Part shown: one piece after another, positions 1-64,000 of the stretch | Layout of the letters: the number at the start of each line of letters is the position of its first letter | How positions within the stretch are numbered: position 1 is the stretch's first letter | Assembly: GCF_032444005.1 (NCBI RefSeq) | Contig: NC_091289.1 | Span: 63,116,001-63,180,000, forward strand | Reading direction: 5' to 3' | DNA length: 64,000 nt | From: Ranitomeya imitator | Lineage: Eukaryota | Notes under the pieces: model-generated | The model's database searches: none | Told to the model about the DNA's origin: nothing | Seen by the model: the letters and a program-made list of their open reading frames with translations, nothing else | Program-made: the position numbers and the translations under genes

Positions 1-570
1 CAGTGTATAGTACAATAATACTCCTCTATAGCACATGCACTATAATACTCCTCTATAGGACGCAGTGTATAGTACAATAATACTCCTCTATAGCACATGC
101 ACTATAATACTCCTCTATAGGACGCAGCGTATAGAACTATAATACTCCTCTATAGGACGCAGTGTATAGTACAATAATACTCCTCTATAGCACATGCACT
201 AATATACTCCTCTATAGGACGCAGCGTATAGCACTAATACTCCTCTATAGGACGCAGCGTATAGCACTATAATACTCCTCTATAGGACGCAGCGTATAGC
301 ACTATAATACTCCTCTATAGGATGCAGTGTATAGTACAATAATACTCCTCTATAGGACGCAGCGCTTACATATACATGCTTTTCCTGGAGAAATTATAGA
401 ACTATTATAGAACTATAATACTCCTCTATAGGACGCAGTGTATAGTAGAAGAATACTCCTCTATAGCACATGCACTATAATACTCCTCTATAGGACACAG
501 CGTATAGCACTATAATACTCCTCTATAGCACACAGCGTATGGCACTATAATACTCCTCTATAGGACGCAG
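1..570. repeat. Minisatellite, ~35-bp unit (ggacgcagcgtatagcactataatactcctctata) with variants, in pmm1 intron
   Basis: About 15 tandem copies of 'aatactcctctatag' read directly; the array runs off the window start. Confidence 0.95.
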
Positions 571-2236
571 TGCTTACATATACATGCATTTCCTGGAGAG
601 AATCTTGGTTTTCAATCTGCACACTGGGGGAGATTCTATAAAACTGGTGCAGAGAAAAGCGCAGTATTTGCCAGAAGGAATGAGATTGCAGCTCTCGTTT
701 TTCAGAAGCTTTTTGAAGGGGCAACATGTTTGGATGCTGCAGTGAACAACTCCAATTTCTATTATGTGCTGGAGCATTTGACTGAAAAAGCTTCAGGGTC
801 GATGTGAATTTTAAAAATAAAAATGTAATATTTGTAAGAAAACGACAAATATTGCTAGTGAGATATGGGAAATATGCATGCCTTCCTCATCAGCCGAGTA
901 GAGGAGGACGATATCACGGTGAACGGGCTGCGGTGCGGTAAATGAGGCGGCTTTTGTATTCCAAAACGGTTCTTTATTGTTCCAACGCATTTCAGCTCCT
1001 TTCTCAAGGTAAAAAAAAAAACTTCATCAATTTGGTGCAGTACGTTCCATTTTATCGCTCTCAAAAAGTTCATGTATTGCTCTGCAGAAATGTCAATGAA
1101 ATGGTGGGGGAGATTCAGGGAAAATAAGCAGGTGGGAAGGTGCATATAAACGATTGGCCCCGCCGTGAACAATCATCCTGTGCTGACAGAGCCCCCTTAC
1201 ACGCACCTTCCCACCTGCCTGTTTTCCATCTATATCCTCCCTTCTCTCGTCAGTTAAAGATGGGGAGATAGAGTGAAAATACGCAGGTGGGAAAGTGCAC
1301 GGAACGGTTTGCCACGCCAAGGGTGCACCGAAAACCTGTGCTTGTTGTGAACATTTATTCTGTGCTGGCAAAGTCCCTTTAATTTAATAGGAAACTGGGA
1401 CCTCTCCATGTGTTTCTGAAGTATGGGATCTAATCAGAGTAAGGTCCCCTCCACATGGCAGTATTTTGAGTGGTAAGGGCACATATAATTTGGGCAGAGA
1501 TCGGGAAACACTGAACATTCTGGCTGGCGGCATAGAAATACCTGAAGCGGTCACACTCTGGTCAGGAGAGCCGCCAGCCACTCCGTGCACGGTGTCCCGA
1601 TCTCAGTCCGATTTATACAGCCACCCGACTGCGCTCTAAGACAAACTAGAAATGAGATCAAAACGCAGAAGACGTGCGAAATCCTTAGATTACAGTTTGT
1701 CTCACTTTTTACTGAACTCAGCACACAAACTCCACACTAACCTGCAATTATAAATCCTCCGGAGGATGTCAAGAAGTTTGTCGTTTAGTATGGATTATAA
1801 TTTCCTTAGGAAACTAATACAACGGTCCATTGAGGAAAGGAAAATTAGAATTAATCGAAATGATCATAAGGTGACACGTTTTCTTTTAAAGCCACAAGTT
1901 CCAGGGACCACCAGACCACGGCTTCATTGATACCAATGAGGTCAGGGCGAGGGCTTGTGGCTTTATCACGGATGCTAAACTTTAGCCACAAGACGGCTGT
2001 CTAAAGAATCCCGGAAGACAATTTACATAAACATACAGCTCATCTGGAGAACTATCCTCCTAGTAAAGAGCATTCACAATGCACTTCCAGGTCCTCACTA
2101 TCTGTGCTGAAAACCCATTAGAAATATGCCCTGACAACGTCGTAACTGCAAATATACAGGATTACATAGAATATTTTACGTCTCCTGCACTATAGGTGCA
2201 TGCTATACTAATGTCACCTGTATGCTCGACACATAC

Positions 2237-2317
2237 CTCTCGTGCAGGGGTTAATGTCCCATCCACATCAAAAAGACACAGAATGTCTCTCTGCTTTTGG
2301 CTCCTGGGATCTGCCAT
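2237..2317 (-). CDS. pmm1: Phosphomannomutase 1, first coding exon (MADPRSQKQRDILCLFDVDGTLTPARE); later exons lie beyond the window start
   Basis: HAD motif I (LCLFDVDGTLT). TLTPAR matches PMM1 rather than PMM2 (TLTAPR). Kozak gcaATGG, phase-0 donor GAG|gtatgt, and PMM1-DESI1-XRCC6 synteny as in human. Confidence 0.92.
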
Positions 2318-3400
2318 TGCCTGTCCATCTGCAGAGAGGCCTGCTGCTGCCCCTGCAATGAATGGAAGCTGGGAGGGAGTGTGAGGGGCTGGTATAGGAG
2401 GGTGGGAGGCGTGGTGGCCCTGCTGGCCACTTACAGCGCAGCCTCAGAGTCACATGGTCATGGTAAACAAGACACAGATCACGTAGCCGGTGACTTCCTG
2501 AAGCTTGTCAGAAAAACACCAAAGCCAAGTAGGGTAAAAGTCAGTGCATGGTAGCGGCCGGCGACCTTACACCTACATTGTGTCCAGGACAGGCTGCCCT
2601 GATACCGCCACTGCCAGCACCGCTGACCAATAACCCTACATGAAGAACGTCTGTCAATCTCTAGTACAGAACTCTATAGGATCATTGCGTATGAGCCTGG
2701 GTAATACGACAGCCCATAAACCTGGCCTCATCTAATCACCGATAGCGGTCAGCCAGCCTCCATATTATAGGGGCACATAAGGCGGCACACAGCACTACTA
2801 GCGCCGACTGTGGACCGGTACGACAGGTTTTGGGGGCTACAAAGCTGTGGGCACGAGGTGGTCGAAGACTTGTTAGTCTGATGACAGATATCCAATCCTC
2901 AGAGACAGATGACCACCCGTCTCATTTACAATTTATTACTTTGGTTAAAAACATATCGGACATTCTTAAAATTATCAACTGAATGGATATTGTGAGAAAC
3001 CATTATATATCTATATTTATTATAATAACCCCCACTGACAGCAGTTAAAGGGAAGCAGTCACCTCGGAAAATGCTCTCTGCAAATATAAGGTTAATCTGT
3101 AGGTAACTAGCATTACAGTGCTGCTCTGCTGCCTTAATGAAAGTGTGGCTACTGACAGTTAACCTGGAGCCGCCAGCTTTCAGTCATGGGGTAAGCCCAA
3201 AGCGGCTACATCACTGCTCACTATACTGTATGAATGCCCTGGCACTGTGAGCGACAGCCAGCTCTGCCATGCACAGACATGCTGGAGAGTCAGCTGTCAA
3301 AGTGCTAGGGCGTGGTTCCAAAGAAAGGGCAAGTAAACACCAAACACAATTTTGAAATCAAAGGTCTTTATTATTCAGGGAAAAAATAAATCGAAACTTG

Positions 3401-4777
<1,377 letters not shown>

Positions 4778-5249
4778 TACGTGACCTGCCTCTACAAAAC
4801 TTATGCTGCTATACTAAATGTATATGTAGGATAGGGAGCAAACTCTTAGTTAGTTACTGGTAACTGGATTTTTCTGAATCCATGAACGCACCACTAGTGA
4901 GGGGATCCGCCCACCAAGGATAGGAAACCTACAGGCTAAAAAGGCCGGCACTTCTCCATCACACAGCTTAAATTACAGAGCACGAGAGGACCTTTAATGG
5001 TTATAACAAAAAAAAACAAAAAACCCACACATCAACCATTACCATATAACACAATCTTAAAACGTGGAATCACAACCCTAGCGAAAAAATTGCTCATCCC
5101 ACACGTGACGGGAGGGTATATAAGGCTAAGAAAGACTATCGATCGCCCATGACAGCACCACTAGAGAATTACAAAGAAATTTAGAATTCAGGGAGGGACC
5201 ACAGCCCGGAGCAGAGAAAATAAGAATTCAGGAAGGGACCACAGCCTGG

Positions 5250-6200
5250 AGCACCCTTCTCCCAAAATTGAGATCGGAAGAGGAACCCATATCCCGTCTA
5301 TAATGTCTACAGAAAGTGGAAGGAGAAGACCAGGTTGCTGCCTTACAAATTTCTTCGATTAAGACGTCTGACCTCTCCGCCAAGGAGGTTGCCACGGCCA
5401 ATGTGGAGTCTTTAAACCTTCTGGGACCACTTTGCTACTTGTTGTGTACTCTAAAGAAACGGCCTCCCTAATCCACCTAGCAATTGTGTGTTTTGAGGCT
5501 TTAAGCTCTTTACTAGAATCCTGGAAGGATACAAAACAACGAACTATCCTTTCTCGAGTTTTCCGTAGCAGACAAGTATCTGACTGTACATCTTTTAACA
5601 TCCAGAGTATGAAGTTTCTCTTCCTTCTGGTTATTTGTATTAGAACAAAAGGAAGGAAGGACTACCTCTTGCAATCTGTGAAATTGGGATGTTACTTTAG
5701 ATAGGTAGGCTGGATTGGGCTTTAAAATTACTCTGTCATCTAGAATGAGTAAATGGTGGAGCTATAGAAAGAGCCTGAATGTCACTGACTCTTCTGGCAG
5801 ATGTTAACGCTACCAAAAGGGCTGTTTTAAGTGAAAGAATCTTAAAGAGTGCAGATTCTATGGGCTGAAATGGTACGTCTGTCAAGGCTGCCAGGACCAA
5901 ATTCCAATCCAATGGGACTGATTTTTCTTTAGAAATGGGCCATTTTGATGCTTTAATAAATCTTGACTCCCAATAATTACTAGCTATATCACAGCTGTAC
6001 AGAGCCCCAAGTGCCACCACTTGGACTTTTAAGGTACTAGTGGATAGATCTAAATCGAGACCCATTTCCAAAAATTCCAATATACACTCCACTGGTGCCC
6101 CATCCTCCACCTTGAAGAGGATAAAAACTTTCTGCAAGTTCTACCATATATTCTAGTCGTGACTGCCTTCTTACTCTGAAGCAGAGTGGAGATGAGATTA
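5250..6200 (-). pseudogene. DIRS tyrosine recombinase remnant (frameshifted)
   Basis: ORF pieces 5736-6137 and 5359-5601 contain WNLVLAALT, KTALLVALTSARRVSDIQAL and ASKHTIARWI. Confidence 0.85.
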
Positions 6201-6883
6201 GGAGAAAACCCTCTATTCCTTTCACAGTGCCCTCTCAAATTCTACACCATCAAGTGGAGGTTGACTGCTTGTGGATGGCGTACTACCCCTAGAGAAAGGA
6301 GATTCGGGACCTGCAGAAGAACCCATGGATCAGACACAGACATTATCCTTAGCCATGAGAATCAAGGTGTTTTGGGCAAAAAGTGAGCAACTAACAATCC
6401 TTGCCCTGTCCTCCCTGATCTTTCTTATAACAGAATCAGGACTACAGGAAGAAAGATGTATGCCAGGCTGAAATCCCACGGAATCAGGACAGCGTCTACC
6501 AGTAGGGGATCTTCCTTGGGGACAGGGGACACAACTCTTTCACCTGTTTATCTTGCTGGCAAACAGGTCTATGTCTAGGACACCCTACATCTGAACTATC
6601 TGGTCAAAGATGTCCCGACTTAGCTACCACTCCCCTTGTTTTAGCTGATTGTGGCTTAGGAAGTCCGCATTGAGGCTTTCCTTTCCTTTTATATGTAGAG
6701 CTGTCAAAGAAAGGAGATGACCTTCCGCTAGCTATTATAAGTGATCTGCCACCTCTATCTAAGGTTTAGACCGAGTCTCCCCTGGTGATTTATGAAAGCC
6801 ACTGACATTTGATTGTCGAGTGAATCCGGACATGCTGACCCTGTAGGGATACAAGGAATTTACTTACAGCTAGTAGTCCTTTA

Positions 6884-8226
6884 CATAGTAACATAGTAAC
6901 ATAGTTAGTAAGGCCGAAAAAAGACATTTGTCCATCCAGTTCAGCCTATATTCCATCATAATAAATCCCCAGATCTACGTCCTTCTACAGAACCTAATTG
7001 TATGATACAATATTGTTCTGCTCCAGGAAGACATCCAGGCCTCTCTTGAACCCCTTGACTGAGTTCGCCATCACCACCTCCTCAGGCAAGCAATTCCAGA
7101 TTCTCACTGCCCTAACAGTAAAGAATCCTCTTCTATGTTGGTGGAAAAACCTTCTCTCCTCCAGACGCAAAGAATGCCCCCTTGTGCCCGTCACCTTCCT
7201 TGGTATAAACAGATCCTCAGCGAGATATTTGTATTGTCCCCTTATATACTTATACATGGTTATTAGATCGCCCCTCAGTCGTCTTTTTTCTAGACTAAAT
7301 AATCCTAATTTCGCTAATCTATCTGGGTATTGTAGTTCTCCCATCCCCTTTATTAATTTTGTTGCCCTCCTTTGTACTCTCTCTAGTTCCATTATATCCT
7401 TCCTGAGCACCGGTGCCCAAAACTGGACACAGTACTCCATGTGCGGTCTAACTAGGGATTTGTACAGAGGCAGTATAATGCTCTCATCATGTGTATCCAG
7501 ACCTCTTTTAATGCACCCCATGATCCGGTTTGCCTTGGCAGCTGCTGCCTGGCACTGGCTGCTCCAGGTAAGTTTATCATTAACTAGGATCCCCAAGTCC
7601 TTCTCCCTGTCAGATTTACCCAGTGGTTTCCCATTCAGTGTGTAATGGTGACATTGATTCCTTCTTCCCATGTGTATAACCTTACATTTATCATTGTTAA
7701 ACCTCATCTGCCACCTTTCAGCCCAAGTTTCCAACTTATCCAGATCCATCTGTAGCAGAATACTATCTTCTCTTGTATTAACTGCTTTACATAGTTTTGT
7801 ATCATCTGCAAATATCGATATTTTACTGTGTAAACCTTCTACCAGATCATTAATGAATATGTTGAAGAGAACAGGTCTCAATACCGACCCCTGCGGTACC
7901 CCACTGGTCACAGCGACCCAGTTAGAGACTATACCATTTATAACCACCCTCTGCTTTCTATCACTAAGCCAGTTACTAACCCATTTACACACAATTTCCC
8001 CCAGACCAAGCATTCTCATTTTGTGTACCAACCTCTTGTGCGGCACGGTATCAAACGCTTTGGAAAAATCGAGATATACCACGTCCAATGACTCACCGTG
8101 GTCCAGCCTATAGCTTACCTCTTCATAAAAACTGATTAGATTGGTTTGACAGGAGCGATTTCTCATAAACCCATGCTGATATGGAGTTAAACAGTTATTC
8201 TCATTGAGATAATCCAGAATAACATC
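6884..8226 (-). mobile_element. 5'-truncated CR1 LINE inserted into the DIRS RNase H region
   Basis: 3' tail of 8-bp repeats (TTACTATG)n. CCTTTA is repeated at both flanks (6878-6883, 8227-8232). Confidence 0.93.
6994..8166 (-). CDS. CR1 ORF2 C-terminal part (reverse transcriptase), 390 aa open but 5'-truncated
   Basis: [28 protein letters not shown] and LFSLEKRRLRGDLI are canonical CR1 RT motifs. Confidence 0.93.
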   Translation of the reverse strand: MRNRSCQTNLISFYEEVSYRLDHGESLDVVYLDFSKAFDTVPHKRLVHKMRMLGLGEIVCKWVSNWLSDRKQRVVINGIVSNWVAVTSGVPQGSVLRPVLFNIFINDLVEGLHSKISIFADDTKLCKAVNTREDSILLQMDLDKLETWAERWQMRFNNDKCKVIHMGRRNQCHHYTLNGKPLGKSDREKDLGILVNDKLTWSSQCQAAAAKANRIMGCIKRGLDTHDESIILPLYKSLVRPHMEYCVQFWAPVLRKDIMELERVQRRATKLIKGMGELQYPDRLAKLGLFSLEKRRLRGDLITMYKYIRGQYKYLAEDLFIPRKVTGTRGHSLRLEERRFFHQHRRGFFTVRAVRIWNCLPEEVVMANSVKGFKRGLDVFLEQNNIVSYN

Positions 8227-8288
8227 CCTTTAGAATTAGACAACAGTGCTCTTTCACTCTTAGTCCAGACCCCCTGGACTAAATCCCT

Positions 8289-10030
8289 AAGAAAGCTTCT
8301 CTGCCCCTTGAGGATATGGGGGCATTGAGGGATCCTCTCGATAGGAAAGTGGACATCTTTCTTAGGGGTACATGAGAGACATCAGCTGGGGTCCTGAAAC
8401 CTGCAATAGCAGTAACATGTACTGCTAGATCCTTAATTATCTGGCTGGATTGCCTGGAATCCCAGTTAAAAGGACAGAGTGGCAAGGGATAACATCTTGC
8501 CCACTATTCCGCTTATGCGGGTAGCAGCAGCTTTCTTATCAGATGCTTCTACAGACTATACGGCTGGTGGCAAGGTCAGCTGCCCATTCCAATGCAGCCC
8601 ATAAGGTCTTGTGGTTGCAGTGCTGGCCAGGGGATAATTAGGCCAGAACAAGATAGTGTACCCTTCCAGATACTGTGAGGAGGAGTATCTGTGTGGCCCA
8701 GTCTTGGATGATGTTCTGGATAAAGTGGGGGATGCAAAAAAAGGATTTCCTAGTCTATCCATTTCTTCCTACAGACAATCTTTTCAAAAGACGAAGTTTG
8801 TCTGAAGAAAGACCCCCAGGAAACAAGATAAATGGGAAGATTGCATAAGGAAAGGTAGAGGCTTCATGTTCGAAACTCCTTTCCAAGATGCCAGAAAATT
8901 GGGTCAATGACTCTCGTTCTGGGAGGGGGTAAAAGTCTTTCCTCCTTTTAACCTGCCTGGGAGGGAATTTCAGGCAGTAGCTGGATCCTTATCCTGATAA
9001 AAATTGGGCTGAAGTTCGAATTCCAGTCAGTCTCACAAGAAAGATTTGTTTGGACTCCCCCATAATCCTCACCAAGAGAGCAGTTGACCCTAGAGACAGA
9101 TCTTGGACCGTTTTTCAGAAAGCCTTCCTCCTGGAAGTCCCTATCTTTCTAATAAACAAGCCAGATGGTTCCTTCAGGACTATAATAAATCTGAATGCTT
9201 TGAACCAATTCCTGAGCATTCAATCTTTTAAAATGGAATCCATTAAGTCAGCAATAAAGCAACTTTCTCAGTTGTTTCATGGCAGTCTTGGATTTGAAAG
9301 ATGCTTACTATCATGTGCCCATACACATGGAACATCTGAAATACCTCAAAGTAGCAATAGCCATCGAGGGAGTAGGCAGGCACTATTAATTCAGGGCCCT
9401 CCCATTTGGGCTAGCTGTACCTCCTCCTATCTTCACAAAGGTGATTGCAGAGGCGATAGCCCATCTCAGGGAAAAGAATGTGTTGAATATCCCGTATCTA
9501 GATGACATCCTGGTAGTATTTAAGTCATCCTACCATTGTACAAGTCAACTAAAGGAGGTGATGACTACCCTAAAGGGACTAGGCTGGCTACAGAATCTGA
9601 AGAAGATCAGATTAAAGCCCCCCAAAATCCAAGAGTTTCTAGGGCTCCTGTTGAACTCGGAGGTACAGGAATGTCACCTCCCAGTAGATAAAATAGAAAA
9701 AAATCCAGAACCAAGTGTTGAAAGCCATGGAAGTCCTCTCCGTGTTCCTTAGGGGTGCAATGTCCCTCCTGGGTTATTTAACATCATGCTTTCCCTCTGT
9801 TCTGTGGGCCCTGTGGCATTCCAGAGTCTTACAATGGGACATTCTACAGAACAAGATCTCCCGTAGGTGGCACCTGGAAGGTAGGATGACTATCACTACA
9901 CAAGGTGCAATCCCTCCAGTGGTGGCTAGATAGATCAAACCTGTCCAGGGTGGTTCCCTTGGTTAATGAACCAACCTTTACACCGGTTGTCACCACAGAT
10001 GCAAGCCCCGGGTGGTGGTGTGCTCATCTT
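8289..10030 (+). pseudogene. Inverted internal segment of the DIRS element (gag C-terminus, RT, start of RNase H)
   Basis: LPLEDMGALRDPLDRK, KPDGSFRTIINL, DLKDAYYHVPIH, PYLDDILV and VTTDAS read on plus, while the flanking DIRS parts read on minus. Confidence 0.88.
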
Positions 10031-13000
10031 GAGAGGCTTTGTTATTGCCACATCCAGGTTAGGGACTTTGTCTCATAATGATGGAGAGGACTCGTCAAAA
10101 GCATATTTCCTTTTGAAAGGATGGGGGAAGAGGGCCACTCTTTTCCGGCTTTCTCCACTACTTCCAGACTTAAGACTGGATCCTTTCGTTTAACAGAAAG
10201 GCTTGACATTTTTTCTGATCTAGACCCCGGAACATAATGTCCTGCACTGATCTTTCCGGTCTAGAGTCCACTACACCCATCGTGGATCTGACTGCTTTAA
10301 TTAGCCTATCCACTTCTTCAAGCGGAAAACAATGATGCCCTAAGCTGCTGTCTGAAGAGGAGGCAGACGCAGAGGTATTGACAGAGTCGTCCTCATAATC
10401 TGATGATGGACCTCAGGTCAGTGGTGAAGTTAGGAGTCACCTCTGCAACGGTCTGCCCTATGCAGGACTGGCAAAGCCTCTTTTGATATTTATCGGGTAA
10501 TAACATCTTACAAGGTGCACATTCCTTGTGCTTAGATTTAGCCACACATTTCTTTCCCTGGCAATAAATGGCAAGAAAGGAACAAAAAAAAACCATTACC
10601 AAGTGAGCTTTCATAAAGATCACTTACCACCGTAACGCAATCAAATGGTATCGGTTTAAAGGGAGGACACATCTCAGCTGGAAGATGGTCTCTGGAGGCT
10701 GCAGATTCGTCCACTTTCCTGGAACTTCACTGACTGGATCTGCTACCTTTTGCAGAACCCCGTCTCGCTGTGGCCCGGCTACCGCCTCCATTGCCACCCA
10801 CTCGTAGGGCTTCCTATCAGTCTCCTGTGGCTACCACTGCACAAGCAGCTATTGCTCAGAATCTGTCTCCATTCTCCTAAAGGGGACAGGTGAGCTTGGA
10901 AGCATCTGAACAGTGGGGCCAGCATATTTTTATACCGGCTTAGGTGTTCCTCACTGGTACTACCCAAATTTTTCTGGGATATGTGGCTCCTGCGTGGGCA
11001 ACAGTGCACCTGCGTCATCCGGGCACATCTCGTTCTACAGACACGCCTCCTGGCTTGCGCCTGTCCATCATACGGAGCGTGCCTCCGGCCGCATCACAGG
11101 CCTGCATCATCACACATGCCCTGTAGCATGTGTCCCTTCCAGCCACCCCGTCCCGGTTTTGGCCACGCTACAGCCGACTTCTAAGCTGCGGGAAGGGTGG
11201 GACAGCACTGGAGCAGGATCACATCGTAGTCCGCCTGCCACATTATGAGCCATGCCAGAGAAGGTCATCACCTTCCTGGGGAGGCCACTCACCTACACAT
11301 CTGTGAAAGTCCGCTTGAACCCACCGTGGCGCCTCCAGGAACCCTGCACCGGCAGAGGAGCCTTGAACCAACCGGCCAGCCCTGGGACAGGAATACTCCA
11401 TTTTCTATCTTCTAACTCAGGTATGCCTCCACGAAATTCCCTTATCAAGGAAAGGAAACTGACTGAAGCAAGGAAGAAGTGCCACATTTTAAGTGTGTAG
11501 GCTTCTTGTCCTCGGTGGGCGGATCCCCTCTCTTGTGGTACTGTCATGGGTGATCGATAAATATTCCCTTATTTCCATTAAAGGTAGTCTGCCACTAAAT
11601 TCATGCTGCCCGAACCACAGCTGGCAAAAATCAGAGCCTGGGCACATGATTTCAGCCAGATATGTTTTATTCTGAAACACTGCGACAGAGAGGAAACATA
11701 AATTGAAAAGCTGGCTGAGAACTATATGAAGTGAGTAGGAAAAATGCTGAATAAGCTGCAGAGGGAACCCCGGCTTCCTGGATCGCACCGGCCGATCAGT
11801 GCCGCAGCTGCATGTGTCGCGGCTGTGTGACAGGCACAACACATTCATGGAGAGCCTGTTTGTTGGGATTAAACTGTGGTAACCAACTTTTTTCCTCTCA
11901 TCCACTTGCTCATGCAATGCTTGTCCTAAAAGGGACTTAAGAGCTGCCGTCAAATCTCCTCTGCCTTTCCTAATGAATATTTACCATACATTATGGGCTC
12001 ACTGTCCTGTCCTAGTCACTGCACAGATGGCAGCACATAAGGCAAAGTGTGTTGCAGTAAAGGAGGCTTGTCGGGATTAGAGTGGCGCAATTATGGTAAA
12101 GGACTAGTTGGCAGGAGATATACATTGAGCGGACTACTTGCCTCATCAATGAACAATCTCTTTAGAGGATTGCAACCGGAGCTTCGTCAACTATGGGCAT
12201 GTTAATCCAGACCGCCTCCATAACTGACATAGTGGGCAAAGACCTGCTGACACATAGTGAGGTCAACTACAAGACTTGGGTACCATTCCGATTCGTTACA
12301 CCTTGTCACGGTGGGATGGCTACTACTCAGTAGTCACCAAAAAGTAGTGGACAGTCTCTAAAGATTTAAGCTGACATTCTGCTGGGCTGAAAGTCTTATA
12401 CAGGTTATTAAAATCTATCTGGGAAAGAATGGAACATATATTGTGATAGTGAAGCATTTATTATACATTCAAATCCCATCTTTCCATGGGAAAAATACAT
12501 TAGGAATGAGTTCATAACACACAGATACTGAAATAAAGCATATTACAAAGAACATATAAACCGTAATACTACATCATGCCAGATGTAATACATCCACTGT
12601 TACATTGTAAGGATGAGACAGAGGTATAAATGTATAGAAGAGTATTTAACCCTTACTTATGTCGGTACATAGGAAAGGGGGACATCTGTTACCACGTATG
12701 CTGATCTAGTATCGTAAAAAAATAGGTTTAAATTCACAATAATATCAACTTGTCGATTTAGGAGGAGGGTAAAAGTGTAGCAGCTACTTCTAAGGCTGCG
12801 ATCTCATGAGCGTTTCCAGGAGATGTGCAAAGTTAGTTCATGGGAAGGTATGAAGTCCCCACTCACACACAGCTCCAGCAGCTACTGAAGACGTCAGCCA
12901 GGACACCACAATTGCTGTTTTTCTTTTTCAAGGCCTCATGCACATGGCAAGGAGGTTGGACGACCACGCAGACTCCTTTATGGCTATGTACTATGGAGCG

Positions 13001-14002
13001 GTGTGACCTCAATGACGTGAATAAAGGTTGTGTGTTATAGGGTAAAGATCACACTTGATCTAGAAGTATAAAACAGCAATGTATACACTTAAAGGAACCT
13101 TCAAAAGTCAGTTTTTCCACCCAATCTGCAACATTTCATATACAATGACAGGAAAAAAAAAAGGTTCTACAATAGTAATATTCTGAAGGTCTTCTTTACA
13201 TTTTCTATAATCTATACCAAACGCTTCCGTGCCACAAGCAAATGAGTTGTTAGGAGTCCAGTGGGTGTTCCCAGTCTTCTGAAGAGTCTGGTATATTCAG
13301 GAGCTTTTGCAGCAACTTTTTCTCCCTGGAGTCGATTGACCCTACTGCCTCCACGATGCGCTCATCCCATGCGTGCACACCAGCCTGGCCCCAAGCCCCT
13401 GCAGTACGTTACCTAGCTCACTACACTTGCAGGCACCTCCCTTCTCAGGTTTTTTCCCATCCTAGCCCTCAGGAAGCACAAGTAGTGAAATAAACACTAG
13501 TGAACAATTACACACTTAGAACGCCAGCAGGAGAATTCTACTGTATGGGTTAGCCTTCTATATAACGGATACAGGGGGACTGTGCCTACTGTATACTCCA
13601 TGGAAGAGCAATTTGGGTCTGCAAATGGACCTGAAAGGTTCTCCGTATAGGCCGACTACATACCAACATTGTGTCTTTTTAGCCGCCATACATTGCGATT
13701 GCACAGCATCCCCTATGCTTTCTATATAGCGGTGTGGATTTGCTATAGGCACACAATTGCATATACCTGGCCGTCTGCTCAGCACGACTATTTGGAATGG
13801 TCCTAGCAAACATTGGACACAGGATGGATTTATCCACGTTACATCACAACACAGAGGCAGTAAGGCTTCACAGGAAAGAAAATAGGAGAAAACAAATCAC
13901 GCATCAATTCATTTTTCGTGTTACCCATTAACTAGTAGGAAGAGGACTATAATCCGGTTCTGCATTTTGTTGGCTCACACATCGTACATGACAGCCATAA
14001 CT

Positions 14003-14368
14003 GGGTGCGTGCCCACAATCAGGAATTGCTGCGGGTTTGACGCTGCTTACTCGTAAATACACAGTCAAACCCGCGGCAGCCAAAATGTTACAGCATAGTG
14101 GATGGGATTTCTAGAAAAGTGTGCACAAACACCTGCAGATCGCCCACGGAGACGGACATGCGGCGTGTCTTTCCAGACTGCAGCACGTTAATGTCTCTTG
14201 CTGAGATGCTCAGTCTCCCCAACAGAAATTTAATCAATAAAAATGTATTGAATGCAGTAAATCTGCACGGTTCAGTGATCACATGGGGAATTACCTGCGA
14301 TCAAGAGATGACAGCCAACATACACTGCGTCCAAAGCGCTGCCAATTCCTGATTGTAGGCACGTAGCC
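14003..14368. mobile_element. MITE (Harbinger-type ends)
   Basis: Terminal inverted repeats gggtgcgtgcccacaatcaggaattg / caattcctgattgtaggcacgtagcc. Confidence 0.65.
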
Positions 14369-14756
14369 TCACTGAGTCACACAAGGTTTCAGATGGATGG
14401 ATCCTATGTAACCGTTCTCACAGCGGCGCTACGCTGTCACATCACTGCAATGAACATCTGGTACGCCATGCTGGATTTGGCACAGATCTCAAATACATTT
14501 TTAAAGAACTTCAGCATGAGAATATGGCATTGTTAAAGTGGTTGTCTCCATTTAGAAAAACTTTTCCTATACGCTCCCGATGTCTATGGCACAGGCATCA
14601 TCTTGAAAGCGCTGACGCCAATAATGGAGCTCAGTGTCTGCGCCGATGCTACGAGTACAGTACAGTTTGTTTTTTTCACTACTAATGGAGCTTATAGGAA
14701 AAGCTTTTCTGAAAGGAGACAACCCCTATAAGCTCAGCTTCTTCTTTGACATCAAC

Positions 14757-14762
14757 TTTATT
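14757..14762 (-). terminator. Candidate distal desi1 polyadenylation signal AATAAA
   Basis: Second minus-strand AATAAA downstream of the desi1 stop, in an AU-rich context. Usage is not shown. Confidence 0.4.
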
Positions 14763-15262
14763 TTTAAATTGTACATTTTCCACCTTCAGAGTCAGTATTT
14801 TCTCATCTATCATAGCAGGTGACAACAAATGAACTTCTATTTCAACCCCAACTAGAGATGGTCACACAGCTCCCATAGATTCCTACATGGCACATCTGTC
14901 TAGATGTGAAGAAATACATTTTCCTAGTCTAACTAACCCAACCTGTCATTAGGAAATCTTCCAAAACTCAGCTGACAAACTTTGTGGATGGAAAGTTGTC
15001 TGACCAAATCTGTCATGGACGTGTACGCTGAATGATATGTATTGGCCACAAGTCAGCCCATGGCTGCCGGACGGGACTGAAGACTGGCCCATCAGGGTAC
15101 AATAGTCGGTTGCATAAATTGCTCTCTAACATCAGTTTCTTAACATTAGCCACAAAGCAGCTAGGCCTTTTCGCCTGGAATCTGAACAATCAGGATCTTA
15201 TTTCCTGACAACAATGTAGCATACTGAAACGGTCACGGTATAAAAGATTCTCAGACCTGGAA

Positions 15263-15268
15263 TTTATT
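15263..15268 (-). terminator. Candidate proximal desi1 polyadenylation signal AATAAA
   Basis: First minus-strand AATAAA found downstream of the desi1 stop (~1.9 kb). Confidence 0.4.
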
Positions 15269-15487
15269 TTGTAATGAAGGCCGTTTATGCCAAATTGCAT
15301 AATTCCTTTGTATGCAGAATATGAGGGATTACGAGTTTCCATCTGACACTAGGTTTCTGGGGCGACTACATTACAGTCCCCAAAATGCATTATAAGTGGG
15401 CTATACAGTGCTATAGAGGACTTAGCCCCTATAACAATCACACTATCACGGTGCTAGCTACTGGCACAAATCCTGAGAAAGTACGTT

Positions 15488-15919
15488 CATATGTAAATGA
15501 GGAGGCTTTGGTGCACCCATGGTGTGGCCAAGAGTTTGGCGTACTGTTACGCCTCCTCGTTTACATATTGGGGCCCTTCCTCTGCTTCTGATTGACAGTG
15601 GCCACTTCCCACAGCGAGCACTGGTTGAATGCTGCCAGTGTGTGTGAGCGGCCGTGTGTGCATGTAGTGGCCGGGTGCGTTGTCCTCCAAATCCTTTCTT
15701 CTGATGCTACACTTCCAGGTGTATTAGTGTACGACACCAGAAGAAAGGAGACAGGAGGAGAATGCGCTTGGCAGCACACACACACACACACGGGCAATGC
15801 TCACTCTGGGAAGCAAACAGGAGTGGGGGAACGACCGAATATGCAAATGAGGAGATATAACCCTACACCAAACTCTTGGCCACACCAGGGGTGCACTGAA
15901 CCCTCCTCATCTGCATATG
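15488..15919. mobile_element. MITE-like inverted repeat with ~82-bp arms in the putative desi1 3' UTR
   Basis: 15488-15569 is the near reverse complement of 15838-15919. Confidence 0.75.
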
Positions 15920-17173
15920 ACTTAAGGTTTTTTTTTTTTTTTCTTAGGCTCAGTAACAAGTACAGTGCTAGTATGGTTGCTATATGGGACAAATCCCCTA
16001 TAACACCGTATAACCTACCGTATTTAAAATGAATTTTGGGTGCGATGGGCTCCTTTTAAAATTATAGGAAAAACGGGTGTCAAGTTGTCAAACTTTCTGG
16101 CTTCTTTACTACTTAGAAAATTGTCTGACAACAAACTAAACATCCGCACCATCAAGATGACCAACACAACACACGTGATACATAGTGGTGTACTATGTGC
16201 CAGTATGAGGGAGTGTAGCATGGAGGTCGTGTAGTAACAAAATGCCAATAAATGTGAATAATAAAATGAGAGATAACTTACATTAAAAATTAACTTTCAG
16301 AAAAACAACTGCTCTGTAAATGTGGAAAAAAAACACTGAAGGACGATTTTACTGCACTTCATCATCCTGTCTTTACTGAACAATGAAGGAGCAAAGTTCA
16401 AATACTCAACGTTCAAGATGAAAAATTGCCCTCGCAGCTCGGAAAACACTGAACGCCATGGATTGTTTGTGTGCACATCGGCCCCAGGCTCCGGTTTATG
16501 GCCGTGTGACATAACCTGAACTAGTATACTGTATGGCCTAGGATCCCGAATGAAAGCTTACATCCTATAGCATCTGTGGGAACAACCATTCTCCCGGTGC
16601 AATGCTGTAAAAAAACACATTCTCCCCTTCTTACTCACTCAAGAATATCAACCTCGCGTACAAACTCAACAAGCTCTGATCCTTCATCTAGTAAGTTTTA
16701 TAGGAAAAATAAAATTGAGGGGAATATAAAAGGTGGCAAAACCAAGGACTTTGTAGGCAGTCTATTTTACCTCTAAGGTTCTGTAGGACACCACAATGAA
16801 CATCTAGACCAATAGACCCCGGCGGCGCCCAATGAACCACATTGACATAAAATAGGGTTTGTCACATTCTGCCAAGGTGTCAGTCATTTTAGTGGGAAAA
16901 CTAGCGCTGTATGCATCACTGAACTTTTGAGAACCCGCATTAGTGGACATGGCCTGACCGGGTTCTGCCCCATACACGTAGTTCTGTTTCCATATAATGT
17001 TGGGTTAATGATGCCACTTAAACAACGAAGAACATTCAGAATATATTCTAATGTCCTACTGCAAAGGGTGAATCTAATAAAACAAAGAAAAATTAGGGTC
17101 AGAATTAAATAATTAAAAGTACATTAAGTTAAAAAGCAGGTCATTGCCCATGTTGGAGAGCTGCGTATTCTGG

Positions 17174-17267
17174 TTAGCTTGGTCCATTGTGCCTGTTAAA
17201 GCTGTTCCCCCCAGGTGGTTGAATTTGAACAGAATCCAAGAGAGGACGGAGGGCTTGTCCGAAAGGT
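17174..17267 (-). CDS. desi1: desi1 exon 6 (coding part): [30 protein letters not shown]
   Basis: Acceptor ttttcccttccag|, matches the DESI1 C-terminus, stop TAA at 17174-17176. Confidence 0.96.
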
Positions 17268-18179
17268 CTGGAAGGGAAAAAATAAATAAATAAAATCAGT
17301 GATTAATTTCATAATAAAGGTTTTCCTTCCAAGCTAAAGTGGAGGTCTGAAGCTGCGGGGAGCCTACGAAATGTCCCTTTAAAGACAAAACAGAACAAGT
17401 AATTATGATCTGCAAAACGTACCCGAAAATAAAAAAATTTAATATATATTTTAAAGTATTAAGTTAAAGGGGCCGAATAATATTGCACGCCCCACTTTTC
17501 AGCTTTAGAATTTTCACAAAAATTTAACCCCTTCACCCCAAAGCCTGTTTTCACCTAAGTGACAGGGCCAATTTTTACAATTCTGACCACTGTCACTTTA
17601 TGAGGTCATAACTCTGAAACGCTTCAACGGATCCTGGTGATTCTGACATTGTTTTCTCGTGACATATTGTACTTCATGATAGTGGTAAAACTTCTTCGAT
17701 ATGACTTGCATTTATTTGTGAAAAAAACAAAAATTTGTTGGAAATTATGAAAATTTAGCAATTTTCAAACTTAGTTTTTATGCCCTTAAATTAGAGAGTT
17801 ATATCACATAATATAGTTAATAAATAACATTTCCCACATGTCTGCTTTACATCAGCACAATTTTGGAAACATAATTTTTTTTTGTTAGGACGTTATAAGG
17901 GTTAAAAGTTGACCAGCGATTTCTCATTTTTGCAACAAAATTTGCAAAACCATTTTTTTACGGACCACCTCACACTTGAAGTGACTTTGAGGGGTCTATA
18001 TGACAGAAAATGCCCAAAAGTGACACCATTCTAAAAACTGCACCCCTCAAGGTACTCAAAACCACATTCAAAAAGTTTATTAACCCTTCACAGGTGCTTC
18101 ACAGGAATTTTTTGAATGTTTAAAAAAATTGAACATTTAACTTTTTTTTCACAAAATTTTTACTTCAGGTCCAATTTGT

Positions 18180-19590
18180 TTCATTTTACCAAGGGTAACA
18201 GGAGAAATTGGACCACAAAAGTCGTTGTACAATTTGTCCTGAGTACGCCGATACCCCATATGTGGGGGTAAACCACTGTTTGGGCACATGGCAGAGCTCG
18301 GAAGGGAAGGAGCGCCATTTGACTTTTCAATGCAAGATTTGCTGGAATTGAGATCGGAGCCCATGTCACGATTGGAGAGCCCCTGATGTGCCTAAACAGT
18401 GGAAACCCCCCACAAGTGACACCATTTTGGAAAGTAGACCCCCTAAGGAACTAATCTAGATGTGTGGTGAGCACTTTGAACCTCCAAGTGCTTCACAGAA
18501 GTTTATAATGTAGAGCCGTAAAAAAAATTTTATATTAATTTTCACAAAAAATGATCTTTTTGCCCCAAATTTTTTATTTTCCCAAGGGTAACAGGATAAA
18601 TTGGACCCCAAAAGTTGTTGTGCAATTTGTCCTGAGTACGCCGATACTTCATATATGGGGATAAACCACTGTTTGAGCGCATGGCAGAGCTCGGAAGGGA
18701 AGGAGTGCCATTTGACTTTTCAATGCAAAATTGGCTGGAATTGAGATCGGACGCCATGTCGCATTTGGAGAGCCCCTGACGTGCCTTAACAGTGGAAACC
18801 CCCCACAAGTGACCCCATTTTGGAAAGTAGACCCCCTAAGGAACTTATCTAGATGTGTGGTGAGCACTTTTAACCCCCAATTGTTTCACTAAAGTTTAGA
18901 ATGTAGCATTGTGAAAATTAAAAAAAACATTTTTTCTTTCCACAAAATGATGTTTTAGCCCGCAATTTTTTTTTCCCCAAGGGTAACAGGAGAAATTGGA
19001 CCACAAATGTTATTGTCCAATTTGTCCTGAGTACGCTGATACCCCACATGTGGGGGGGAACCACCGTTTGAGTGCATGGCAGAGCTCGGAAGGGAAGGAG
19101 CACCGTTTGAAATGCAGACTTAGATGGATTGGTCTGCAGGCGTCACGTTGCATTTGCAGAGCCCCTGATGTACCTAAACAGTAGAAACCCCACACAAGTG
19201 ACCCCATATTGGAAACTAGACCCCCCAAGGAACTTATCTAGATGTGTTGTGAAAGCTTTGAACCAACAAGTGTTTCACTACAGTTTATAACGCAGAGCCG
19301 TGAAAATAAAAAATATTTTTTTTCCACGAAAATGATATTTTATCCCCTATGTTTTTATTTTCCCAAGGGTAACAGGACAAATTGGACCCCAAAAGTTGTT
19401 GTCCAACTTGTCCTGAGAACGCTGATATCCCATATGTTGGGGGGAACCACTGTTTGGGCACACAGGAGAACGCGGAAGGGAAGTAGCACTGTTTTAGTTT
19501 TTCAAAGCAGAATTGGCTGGAATTGAGATCGGACGCCATGTTGCGTTTGGAGAGCCCCTGATGTGCCTAAACAGTGGAAACCCCCAATTA
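18180..19590. repeat. Internal tandem repeat, ~390-bp unit x ~4, inside the piggyBac-like element
   Basis: ccaagggtaacagga recurs at ~18190, 18580, 18975 and 19360. Confidence 0.9.
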
Positions 19591-19597
19591 TAACTGA

Positions 19598-19647
19598 AAC
19601 CCTAACCCCAACCCTAGCCCTAACTCTAGCCCTAGCCCTAACCCTAA
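19598..19647. repeat. Degenerate telomere-like (CCCTAA/CCCTAG)n tract
   Basis: aaccctaaccccaaccctagccctaactctagccctagccctaaccctaa. Confidence 0.85.
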
Positions 19648-21688
19648 TGGGAAAATGGAAATACATTTTTTTACATTTAATTATTTTTCCCTAACTAAGG
19701 GGGTGATGAAGGGGGGGTTTGATGTACTTTTATAGCGTTTTTTTTGGCGGATTTTTATGATTGGCAGCTGTCACACACTAAAAGACGCTTTTTAATGCAA
19801 AAAATAGTTTTTGCATCACCACATTTTGAGAGCTATAATTTATCCATATTTTGGTCCACAGTCATGTGAGATCTTGTTTTTTGCGGGACGAGTTGACGTT
19901 TTTATTGGTAACATTTTCGGGCAGATGACATTTTTTGATCGCTTTTTATTCCGATTTTTGGGAGGCGGAATGAACAAAAACCAGCAATTCCTGAATTTCT
20001 TTTAGGGGGGGCGTTTATACCGTTCCACGATTGGTAAAATGGATAAAGCAGTTTTATTCTTCAGGTCAGTACGATTACAGCGACACCTCATTTATGTAAT
20101 TTTTTTTATGTTTTGGCGCTTTTACACAATAAAAACTATTTTATATAAAAAAATAATTGTTTTTGCATCGCATTATTCTGAGAGCTATAACTTTTTTATT
20201 TTTCTGCTGATGATGCTGTATGGCGGCTTTTTTTTTGCGGGACAAGATGACGTTTTCAGCGGTACCATGGTTATTTATATCCGTCGTTTTGATCGCGTGT
20301 TTTTTTTTTTTTTTTGTTCGCCTGTATGATAATAAAGCAATGTTTTTTGCCTGGTTTTTTTATTTATTTTTTTTGCGGTGTTCACTGAAGGGATTAACTA
20401 GTGGGATAGTTTTATAGAGCGGGTCTTTACGGACACGGCGATACCAAATATGTGTACATTTATTGTTTTTTTTTTTATTTACATAAATAAATGGATTTAT
20501 TGGGAAATGTTTTGTTTTTTTTTATTTGGGGATTTTTTTTTTTTTTTTACACATTCTATTTTTTTTATTTTTTTTAACTTTCTAACATTGTCCCAGGGTG
20601 GGATATCTCTGTATTAGATCAGATCGTTGATCTGACAGTGTGCATAGCACACTGTCAGATCAACGATCTGACAGGCAGCTTAGCCGGCTTTCCAGCGCCT
20701 GCTCTCAGCAGGCGCCGGCTAGCCAGGTCATTTCATGACCCGGAAGGAGTCCGGCGGCCATCTTGGATCCGGGGACTCCTTCCAGGTCACTGGAGCAACG
20801 CGATCTCATTGCGTTGCTCCGGTGGGAGAGCGCAGGGAGCCCCCGTCCCTGCGCGATCCCCCTCTATGCCGCTGTCACTACTGACAGCGGCATCAGAGGG
20901 GTTAAATGCCCGCGATCGGCGATAGCGCCGATCGTGGGCATTGCTGCGAGGTGTCAGCTGTCATATACAGCTGACACCCGCACCCGATCACCGCGGCACT
21001 CAGCGCGAGACCGCGGTGATCGGTGCGCCGTACTTGTACTGCTGCTGGCACAAATGCAGTGCCGGCAGCGCAGTACTAGTACAGCGAGTGGCGCGAAGGG
21101 GTTAAAATAGCCAATAAATTTAGTTCAACTTCACAATTGTATTCCACTTGTTGTTGATTCTTCACCAAAAATGTACATTTGGTATCTTTATGTTTGAAGC
21201 ATGATATGTGGGAAAAGAATGCAAAGTTCCAGGGAGGCGAATACTTTAGCAAGGCACGGTATACACTGCTCAAAAAAAATAAAGGGAACACTGAAATCCC
21301 ACATCCTAGAAATCAGTTCATGAAATATTTCTGTTGTAACTCTTAATTCATTACATAGTGGAATGTGTTGAGAGCAATAAAACATAAAAATGATCAATGT
21401 AAATCAAAATGAATATCCCATGGAGGTCTGGAATTTAAATGATACTCAAAATCAAAGTGGAAAATCAAATTACTGGCTGATCCAACTTCAGTGGAAATGC
21501 TTCAAGACAAGGAAATGATGCTCAGTAGTGTGTGCGGCCTCCACGTGCCAACGCCTGGGCATTCTCCTGATGAGGCGGCGGATGGTCTCCTGAGGGATCT
21601 CCTCCCAGACCTGGACTAAAGCATCCGCCAACTCCTGGACAGTCTGTGGTGCAATGTGACGTTGGTGGATGGTGAGGGACATAATGTC

Positions 21689-22491
21689 TGTTGTGAATTC
21701 TGTTGTCGGGCTCCCTCCTGTGGTCATGAATGGTACTTCGGCTGGTTGTCCATGGACTTCCTCTGGTGGGTGTTTCTGAGTTTCCTTCCACAGGTGACGA
21801 GGTTAATTCGTTAGCTGGCTGCTCTATTTAACTCCACTTAGATCTTTGCTCCATGCCACCTGTCAATGTTCCAGTATTGGTCTAGTTCACTCCTGGATCG
21901 TTCTTGTGACCTGTCTTCCCAGCAGAAGCTAAGTTCCAGCTTGCATTTCTTTGGTTTGCTATTTTTCTGTCCAGCTTGCTATTTTTATTGTTGTCTTGCT
22001 TGCTGGAAGCTCTGGGACGCAGAGGGAGCGCCTCCGCACCGTGAGTCGGTGCGGAGGGTCTTTTTGCACCCTCTGCGTGGTCTTTTTGTAGGTTTTTGTG
22101 CTGACCGCAAAGTAACCTTTCCTATCCTCGGTCTGTTCAGTAAGTCGGGCCTCACTTTGCTAAATCTATTTCATCTCTGTGTTTGTATTTTCATCTTTAC
22201 TCACAGTCATATGTGGGGGGGCTGCCTTTTCCTTTGGGGAATGTCTCTGAGGCAAGGTAGGCTTTATTTTTCTATCTTCAGGGCTAGCTAGTTCCTTAGG
22301 CTGTGCCGAGTTGCATAGGGAGCGTTAGGCGCAATCCACGGCTATTTCTAGTGTGTTTGATAGGATTAGGGATTGCGGTCAGCAGAGTTCCCACGTCCCA
22401 GAGCTCGTCCTTTATTATCAGTAACTATCAGGTCATTCCGTGTGCTCTTAACCACCAGGTCCATTATTGTCCTGACCACCAGGTCATAACA
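21689..22491 (+). mobile_element. Solo LTR (Gypsy, Tf1/sushi-like family)
   Basis: TGTTGTG...CATAACA ends, TATA-like tatttaa, imperfect 6-bp flanking repeat AATGTC/GATGTC, homologous to the LTR at 59404-60199. Confidence 0.85.
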
Positions 22492-23137
22492 GATGTCCCA
22501 GATGTGCTCAATAGGATTCTGGTCTGAGGAATGGGTGCGCCAGTACATAGCTTCAATGCCTTAATCTTGCAGGAACTGCTGACACACTCCAGCCACATGA
22601 GATCTGGCATTGTCCTGCATTAGGAGGAACCCAGGGCCAACCGCACCAGCATATGGTCTCACAAAGGGTCTGAGGATCTCATCTTGGTACCTAATGGCAG
22701 TCCGGCTACCTCTGGCAAGCACATGGAGGGCTGTACGGCCCTCCAAAGGAATGCCACCCCACATCATTACTGACCTCACATGTGCTCAGTGTGAACCTGC
22801 TTTCATCTATGAAGAGCACAGTGCGCCAGTGGCGAATTTGTCAATCCTGGTGTTCTGTGGCAAATGCCAAGCATCCTGCACGGTGTTGGGCTGTGAGCAC
22901 AACCCAAATCTGTGGACGTCGGGCGCGCAGACCATCCTCATGGAGTCGGTTTCTAACTCTTTGTGCAGACACATGCACATTTGTGGCCTGCTGGAGGTCA
23001 TTTTGCAGGGCTCTGGCAGTGCTCCTCATGTTCCTCCTTGCACAAAGGAGGTTGTTGCCCTCCTACGGCCCCCTCCATATCTCCTGGTGTACTCGCCTGT
23101 CTCCTGGTAGCGCCTCCAGCCTGTGGACACTACACTG

Positions 23138-23559
23138 TAGAAAAAGATAGCGTGAGCATAACTAGCAGGGGGTGCAAAGGTTAGGTTCCCAAACCATACA
23201 GACAGTAAGTAAAAAACCTAGCACTCAACTTAAATGTATTTAGCCTTGAAGAAACTCGTTAATCAGCAAGTAATAGCTGTAGATACTACATAAATAGTAG
23301 TGGACTAGCGGTGGACTCCGCATCTGGAAGCACGACTGCTCAAGGAACTACTATTCTGTATCTAGTATCTACAGCTATTACTTGCTGATTAACGAGTTTC
23401 TCCAAGGCTAAATACCTACAGAATAACAGATGTATATCTACCTTCTGCACATTAGTTATACGTAACTGATGAAGGTCGCTACGGACCGAAACGTTTTGTG
23501 TATACTACAATAAATATTACAGCAAATACATTTAAGTTGAGTTCTAGGTTTTTTACTTA
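23138..23559 (+). mobile_element. Penelope-like element fragment with inverted terminal structure
   Basis: 17-bp target duplication ctgtggacactac(a/g)ctg (23121-23137, 23560-23576), internal inverted repeats, hammerhead motif and AATAAA. Confidence 0.78.
23457..23504 (+). ncRNA. Minimal type I hammerhead ribozyme motif
   Basis: Helix I TATACGTAA/TTGTGTATA (two G-U pairs), core CTGATGA 23466-23472, helix II GGTC/GACC, GAAA 23488-23491, minimal helix III CG and a GUU site. Confidence 0.78.
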
Positions 23560-23968
23560 CTGTGGACACTACGCTGACAGACACAGCAAACCTTCTTGCC
23601 ACAGCTCGCATTGATGTGCCATCCTGGATGAGCTGCACTACCTGAGCCACTTGTGTGGGCTGTAGAGTCCGTCTCATGCTACCACGAGTGTGAAAGCACA
23701 ACCAACAGTCAAAAGTGACCAAAACATCAGCCGGAAAGCATTGGTACTGAGATGTGGTCTGTGGTCCCCACCTGCAGGACCACTCCTTTATTGAGTGTGT
23801 CTTGATAATTGCCAATCATTTCCATCTGTTTTCTATTCCATTTACCACAACAGCATGTGAAATTGATTGTTAAACAGTGTTGCTTCCTAAGTGGATAGTT
23901 TGATTTCACAGAAGTTTGATTTACCTGGAGTGATATTCTGTTTAAGTGTTCCCTTTACTTTTTTGAGC

Positions 23969-23972
<4 letters not shown>

Positions 23973-24000
<28 letters not shown>
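23973..24000. repeat. (TG)n microsatellite
   Basis: Read directly. Confidence 0.95.
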
Positions 24001-24006
<6 letters not shown>

Positions 24007-24588
24007 GTTGCTAACTACCTGCCTGCTCTACCCAGTGTCGGCACGGTGGTTATTCACTGTTCCTGACGGCGATTCAGCTGCTCTACTTCAACAGAGCTGC
24101 TCTTCTTAAGGGCTGATGACGACAGGGTGTGACGGCTGATGTCAGACTGATAGGCAGCAGTGAGTTAGCTTTCCATCTTCATGACGTCAGCAGTCACTCC
24201 CCGTCAACAGAGCTGAGTGGAGGAGAAGACTCTGCTGTCAACGTGATGTCAGCGGAAGCTGCTGAATCAAATTCAGGAATGGTCAGTGACTGCCTTGTAC
24301 CGGCAGAGATCGGCACAATACACAGATAGATAACTACCTGCCTTTTAGTTCTGAGACCATCTCACCCAACAAATGGGCGTTTTGCTCATGTTTTCACAAT
24401 AAAGCCATATGAAGTAGTGGTTCAGCTCACACAGAGTTACCGGGGAAAATACTGGCTATTTGAAATATATGTTAAAATGCTCATTAGTCTATCAGGTTGT
24501 CAATGGCCACTCTGTAAATATCAAGTTATCATGTTAATAAATTGCTAAAAAGCAAACAAAAAACCCCACAGACAACATATATACTCAC

Positions 24589-24711
24589 GTAGACAGGACT
24601 TCAGAAGGCAGCTCGGTGATATATGAGGGAATCTTCCTCCCCGTTAGAAACTGAGCGACTTCATTGCTAAAGGTGTTGCAGTTGTGATCAAACAAATGGT
24701 AGGACTCCCCA
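24589..24711 (-). CDS. desi1: desi1 exon 5: [41 protein letters not shown] (catalytic Cys in NCN)
   Basis: 123 nt, cag| acceptor and |gtgagt donor, PPPDE NCN.FS motif. Confidence 0.97.
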
Positions 24712-24764
24712 CTGTGGTGACACAGAATATAACAGCGGCTATAAAAACTAGCATGGCTTAAGAT

Positions 24765-25144
24765 ATTAGGACCATCCATAATTTGCATAGTTTTAGGCGC
24801 TCGCTCAAAACACATTTGTTCAGAGCGGCCTATCACGTTCACTAATCAAAGTCATGTTATGTTTGTGTGTGTGTAGCCCATTCACTATCCCCATCTATTC
24901 CCCAACCCCTGAAGATGGCTGGACCATCATTGTAAATACATCATTGTAAATACACACCTGTACTTTGTATCTCCCCCACCTCATTGTAGATTGTAAGCTC
25001 TCACGAGCAGGGTCGTCTTATTTTGCTTTAATTATTGTATTGTTAACGTTGTTACTTATGACTTTTGTGTTTGAAACTGTTAAACTGTAAAGCGCTGCGG
25101 AATATGTTGGCGCTATATAAATAAAGATTATTATTATTATTTAT
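24765..25144 (+). mobile_element. L2 LINE 3' fragment
   Basis: ORF end [14 protein letters not shown], 3' stem-loop agcgctgcggaatatgttggcgct, AATAAA and (ATT)n tail. Confidence 0.85.
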
Positions 25145-25315
25145 GAATGACAAACACGACAATAGGAGCAGCAAAAGTGAACACACCCCGAAAAGGGATC
25201 AGACCTGGAGGAGTTTTCCAGTAAATTTCTTTTGTAGTAGGCGAGACTGAAACTTCCACAGGTTTAGAAAAAACAAGATCTGTAAGCTCTGCCTGCTCTG
25301 TATAGTGATCAGCTG

Positions 25316-25615
25316 AGCCACGCAGTGCCAAAGGGCACCCGAGCCACGCAGTGCCCGAGGGAGCCCGAGCCACGCAGTGCCAAGGGGCGCCACAGCCACG
25401 CAGTGCCAAGGGGCGCCACAGCCACGCAGTGCCAAGGGGCGCCACAGCCACGCAGTGCCAAGGGGCGCCACAGCCACGCAGTGCCAAGGGGCGCCACAGC
25501 CACGCAGTGCCAAGGGGCGCCACAGCCACGCAGTGCCAAAGGGCGCCACAGCCACGCAGTGCCAAAGGGCGCCACAGCCACGCAGTGCCAAAGGGCGCCA
25601 CAGCCACGCAGTGCC
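25316..25615. repeat. 26-bp GC-rich minisatellite (cacagccacgcagtgccaaggggcgc) x ~11.5
   Basis: Read directly; it explains the overlapping repetitive ORFs. Confidence 0.95.
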
Positions 25616-25883
25616 TGAGGACGCCTGATGCGGTCCTGAAGGGAACGTCTGCACAGAACGGGTGCAAGTTTATGGCAAACTTCTCAGACATTACATTTAA
25701 GGATTTCCTCCTGAATACGAATGTTGTGATCACAACCAATAGTTTTGTTACTGTAGATGCCAATACCATTTTTTTATGGTGCGCAATATCTGTAAACCTT
25801 TAAAGGGAACCTGTTATTAGGTTTTTTTTACCCCACACTGACGCCATGTATGTACAGGAGCGGTGACTCAGATTACATCCTTA

Positions 25884-26635
25884 AGGTACCGTCACATTTA
25901 GCGACACTGCAGCGATATAGACAACAATGCCGATTGCTGCAGCATCGTTGTTTAGGTCGTTGTGTGGTCGCTGGAGAGCTGTCACACAGACAGCTCTCCA
26001 GCGACCAACGATGCCGAAGTCCCCGGGTAACCAGGGTAAACATCGGGTTACTAAGCGCAGGGCCGCGCTTAGTAACCCGATGTTTACTCTGGTTACCATT
26101 GTAAAAGTTAAAAAACAAAAACACACAGTACATACTCACATTCCGGTGTCTGTCACGTTCCCCGGCGTCAGCTTCCCGCACTGACTGTGTCAGCGCCGGT
26201 CGGCCGTAAAGCAGAGCACAGCGGTGATGTCACCGCTCTGCTTTACGGCCAGCCGGCGCTGACACAGTCAGTGCGGGAAGCTGACGCCGGGGAACGTGAC
26301 AGACACCGGTATGTGAGTATGTACTGTTTGTTTTTTTAACTTTTACAATGGTAACCAGGGTAAACATCGGGTTACTAAGCGCGGCCCTGCGCTTAGTAAC
26401 CCAATATTTACCCTGGTTACCAGTGAACACAACGCTGGATCGGCGTCACACACGCCGATCCAGCGATGACAACGACCAAAAAAAAAGGTCCTGATCATTC
26501 CCAGCGACCAACGATCTCCCAGCAGGGGCCTGATCGTTGGTCGCTGTCACGCATAACGATTTAGTTAACGATATCGTTGCTACGTCACAAAAAGCAACGA
26601 TATCGTTAATGAAATCCTTATGTGTGAAGGTACCT
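25884..26635. mobile_element. Palindromic non-autonomous DNA transposon (MITE), copy 1
   Basis: aggtaccgtcac...gtgaaggtacct ends in TTA/TAA context. Internal mirrored hairpins (ggtaaccagggtaaacatcgggttactaagcgc...). Confidence 0.8.
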
Positions 26636-26707
26636 TTATCTGTAGTAGTGAATATAGGTCGCTGTAATTTATGTATTATTTTGTGGAAAACTATTAGTCT
26701 GCTCTAA

Positions 26708-27619
26708 AGGTTCCGTTACACTAAATGACTTACCAACGATCACGACCAGCGATACGACCTGGCCATGATCGTTGGTAAGTCGTTATGTGGTTGCTGGGGA
26801 GCTGTCACACAGACAGCTCTCTCCAGCGACCAACGATCCGGGGAACAACTTCAACATCGTTGAAACTGTCTTCAACGATGCCGAAGTCCCCGGGTAACCA
26901 GGGTAAATATCGGGTTACTAAGCGCAGGGCCGCGCTTAGTAACCCGATATTTACCCTGGTTACCATTGTAAAAGTTAAAAAAACAAAACAAAAACAGTAC
27001 ATACTCTCATTCTAATGTCTGTCATGTCCCCCGGCGTCCACAGGGTTAAAACTGCTTTCGGCAGGAGCGCTGCTAATGCACGCGCTGCTGCCGAGAGCTT
27101 TCCATGCACTGTGTCATCACCGGCCGTAAAGCAGAGCGGTGACGTCACCGCTGTACTCTGCTTTACGGCCGGCGCTGACACAGTGCAGGGAAAGCTCTCG
27201 GCAGCAGCGCGTGCATTAGCAGCGCTCCTGCCGAAAGCAGTTTTAACCCTGTGGACGCCGGGGGACGTGACAGACATCGGAATGTATGTACTGTTTTTTT
27301 TTTTTTTTTTTAACTTTTACAATGGTAACCAGGGTAAATATCGGGTTACTAAGCGCGGCCCTGCGCTTAGTAACCCGATATTTACCCTGGTTACCAGTGA
27401 ACACATTGCGGGATCGGCGTCACACACGCCGATTCAGCGATGACAGCGGGTGATCAGCGACCAAAAAAAGGTCCTGATCATTCCCCAGCGACCAACGATC
27501 TCCCAGCAGGGGCCTGATCGTTGGTCGCTATCACGCTTAACAATTTCATTAACGATATCGTTGCTACGTCACAAAAAGCAACGATATCGTTAACGAAATC
27601 GTTATGTGTGAAGGTACCT
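26708..27619. mobile_element. Palindromic MITE, related copy 2
   Basis: Same terminal and internal hairpin motifs, with a different central palindrome. Confidence 0.8.
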
Positions 27620-28055
27620 TAAGTCCCCATATCTTATATAGACTCCCGAACGTCTAAGGATCCATGTGAAATAAAGGTCTCCCTCGTCCGGCTTTGTGGG
27701 AACACAATTAGCACATGATGGCCACCTCTGACACCTCACACACCATCTTTACTATGGTAACGCAGAGAGTAATGTAGTGGAAGCAAAGGGCTGCTACCTC
27801 AAATGAGTGCCATCCTGTGACCGTAACATCTCTCACACAAAGTTGATATCCATTCATATTGCATCTCACATTTGATGGATGAAGGGGGTAAGGTGTGGTG
27901 TGCATGTACAATGAAGAAACCTCCCCACGGGGGGGACCCAGGAAATAACGTCCCACCCCATCCCCAATGCTGCACTGTGTCTCTGTCGTTGTTAAAGCCT
28001 AAAACTTTACTAGCTTAGCCTCGTTACCCTACAGAATCTAAGAGTCTACATAGAG

Positions 28056-28366
28056 CAGGGTGGGGAATCTTTTATCTGCCAAGGGCCATTTGGATATTTG
28101 TACCATCCTTCGGGGGCCGTACAAACTCTGCCCACAAACTACATCCTGACTCTGGCACTGGTGTCAGGACGTAATCTTTCATTGCATGCCCTTCAGTTTT
28201 CAGTAGTGAACACTGTGTGTGTGCTAACAGAGCAAGAGGAAATGAATGAGCTTGTGGCAATCAAAATACAGCTCCTTGCCCAAGAATGCGGTCCCTGAGA
28301 ATCTGCCCGGGGGCCTGATAAAAGGTCATCGAGGGCTGTAAATGGCCCTGGGGTTCCCCACCCCTG
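28056..28366. mobile_element. Non-autonomous hAT (Charlie-like) element
   Basis: CAGGG...CCCCTG ends, 8-bp target duplication acatagag/acataaag (1 mismatch). Confidence 0.8.
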
Positions 28367-30288
28367 ACATAAAGACTAAGTGATACTTGCACATGAGACC
28401 TATGTGGCCTGCGGGCAGGGAGGACATTGTGTGCGTGACATTGGACCTTTTGGTAAGTGGCGGCAGCATTGAGCGTCCTGGGTGTGTGGACTGGTTTGGG
28501 GTACGTGTTGTGCTCAATCTTTAGCCTGAGTGAGGGGAAAATGCGAGATTGAGCTGCAAAGGACATCATGGAGGCTGAGAGAGGACCCCAGTTGTGGCAC
28601 CTTTATATTAGGAATCTAGGCTTACGCTACAGCTCTGCTGCCTTTCTGCCCTGTTCCCCACCCTCCACCAATCTCATCAGTGACTGACAGGTCCCTCTTC
28701 TTTCTCTTCTGCTGCTCATTCCTGCGCTGGTTGTCCTGGTGAAGACTGTCCGGTACAATCTGTAAACTATGGCCGCCTAACAGGGATTGAGAATCTTCAT
28801 CAGGACCTTACTGTACATGCACCGCGCCAGGGAACGATGGCACCTGCACTAGATCTCAGGCAGGGGAGGAAGGTGAGTGTAGTGTCCGACCGCCGCACTT
28901 GTGCATCACAATTCAACAATCGCTTTATCTAAACCGTAAACCCGGATGTCTACAATAAAGGTATAGATGCAATAGGCATTACAGAGTCTTTACACACATG
29001 GCATTAGTTTGGGATAGGAAAAACAAAATGTTAGGTTCCCTTTATCTAAATTCTTTAAAAGTATAATAATAATAAATAATACCCACAGCAATAAATGTTA
29101 CGAACAAACAACACTGCTGATATTTTCTTTCCTCTGGTGACCAAACTACTGATCTAGTAGTCCTCCTAGTCTTTGTACTGCAAAACTCAGCATGTGACCG
29201 CTGCAGCCAATCAGTAGCCACTTGCTGTACTATCGGCGTTACGGTCCAGTGCTGGGGAGTGGATACCAGTGACGTGCAGCATGAGACTGCTGGGAGCACT
29301 GAATTGCTGGGGAGAGATTAGGTCATTTTTATTTTATAACATTTGGCGCCGTTTTATTCTTCGGAGATCCTACAAAAATGTGTCCTCCGTGAAGGAATTT
29401 CATGCAATGGCTAAGGAGCCTGTACTAACCTGCTGCCCCCTGTGTGATAGTAAGAGTCCGTCACAAATAAACCGCAACCTGGATTATCTGAACGTCATAC
29501 CACTTCATGGCACAGGCTGCAGGTCATGACCAGAAAGGGTAGAACTCCTTACGCCAATTTTACTGCCGCCCCAGTGCCCCTAGTTTGTCTTGGTTTCCTC
29601 GGTGCTGGAGTGGCGGTGATTACACAGGAGAGCACCCATTAATGGTAATTTATACCCTCCTTCCTGTTACGTTTTGTAGAATCTCTGAAAAACCCTTCTC
29701 CAGGATCTCTGGGGAATGTGGGCAACAGTCGGCATACTAGGATAAGGTGTTATCTGAGCATGCTCCGGTGCTATTCGAGTGACATGTCGGGGTTTTCTGC
29801 TTGTAAGACAATCCCTGCATGTGATGTGGCTAACAGACATGAGATATGCAGCCGTGGGGACTTGAACATATTATTCGAGCGCACTGAAGAAACTAGACTA
29901 GCAGCCCAGATAACACTTTATCCAAGCACGCTCGTTCATCACTAATAATTATATAATTCTATAAAAGCAGTCTTTTATGGTCAGACATTACAATAAGTAT
30001 TACAGAAATCTGGAACATGAGGGGGGCACTCAACACACCGAGGTGGAACGTACAGCCTTCAAAATCAAATGTCTATTAACCACCCCTTTAAAAATGGACT
30101 CTAAATTAAATCCACAGGATCACTTTCAAACTGATCAACTTTAAACCTAATCCATCCACATAGATTTCAATGATTTAACAAATGCATTCTGGAGAAATTA
30201 TTTTTTTGTTGGACTAAAATGTTACGACGATACAACAATTTTTTTTTTTGCTAGCTAAAAAAGGATTGCCCCTGGATGCCTTTATTAA

Positions 30289-30692
30289 AGCACCACTCCA
30301 GCATTTTTTTACGTCACCGCTAGAGTGGCATCACTAATATGTTCCCTGCCACTAGTACTATACCCCCCAGCTACCGTCTTCTGTTATCAGTTCCAGTAGT
30401 CCTCTGCAGGTTGCGACCTGTCGGATCGCTGCAGTGCTTCTTTGCTGGGCGAGTCGGACATCATAACGCAATCTAAGACTATGAGAGCCGCAATGAGGGT
30501 CCCATATACTTACACTGAGAGCTTGTTACCGGTCAGTCAGGAGCTGCAGTTACAAGATGGCAGAACGGCGCCGCAGCAGCGCCAGGAAGAGCTGAAGACA
30601 GCGGCTGGTAAGTATATTACTAGGGACAGGGAACATACATTAGTGATACCACTCTGGCAGTGAAAGTAACAAATGAATTCCGAAGTGGCGCT
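30289..30692. mobile_element. TTAA-type (T2/Kolobok-like) MITE
   Basis: TTAA|agcaccactccagc...gaagtggcgct ends and internal inverted arms. Confidence 0.6.
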
Positions 30693-31835
30693 GTAAATCA
30701 TTGAAGTAAATGTGAATGTATAACTTATTAGAGGGATCAGTTTGAAAGTGATCCGGTCATCTTATTTACTGGATCCATTTCACAAAGATGAGATGACTGG
30801 ACATGTGAACTCAGCTTCAGCAATGCAGAGTGTCATAGAAAATATTTAAAAAAAAAAAAAATCTCTGGAGGTCCCTTACATCCCCCCTCCCTTTTTTCCC
30901 CTCTTCTCTTTGCAATAAGGAAACAGGAGCTAGCCCTCAGCTCCTGTCATATAAAATGAAATATACAAAGAGATGTGAACCATCTTAACTAAAATGCAAG
31001 GAGTCCTCGTTATGCCCAGGTCACTAAACGAGGAGGTGTATTATGCAGAGACAGGAAAAGGCTTATTAGGTTTTGAGCGGCTTAAAGGAAAATTTCATAC
31101 CCATTAGAAACAGCCATAGTCACTGAGCTTACCCATAAACAGGACAGTGGATCCCTTTTGTCTACAAGAATTGCATGTTGAATTCAGGTGACGCTAAGTC
31201 ACTGCAGTTACAATAAGCAGCTCAGACAGTATGTCTCCGAAAAAAAATATATGAATATGGGAATCTCTATACATCCGATATTAATGAGGTGTAAAGTGTC
31301 TGCATCGGGGTTAACCAAGGAAACAGATATAGATTTTCTCATAAATATAATCCCCACCAAAAGGCCCCAAAGCCATAAGGGCCATATATCCACCAGCAGC
31401 TAGGCCATGTTTGGTCTCTAAGTATAGATAAAATCCCCAAAAATATAAAATCCCAAAAAACTATGACATCACTCTCAAGCTTCTGCGGCCGTCCGGAGAG
31501 GAGTTATGGCATACGTTGGGATTTCCTAAAGCCATGAAGGGCTGAGACCGGCCTACAACGTGGCCCATGTGAGGTAATCACAGGGGGGTGCAGGTGGGAT
31601 TCAGGGTCTGATAAAAGACCAAGCTCGGTTATGATCTGTGTTCCTGTAGAGAGTTACACACCCCTGTATGCATGAATCCCGTTTACTGACGGCCTCTAGC
31701 GAAGCGCTCTCCTTCGGCTACACTAAACCGTCTCTGCGATTGGTGTGGTAAGTTCTCCTGATAATCCCTTTTAGTTTATGTACCTGTTTATGCTGTATTG
31801 TTTTCTCTCCCTTGCAACATTTTTGGTATATTTAA

Positions 31836-32248
31836 GGCCGGTTTCACATTCGCGTTTCCCTGATCTGCGGCGGGCTGCGGACTTCCTCCGTGAAGCCCCG
31901 CCCTCGGCCGCACCTCCGCCGCTAGCTCCGCCTACTTCTGCATGCGGCCCGCGTACCCATATTTAACATTAGGTACGTAGGTCGCGCGGCTGCATGCGGA
32001 TGGTGCCACATGCGTCGTTTTGACGATGCGGCGACCAGCGTAGACGCAGCCTGTAGCTTTTTTTCCCCCCCACATCGCCAAAACGACGCATGCAGCACCA
32101 TCCGCATACAGCCGCACGACCTGTGTACCTAATGTTAAACATAGGTACGCAAGGCCGCATACAGAAGTATGCGGAGCTAGCGGCGGAGCTTCACGGAGGA
32201 AGTCCGCAGCCCGCCGCAGATCAGGTAAACACTAGTGTGAAACTAGAC
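31836..32248. mobile_element. Palindromic Harbinger-type MITE
   Basis: TAA|ggccggtttcac...gtgaaactagac|TTA, and the two halves are reverse complements. Confidence 0.72.
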
Positions 32249-32568
32249 TTACACAAACACGGCCTCCCTATGGATTAATATAACATTTAATAGTTCTGCT
32301 CCTTCTGTTCTGTAAATTACGGGCCATCGTGGAGTTAGCGGTGACCATACGGGGGTATATACACATTCTGAATGCCAGAATCTGGAGGTGTATATACACC
32401 GTACGCTCACCGTCAGTTTTCTGATAACCTACTGGTGTGACCGGCCTGGGGCCTTCTCCATTGATTGTCAGCCAATTCTGTCCGGACTATAGGGGGCAGC
32501 AGAGAGCGGGTGGTACTCGCGACCTTCCCGGCCTGGGGGGATTTGTGCGATTAAGAAATTCTTGGCAA

Positions 32569-33051
32569 ATTCGCATAGTGGGCATCCCTGAAAAAGCTGA
32601 AGGGAGGAATCCAACGGAATATATTGAAAAATGGCTGTTAGAGACATTTGGAGATATGGCGCTAACAAAAGTGTTCGCGGTAGAAAGAGCGCATAGGGTC
32701 CCGCCGAAACCACCTGTCCCTGGAGCGAATCCCCGTACCATGCTCGCCAAAATTCTAAACTATAGAGACAGAGACATTATCCTGAGGAAGGCCAGAGACA
32801 TGACGGATCTGACAGTTGAAGGTCAAAAGATTGCTATCTACCCAGACTATTCTACTCTGGTGCAGAAACAACGGATGATGTTCACGGGTATCAAGAGACG
32901 GCTGAGGGAATTGGGTGTGCAGTATTCCATGATGTTCCCAGCAAGACTGAGGGTGGTGGCGTTTGATAAAATTCATTTTTTCCAGAAGCCGGAGGACGCT
33001 ACCCAGTGGATCGATATTAATGCTAAAAAGCTTAAAGGAAAAGGAGACTGA
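32569..33051 (+). CDS. L1 ORF1 C-terminal part (RRM and CTD), 5'-truncated
   Basis: IRIVGIPE, VERAHRV, PRTMLAK, IAIYPDYS and MMFPARLRV are L1 ORF1 motifs. Confidence 0.9.
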   Translation: MRIVGIPEKAEGRNPTEYIEKWLLETFGDMALTKVFAVERAHRVPPKPPVPGANPRTMLAKILNYRDRDIILRKARDMTDLTVEGQKIAIYPDYSTLVQKQRMMFTGIKRRLRELGVQYSMMFPARLRVVAFDKIHFFQKPEDATQWIDINAKKLKGKGD

Positions 33052-33514
33052 AACTGTGGGAAGAGTCTGAAGTTGTTTACTTATCTGTCAGTTGGAAAAG
33101 AGTCATGTGATTGACAAGCCAAGGGGTATGGGGGGGGAAGAAGGGAGCTGGATTATATCCAGTTAAAGTTAAAGGGATGATGTAATGGTTGCTGGGAAAG
33201 GGGGAGGAAGGGTTTGCAACATATTTTAAGTGTATGCAGGCTTCTTGTGTGTGCAAATAATTCTAAGTTAAAATGTTTTGAGAACGTTATTTTTCAAAAT
33301 GTCTGAAATCCTGTTATGTACAGTGGTGGGAGGAGGGTTGGGAAGGTAATGCCAAACGGAGTGTTCGCTATGGGCGATGATGCCCCACTCTTGGAAAGAG
33401 GTGGAATGGTTAGATGTGAGGGGGGAAGGGTGGGAGGGGGAGTTGGGAGGGGGGGGGGGGGGGGGAGGGTAGTTAGACAGCCTGAGCTCAAAATTGATGA
33501 TACTTATAGTGAAG

Positions 33515-36500
33515 ATGAGCCAAGTGATGGGGACCCGTTTTAAGATTTTGTGCTGGAATGTGAGAGGCCTAGGGGAGAAATCTAGACGTGCTGCGTGTTT
33601 GCAATATGCAAGAGACCAAAGGGCCTCAATGATATGCTTGCTGGAGACGCATTTGGTAAGGGAAAAAGTGGATGTTTTGAATAGACGATGGATCCAGAGG
33701 GGATATCATTCTACCTTCTCCACGTATGCAAGAGGAGTCTCAATCTTGGTTCCAGCGGGAGTTCAGTATGAGAAGGTGAAGGTATATGTGGACGTGGAGG
33801 GACAGTATGTACTATTACGGTGTATACTGTATGGAGTGATGCTGTGTGTTGCCGCGATGTATATTCCGCCTCCCTACTCTAGCAGGAAGATTAGAGAAGT
33901 AATGGAGCGAGTGGAAAAATGGGGACCGACACCGTTAATAATTATCGGAGATCTAAATAACATCTGTGATGAATATTGGGATAAAAATAAAAATACTCAG
34001 AATAGGTCGGAGGGACACATAACAACATTTGGCACCTATATACAGGAGATAGGTTTGATTGATCTGTGGAGGGTTAGACATGTGGGGGAGAGAGGGTACT
34101 CATGTTATTCACCGGCACATGCCACACTCTCTAGAATCGATATGGCTCTGGGTAACAGGATCTTGGACACACTGGTTGGGGAGGTGAGATATCTGCCAAG
34201 GGCCTTGTCGGACCATAGTCCAATTGAAGTAGAGGTTAGATTGGAGGGGGCTCGCTCGCTAAGTGGGAGAGAATGGAAGATTCATCCTAATTGGTTACAG
34301 AGTATTGAGTTGGAAAGTATAGGACGGGAGGTGGCGGAATTCTTTCTCTTAAATGATGGAAGCGCCGACGCTCTTACAATTTGGGATGCAATGAAGGCGT
34401 ACCTGAGGGGACTACTATTTAGGGACATTAGTAGGTGTAAGCGGAGGACGAGAGAGGTAGAAAAAGCGGCAGTTGAGGAGTTGAAGGAAGCAGAGGATGG
34501 GATGGCCACACTGGGAACCCCTGAGGCAGAGAGAAGAATGAAAAACGCACAAAATCATTTGGAAAAAATTCTGCTAGGCAAAGCTGAGAGGAAACGAGAT
34601 TTCCAAAGGGTATTGTTCTATCAGGAGGGAGAAACAGTGGGACATATGCTGTCGGTAGTGGCTGCTGCTCAGAGAGGTTCTTCATATATACACTCTTTGG
34701 ATTCTGCTAGTGGAGGTAAAATAACGGAAACACCTGAAATTTTGAGAGCCTTTGCGGACTTCTATGCAGATTTGTATTCCTCTCGGGTTGGTGAATCGGT
34801 CGAGGATGCACTGACTTTCTTGGAAGGTCTGGATTTGCCGAGACTGAGTGAGGCAGATAGGGAGAGCCTTGAGGCCCCTATCACTGAGGAGGAATTGAGT
34901 CGGGCATTGATGTCTATGGCCAATGGGAAGGCGCCTGGGGTCGATGGGTTACCCGCTGAGATCTATAAAGGGTTGGCAGAAGTGTTGATTCCTAGATTAA
35001 AAATGGTATTGGAGGAAGCTAGGTCTTGTGGGCGCTTGCCAGCCTCTATGAGAGAGGCCATAATAGTGGTCATTCCAAAGGAGGATAAGGACTTGGGGAA
35101 ACCGGAGTCGTACCGCCCAATTTCTTTACTAACAATTGATGTCAAGCTTCTGGCCAAGGTGTTGGCTCTCCGCCTCTCTAGTGTTATTGCGAGTCTGGTG
35201 CATTCGGACCAATCTGGCTTTATGCCGGATAGATCAACGGCGATCAATTTGCGGAGGTTATATGTAAATTTGCAGGTAGAGTCTGATAACTGTGGTCGAA
35301 GAGTGATTGTATCGCTAGATGCACACAAGGCGTTTGACAGCGTCGAATGGGGGTACCTCTGGCAGGTGCTGGAATGTATGGGGTTTGGCCCGCAGTTTGT
35401 GGCCTGGATACAGCTGTTGTACTCATTACCATCCGCCAGAATTAGAGTAAATGGGGAGCTATCTCGTCCTATAGGGCTGGCTAGGGGTACTAGGCAGGGA
35501 TGCCCGCTGTCACCCCTCCTGTTCGCGTTGGCTGTAGAACCTCTTGCTGCTAAGATTCGGCAGTCGGATGGGGTCCCTGGGTTTAGGTATGGCAAAGTAG
35601 AGGAAAAAATAGCGTTCTATGCGGATGATGTTTTGCTGTTCCTGGAGGATCCAGACAATTCACTAAGAGGGGCCGTTGAAATTGTTGAGAGATTTGGTAC
35701 TGTGTCGGGACTAACAATTAATTGGGATAAGACGGTTCTTTTTAGAGTGGATGACGTAGGAGAGAATGTGAGTGAGGATGTTGGGGATGAGAGGCTGAAG
35801 GTGGTTTCCCAATTTAAATATCTTGGAATATGGATTTCGGTGCCGGTGGCGGAGTTTCTGCAAAGAAATTTGACTCCTGTTATGGGGGTACTCAAGGCAA
35901 AGGTAGAAGCCTGGAATAAGCTACATCTATCGGTCGTCGGTAGGGTAAACCTTATTAAAATGGTCCTTATGCCCAAAATTCTTTATGTTCTGCATAACGC
36001 ACCAATTTGGATCCCTCGGGGGAAGTTCAGGCAGATTAATGCCCTCTTTAGAAGTTTGATATGGGGTAGACAATATCCACGTATTAGCTTGGAGACGCTT
36101 CAACGACCCAAGGAAGATGGTGGTTTGGCTTTGCCCAACCCGGAAATATACTTCCTTGCGGCCCAGGGCCAGCATTTGAAGGGCTGGGCGCGAGGGGCGT
36201 CATCCAGTGCAGTACAACAGCTATTGGAAGAGGTGACGGACCGACGACCGATGGCCAGGTGTTTGGAGGATGGCTCATTGGGCGCGCTGGGGAAAATATA
36301 CCCAACCCTGTTCCTGATTCGTAAATTATGGAATAGACTAAGGCAGATTCGTGGGGTTACAGGGTTGACTAAATTCACACCGATATGGTCTAACCACAAC
36401 TTAAAGGATTTTGAGGCCCTGGGAGGATTGATGGAATGGCAGAATAAGGGAATTTGCTTTGTTCACCAGATAATCCAGCAGCAGGAGCTGAAGTCCTTTT

Positions 36501-37279
36501 CCCAATTGCAGGAAGAATTTGGTTTGCGATCCACAGGGGAATATCAGTATGCGCAGATGAGACATGCCTTTAGAGCTCAGAATAAGAAGGCTGATATCAG
36601 GGTTCAAGATGATATAGTGTTGGAGTATGTGTGTGGTGAGGGTACTACAAGGGGAGTTATTTCCACTCTGTATAAGGACCTTATGCACACATTTCTGCTA
36701 GATTTCCCTATAAAGGCGAGAGCTAAGTGGGAGAGAGAAGTGGGGCCGATGGAAAATGAAACCTGGGAATCGGTGATGGAGTGGGTTCCGCGACTATCCT
36801 TGAGTGAACCATATAGGCTCTCGCAGCTATACATTTTGCATAGGGTATATAAATCTCCAGAAGTGCTATACAAAGCAGGATTGCGTGCCAATTCTGGGTG
36901 TCCGAGGTGTGCGAGTGAGAAGGCAGGAATATATCACATGATGTGGACGTGTCCGAGACTGGCTGCCTTTTGGGTGGTGGTTTTGAGCCGAGTTGAAGCA
37001 GCGTATAAGTGCAGAGTTGTTAGAGACCCGATAGTATGTGTGCTGGGATATGTGGAAGAAATTGGAGTTGACAATACTTGGAAGATTGCAATTGCTAGGC
37101 TACTCTACATGGCCAGGAAAGTAATAGCACGAAACTGGATAAACGCGGAACCACCTGTGAGAAGGGAATTTCTCCAATATGTTCAACATGGTCTAAAATT
37201 GGAAAAGGGGGTGTACAGTAAAAGGGGGAAAATAGAACTCTTTAATAAAATATGGTCTCCTTGGCTTGATTTGGATTGA
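33515..37279 (+). CDS. L1 ORF2 (APE endonuclease, reverse transcriptase, cysteine-rich C-terminus), uninterrupted, 1254 aa from the ATG at 33515
   Basis: WNVRGL, LLETH, GDLN, SRID, SDHSP, YRPISLL, RQGCPLSP, FYADD, CPRC...H...C, all in one frame. Confidence 0.97.
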   Translation: MSQVMGTRFKILCWNVRGLGEKSRRAACLQYARDQRASMICLLETHLVREKVDVLNRRWIQRGYHSTFSTYARGVSILVPAGVQYEKVKVYVDVEGQYVLLRCILYGVMLCVAAMYIPPPYSSRKIREVMERVEKWGPTPLIIIGDLNNICDEYWDKNKNTQNRSEGHITTFGTYIQEIGLIDLWRVRHVGERGYSCYSPAHATLSRIDMALGNRILDTLVGEVRYLPRALSDHSPIEVEVRLEGARSLSGREWKIHPNWLQSIELESIGREVAEFFLLNDGSADALTIWDAMKAYLRGLLFRDISRCKRRTREVEKAAVEELKEAEDGMATLGTPEAERRMKNAQNHLEKILLGKAERKRDFQRVLFYQEGETVGHMLSVVAAAQRGSSYIHSLDSASGGKITETPEILRAFADFYADLYSSRVGESVEDALTFLEGLDLPRLSEADRESLEAPITEEELSRALMSMANGKAPGVDGLPAEIYKGLAEVLIPRLKMVLEEARSCGRLPASMREAIIVVIPKEDKDLGKPESYRPISLLTIDVKLLAKVLALRLSSVIASLVHSDQSGFMPDRSTAINLRRLYVNLQVESDNCGRRVIVSLDAHKAFDSVEWGYLWQVLECMGFGPQFVAWIQLLYSLPSARIRVNGELSRPIGLARGTRQGCPLSPLLFALAVEPLAAKIRQSDGVPGFRYGKVEEKIAFYADDVLLFLEDPDNSLRGAVEIVERFGTVSGLTINWDKTVLFRVDDVGENVSEDVGDERLKVVSQFKYLGIWISVPVAEFLQRNLTPVMGVLKAKVEAWNKLHLSVVGRVNLIKMVLMPKILYVLHNAPIWIPRGKFRQINALFRSLIWGRQYPRISLETLQRPKEDGGLALPNPEIYFLAAQGQHLKGWARGASSSAVQQLLEEVTDRRPMARCLEDGSLGALGKIYPTLFLIRKLWNRLRQIRGVTGLTKFTPIWSNHNLKDFEALGGLMEWQNKGICFVHQIIQQQELKSFSQLQEEFGLRSTGEYQYAQMRHAFRAQNKKADIRVQDDIVLEYVCGEGTTRGVISTLYKDLMHTFLLDFPIKARAKWEREVGPMENETWESVMEWVPRLSLSEPYRLSQLYILHRVYKSPEVLYKAGLRANSGCPRCASEKAGIYHMMWTCPRLAAFWVVVLSRVEAAYKCRVVRDPIVCVLGYVEEIGVDNTWKIAIARLLYMARKVIARNWINAEPPVRREFLQYVQHGLKLEKGVYSKRGKIELFNKIWSPWLDLD

Positions 37280-37594
37280 GGAGTATAGGCGTCGTGTTTC
37301 CTAAGACCTGGAAGAGGATAAATTACAAGAGGCAGATAATGCCTCGTTGGGGTGGAGATTGAGACTGAGCTGTCTTATGGGGGAGGGGGGTAGTTGGGGT
37401 AATGTTGGGGTTTATTAAAGTAAGAAAATGTGTATCTGATATAATGCAATGTAAATGGCATTCTGTTGTTCTCCTTTTTTTATATTGTTAATAAAAATCT
37501 ATTTAAATTAAAAAAAAAAAAGAAATTCTTGGCAACTTAAGTCCTGACACAGAGACATGGCGGCGGGGATACAGGGACAAACAGCGCTGCCCAC

Positions 37595-37704
37595 CTGAAG
37601 CCAGACTCTGCCAGAGACGACAGGTACTCTAGAAAGATCTCCTCCGTCACTTCAGTGGTCCCCAGCTCTATGACATTGTCTGGTTCCCCCAGCATGGTTC
37701 CCCC
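37595..37704 (-). CDS. desi1: desi1 exon 4: [36 protein letters not shown]
   Basis: 110 nt, ttag| acceptor and |gtgggc donor, DESI1 homology, phase fits both neighbours. Confidence 0.96.
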
Positions 37705-39213
37705 CTAAGGAGAAAGAATTAAAAAGTAACAAGAAAGAAAAATTAATTTCACCAGTTCAATGACCAGCAAACTTTAGAAGCAGTGACAATGTTTTCTGCA
37801 GTTCTGTAAGACGATGATTCAGGATGCAGTCAGCCATCACGAGAAGGGAGAAGCCATTCACACTATTGTTAAAGGGATCCTGACACAGATACATACTGCA
37901 CGGTCCGCGTGTATCACGGGGCGATGATCTCAGCCAGGTACGTCCGACTCTGAAACGCTGCAACGGTGGAGATGACAAAGCCTCCGGGGCCCGAGCCGCA
38001 CAGCGGACAAGTAGATGGGCCCCCGGCGGCTCCTGCCCATCCGCTGCCCTGGAGTCACAGGCATCTGGACCCATCAATCACTGGCAGGGATCGGCCTGCC
38101 AGCTAGTTTCTTGGATGGCTTGTAAAGTACGTTTTTTCTTTCACAGTGAAATATACATGGCTGACGTCACACAGCCAGGGAGATGTACATTTCCTGATTT
38201 ACAGGCAGCATGTATCAGCCGTCAGGGCCACTTTAAATTAGACTAAGACTGTCTAAAAGCGCAAAAAATAAGGTCGAAGGCCACTAATTGCAATAGTAAA
38301 TGTGTAAAAATGTTTCCATGTACTAGATTTTTTGGAAAAGGGAATGTGTCAGCAGATTTTTCCTATGTAATCTGAGAGCAGCAGAATGTAGGGACAGAGA
38401 CTCTGATTCCAGCAACGTGTCAATGTGTTACTAGTCCGCGTGTTGCAGTTTCAATAAACTCAGCGTTGTCAGCAGTAAATCACTACAGGACTAGTTGTCT
38501 CGTGCCATGTAGTCATCTCGCTATGTATAACCCCACTCACACCACTGATTGGCAGCTTTCTGCCTACGCACAGTGTACACAGGAAGCTGCCAATCACTGG
38601 TGTGGGTGGGGTTATACATAGTTTAGCACAGATAGCTCCTCTTATTCTTTACGGCAATACGTGTTTGCTATCATCCACCCGTCACTTGCCTACAACTGTG
38701 CACTAAGCTGCCCTAGCGCCCACAGAGAATAGCGACCATGCAAGTGGTTAGGCAGAAGGTGGTGGCCCTCTAACACCCCATCAATCCACCAGGGGGCGCA
38801 ATAGGGAACCATAACACAGAGCTACAGAAGGAGTGCAGAGGTCTGGACCAGCGATCACACAATGGGACTAAGCTCTAGGAAAGACACAACAAATGGAGAG
38901 GAAAACTAAAAGTTATTGCTCCTGAAAGGCAGCGATTACAAATGAGTGTGGTGAGAAGAGATTACCGATCAGTGTAAAGATTCAGCAGAACCAGAATGGA
39001 TGGGAAATCATTAGACGGTTTACTTAGGTCAGAATATTACAGGAGTATTTGTAGATCCAAGCCAGTGATGGGTCAAACATAAGAAGGGCACAACGCTCCA
39101 TTACAATTTATCTTTTGACGGTCTTGGCTTGCAACAGAGAAAAACTGCAAGTGTGAATGAGGCCTTAGGGTGTACTTACTTATTGGATGTGATGTGCATA
39201 AGCAACACAAGAC

Positions 39214-39356
39214 NNNNNNNNNNNNNNNNNNNNNNNNNNNNNNNNNNNNNNNNNNNNNNNNNNNNNNNNNNNNNNNNNNNNNNNNNNNNNNNNNNNNNNN
39301 NNNNNNNNNNNNNNNNNNNNNNNNNNNNNNNNNNNNNNNNNNNNNNNNNNNNNNNN
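39214..39356. other. Assembly gap (143 N)
   Basis: Read directly. Confidence 1.
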
Positions 39357-40780
39357 TCTGTCTGTCTGTCCTGGAAATCCCGCGTCTCTGATTGGTCGAG
39401 GCCGCCAGGCCTCGGCTAATCAGCAACGGGCACAGCGACGATGATGTCATAAAGGATGTAGAAATCCCACGTTTCTGATTCAGCGACGGGCACAGTATCG
39501 ACGTAGATGTCATAATGGTTGCCATGGCGATGATGATGTCATAAAGGTTGCCTTGACCAATCAGCCACGGGCACAGTCTGCCGCGAATTATGGAATCATC
39601 ATTGTCCATATACTACGGGGACATGCATATTCTAGAATACCCGATGCGTTAGAATTGGGCCACAGTCTAGTCTATATATATAATTGTCTAAGGGTTTTTC
39701 CGTCTGTCTGTCTGTCCTGGAAATCCCTGCTCTCTGATTGGTCGAGGCCGCCAGGCCTCGACCAATCAGAGACCGGCACAGCATCGACGTAGAAATCCCG
39801 CGTCTCTGATTGGTCGAGGCCGCCAGGCCTCGACCAATCAGCGACCGGCACAGCGACGATGATGTCATAAAGGACGTAGACATCCCGCGTCTCTGATTTG
39901 GTCGAGGCCGCCAGGCCTCGACCAATCAGCAACGGGCACAGCGACGATGATGTCATAATGGTTGCCATGGCGACGATGATGTCATAAAGGTTGCCTCGAC
40001 CAATCAGCGAGGGGCACAGTCTGCCGCGAATTCTGGAATCATCATTGTCCATATACTACGGGGACATATACTACGGGGACATCCATATTCCGCCAGGCCT
40101 CGACCAATCAGCGACGGGCACAGCGACGATGATGTCATAAAGGACGTAGACATCTCACGTTTCTGATTCAGCGACGGGCACAGCATCGACGTAGATGTCA
40201 TAATGGTTGCCATGGCGAAGATGATGTCATAAAGGTTGCCTCGACCAATCAGCGACGGGCACAGTCTGCCGCGAATTCTGGAATCATCATTGTCCATATA
40301 CTACGGGGACATGCATATTCTAGAATACCCGATGCGTTAGAATCGGGCCACAATCTAGTCTATATATATAATTGTCTAAGGGTTTTTCTGTCTGTCTGTC
40401 TGTCCTAGAAATCCCACGTCCCTGATTGGTCGATGCCGCCAGGCCTCGACCAATCAGCGACGGGCACAGTATCGACGTAGAAATCCCGCGTCTCTGATTG
40501 GTCGAGGCCGCCAGGCCTCGACCAATCAGCGACGGGCACAGCGACGATGTCATAAAGGACGTAGACATCCCGCGTCTCTGATTGGTCGAGGCCGCCAGGC
40601 CTCGACCAATCAGCAACGGGCACAGCGACGATGATGTCATAATGGTTGTCATGGCGACGATGATGTCATAAAGGTTGCCTCGATCAATCAGCGACGGACA
40701 CAGTCTGCCGCGAATTCTGGAATCATCATTGTCCATATACTACGGGGACATGCATATTCTAGAATACCCGATGCGTTGGA
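39357..40780 (+). mobile_element. Head-to-tail array of non-autonomous Helitron-like units
   Basis: Units start TCTATATATAT and end with hairpin CCCGAT...ATCGGG followed by CTAG. CTAG|TC junctions at 39670/39671 and 40358/40359. Confidence 0.8.
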
Positions 40781-40976
40781 NNNNNNNNNNNNNNNNNNNN
40801 NNNNNNNNNNNNNNNNNNNNNNNNNNNNNNNNNNNNNNNNNNNNNNNNNNNNNNNNNNNNNNNNNNNNNNNNNNNNNNNNNNNNNNNNNNNNNNNNNNNN
40901 NNNNNNNNNNNNNNNNNNNNNNNNNNNNNNNNNNNNNNNNNNNNNNNNNNNNNNNNNNNNNNNNNNNNNNNNNNNN
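40781..40976. other. Assembly gap (196 N)
   Basis: Read directly. Confidence 1.
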
Positions 40977-41003
40977 TATTAAAAGCTGCCCATCAGCCCT
41001 TAC

Positions 41004-41073
41004 CGGCACACAGCTCGTGATGCCTCCTCCACCATAGAAGAATTCTTCTTTAAATGCGATAACAGATGTGTGC
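41004..41073 (-). CDS. desi1: desi1 exon 3: (W)HTSVIAFKEEFFYGGGGITSCVP (catalytic His)
   Basis: 70 nt, gcag| acceptor and |gtaagg donor, WHTS motif completed across the junction. Confidence 0.96.
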
Positions 41074-41299
41074 CTGCAAAACACAAAACAATCATTCATT
41101 TCCTATTTCTCCGATTTCCTGGAAGTCTCAGCTTGTATGGAGGACTATGTCAGCGCGGTCATGATCTGCCTCGTCACCGTACACTGACAAATACTCCCCC
41201 TGCTGGACACTGGGCTTATAGCAGGAAGCCTACTCATGATGACAACTCTTTTTAGGTCACAAACTACTTCCTGTGTGACTAGACAAATTCCTAAATGAT

Positions 41300-41949
41300 T
41301 TTAATCCGAGAAGGAAAAAATCCCAAAGTTATAATAAGTAAACTTCAAGTAGGTACCACACTTTTTACCAATCAAGAAACTACTTGAAAATAAATAATTA
41401 AAGAGAAAATATCTAATATCTAAAGTTCAAAATGCTTTATTTGACACCACTAGAACAATACACAAACAACAAATTAAAAAAAACAACACTCTGGAGTGTG
41501 AGGAGGCAGCTTGGGCACATTCATCATGAGCACTGGTTAGTATATATATATATACTTATTTGCACTATGCACTGTCTAATACTTGCTAAAAGCTACCTTA
41601 TGTGGAGGATATGTGCAATATATGAAAGGCCATTTATATTGTTTTTTTTGTTAGGCATATATATTGGTCTGCTCTTTTCCTCATTTACGTCCCACTGTGG
41701 ATATAGGCCGATGCGGTGTTGTAGCTATAAATGACTTTTTTCCTTCTTGCTACCAGTACCTAAATATTATAAAAGGAAATATTTCTTTATATGCATTTAG
41801 TGATATTATGAATGTCCAAGACTGCCCCTCTTGTTTTTTTAATTTGTTTTTTTTGTGTATTGTTCAAGTGGTGTCAAATAAAGCATTTTGAACTTTTAGA
41901 TAATTTCTCTTTAATTATTTATTTTCAAGTAGTTTCTTGATTGGTAAAA
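41300..41949. mobile_element. Insertion with ~125-bp inverted arms and a 15-bp TSD (Penelope-like architecture)
   Basis: aaattcctaaatgat at 41285-41299 and 41949-41963; 41362-41487 is the inverse of ~41830-41950. Confidence 0.62.
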
Positions 41950-42679
41950 AATTCCTAAATGATGATGATGGCCACACTGCAGGTATTAGTCCACCGCCTC
42001 CGAGGGTATCTGGCTGAGGGCCCTATCTAATAAATCCCCCAAATCTATTTTTTCCCCGCTTGCACTGAATGGCTGCGCAGAAACTTAACAGAAGAAGTGC
42101 TGCCGACTACAGAGACAGTTCAGTTCTAAAGGGGATCTGTCAGCAGGATTTTATTATGTTATAGCACGGCATGATGTATGGGCCAGAGACCCTGATTCCA
42201 GTGATGTGTCACTTACTGGGCTATGTGGTGGTGTTTCAATAGTATTTTATCAGCAGGAGATTATCACTAGAGACTTGGTTGTCGTATGCCATGTAGTGCG
42301 CCTGCTCTGTGTAACCCTGCCCCCACCACCGACTGACAGCTTTCTGGGCAGTGAGAGAAAGCAGCCACAGTGGTGTTGGTGGGGTTATACAGGGCTTAGC
42401 TAGATCTGCAGCAGGGAAAACAGGGATTTTATAAGAACAACAAGCAGGCAAGTGACACATCGCTGGAATTAGGGTCTCTACAACATGCTGAAAAGTCTTG
42501 TGAATGGCAGCTAGTAATAAGAGGACTAGGAGCTGTAATCTGACGCTTCAGTGAGTGCTGTTACCAGTCCAGAACACTGCCACCTGGTGGCTACACTAAA
42601 TACTGCCAGTCAGAAGCTCATCACCCTGTCATTGCTGATGGACAGTCATGGCTACAAGGCCTGGCACTAGCAGGGAGAG

Positions 42680-43258
42680 CGGGGGCTGCACAGGGCCCCC
42701 TGACCCGGCACCGCCACAGGGCCCCCTGACCCGGCACCGCCACAGGGGGCCCCTGACCCGGCACCACCACAGAGAGTGGGGGCTGAACAGGACCCCCTGA
42801 CCCGGCGCCGCCACAGGGCCCCCTGACCCGGCGCCGCCACAGGGCCCCCTGACCCGGCGCCGCCACAGGGCCCCCTGACCCGGCGCCGCCACAGGGCCCC
42901 CTGACCCGGCACCGCCACAGAGAGTGGGGGCTGAACAGGGCCCCCTGACCCGGCACCGCCACAGAGAGTGGGGGCTGAACAGGACCCCCTGACCCGGCAC
43001 CGCCACAGGGCCCCCTGACCCGGCACTACCACAGAGAGTGGGGGCTGAACAGGACCCCCTGACCCGGCGCCGCCACAGGTCCCCCTGACCCGGCATCGCC
43101 ACAGGGCCCCCTGACCCGGCACCGCTACAGAGAGTGGGGGCTGAACAGGACCCCCTGACCCGGCACCGCCACAGGGCCCCCTGACCCGGCACTACCACAG
43201 AGAGTGGGGGCTGAACAGGACCCCCTGACCCGGCACCGCCACAGGGCCCCCTGACCCC
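42680..43258. repeat. GC-rich minisatellite (~26-bp ggccccctgacccggcaccgccacag plus agagtgggggctgaacagg spacer variants) in desi1 intron 2
   Basis: Read directly. Confidence 0.95.
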
Positions 43259-43357
43259 GCACGTGTGGGTGCACACTAAATACATCAATGTAGTGAACCA
43301 GCAGCCGGCTGCCATGCAGCACAGGCCAGAGCCGCGCACAGTGATGCAGACACTCAC

Positions 43358-43379
43358 CAGATGCCTTCCAGCTGTTTAC
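43358..43379 (-). CDS. desi1: desi1 exon 2, a 22-nt micro-exon: (G)KQLEGI(W)
   Basis: ttcttctag|GTAAACAGCTGGAAGGCATCTG|gtgagt; phase fits exons 1 and 3. Confidence 0.96.
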
Positions 43380-43588
43380 CTAGAAGAAGCAGAACACAAG
43401 ATGTCAGATCCGGGCTCACACCGCACAGTACCGGCCCCGAAGGACGAATTCTAGGATTCCCCACACCTGACTGCCAAGGACACATTCCACCAGCAGGTGG
43501 CAGCACCGAGCAGCACGACCGCGCTAATCACATCACCTGTCGCCGGACAGATCCATTCAGATGACATTTCTACAAGCGCACGACTTAC

Positions 43589-43679
43589 CGAGCATGACCG
43601 GGCTGAGGCGGCGAGCCAGGCCCCGCGACAGGTCGTACACGTAGAGCTGCACAGGCTGTGGACTGAGGGTGTCTTCCAT
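43589..43679 (-). CDS. desi1: desi1 exon 1 (coding part): [30 protein letters not shown]
   Basis: Perfect Kozak gccaccATGG, LYVYDLS motif and |gtaagt donor. The six exons total 510 nt (169 aa plus stop). Confidence 0.97.
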
Positions 43680-43960
43680 GGTGGCGCTACGAATCCTCAC
43701 AGTCACCGCGGTCCGGGAGAACCGTCTGTCTGACAGCCCGGTAACACAAGGCGAGCTTACTCTTTGTTGGACACGCCCACTGCGGTGAGCCCAGCCAATC
43801 ACAGTAGCCAGCAAGGATGCCAGTGCACGCAAACCGGAGGATGCCGGACACTTTCCTGTAGGACACGCCTATTTGCTATGTCATGACCAATCAGGGCAGC
43901 GATGTGTCAGGAGCCAAACGTGCTGAAGCATCATACCACGCCCCCTAGTGCTGTCGCCGG
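43680..43960. promoter_or_regulatory. Bidirectional desi1/xrcc6 promoter region (CpG-rich; CCAAT boxes 43795-43799 and 43887-43891; CACGCC GC-boxes)
   Basis: Lies between divergent genes; CpG-dense from ~43480 to 44140; motifs read directly; human DESI1 and XRCC6 are also head-to-head. Confidence 0.75.
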
Positions 43961-44015
43961 GTAGTGACGTACTCTGGTGGAGAGTCCAGGAAGAGACCAG
44001 CGCGTCCAGGAGGCG
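43950..44015 (+). other. xrcc6: Putative non-coding first exon of xrcc6 (start position approximate)
   Basis: Strong donor GCG|gtgagt at 44015/44016 just downstream of the promoter. Exon 2 has an acceptor 12 nt before the ATG, so an upstream exon is required. Confidence 0.6.
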
Positions 44016-44179
44016 GTGAGTCCTTCCTGAGATACTGTGCCACTGCCCAGCACGGAACGCGACCGCAGTGTTACCTGGGAGCGGCGGCTGCAGCCTGTGT
44101 AGCCACCCACTCGGTCAGGCGCGCGCGTGCGCGGTTTGTTTAGAAATAACTTTGTGATCTGCTGAGTTCCATGTGACCA

Positions 44180-44755
44180 GTGCACCCGCTACCGGTGCAC
44201 CCACTACCGGTGCTCACTGCTGGTAGCGGTGCACTCCCTACTGGGGGCCCTCCCTACCGGTGCTCTCACTGCTGGTGGCGGTGCACTCCCTACCGTTGCT
44301 CTCACTGCTGGTGGCGGTGCACTCCCTACCGGTGCTCTCACTGCTGGTGGCGGTGCACTCCCTACTGGTGCTCTCACTGCTGGTGGCGGTGCACTCCCTA
44401 CCTGTGCTCTGACTGCTGGTGGCGGTGCACTCCCTACCGGTGCTCTGACTGCTGGTGGCGGTGCACTCCCTACCGGTGCTCTCACTGCTGGTGGCGGTGC
44501 ACTCCCTACCGATGCTCTCAGTGCCGCTGCACTCGCTACTGGTGCTTTCGGTGATGGTCCTCTTGCTACTGGTGCTTCCACTGCCGGTGCACCCACTACC
44601 GATGCTCACTGCTGGTAGCGGTGCACTCCCTACCGGTGCTCTCACTGCTGGTGGCGGTGCACTCCCTACCGGTACTCTCACTGCTGGTGGCGGTGCACTC
44701 CCTACCAGTGCTCACTGCTGGTAGCGGTGCACTCCCTACTGGTGCTCTCGATGGC
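44180..44755. repeat. 36-bp GC-rich minisatellite (ggtgcactccctaccggtgctctcactgctggtggc) in xrcc6 intron 1
   Basis: Read directly. Confidence 0.95.
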
Positions 44756-45337
44756 GGTGCTCTCGCAGTCTACAGTTGCTCTGGAGTCGGCAATCTGCGC
44801 CCAACACAAAAGGGATAAATAAAAAAAAATCTGCTACATAATTTGTCCTGAGCTTCCTGAGAGGCATCCACATGGAATAACATGGGAAGGCGCATGTTAT
44901 AGCAGGAGGGACAGATAACAGGTGTATGCTGCCTCCATATGTGGGGGATACAGAGACTGTGTGCACATTATACAGGGACGCTCACACACCGCACAGTGAT
45001 GATCTGTTCGTGCACTGGGTTTCCTTGTTCTTATTGGAAAGTGCACACTGTAGATTCAGACTTCAGGCTGCAAAACCAGGAAGGAAATGTGGCAATAAAG
45101 AAACGTGGTAACAAGGCAGAGTACGTGTTGCACCTTATATTTACTCTCGCGACGGCTTTACACCCTCCTGGCATTCTCTCAAGCATCTTCTCCTGGTAAT
45201 CTTCCCCAGTGGCCTCCAGGGAGTAGGAATAGCTCCTCAGAGTCCGAGTGTAGGAGTCTGCAGCCTTCAGGTGTATTGCAGAGGCGGTGTTGGTGCGCAG
45301 GTCCATACAGCGCCCAGCCTTATTCCACACCTGGTCT

Positions 45338-46290
45338 GCGCAAGAATATGGCAACGACCACTCAGCTAAGTAGTGGGAAACAGGCCATCATTACTTTAAA
45401 ACATGAATATCAGTCAATTTGGAAGAATTGCTAGAACATCGAAGGTATTCTTAAGTCAGGAAAATAGAGCTTTGGTAATGAATGATCTTTACAAACTCTA
45501 TTGGAAAATTTCAATAAAAATACGTTATTAAAAAAAAAAGTATAGTCATGAAAACCATCAGTCACCTTGATGAAATTGGCAGGCATGAGGACCACTCCAG
45601 GAAAAGAAGACCAAGAATTACCTCTGCAGCAGAGGACAAGTTAATCAGAGTTGCCAGCCTCAGAAATGGCAGACTGACAGCACTCAGATAACAGTCCTCA
45701 TAAATGATGCACCGCCATTCAGTAGTAGACTTCTCAGCATGAATTGGCCAGAGGAGGCTGCGAGAAGCGAGCCATTATGGTCACAGCTACAGAGGACTGC
45801 AAGCAAGAAGACCCTTGTTTGGGCAAGTAACACCAGGACTGGACGTTCTGATCAGTGGAAAGCTGTACTCTGGTCGCATGAGTCAAAATTTCATTTTTTT
45901 TTTGTGCCGACCACCATGTCTTTGTGAGATGCAGAATAGGTGAGTGGATGGTTTTTATATGTGGGGAGGTGTGATGGTATAGGAGTGTTTAACTCACATC
46001 GACGGGGGGTTATTCCGAACTGAAAATAGCCACCTGCCATCCCACCTGGTCTGCACCTAATGGTTTGTGTTGCAACACGACAGTGGCTCAAAACACCTGC
46101 AGGCTATGTAAGGGCTATGTGACCAAGGAATGGGGAGCTGGAAGCTTCCTCAGATGGCACGGCCTACGCCATCGTCCAACCTCAGCCCAGATGAGATGGG
46201 TGCAGAGTGACGGCAGAGCAGCCAACAAGTGCTCTGCGCCTCTGGGAACAAGGTCACAAGTGCTGGGAGCCATTCCAGGTGAAGCCGATT
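45338..46290 (+). mobile_element. Degenerate Tc1-like transposase remnant
   Basis: MATTTQLSSGKQAIITLKHE, RPRITSAAEDKLIRV, WKAVLWSHESKF and PS.NLSP.EM.W-like segments. Confidence 0.8.
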
Positions 46291-47449
46291 GAGACATTTC
46301 CAAGGGGGTGTAGAGCTGTCATCGGAGTAACCGGGGGGATACAACGAGGAATTAAGGTGTAACGCATGCTGCTTTATTTCACCTGTTTTTTTTTACTCCT
46401 TGACCCTTAGTGGTTTTGCTGCCTTCAGTTTAAATGTACAAAGTGCACATTCCAAAAAGGACGAGGTGCAGAGACAGGATTGTCCAATGGTTTGAATATT
46501 GTATATAAAAAAATGTAATTTGAGTATCCTTTCCCTGTTAGATGGGGACGGAACATGAAAAAGTATGACAATTGGGGAAGAAGCACTTACCTCATATACA
46601 TGGACACTCACTTCCTTGGGCTTGATAGTAAGGGAATGTGCATAGACTCTGCAGTCTGTAGTGATGTACACGTGTTCTATGGTATGTCTGCCAGCCAATG
46701 GCATATCTTGAATAATGGTGGATTCAAGCACTATTGGCAGGGGCACTATGAAATACAGATAGCTACAGGGCCTGTGTGTGCTAATCATTAGGCACAATAC
46801 TAGTGAGAGCCCCGAGGCCTGGGCTGGTCGTCCTCAGTACACACAGCGGGGATCATACTCCATTAGCAAAGGTAGATTAATAATTCAAATGGAAAGCACG
46901 TTTCTGAGGGCGCCACCTGGTGGCATGTATATGGCCGTGTGCAGCAGCAGACTTTCCTCCAGGTGCCCCTGTATTCTTTGCGGTACTCATCCATATCTAC
47001 AGGACCGGGTGGTGCTCCACTTGTTTTTTCCTCTATCATTATTTCCTCTGGCTAAGTAACTCCTGAGCCCCCTCCCCACACGAAGACCCCCATCCCTGAC
47101 GCGTAGAGACGTCTTTTTGTGTTAATTACTGAGTTTGTAGGTGAGTATGGTCCGCACACGTACAGCATCTGATAGAGCATAATAGTATTTTGTTTTACTG
47201 TAGGGTTTGCATGGAGTCAGTGAAACAAAAATTGAGATTGGAGCCATAAAGAGGGGCGATAAATGCTAAATGCCCTTGTCTATGGTTCCTTATTATCTCT
47301 CCATACTAAACAGAGCTGAAATATGTCCGTGTGCATGAGAGCAATTAAAACCTGATCTTTACTGTCCCATGGGACCGGACAGCTTCCGAAAACAAAAAAC
47401 GTCCAAAACTCTTTTTACCACCACTTTTTCACGCAGACTCTGTTCAGAA

Positions 47450-49279
47450 ACACCAATAAGGAAAAAATTATGGATAGATATATAGTGTATAGCCAAAATA
47501 ATGATTAGCTCACAGTATTACCATATAAAAAAATCCATACAAAGAGAGGGGTTTATTGAATAAGTGCAAAATATTTTATTTCTAATAATATCTACATATA
47601 TAAATTCATGAAGACACAAAAGAGCACAGTGAGGTCAAAAATACTCTTGTTGTAAAAAAATCACAGTAATAAGCAAGTGCTAGTCAAAAGATGGAAAAAA
47701 CAGGGTATTTAGTTGATACGGTTTTTTTTGCAAAAAAATGTATACTAAGCTGCTCCACCAATCGTCAAGGTATACCTATATAGAGCAGTCCTAACTAATG
47801 TATATAATCCCTATCTGATGCATTTAAAAACCTGATCATCTGTATAGTACCTGTATAAGCAGGGTTCAGAGAGGGAATATCCATGTGGACATGCTGGATG
47901 GAACAGCTTTGATGCAAATGACCCATAAGGAGTGGTGGACTCCTTAGTCTTGTAGAAATAAGAGAACAATTGTAGAACCAGAAAAACACGGGCTACTTGC
48001 ACAATGAACAAGTCTGTAGGAACCTGTTCACGCACCACCAAGAAACTTGAAGACACAAAAGAGCACAGTGAGGTCAAAAAATACTCTTGTTGTAAAAAAA
48101 TCACAGTAATAAGCAAGTGCTAGTCAAAAGATGGAAAAAACAGGGTATTTAGTTGATACGTTTTTTTTGCAAAAAAATGTATACTAAGCTGCTCCACCAA
48201 TCGTCAAGGTATACCCATATAGAGCAGTCCTAACTAATGTATATAATCCCTATCTGCTGTATTTAAAAACCTGATCATCTGTATAGTACCTGTATAAGCA
48301 GGGTTCAGAGAGGGAATATCCATGTGGACATGCTGGATGGAACAGCTTTGATGCAAATGACCCATAAGGAGTGGTTTTTGAAAAAAAAAATGTATCAACT
48401 AAATACCCTGTTTTTTCCATCTTTTGACTAGCACTTGCTTATTACTGTGATTTTTTTTTTACAACAGAGTATTTTTTGACCTCGCTGTGCTCTTTTGTGT
48501 CTTCAAGTTTCTTGGTGGTGGGTGAACAGGTTCCTACAGACTTGTTCAATGTGCAAGTAGCCCATGTGTTTCTGGTTATATATAAATTCATATAGACAAG
48601 GTGAGAGGTGGTACAAAAAATGACAGTCAAAAAACAGTGTGGATAGCTGAAAAAAGACAACCACACTCCTGAGAAGCACACCTGTCTTGGGGAACACGCC
48701 TGCAGCATGTAATAAAGTAGAGCGATCAGTGCTGCGCTCAGGGGGCCAAAAAGGGCCAAATTAAAAGACTAGATGGATATATAGCAGCCCGGCAAAGTAC
48801 ATCCTCTAAGCGTCATGATCACAAATTATCATAAATGTCAATAAGTCTTAAGTGAGATGGTGGTGAAGCAATGTTAGTAGAAACTAAGAAATCCTACCTT
48901 GAGACATTATGGTGGCAAGATCCAGGCGTGTCAGCAAGACAGGAGAAAGCCTCGACGCGCTTTTTACCGGCTTGGCTTCGTCAGGAGGCGCCTTGTCTCA
49001 AGGTATGATTTCTGTGTTTTAACTGTCATTTTTTGTACCACCTCTCACCTTGTCTATATGAATTTATATATGTAGATATTATTAGAAATAAAATATTTTG
49101 TACTTACTCAATAAACCCCTATCTTTGTATGGATTTTTTATATGGTAACATTGTGTGAGCTAATCATTATTTTGGCTATACACTATATATCCATAATTTT
49201 TTCCTTATTGGTGTTTCTGGTTATGGCTTAGGGGTATGTCCCCCCCCCCTTGGCCTTGGGGACATTTTTTGTAGGTTTT
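47450..49279. mobile_element. Penelope-like composite insertion with tandem and inverted duplications
   Basis: 16-bp flanking repeat cagactc(t/c)gttcagaa (47434-47449, 49280-49295). 47450-47620 is inverted at ~49050-49220, 47618-47945 is duplicated at 48051-48375, and a degenerate hammerhead is present. Confidence 0.7.
48949..48989 (-). ncRNA. Degenerate type I hammerhead ribozyme motif (probably inactive)
   Basis: GCCTC-CTGACGA-AGCC(AAGCC)GGT-AAAAA-GCGCGTC-GAGGC. Helix I and the first core box are intact, but GAAA and helix III are mutated. Confidence 0.55.
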
Positions 49280-49800
49280 CAGACTCCGTTCAGAAGCCTC
49301 CTGAAAATCGCTAAGAAAGCGCAATAGAATGAACATGCGCATTTCTAGGTGAAGATGACTTCAGGCTTTTGAGAATTGTTTAATCTCTTCAGATTTAATG
49401 AGACACCAATCTGTTAAATGAAGTGATCTGACCATTCTTCCAATATTTTCTGCACAGAAAACGCTCGGTACTTTATAGTAGAAGTCAGTATGAAGGTTCA
49501 AAAGACGCCCAAAAGATGTCCAGGCTTCTTTTTTAGGCTATGTGCACATGGTGCGGATTTAACTCGGTATGTTCTCCCAGCAAAATATTAAATCGTTTCT
49601 ACAAAAAAACGCAAAAAAAAATAGTTTTTGATTGTCTTTAAAAAAAAAAAAAAAAAGACCTAGCCTTACTATTAGCCCTCACACATGTCAGTATTTGAAA
49701 ACCAACATCAGCCGTGAAAGCTATATAGAGAAACTATAGCAATTGACTTATTCATATCTTTTCTGTACTTTGGAGCCATTGCTGGCTTTGACTTATAAAT

Positions 49801-49880
49801 ACATAGTAACATAGTTAGTAAGGCCGAAAAAAGACATTTGTCCATCCAGTTCAGCCTATATTCCATCATAATGAATCCCC
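49801..49880 (-). mobile_element. CR1 3' tip, same family as the copy at 6884-8226
   Basis: Near-identical to ~6891-6970 including the tail. Confidence 0.9.
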
Positions 49881-50453
49881 TGGCCAATTTTATGTGTACC
49901 TGGTAGCCTCTTTACGGCATCTCTCTTATACCAGGTCCTACGCTTGCCCTACCTCGCTGAGAATAAACGTCTCCATCTGAATGGGTGCATGTGAAATTGG
50001 CCATTTTTATGCGCTAAAAGCTCTCATTTTTCATATTTCTAGTGCAGTAATGTAGTTCAAATTTCGTGTTTTCAAGTTTGCATGTTCTAGCGCTGCAGTG
50101 TGCTGCCCTATTTACTTAAATATATACGAGTTGGCGACTCTGGGTTCAGCACCTGTTCACACTCAGTCTATGTTTGGATGTGCAGGTCACGTTTTTGAAA
50201 TGTAAACTCCAGAACATAGACCTAGAAAAGGAGGAAAAAAGCAAAGACAAAAACCTCTTTTTTTCACCTGTTTCTGGTTTTGGCTTACAAAATACTGCAG
50301 TGTGAATGAAGCCGTAGTGTTAAGGAGACATCTGCCCTTGTATGACTGAATGTGAAGGCTACGTACCCAGAATTGCATTCAAGTGTTTGCATGCTTTACG
50401 CTTTTTTGGTTAAGCATACGTTTCATACTCATTCCTTACAGTAATCTGAAATA

Positions 50454-50535
50454 ATGGCTCAATGGGGATCTTACTACGTTAAAGAAGAAGGTGATGAGGA
50501 TGACGATCGGGAAGATGGAGAAGCGGAGTCTAGTG
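50454..50535 (+). CDS. xrcc6: xrcc6 (Ku70) first coding exon: MAQWGSYYVKEEGDEDDDREDGEAESS
   Basis: W.SYY plus acidic N-terminus of Ku70. Acceptor at 50440-50441, 82 coding nt and a G|gtgag donor. Confidence 0.93.
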
Positions 50536-50718
50536 GTGAGAGGCCTTAATTCCACTTGTACTGAAACCGAGACAACTCTTTAACATTTGCTTCATGCGAA
50601 ACTTTACATCTAGCATTTTTATGTTTATCACAATATTTGTGATCTATTTGCATTTGCTCAGTCGGCTTCTATGTAAAATGGTAAATATTTCTACTTTTTT
50701 TTTTCTATGTTTGAATAG

Positions 50719-50828
50719 AGTTTCGCTTCGGAGGAAGGGACAGTCTGATCTTCCTTGTTGATGCTTCTAAACAAATGTTTAAGAGCACGGCTGATGATGG
50801 GTTAACACCGTTTGATATCGCTCTACAG
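50719..50828 (+). CDS. xrcc6: xrcc6 (Ku70) second coding exon: (E)[36 protein letters not shown]; later exons not found in the window
   Basis: [12 protein letters not shown] and LTPFD of the Ku70 vWA domain, tag| and CAG|gtaat junctions, frame continuous with the previous exon. Confidence 0.97.
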
Positions 50829-51164
50829 GTAATTTATTGTAATGGTTTTTTCACCTGAGATATATAAGGATCTGTCTTTTAAATTAATCAGTTTTACTTC
50901 CATGTTTTTGTAGGTAATACAATGTCACATTGGTGTGTAAAACACGTGCAATAGTAAGCTCTACGTTTACCTGTTGTGTGTATAGAAAACCCATTGAAGT
51001 CTATGAAAAGTTCATAAGGTGTGAATTCAGAATTCTGGGCCTGTAATACTGATTCCGTTCTGATGCCTTTTTATAACCCATCATATTGCTGTGTTGTACA
51101 CCTGCATATAATAAACATTACAAATAGGAGGGGTGAAAAAGGCGCTAATAATCTGAAAATGATA

Positions 51165-51420
51165 ATAATTTTATATCTATAGCCCCAACATATTCCGCAG
51201 CACTTTCCATTACAGAGGGAACATGTACACTTAATAAAGACATTACAGAATAACACATAATGCAACAGGTACAAGAGGAGTGAGGATCCTGCATGCAATC
51301 TTACGGCCGGAGGCAATAGGGGAGACACGAAAGGTGGATGGTAACAATTGCTGGTATTGTACGGTCCATCCATCAATATAATGATCTAACTGTTGAACCC
51401 GTTCTACAACCGGGTGGGAG
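51165..51420 (-). mobile_element. L2 LINE 3' fragment
   Basis: Reverse complement of the L2 3' stem-loop and tail (ccaacatattccgcagcactt). Confidence 0.7.
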
Positions 51421-51524
51421 CAATTTTATTGGTACATTTTTAATTGTCTTAAAATATTAGCTGAAAACAACATTTTTTTTTTGTACTGCAAAAAACTTCT
51501 CTGTAAACTCTGTAGCCTTTCTTT

Positions 51525-51640
51525 AACCCCTTTCTGACCTCGGACAGGATAGTACGTCCGAGGTCAGAAGCTCCTCTTTGATGCGGGCTCCGGCGGTGAG
51601 CCCGCATCAAAGCTGGGACATGTCAGCTGTTTTCAACAGT
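51525..51640. mobile_element. piggyBac-like terminal fragment
   Basis: TTAA|CCCCTTT start and shared atgtcagctgt motif with ~57550. Confidence 0.5.
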
Positions 51641-52717
51641 TTTGCTCAGTCGTCCAAGGTGTTTTCAGATGGAAGTAAATTTTACATTTCATTTGGAAAC
51701 CAAGGTCCGAGAATCTCGAGGAAGAGTGAAGAGGCCACAATCCAAGCTGCTTGAGGTCTAGTGTGAAGTTTCCACAATCAGTGATGGTTTGGGAGCCATG
51801 TTATCTGCTGGTGTAGGTCCACTGTGTTTTATAAAGACCAAAGTCAGCGCAGCCGTCTACCAGGAAATTTTACAGCACTTCATGCTTCCCTCTGCTGATA
51901 AGCTTTTTGGAGATGAAAATTTCATTCTCCAGCAGGACTTGGCACCTGTCCACACTGCCAAAAGTACCAATACCTGGTTTACAAACAAAAGTATCACTGT
52001 GCTTGATTGGCCAAGAAACTCGCCTGACCTTAACCCCATAGAGAATCTATGGAGTATTGTCAAGAGGAAGATGAGAGACACCAGACCCAACAATGCAAAT
52101 GAGCTGAAGGCTGCTATCAAAGCAACCTGGGCTTCCATAACATCTTAGCAGTGCCACAGGCTAATCGCATCCATGACACGCTGCATTGATGCAGTAATTG
52201 ATGCAAAAGGAGCCCCGACCAAGTATTGAGTGCATTTACTGATCATACATAATAATTAATAATTTTAATAATAATTGTATTTATATAGCGCCAACATATT
52301 CCGCAGCACTTTACATTTTAAAGGGACTTGTACAGACAATAGACATTACAGCATAACAATAAACACAGATCAAAACAGATACCAAGAGGAATGAGGGCCC
52401 TGCTCGCAATCTTACAAACTATGAGGTAAAAGGGGAGACACGAGAGGTGGATGGTAACAATTACATTTCAGTAGGCCAACATTTTGGATTTTAAAATCAT
52501 TTTTCAAGCTGGTGTTATAAAGTATTCTAATTTACTGAGATAATGATTTTTGGGTTTTCATTGGCTGTAAGCCATAATCATCAACATTAACAGAAATAAA
52601 CAATTAAAATAGATCATTCTGTGTGTAATGACTCTATGTAATATGAGTTTCACTTTTTGTATTGAAGAACTGAAATTACTTAACTTTTTGATATTCTAAT
52701 TTAGTGAGAAGCACTTG
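51640..52717 (+). mobile_element. Tc1-like 3' half (DDE region and right end), interrupted by an L2 tip
   Basis: AGVGPLCFI, QQDLAPVH, WPRNSPDLNPIENLW; right end gaagcacttg|TA. Confidence 0.88.
52245..52463 (-). mobile_element. L2 LINE 3' fragment inside the Tc1
   Basis: atatagcgccaacatattccgcagcact preceded by an AAT-rich tail. Confidence 0.75.
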
Positions 52718-52789
52718 TAGAGTCTTTTCTACCTGAGGGAAACATTTGTCTTCCATCAGATTTTTATTGTGACTTTGAAACAATGCTGC

Positions 52790-54300
52790 TGCCTTAGACG
52801 ATGATGTACTGTGCAGACGTCACACATTGTGCAAATATGCAATCACGCCCATTGTAAACGTATTTGAGCAAATATTTTACACTTTGTATGGAAATGCAAA
52901 TCTCTTCATTTACGTGGGCATTGTATTTTAAAGAAAGGTAATGGTTGTAAGGTACATGGCATGGCATCTTGGTAGTCATCTTCTTCAGCTCTTACGGTGC
53001 TTTGATTTTTGTGCACCCAATTCGAATGGTTTTCCTCAGCTTTACAACAGGCATCAACCATAAATTGGTGTGTCGGCTTTCCTGCATAAAGGAACTGGTT
53101 AGACGTGCCATCACGAATGGTAAAGTGGTATGACTACCATAGAAGTTGTCACATTTCCTTCAACTTTTATTTCTTTAAATCTCTAGTCAAGCCAGAGTCC
53201 CCATAAGGGAAAAGCAAAGGGTAGCACATGGGGTCACAGCATCTACTCAGGATAGATATATTTTGTAAAATCCCGCTTTTCGGATGAATTGTGATGTCAC
53301 AGTTTCCTGGGGGTGCACTATCTGCTCTGTGGAAAACGGCAGCAATGTCGCCTCTGGCAGTTGGACTGTTGATTCTGCCGGGTCGCACAGTATTTACTAT
53401 TTCTTTCACGAAAGCCATGCTATATTCAATTGGCGTTCAGTTTTCCAGATTTGCCTTTAGCATTTGTCATTGTTCAGATTTCAGCATATTTTTGTATTTT
53501 CTGGAGATTGATATCGTGGAGAATTCTTTGGAGATTTTCCATTACATTATGAATGCATCCATTGTTGGCTGGGTTGTGCATTCTTTTATGTAAGGCTTGA
53601 GTCAAATCCAGACTCTATAACTGGGCGTATGTTGGTGATTCACTTTGCTAGAGTGCAATGCAGATGTTGCATAGTAAACTCGCCCATGGATTCTGTAACA
53701 TAAAGGACCTGTGAATTGATTGGTCAGCTTGTGCGCCCATTGATGTAAAGGCGTTTGCACCATTGTATGATCTTATGTTTTCCATACCAATCTTAGAATT
53801 TGGCTCCGATCCCTTCATGCAATCAGTAATCCAGGGATGCATTCATGCTTCTTCCAATATGATGGCTCCATTATAGTACATACAGTTTGTTATCCTCTCA
53901 TTTTTTAAATGGTTGTCATTGCAAAATGATCATTTTTTGTTCGTTGGGCCAAGATATCATGCTTCCATGTCCTCTCCATTGACGTTTTTGGCAAGCAAAG
54001 CAGTGTTCCAAGATCTCAAGTTCTTACCCCAGCGGGCAGGTTGGTTAGTACGGGCTACTGCTGAAGCTTACCTTCCTTCATACTCTGATTTGCAGACCTA
54101 TGCCTTTCAGCGTCAGCTTTGCACATCAGTTGTCGCTCTTTTTGGATGAGATTCTGATGGGCAGCCCTTTTTCAGACATCATTGGCTTCACTCTGCAATT
54201 GTAGGTGCTGTTCTGTAACCTTACTTCTATGAACCCTTTGAGCTTCAGCTCTTCTTGATTTTTTTTTTTTGTTGCCCAAACTTCCTTCTCAGGATACTTG
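52790..54300 (-). pseudogene. Helitron Rep-helicase N-terminal/Rep-domain remnant
   Basis: ENIRSYN..AFTSMGA, DPMCYPLLFPYGD, VPYN..LSLKYNAHVN and SVKYLLKYVYNG motifs, broken by frameshifts. Confidence 0.82.
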
Positions 54301-54368
54301 CTGGTGTTTGAATGTTATTAGTATAGAATGAATAAGGTTGTAACATTTTATTGTCACTTTTTCAATTA

Positions 54369-56308
54369 CTGTATATACTCGATTATAAGCCGACCCGAAT
54401 ATACCGTAGGCCGAGGCACCTAACTTTACCACAAAAAACTGGGAAAACTTATTGACTCGAGTATAAGCCTGGTATGCATTGTCCCCTCATCCCTATACTG
54501 GTATGCATGGTCCCCCTCATCCCTATCCTGGTATGCATGGTCCCCCTCATCACCATCCTGGTATGCATGGACCGCTCATGCCTATCCTGGTATGTATGGT
54601 CCCCCTCATCCCTATCCTGGTATACATGGCCCCATCATCCCTACTCTGGTAAGCATGGCCTCCTCATCCCCATCCTGGTAAGCATGGCCTCCTCATCCCC
54701 ATCCTGGTAAGCATGGCCTCCTCATCCCCATCCTGGTAAGCATGGCCTCCTCATCCCCATCCTGGTAAGCATGGCCTCCTCATCCCCATCCTGGTAAGCA
54801 TGGCCTCCTCATCCCCATCCTGGTAAGCATGGCCTCCTCATCCCTATCCTGGTATGCATGGCCTCCTCATCCCTATCCTGGTATGCATGGCCTCTTCATC
54901 CGTTTCCTGGTATGCATGGCCCCTTCATCCGTTTCCTGGTATGCATGGCCCCTTCATCCGTTTCCTGGTATGCATGACCCCTTCATCCGTTTCCTGGTAT
55001 GCATGGCCTCTTCATCCGTTTCCTGGTATGCATGACCCCTTCATCTGTTTCCTGGTATGCATGGCCCCTTCATCCGTTTCCTAGTATGCATGGCCCCTTC
55101 ATCCGTTTCCTAGTATGCATGGCCCCTTCATCCGTTTCCTGGTATGCATGGCCCCTTCATCCGTTTCCTGGTATGCATGGCCCCTTCATCCGTTTCCTGG
55201 TATGCATGGCCTCTTCATCTGTTTCCTGGTATGTACGGCCCCTTCATCCGTTTCCTGGTATGCATGGCCTCTTCATCCGTTTCCTGATATGCATGACCCC
55301 TTCATCCGTTTCCTGATATGCATGGCCTCTTCATCCGTTTCCTGATATGCATGACCCCTTCATCCGTTTCCTGGTATGCATGGCCTTTTCATCCGTTTCC
55401 TGGTATGCATGGCCTCTTCATCCGTTTCCTGGTATGCATGGCCCCTTCATCCATTTCCTGGTATGCATGGCCCCTTCATCCGTTTCCTGGTATGCATGGC
55501 CTCTTCATCCGTTTCCTGGTATGCATGGCCCCTTCATCCGTTTCCTGGTATGCATGGCCTTTTCATCCGTTTCCTGGTATGCATGGCCTCTTCATCCGTT
55601 TCCTGATATGCATGACCCCTTCATCCGTTTCCTGGTATGTATGGCATTTTCATCCGTTTCCTGGTATGCATGGCCCCTTCATCCGTTTCCTGGTATGCAT
55701 GGCCCCTTCATCCGTTTCCTGGTATGCATGGCCTTTTCATCCGTTTCCTGGTATGCATGGCCTCTTCATCCGTTTCCTGATATGCATGACCCCTTCATCC
55801 GTTTCCTGGTATGTATGGCATTTTCATCCGTTTCCTGGTATGCATGGCCTCTTCATCCGTTTCCTGGTATGCATGGCTCCTTCATCCGTTTCCTGGTATG
55901 CATGGCTCCTTCATCCGTTTCCTGGTATGCATGGCCTCTTCATCTGTTTCCTGGTATGCATGGCTCCTTCATCCGTTTCCTGGTATGCATGGCCTCTTCA
56001 TCCGTTTCCTGGTATGCATGGCTCCTTCATCCGTTTCCTGGTATGCACGGCCCCTTCATCCGTTTCCTGGTATGCACGGCCCCTTCATCCGTTTCCTGGT
56101 ATGCATGGCCCCAGCGCAGTGAATATTAATTTCTCTTTAGCAGTGGCACAGGCTTTAGCTGCAGCAGCTTGCTCCTGCCTCCTGTGGCCTGCTGCTCTGC
56201 CGCTCCCCCTCCATCTTGTGGGGCCCTCACTCGAGTATAAGCCATGGGGTGCTTTTTCGGCATAAAGAAATGTACTGAAAAACTCTGCTTATACTCGAGT
56301 ATGTGCGG
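54369..56308. mobile_element. pogo/Tigger-type non-autonomous element carrying an expanded satellite
   Basis: TA|ctgtatatactcga.tataagc...gcttatactcgagtatgtgcgg|TA ends. Confidence 0.75.
54470..56111. repeat. 29-bp satellite (tcatccgtttcctggtatgcatggcccct), ~55 copies
   Basis: Read directly; it explains the low-complexity ORFs at 54474-56265. Confidence 0.97.
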
Positions 56309-56507
56309 TATAACTGTGTGGTATTTCTTTACGTTGGGATGTTGGTCCGGGAGTTTGTGAGTGGGGTCTTATGTATGTCTTCCTCCCTTGGCTGCTTTCC
56401 TACCTTTTAATAATTTATTTTATTTTTTTGCACTGGGCCCAGACTTTTTATTGGGTGTTGTCTATTTATTCCTCGCCGGCTTTTTCCTTCCCTTTATCCT
56501 TTAACTT

Positions 56508-57652
56508 TAACCCCTTAACGAGATTTGACATTTTAATTTTTTGCTCCCCTTCTTCCCAGAGCCATAACTTTTTTTTATTTTTCCGTCAATTTGGCCATGT
56601 GATGGCTTGTTTTTTGCAGGATGAGTTGTAACGACATCATTGGTTTTACCATATTGTTTTACTGGAAAACAGGAAAAAAACATCAAGTGCTATGAAATTG
56701 CAAAAAAAAAAAGTGCAACCCCACAGTTTTTTTTTTTTTTTTTACCATGTTCACTAAATGCTCAAACTAACCAGTTTTTTATTTAAGTGGCGGAAAAAAA
56801 TTCCAAAGTTTGTTTACAGAAAGAAAAAAAATTGCACCATTTTCCGATGCCCGTAGCGTTTCGTGATCTCGGGTTGGCTGAGGACTGATGTTTTTAATGA
56901 TACCATTTTGGTGCAGATATGTTCTTTTGATCACCTGTTATTGCATTTTAATGCAATGTTGCGGCGACAAACCCCCCCCCCCCCCCTCCTCGTAATTCTG
57001 GTGTTTTGACTTTTTTTTTATCGTTGAGCCGTTTAGCGATCAGGTTAATCCTTTTTTTAGATTGATAGATCGGGCGATTCTGAACGTGGCGATACCAAAT
57101 ATCTGTATGTTGGATTTTTTTTATTGTTTTATTTTGAAAGGGGCGAAAGATGGGAGATTTGATCTTATATATCTTGTTTATTTTTTAAAAAATTTTTAAA
57201 AAATTTTTTTTATATACTTTTTGCATGATTCAATAGTGTCCATGGGAGACTAGAAGCTGCAGTGCTTTGATCAGCTCTTCTACATACAGGCTATGATCAG
57301 ATCACCTGTATGTAGCAGAAATGCTCAATTGCTATGACCGCCGACCACCGGGTGGCTCTCATATCAATCTGGCTATGACAAAGATGGAGGTCTGCTGGAG
57401 ACCTCTGGTTGTCATGCCAACTAATCGGTGACCCATGATCACGTGATGGGGTCACCGATGGAAGGGATTTCCGGCATGATTCCCGTAAGTGCGAGTTAAA
57501 TGGGTTAACAGCTGCTGGTGGATCGTAATTCCACTGCGGCTGTTAGAGGCACATGTCAGCTGTTCAAAACAGCTGACATATGCCAGGAAAGCTGTGGGTT
57601 TAGCACCGGAGTCCGACATCAGCGCACTTTTACGCCCAATGTCGGAAAGGGG
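56508..57652. mobile_element. piggyBac-like non-autonomous fragment
   Basis: ttaacccctt start and gaaaggggtt end; internal similarity to ~19830-20600. Confidence 0.55.
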
Positions 57653-57984
57653 TTCATTATTTTTATTACTGTTGAAATAATCTCCCTTTTTCCAGAATGA
57701 GCAGCGTTTGCATAGTGCCCTACTCACTGTGTATTAGAACTAAAGCGGTGCCGGAGTGTTGGCGTGTGTAGTAGTATGAAGCCGTTCTACACCCAGGTGG
57801 CAAGCATTTTTGTTGGTACATTTTGTGCTATATTAATTTAATAGTACAATACTTCAATAAAATGGTGCTGTGGTAATTTTGTAGTGCAATACTTCAATAA
57901 AATGGCGCTGTGGTAATTTTGTAGTACGATACTTCAATAAAATGGCTCCGGAATCAGCACGTGCACATACCACGCTATCCGGTG

Positions 57985-58282
57985 TCATTTTTGTAAAGAC
58001 ACTGTGTCTGCGAATTCGCATATACAGTATATTTAATAAAATGGTGCCAGAGATCGCAATATGCGCACGTGCTGTCTCCAGACCCATTTTATAGAAGTAA
58101 TGTACTATGTCAACATAGTGCGCATGCGTCATCCATGGGGATAATGACGATGGCCAGCGCGTGTTCACTGCTATGTTGACGTTGTAGTACAATTCTTCGA
58201 TATCTTTGTGATATCCAATGCCATTTTATTAAAGACACTGTGTCTGCGAATTCGCATACACAGTGTTTTCAATAAAATGGCA
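57985..58282. repeat. Two copies of a ~60-bp loopless palindrome centred on GAATTC
   Basis: 58221-58280 arms match at 27/30; a more diverged copy lies at 57985-58044. Confidence 0.85.
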
Positions 58283-58554
58283 CTATAGTACGCTATGTGC
58301 ACCCGCTGTCTCTGGCTGCACCTACGCCGCCCATCCCGGCTTCGGATAGAAGGATGTGTCCAGCGTTATATACCGTATAAGATAGGGTATTCACATAACG
58401 CTTCATGAACCGGTTATCATTCAGTATATGTACAAGTACAGACACAAACAGCTATTAAATACATGGAAACAGATGCTACGAGAGACCAGATTTGGAAGAA
58501 TATTTTGGAAGGGCAAAATGGGAATAGTTGTATAAGTGAACTGAGGCGACAGGC

Positions 58555-59060
58555 CAGTCTAAAGAAATGCATTTTTTAGGCCATGCTTAAAACTGTGGGT
58601 ATTATTGAATTGAATATATTGAATTGTCCAGGGTAGTGCATTCCAGACATCTGGCGCAGCACTTGAGAAGTCTTGGAGAGTGGAGTGGGAGATTTGGATT
58701 ATTGAGTATCTTAGTCTTAGGTCAGTCGCGGAATGGAGGGCATGGGTAAGGTGGTAGATACAGATGAGGGAGTAGGTGTAGGGTGGTGCTGCACTTTGGA
58801 GTGCTTTGTGGGTGAGAGTGATGAATTCATATTGGACCTTGCAGTGGATGGGTAACCAGCGCAATGTCTGCACAGGGTAGTGACGTCGGTTTAGTGGTTC
58901 AAAGAAATATGATTCTGGCTGCTGCATTCGGGATGGATTAGAGAGGGGAGAATTTAGTAAGAGGGAGACCGATTAGTAGAGAGTTACAAATTCCAGACGA
59001 AGGATAATAAGAGCAACAGTCAATTTTTGCAGTCGGAGGTAAGAAAAGGTCGAATTCTAC
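58555..59060 (-). mobile_element. Old L2 ORF2 C-terminal fragment
   Basis: LRWLPI, LTHKAL, QDFSSAAPDVWNALP and FKHGLK motifs. Confidence 0.8.
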
Positions 59061-59164
59061 AGTAAAGATGTTTATAGAAACATAAACACCAGAACATTTG
59101 GTGGACTGTGCCAATTATAAATGGATAGCAATGTTACCCCTTATTCTTATTTCTGTGGACTTTC

Positions 59165-59330
59165 ATAGTTACATAGGTTGGAAAAAGACAGGGACACAAA
59201 GTTCAGCCTTCGTCCATCAGTTATACTTTCTCATTTCACTAGATGATTTATAACTCACAATGCCATTTGTTGTGAGAAAATCATCCAGCCCCTTTTATAA
59301 AAGCTGTTATAGTGTCGGCCATTACTACCT
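59165..59330 (-). mobile_element. CR1 3' fragment (older family)
   Basis: catagttacataggttggaaaaagac resembles the CR1 3' end at 6884. Confidence 0.6.
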
Positions 59331-59403
59331 GTGCAGTCTTACATTTCACAGTCTGACAGCGGCATAACGCGGTGTAACCCAGTCCGTTAACTGTGCCATT
59401 AAC

Positions 59404-60339
59404 TGTTGTGAATTCTGTTATCGAACTCCCTCCTGTGGTCATGAATGGTACTTCGGCGAGTTCTGTCCATGGATTCCCTCTGGTGGCTGTGAGTGGAGCT
59501 GCTGCTTCTGAGGTTCCTTCCACAGGTGACGTAGTTTATTCTTTGGCTGGCTGCTCTATTTAACTCCACTCAGATCGTTACTCCATGCCAGCTGTCAATG
59601 TTCTTGTACTGGTTCAGTTCGCTCTTGGATCTGTCGGGTGTCCTGTCTACTCCAGCAGAAGCTAAGTCCCTGCTAGTTTATTATTTGTTCTTTGTTTTCT
59701 TGTCCAGCTTTGCTATCATGATTTTGCTTTGCTAGCTGGAAGCTCTGGGATGCAGAGTGGCACCTCCGCACCGTGAGTCGGTGCGGAGGTCTTTTTGCAC
59801 ACTCTGCGTGGTCTTTTTGTAGTTTTTTGTGCTGACCGCAAAGTTACCTTTCCTATCCTCTGTCTGTTTAGTAAGTCTGGCCTCCCTTTGCTGAAACCTG
59901 TTTCATTTCTGTGTTTGTGACTTTCATCTTAACTCACAGTCAATATATGTGGGGGGCTGCCTTTTTCTTTGGGGAATTTCTCTGAGGCAAGGTAGGCTTT
60001 ATTTTCTATCTCTAGGGCTAGTTAGCTCTTAGGCTGTGAAGAGGCGTCTAGGGAGTGTCAGGAACGCTCCACGGCTATTTCTAGTGTGTGTGACAGGATT
60101 AGGGGTTGCGGTCAGCAGAGCTCCCACTTCCCAGAGCTTGTCCTTTGTTGGTTTAACCATCAGGTCTTTTCGGGTGCTCCTAACCACCAGGTCATAACAG
60201 TACAGCTGGCCCAAAGTATTAATGCATCTCAATAGAGGGATAAGAGAAGTTCTGAGACCATTTTTTTTTCTCTGCAGTGTTTTGTCTTTCTTTTCCCCTT
60301 AACCTCTGGGTGGTTCAGGACACAGGTGTAGATATGGAC
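59404..60339 (+). mobile_element. 5' LTR (59404-60199), PBS/leader and probable gag start, truncated at the L2 tail
   Basis: TG...CA LTR homologous to 21689-22491, followed by non-flank sequence with a self-complementary PBS and ATGGACATT at 60334. Confidence 0.82.
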
Positions 60340-63300
60340 ATTATTATTATTATTATTATTATTTATTATTATAGCGCCATTTATTCCATGGCGCTTTACA
60401 TGTGAGGAGGGGTATACATAATAAAACAAGTACAATAATCTTGAAAAATACAAGTCACAACTGGTACAGGAGGAGAGAGGACCCTGCCCGCGAGGGCTCA
60501 CAATCTACAAGGGATGGGTGAGGATACAGTAGGTGAGGGTAGAGCTGGCCGTGCAGCGGTTTGGTCAATCGGTGGTTACTGCAGGTTGTAGGCTTGTCGG
60601 AAGAGGTGAGTCTTCAGGTTCTTTTTGAAGGTTTCGATGGTAGGCGAGAGTCTGATATGTTGTGGTAGAGCATTCCAGAGTAGGGGGGATGCACGAGAGA
60701 AATCTTGTATGCGATTGTGGGAAGAGGAGATAATAGGGGAGTAGAGAAGGAGATCTTGTGAGGATCGGAGGTTGCGTGCAGGAAAGTACCGGGAGACGAG
60801 GTCACAGATGTATGGAGGAGACAGGTTGTGGATGGCTTTATATGTCATGGTTAGGCTTTTGTACTGGAGTCTCTGGGTGATGGGGAGCCAGTGCAGGGAT
60901 TGACAGAGGGGAGAGGCCGGGGAATAGCGGGGGGACAGGTGGATTAGTCGGGCAGCAGAGTTTAGAATAGATTGGAGGGGTGCAAGAGTGTTAGAGGGGA
61001 GGCCACAGAGCAGGAGGTTACAGTAGTCAAGGCGAGAGATGATGAGGGCATGGACTAGGGTTTTTGCAGATTCTTGGTTTAGGAATGTGCGGATCCGTGA
61101 AATATTTTTGAGTTGGAGGCGGCAGGAAGTGGAAAGGGTTTGGATATGTGGTTTAAAGGAGAGATCAGTGTCAAGGATTACCCCAAGACAGCGGGCTTGT
61201 GGGACTGGGGAGAGTGGGCAGCCGTTTACTGTAATGGATAGGTTCGTTGGGGAGATCGCGTGAGATGGGGGAAAGATGATGAATTCTGTTTTGTCCATGT
61301 TAAGTTTTAGAAATCTAGTGGAGAAGAAGGATGAAATAGCAGACAGACATTGAGGGATTCTGGTTAGTAGGGAGGTGATATCTGGTCCAGAGATGTAGAT
61401 CTGTGTGTCGTCAGCATAGAGATGATACTGAAAGCCGTGAGATTCTATGAGCTGTCCCAGGCCAAAGGTGTAGATGGAGAAGAGCAGGGGTCGTAGAACT
61501 GAACCTTGCGGGACTCCGACAGATAGGGGGCGAGGTGAGGAGGTGGTGTGTGAGTGGGAGACGCTGAATGTACGGTCAGTTAGGTATGATGAGATCCAGG
61601 ATAGGGCCAATTCTGTGATGCCAAGGGATGAGAGGGTCTGCAGCAGCAGGGAATGGTCCACTGTGTCAAAGGCAGAGGACAGGTCCAGGAGGAGGAGGAC
61701 AGAGTAGTGTCGCTTGCTCTTGGCGGTTAATAGGTCATTGGTGACCTTAGTTAGGGCAGTTTCAGTGGAGTGGTGTGACCGGAAGCCTGATTGAAAGCGG
61801 TCGAAGAAGGAGCAGGAAGATAGATGGGAGGACAGTTCAATATGGACATGTTGTTCCAGTAGTTTTGAGGCAAAGGGGAGAAGTGATATAGGGCGATAGC
61901 TAGATACAGAGGATTCAAGAGAGGGCTTTTTGAGGATAGGTGTGATTGTGGCATGTTTAAAGCTTGAGGGGAAAATGCCAGTTGTTAGTGATAGGTTAAA
62001 GAGATGGGTTAGGGTTGGGATGAAGACTGTGGTGAGGTTTGGGATGAAGTGGGATGGGAGTGGGTCAAGTGCACAGGTGGTGAGATGCGATCTTGAGAGT
62101 AGAGTGGAGAGTCCGTCTTCTGTAATGGTGGAGAAGTTGGTTTTGGAGGTGGAGGGCTGGGTAGTTGGGAGGAAGGGTTCTGGGGGTTGTTTACTAAAAT
62201 TGTCTCTGATGTTCTCAATTTTCTGCTTGAAAAATGAGGCGAAGTCTTCAGCTGAGATGAGTGGGGAGGGAGGAGGTGCTGGGGGACGGAGGAGAGAGTT
62301 GAAGGTGTTGAATAACTGTTTGGGGTTGTGAGACAGGGAGGATATGAGAGATGAGAAGTAGGTTTGTTTTGCTGTGGCGAGCATGGTTTTGAAAGCAGTG
62401 AGGGACTGTTTGAATGCGATGAAATGCTCGATGGAGTGGGATCTTTTCCATCTGCGCTCAGCAGCTCTGGAAGCTCGCCTCAGTTCTTTTGTCATGCTGG
62501 TGTGCCAGGGTTGTCTGTTGATTTTGCGAGCTTTGGTATGTGTGAGAGGGGCAAGAGATTCCAAAGCTGCAGCTATTGTGGTGTTATATAGAGCGGCAGC
62601 ATCATCCGCATTGTGTAGGGAGCTTATGTCTGTGAGAGGGAGGAGGGATTCAGAGAGTGAGTGAAGATCAAGGTGTTTAAGATTTCTGCGAGGGTGTGAG
62701 AGTTTGTGGGGTGGGGGTTGTAGACAAGGAGTGGAAAGGGAAGAGAATGTAAGTAGGTTGTGGTCAGAAAGAGGAAGAGGTGAGTTTGAGAGGTTAGATA
62801 GGGAGCAGAGGCGGGTGAGAATGAGGTCCAGTGTGTGACCATCTTTGTGGGTGGCTGTAGAAGACCATTGAGTGAGGCCAAAGGAGGAAGTGAGAGATAG
62901 AAGTTTAGTGGCAGCTGAGAGGGAAGTGTCAATGGGGATGTTGAAGTCGCCCATGATGATAGTGGGGATGTCGGCGGCGAGGAAGTGGAGTAGCCAGGTG
63001 GTGAAGTGGTCGAAGAAGGTGGTGGCTGGCCCTGGGGGACGGTAGATGACAGCCAGTTGGAGGTTGGAGGGGGAGTAGATGCGCACAGAGTGCACCTCAA
63101 AGGAAGGGAGGATAACAGAGGGTGGCAGTGGGATTGGGGTGAAGGAGCAGTTATCTGACAGGAGAAAACCAACTCCTCCGCCATGCTTGCTGCTGGGGCG
63201 GGGTGTGTGAGAAAGGTGGAAGCCACCGTAAGAGAGTGCCGCAGGGGAGGCTGTGTCAGAAGGGGTGAGCCAGGTTTCAGTGATGCCGAGGAAGGAGAGT

Positions 63301-63850
63301 TTGTTATTGATAAAGAGGTCATGGATAAATGGAAGTTTATTGCAGACAGAGCGTGCGTTCCATAGTGCTCCAGATAGGGAAATTGGGGGAGTGGGGGCAG
63401 GATGAATGGGTATGAGGTTACTGTGGTTGCGAGGACGTGTAGAGGATCGTGGCAGGGGATTAGAAATGAGTGTGGGGATGTGATGAGGAGGGCCAGGATT
63501 TGGGGATATGTCGCCAGCAATGAGGAGCAGCAGACAGAGCGTTAGAAGGTGTGAGCTGGATAGGTCATGATGTGGCCGTGTGTGCCTGGCGAGAAAGGAT
63601 TGTATGTGGAGGAATAGTTCTGTGGAGGAGGTGAGATGACTGGGGAGGATGGAGGGAGAAATGACTAGTTCTTTACTGGGTGGAGGGACTACAGGAGATA
63701 GGAAGAAATAGAGTAGTATGGGGGTGAATGTGAAAAGAAACCGAAACATTATAGTGGTTTTCTATTCCTTTACCTTCCAGTCAATTCCAGTCCAATTCTA
63801 GTCTAATTCATAGCAATTAAAAAACTGCAATTTAAAAATGCAATTTCTAA
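60340..63850 (-). mobile_element. Young L2 LINE lacking ORF1 (5' boundary approximate)
   Basis: (AAT)n tail 60340-60372, 3' stem-loop 60373-60395 and an uninterrupted ORF2. Confidence 0.93.
60576..63749 (-). CDS. L2 ORF2, 1057 aa: hydrophobic leader, 2A-like motif, APE endonuclease, reverse transcriptase
   Basis: [76 protein letters not shown] and [10 protein letters not shown]. Confidence 0.96.
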
Positions 63851-64000
63851 GATGGTCAGACACGTCTGGTCAGACTCATGGCTATGAATTTATGGGCACC
63901 TAAGGGCTCACAGCTGAGAGGGAGGATGTGGGCGTGTGTGTCTAGAGCACATGTTCACAGTTAAGCCAGGTCATAAAGAGGGGGTGGGGTAGATGGCCAC

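What the first reader, a model, noticed from the sequence alone, without database searches (positions are those of the whole stretch)
63489..63749. 2A-like ribosomal StopGo motif behind a signal-peptide-like leader in L2 ORF2
Residues ~60-87 ([27 protein letters not shown]|P) have the Leu-rich helix plus D-x-x-x-NPGP layout of viral 2A peptides and sit just before the endonuclease. 2A-like motifs are known in L2/CR1-group retrotransposons, but DISPNPGP departs from D(V/I)ExNPGP, so skipping efficiency is uncertain. The ORF also opens with a hydrophobic stretch ([19 protein letters not shown]). Inference: skipping would release an 86-aa, possibly ER-targeted peptide and a free EN-RT, while read-through would route ORF2p to the secretory pathway, giving a translational switch on retrotransposition.
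Basis: partly seen in the sequence, partly recalled or inferred. Interest (0 to 1): 0.72.

Follow-up and report, generated by a model that had tools for sequence, protein, structure and literature searches.

The report
Conserved 2A-like leader of frog L2
An intact frog L2 jumping gene starts its only protein with a greasy signal-like tip and a virus-style "2A" peptide; both are conserved and selected, although the 2A carries a serine that abolished skipping when tested in other 2A sequences.

Summary
Window 63489-63749 (minus strand) encodes residues 1-87 of an intact 1057-aa endonuclease/reverse-transcriptase ORF (60576-63749). It belongs to a single-ORF, probably L2-clade LINE, most likely from Ranitomeya imitator. 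Residues 64-87 form a Leu-rich 2A-like peptide ending in GDISPNPG|P.

The motif is not a chance match (2.5e-5 expected per ORF). It sits at the same place in copies from four frog families and in a second, unidentified lineage. Its codons differ synonymously between copies. For the 2A segment, window versus Dendrobates gives dN/dS 0.07 (11 synonymous, 3 non-synonymous changes).

2A-like peptides in L2/CR1 LINEs are already published (Odon 2013). That paper, and later mutational scans, found Glu-to-Ser variants inactive. In this clade Ser or Ala at that position is the conserved state, which argues for retained function, probably stalling or partial StopGo that throttles ORF2p.

The hydrophobic N-terminus is also conserved in character. 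It starts right after the stop-ATG in every copy that keeps its initiator, and is among the three most hydrophobic segments (first or second in three of four). Whether it targets the ER is untested, and the frog copies lack a good signal-peptidase site.

The scan noted the same feature on another copy in this genome (s1-295126).

The parts
63750..64000 (-). Partial 5' UTR of the element, cut by the window edge. 63794-64000 is one copy of a ~207-bp unit that is repeated in a tandem array upstream of the ORF in a second copy (L001). It holds four short uORFs.
60576..63749 (-). Intact single ORF of 1057 aa (leader, APE endonuclease, reverse transcriptase). The only Met before residue 266 is Met1.
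63687..63749 (-). Residues 1-21: N-terminal hydrophobic, signal-peptide-like segment. It starts directly after the stop-ATG.
63645..63662 (-). Residues 30-35 (ISPSIL): short (I/L)SPSL motif. It is shared by all frog leaders and also appears (SLSPSL) in the second lineage; that correspondence is by eye.
63489..63560 (-). Residues 64-87: Leu-rich 2A-like (StopGo-type) peptide ending GDISPNPG|P. The putative skip site lies between Gly86 (63492-63494) and Pro87 (63489-63491). Position p14 is Ser82 instead of Glu.
63375..63488 (-). Residues 88-125: Pro/Ser-rich linker between the 2A-like peptide and the endonuclease.
62745..63374 (-). APE-type endonuclease domain (about residues 126-335; Pfam match 142-330).
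61206..61931 (-). Reverse-transcriptase domain (Pfam RVT_1, residues 607-848).
60340..60575 (-). 3' UTR ending in an (AAT)n tail at about 60340-60372.

Best explanation
Residues 1-125 are the conserved leader module of an intact, recently active, single-ORF L2-type LINE. The module has three parts: an N-terminal hydrophobic segment, a short (I/L)SPSL motif, and a Leu-rich 2A-like peptide (GDISPNPG|P). Met1 is the only start codon upstream of the endonuclease, so every ribosome that makes EN-RT must translate this peptide. The most likely mechanism is that the nascent Leu-rich helix plus the GD(V/I)xxNPGP core acts inside the ribosomal exit tunnel as a stall or partial StopGo element. That would detach the ~86-aa leader from some chains, abort or slow others, and so limit how much EN-RT an ORF1-less element produces. 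On this view Ser at p14 tunes the activity rather than abolishing it. Shown here: homology, position, purifying selection at the peptide level, obligatory passage, and the absence of ORF1 in related copies. Inferred: that the motif still stalls or skips, and that the result is down-regulation.
For: The same motif lies at the same place in Dendrobates, Phyllobates, Gastrophryne and Leptobrachium copies, and in unidentified 3.7-6 kb single-ORF contigs. The motif codons differ synonymously between lineages: Gly GGC/GGT/GGA, Asp GAC/GAT, Ile ATA/ATC/ATT, Ser TCC/TCT/AGT. Nei-Gojobori dN/dS for window versus Dendrobates is 0.07 for the 2A segment (11 synonymous and 3 non-synonymous changes, Fisher p=2.6e-5). 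The leader flanks give 0.27-0.34 and the endonuclease 0.11. In 19 distinct Leu-rich contexts among relatives, D, V/I and PGP are invariant, Gly precedes D in all but one, and Asn is His once. Only p14 varies: S 9, A 4, H 3, E 2, Q 1. Met occurs only at residues 1, 266 and later. There is no ORF1 upstream in L001 or L006-L008. Published work supports the mechanism: 2A-like peptides in L2/CR1 ORF2 correlate with loss of ORF1 and were proposed as down-regulators (PMC3708506, PMC3894237), and Leu-rich 2A-likes of ORF2p often lower protein abundance (bioRxiv 10.64898/2026.06.17.732966).
Against: Two natural Glu-to-Ser non-LTR 2A-likes were inactive in reticulocyte lysate (PMC3708506). In deep mutational scans of the FMDV (F2A) and porcine teschovirus (P2A) 2A peptides, no E14 substitution except His was tolerated (bioRxiv 10.64898/2026.09.24.754024). 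In viral proteomes p14 is almost only Glu, rarely His (PMC12846837). No activity assay exists for this peptide. The dN/dS rests on one pairwise comparison of 24 codons, and the partner copy (L003) is decayed further downstream.
Confidence: 0.5

Rival explanations
1. The N-terminal segment is a real ER signal or anchor that brings the ribosome and L2 mRNA to the ER. StopGo at Gly86/Pro87 then releases the leader into the ER and frees EN-RT on the cytosolic side, while read-through chains are routed to the secretory pathway.
For: In the window, L001, L003, L004 and L006-L008 a hydrophobic segment of about 15 residues follows the stop-ATG directly. It ranks among the top three hydrophobic 12-mers in the four frog proteins checked. 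In 7 of 35 full-leader homologues the global hydrophobic maximum lies in the first 20 residues (binomial P=4e-6). In the second lineage the segment ends in a conserved S-x-A | x-R pattern that fits the -3/-1 signal-peptidase rule in 7 of 8 sequences. Its dN/dS is 0.27. A precedent exists in sea-urchin NLR 2A-like sequences, which act both as signal and as recoding element (PMC4981915).
Against: No signal-peptide predictor was available. The frog copies lack a usable cleavage site (Ser18-Pro19) and have a weak n-region. The whole protein is 47% Leu/Ser/Pro/Thr, so hydrophobic runs arise easily. Many relatives have the signal-like tip but no 2A, and this model would send their EN-RT to the wrong compartment. 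Skipping is doubtful for a p14 Ser. Signal-bearing upstream sequences can inhibit 2A (PMC2978324). No paper in the library links L2 ORF2 to the ER.
Confidence: 0.2
2. The motif is dead for recoding. The leader, including the GDISPNPGP segment, is simply an N-terminal extension of ORF2p, kept for some other peptide-level role such as a hydrophobic helix pair used for membrane, partner or RNP contacts.
For: Published Glu-to-Ser variants are inactive (PMC3708506; bioRxiv 10.64898/2026.09.24.754024). The leader as a whole is under moderate constraint, not only the core. AlphaFold places helices at 2-20, 40-56 and 65-77, at low confidence.
Against: It is hard to explain why exactly the residues needed for StopGo (G, D, V/I, N, P, G, P) stay invariant across lineages with p14 E/Q/H/A/S if the ribosomal function is gone. 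The two lineages with canonical Glu have the same architecture.
Confidence: 0.22
3. The motif is a chance match or a decaying relic with no function.
For: NPGP alone occurs at about the chance rate in the window. Odon et al. regarded mutated motifs as possible decay products.
Against: About 2.5e-5 are expected per ORF. The motif sits at a homologous position in many lineages, and dN/dS is 0.07 with many synonymous changes.
Confidence: 0.03

Closest known systems
2A-like sequences of L2/CR1/Rex1/Crack/Ingi non-LTR retrotransposons (Odon et al. 2013, PMC3708506), including an L2-clade element of Xenopus tropicalis and sea-urchin STR-51/69
   Same: APE-type EN-RT ORF. A Leu-rich 2A-like peptide lies 40-80 residues from the N-terminus of ORF2. 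There is no ORF1. The host is a frog.
   Different: Here p14 is Ser. This report adds evidence of purifying selection on that variant and of a conserved signal-like N-terminus upstream. Neither is described in that paper.
Nematostella Glu-to-Ser 2A-likes (CR1-2_NV, Crack-3_NVe, L2A-1_NVe)
   Same: The same substitution at the key Glu of the core motif.
   Different: Crack-3_NVe and L2A-1_NVe were tested and were inactive. They belong to other clades and have other upstream contexts, and L2A-1_NVe lies in ORF1. The frog peptide has not been tested.
Sea-urchin NLR '2A-like signal sequences' (Roulston et al. 2016, PMC4981915)
   Same: A signal-type hydrophobic sequence combined with an NPGP recoding core, giving two possible fates for the downstream protein.
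   Different: There the 26-aa 2A-like sequence is itself the N-terminal signal. Here a separate hydrophobic N-terminus lies about 50 residues upstream of the 2A-like peptide, and the cargo is a retrotransposon enzyme.
'Leucine stall-helix' / reduction-class eukaryotic 2A-like peptides (bioRxiv 10.64898/2026.06.17.732966)
   Same: A poly-Leu helix at -19 to -10 in front of a GDxExNPGP-like core, in the N-terminus of ORF2p-like proteins.
   Different: That study defines the core with Glu. Whether Ser variants fall in the skipping, reduction or inactive class could not be looked up, because no supplementary tables are held.
L1Tc 2A of Trypanosoma cruzi (Heras et al. 2006, cited in PMC3708506)
   Same: A single-ORF APE-type element with an N-terminal 2A, and natural core-motif variants with graded activity.
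   Different: Ingi clade, canonical DIEQNPGP, and no signal-like tip has been reported.

Membership tests
2A / StopGo recoding peptide | Core octapeptide D(V/I)ExNPGP (expanded form: (D/G/C/N)(V/I)ExNPGP, rarely His at p14) | tested here: not met
   DISPNPGP matches 7 of 8 positions. p14 is Ser82, not Glu or His (motif definition from PMC12846837).
2A / StopGo recoding peptide | Gly before Asp and a suitable upstream context (Leu-rich, 'LLLLSG-like' class, helical) | tested here: met
   The context is [13 protein letters not shown]. It is the most hydrophobic 12-mer of the protein. AlphaFold predicts a helix at 65-77, at low confidence.
2A / StopGo recoding peptide | Demonstrated skipping of the Gly-Pro bond | not testable with these tools
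   This needs a reporter assay. Published Glu-to-Ser variants were inactive (PMC3708506).
2A-like-bearing APE-type non-LTR retrotransposons (Odon 2013) | APE endonuclease plus RT in one ORF, with the 2A-like peptide 40-80 aa from its N-terminus | tested here: met
   Pfam finds EN at 142-330 and RT at 607-848. The core lies at residues 80-87.
2A-like-bearing APE-type non-LTR retrotransposons (Odon 2013) | No ORF1 upstream (true of most members) | tested here: met
   In L001 only tandem repeats lie upstream. L006-L008 have 420-800 bp of 5' UTR and a single ORF. The window itself shows only 251 bp upstream.
2A-like-bearing APE-type non-LTR retrotransposons (Odon 2013) | Motif homologous and positionally conserved among related elements | tested here: met
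L2 clade of LINEs | RT groups with reference L2 elements in a phylogeny | not tested
   No reference LINE library was available. The indirect support is that the best non-frog named hits are from platypus and teleosts. That these genomes are L2-rich is from memory.
L2 clade of LINEs | L2-type 3' end (conserved 3' UTR core, short tandem-repeat tail) | tested here: inconclusive
   An (AAT)n tail is present, and a 3' UTR stretch resembles the L2/MIR 3' core as I recall it. No Rfam 3'-element match was found.
Cleavable ER signal peptide | Hydrophobic h-region of about 7-15 residues within the first ~25 residues | tested here: met
   Residues 4-17 are uncharged and hydrophobic (KD12 2.05, rank 2 of the protein). 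This is conserved in character in relatives.
Cleavable ER signal peptide | Small uncharged residues at -3/-1 and no Pro at -1/+1 | tested here: not met
   In the frog copies the segment is followed by Ser-Pro or Ile-Pro. The rule is met in the second lineage (S-x-A | x-R).
Cleavable ER signal peptide | Predictor score or experimental translocation | not testable with these tools
   No SignalP, Phobius or DeepTMHMM is available here.
N-terminal '2A-like signal sequence' (SpNLR type) | The 2A-like peptide itself forms the extreme N-terminus and serves as the signal | tested here: not met
   The 2A-like peptide lies at residues 64-87, and a separate hydrophobic segment occupies residues 1-21.

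The most novel reading that the evidence does not exclude
Single-ORF L2 LINEs carry an ancient three-part leader: a signal peptide, an (I/L)SPSL peptide, and a Leu-rich 2A whose p14 is Ser or Ala. The leader docks the translating L2 mRNA at the ER and then frees EN-RT by StopGo. This would mean that Ser/Ala at the 'essential' Glu position is active in the Leu-rich context, contrary to mutagenesis of viral 2As. It would also mean that ER-localised translation stands in for the missing ORF1.
Probability: 0.12. Interest if true: 0.8.

Novelty: new variant of a known kind. Interest (0 to 1): 0.5.

Why it matters
2A-like peptides in LINEs have been known since 2006-2013, so the motif alone is ordinary. 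Two results here go beyond what the papers I could read describe.

First, the Ser/Ala variants at the Glu position, which experiments call dead, are the conserved and selected state in two lineages of this clade. Either the rule for 2A activity depends on context, or the motif has a ribosomal role other than skipping. Both options can be tested with a simple reporter.

Second, a signal-peptide-like tip is a conserved partner of the 2A in ORF1-less L2 elements. This raises the question of where these elements translate their enzyme and what the released ~86-aa peptide does.

The window copy is intact, and a 99.7%-identical sister copy exists, so the element is young enough for functional work.

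Tried and rejected
- **Bare NPGP pattern:** it is not significant in the window, and the second hit at 22628 has no 2A context.
- **ESM Atlas look-alikes of the leader:** the best score was 0.85, all hits were unnamed, and nothing useful came out.
- **Rfam scan of the element, including its 3' end:** the only hit was a chance snoRNA match at E=0.87. No LINE 3'-element family matched.
- **AlphaFold on the five-sequence leader alignment:** mean pLDDT was 55, so it serves only as a weak indication of helices.
- **Supplementary tables of the high-throughput 2A studies:** none are held, so I could not look up whether DISPNPGP-type peptides were assayed. A full-text search for DISPNPGP found no paper.
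- **Cluster look-up to name the taxa of the second lineage:** it returned no names.
- **Same locus as L001:** rejected. The 3' flank differs, and L001 carries a frameshift in the endonuclease.
- **Internal Met as a route to EN-RT that bypasses the leader:** rejected. The next Met is residue 266, inside the endonuclease.
- **Phyllobates annotated start (P0006):** it is not the ancestral start. The hydrophobic segment is still in frame upstream, but its initiator is lost.
- **Large representative-protein search:** not used, because no claim here rests on an absence of relatives.
- **Operators' rules:** I handled no contig that I take for human and filled no N runs.

Full report
**What is there**

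The finding's coordinates are exact. On the minus strand an ATG at 63749 opens a 1057-aa ORF that ends at 60576. An in-frame stop lies five codons upstream of the ATG. Pfam finds an APE-type endonuclease at residues 142-330 and a reverse transcriptase at 607-848.

The element continues through a 3' UTR to an (AAT)n tail at about 60340. Its 5' UTR runs off the window at 64000. The closest database protein is 99% identical and comes from Ranitomeya imitator. Other close relatives come from Dendrobates, Phyllobates, Leptobrachium and Gastrophryne. The window is therefore from a dendrobatid frog, most likely R. imitator.

**More than chance**

NPGP alone is not remarkable: 2 DNA matches were found against 1.13 expected. 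The second match, at 22628, has no 2A context. D[VI]xxNPGP, however, occurs only once in all six frames of the window. About 2.5e-5 such matches are expected in an ORF of this composition, and far fewer with the preceding Gly and Leu run. Homology settles the question, as described next.

**Related copies**

- **L001 (R. imitator):** a second copy, 99.7% identical over 3.57 kb. It has an identical leader, a frameshift in the endonuclease and a different 3' flank. The family was therefore active recently.
- **Upstream of the L001 ORF:** there are only tandem repeats, made of 72-bp units and a ~207-bp unit. The last copy of the 207-bp unit corresponds to window 63794-64000. No ORF1 is present.
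- **Other frogs:** copies from Dendrobates tinctorius (L003), Gastrophryne carolinensis (L004, intact 1069-aa ORF) and Phyllobates terribilis (L002), plus the Leptobrachium protein P0001, all carry the leader.
- **Unidentified samples:** contigs of 3.7-6 kb (L006-L008 and proteins P0121-P0125) are single-ORF elements with 420-800 bp of 5' UTR and the same layout.

**The 2A-like peptide is selected as a peptide**

Across the five frog sequences, SHLL, the Leu run, G, D, I and NPGP are invariant, while the rest of the leader is only 40-70% identical. The codons of the invariant residues differ synonymously between lineages. Examples are Gly GGC/GGT/GGA, Asp GAC/GAT, Ile ATA/ATC/ATT, and Ser TCC/TCT in frogs but AGT in L008.

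Nei-Gojobori estimates for window versus L003 are:

| Segment | Residues | dN/dS |
|---|---|---|
| Hydrophobic tip | 1-20 | 0.27 |
| First linker | 21-63 | 0.30 |
| 2A segment | 64-87 | 0.07 |
| Second linker | 88-125 | 0.34 |
| Endonuclease | 126-335 | 0.11 |

The 2A segment has 11 synonymous and 3 non-synonymous differences (Fisher p=2.6e-5). L003 is a decayed copy, so these values are, if anything, too high.

**The odd residue**

The canonical core is D(V/I)ExNPGP, and here Glu is replaced by Ser. The published evidence on that position is as follows:

- Odon et al. describe 2A-like peptides at exactly this position in L2, CR1, Rex1, Crack and Ingi elements, including an L2-clade element of Xenopus tropicalis. 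They note that most such elements lack ORF1.
- They also list natural Glu-to-Ser variants in Nematostella, and found the two they tested inactive (PMC3708506).
- A 2026 mutational scan of the FMDV (F2A) and porcine teschovirus (P2A) 2A peptides found no tolerated substitution of this Glu except His (bioRxiv 10.64898/2026.09.24.754024).
- A survey of viral proteomes found almost only Glu, and rarely His, at p14 (PMC12846837).

Set against this, the relatives of this ORF show 19 distinct Leu-rich 2A-like contexts. Their p14 residue is S in 9, A in 4, H in 3, E in 2 and Q in 1. D, V/I and PGP are invariant; Gly precedes D in all but one, and Asn is His in one. In the second lineage all eight sequences have Ala or Ser at p14.

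A motif that had lost its function should not keep precisely the StopGo residues for this long. I therefore conclude that the Ser/Ala forms still do something at the ribosome. That is an inference, not a measurement.

**The signal-like tip**

In the window, L001, L003, L004 and L006-L008, the ORF begins with a stop, then ATG, then about 15 hydrophobic residues. In Phyllobates the segment is still in frame but the initiator has been lost.

In the window protein the two most hydrophobic 12-mers out of 1046 are the 2A helix (residues 68-79) and the tip (residues 10-21). The tip ranks second in P0001, first in L003 and third in L004. Among 35 homologues with a complete leader, 7 have their global hydrophobic maximum within the first 20 residues (binomial P=4e-6). 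Fifteen have a strongly hydrophobic tip, including 7 of the 11 that carry a 2A-like motif.

In the second lineage the tip ends in a conserved S-x-A | x-R pattern that fits the -3/-1 signal-peptidase rule. The frog tips end in Ser-Pro or Ile-Pro, which does not fit the rule.

There are several caveats:
- The protein is 47% Leu/Ser/Pro/Thr, so hydrophobic runs arise easily.
- No signal-peptide predictor was available.
- Many relatives have the tip without any 2A. In those, it is followed by a basic RG-rich motif.

I found no paper that links an L2 ORF2 leader to a signal peptide. This covers only the library that was searched.

**How it most likely works**

Met1 is the only Met before residue 266, which lies inside the endonuclease. 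All EN-RT must therefore be translated through the leader. The best-supported reading (about 0.5) is that the Leu-rich helix and the core motif act in the exit tunnel as a stall or partial StopGo element. That would limit EN-RT output and may release the ~86-aa leader.

This agrees with the down-regulation argument made for ORF1-less elements (PMC3894237). It also agrees with the 'leucine stall-helix' class reported for ORF2p 2A-likes (bioRxiv 10.64898/2026.06.17.732966).

It has a published analogue (PMC4981915) and one known complication: signal-bearing upstream sequences can inhibit 2A (PMC2978324). A recoding-dead leader retained for another role stands at about 0.2. Chance or a decaying relic is practically excluded.

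**Comparison and verdict**

As a 2A-like peptide in an L2-type LINE of a frog, this is a new member of a published class. As a strict 2A it fails the core-motif test at one position.

Two points go beyond the papers I could read:
- evidence that the 'inactive' Ser/Ala form is maintained by selection;
- the conserved pairing of the 2A with a signal-like tip.

The L2 assignment itself is probable but not formally tested, because no reference library was available and Rfam gave no 3'-element match.

The scan's notes list the same feature on another piece of this genome (s1-295126). I handled no contig that I take for human and filled no masked stretch. I built no consensus of the whole element; the only consensus lines are those the alignment tool printed for the leader segments.

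Noticed in passing
window 32437-37279 (+): A second, unrelated LINE with two intact ORFs. One is a 204-aa ORF1-like protein and the other a 1261-aa EN-RT ORF whose RT is 29% identical to the L2 ORF. By eye it looks like an L1-type element.
   Followed up: partly
L001 22032-27573; window 63794-64000: The 5' UTR of this L2 family is a long composite tandem array of 72-bp units interleaved with a ~207-bp unit, repeated at least 7 times. It recalls the monomer promoters of mouse L1. The window shows only the last unit.
   Followed up: partly
window 63375-63749 versus 60576-63374, compared with L003: Synonymous divergence between the window copy and the Dendrobates copy is about 0.79 in the leader but 0.22-0.29 in the EN and post-EN regions. 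This suggests that the 5' module has a different history (exchange between subfamilies) or a higher mutation rate.
   Followed up: no
proteins P0029-P0033, P0042, P0049, P0082, P0084: Relatives without a 2A-like motif also begin with a signal-peptide-like segment. It is followed by a conserved Y(T/S)RxxLL motif and a basic RG-rich motif (such as RRGxRGGR) before the endonuclease.
   Followed up: no
L001 21653-22029 and 31143 onward: The same 55-bp tandem repeat lies both upstream of the 5' array and at the point where the L001 copy's 3' UTR breaks off. That copy therefore sits in, or is interrupted by, a satellite.
   Followed up: no
window 58574-58873 (-): A fragment encoding a C-terminal stretch 44% identical to residues 949-1046 of the ORF. 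It is probably the remnant of an older relative of the same LINE group.
   Followed up: no
window 60000-64000: There is strong strand asymmetry: GC skew is +0.42 to +0.52 on the plus strand, so the coding strand is pyrimidine- and C-rich. This gives a protein with 15.6% Leu, 14.1% Ser, 8.9% Pro, 8.6% Thr and only 6 Met.
   Followed up: partly
alignment A2 (P0021, P0121-P0125, P0040, P0035), leader residues ~25-70: The second lineage keeps a highly conserved SLSPSLNTLPALHICCNRKLLPLP block, with an invariant Cys and a nearly invariant Cys pair, between the signal-like tip and the 2A. This would suit a released, possibly lumenal, peptide.
   Followed up: no
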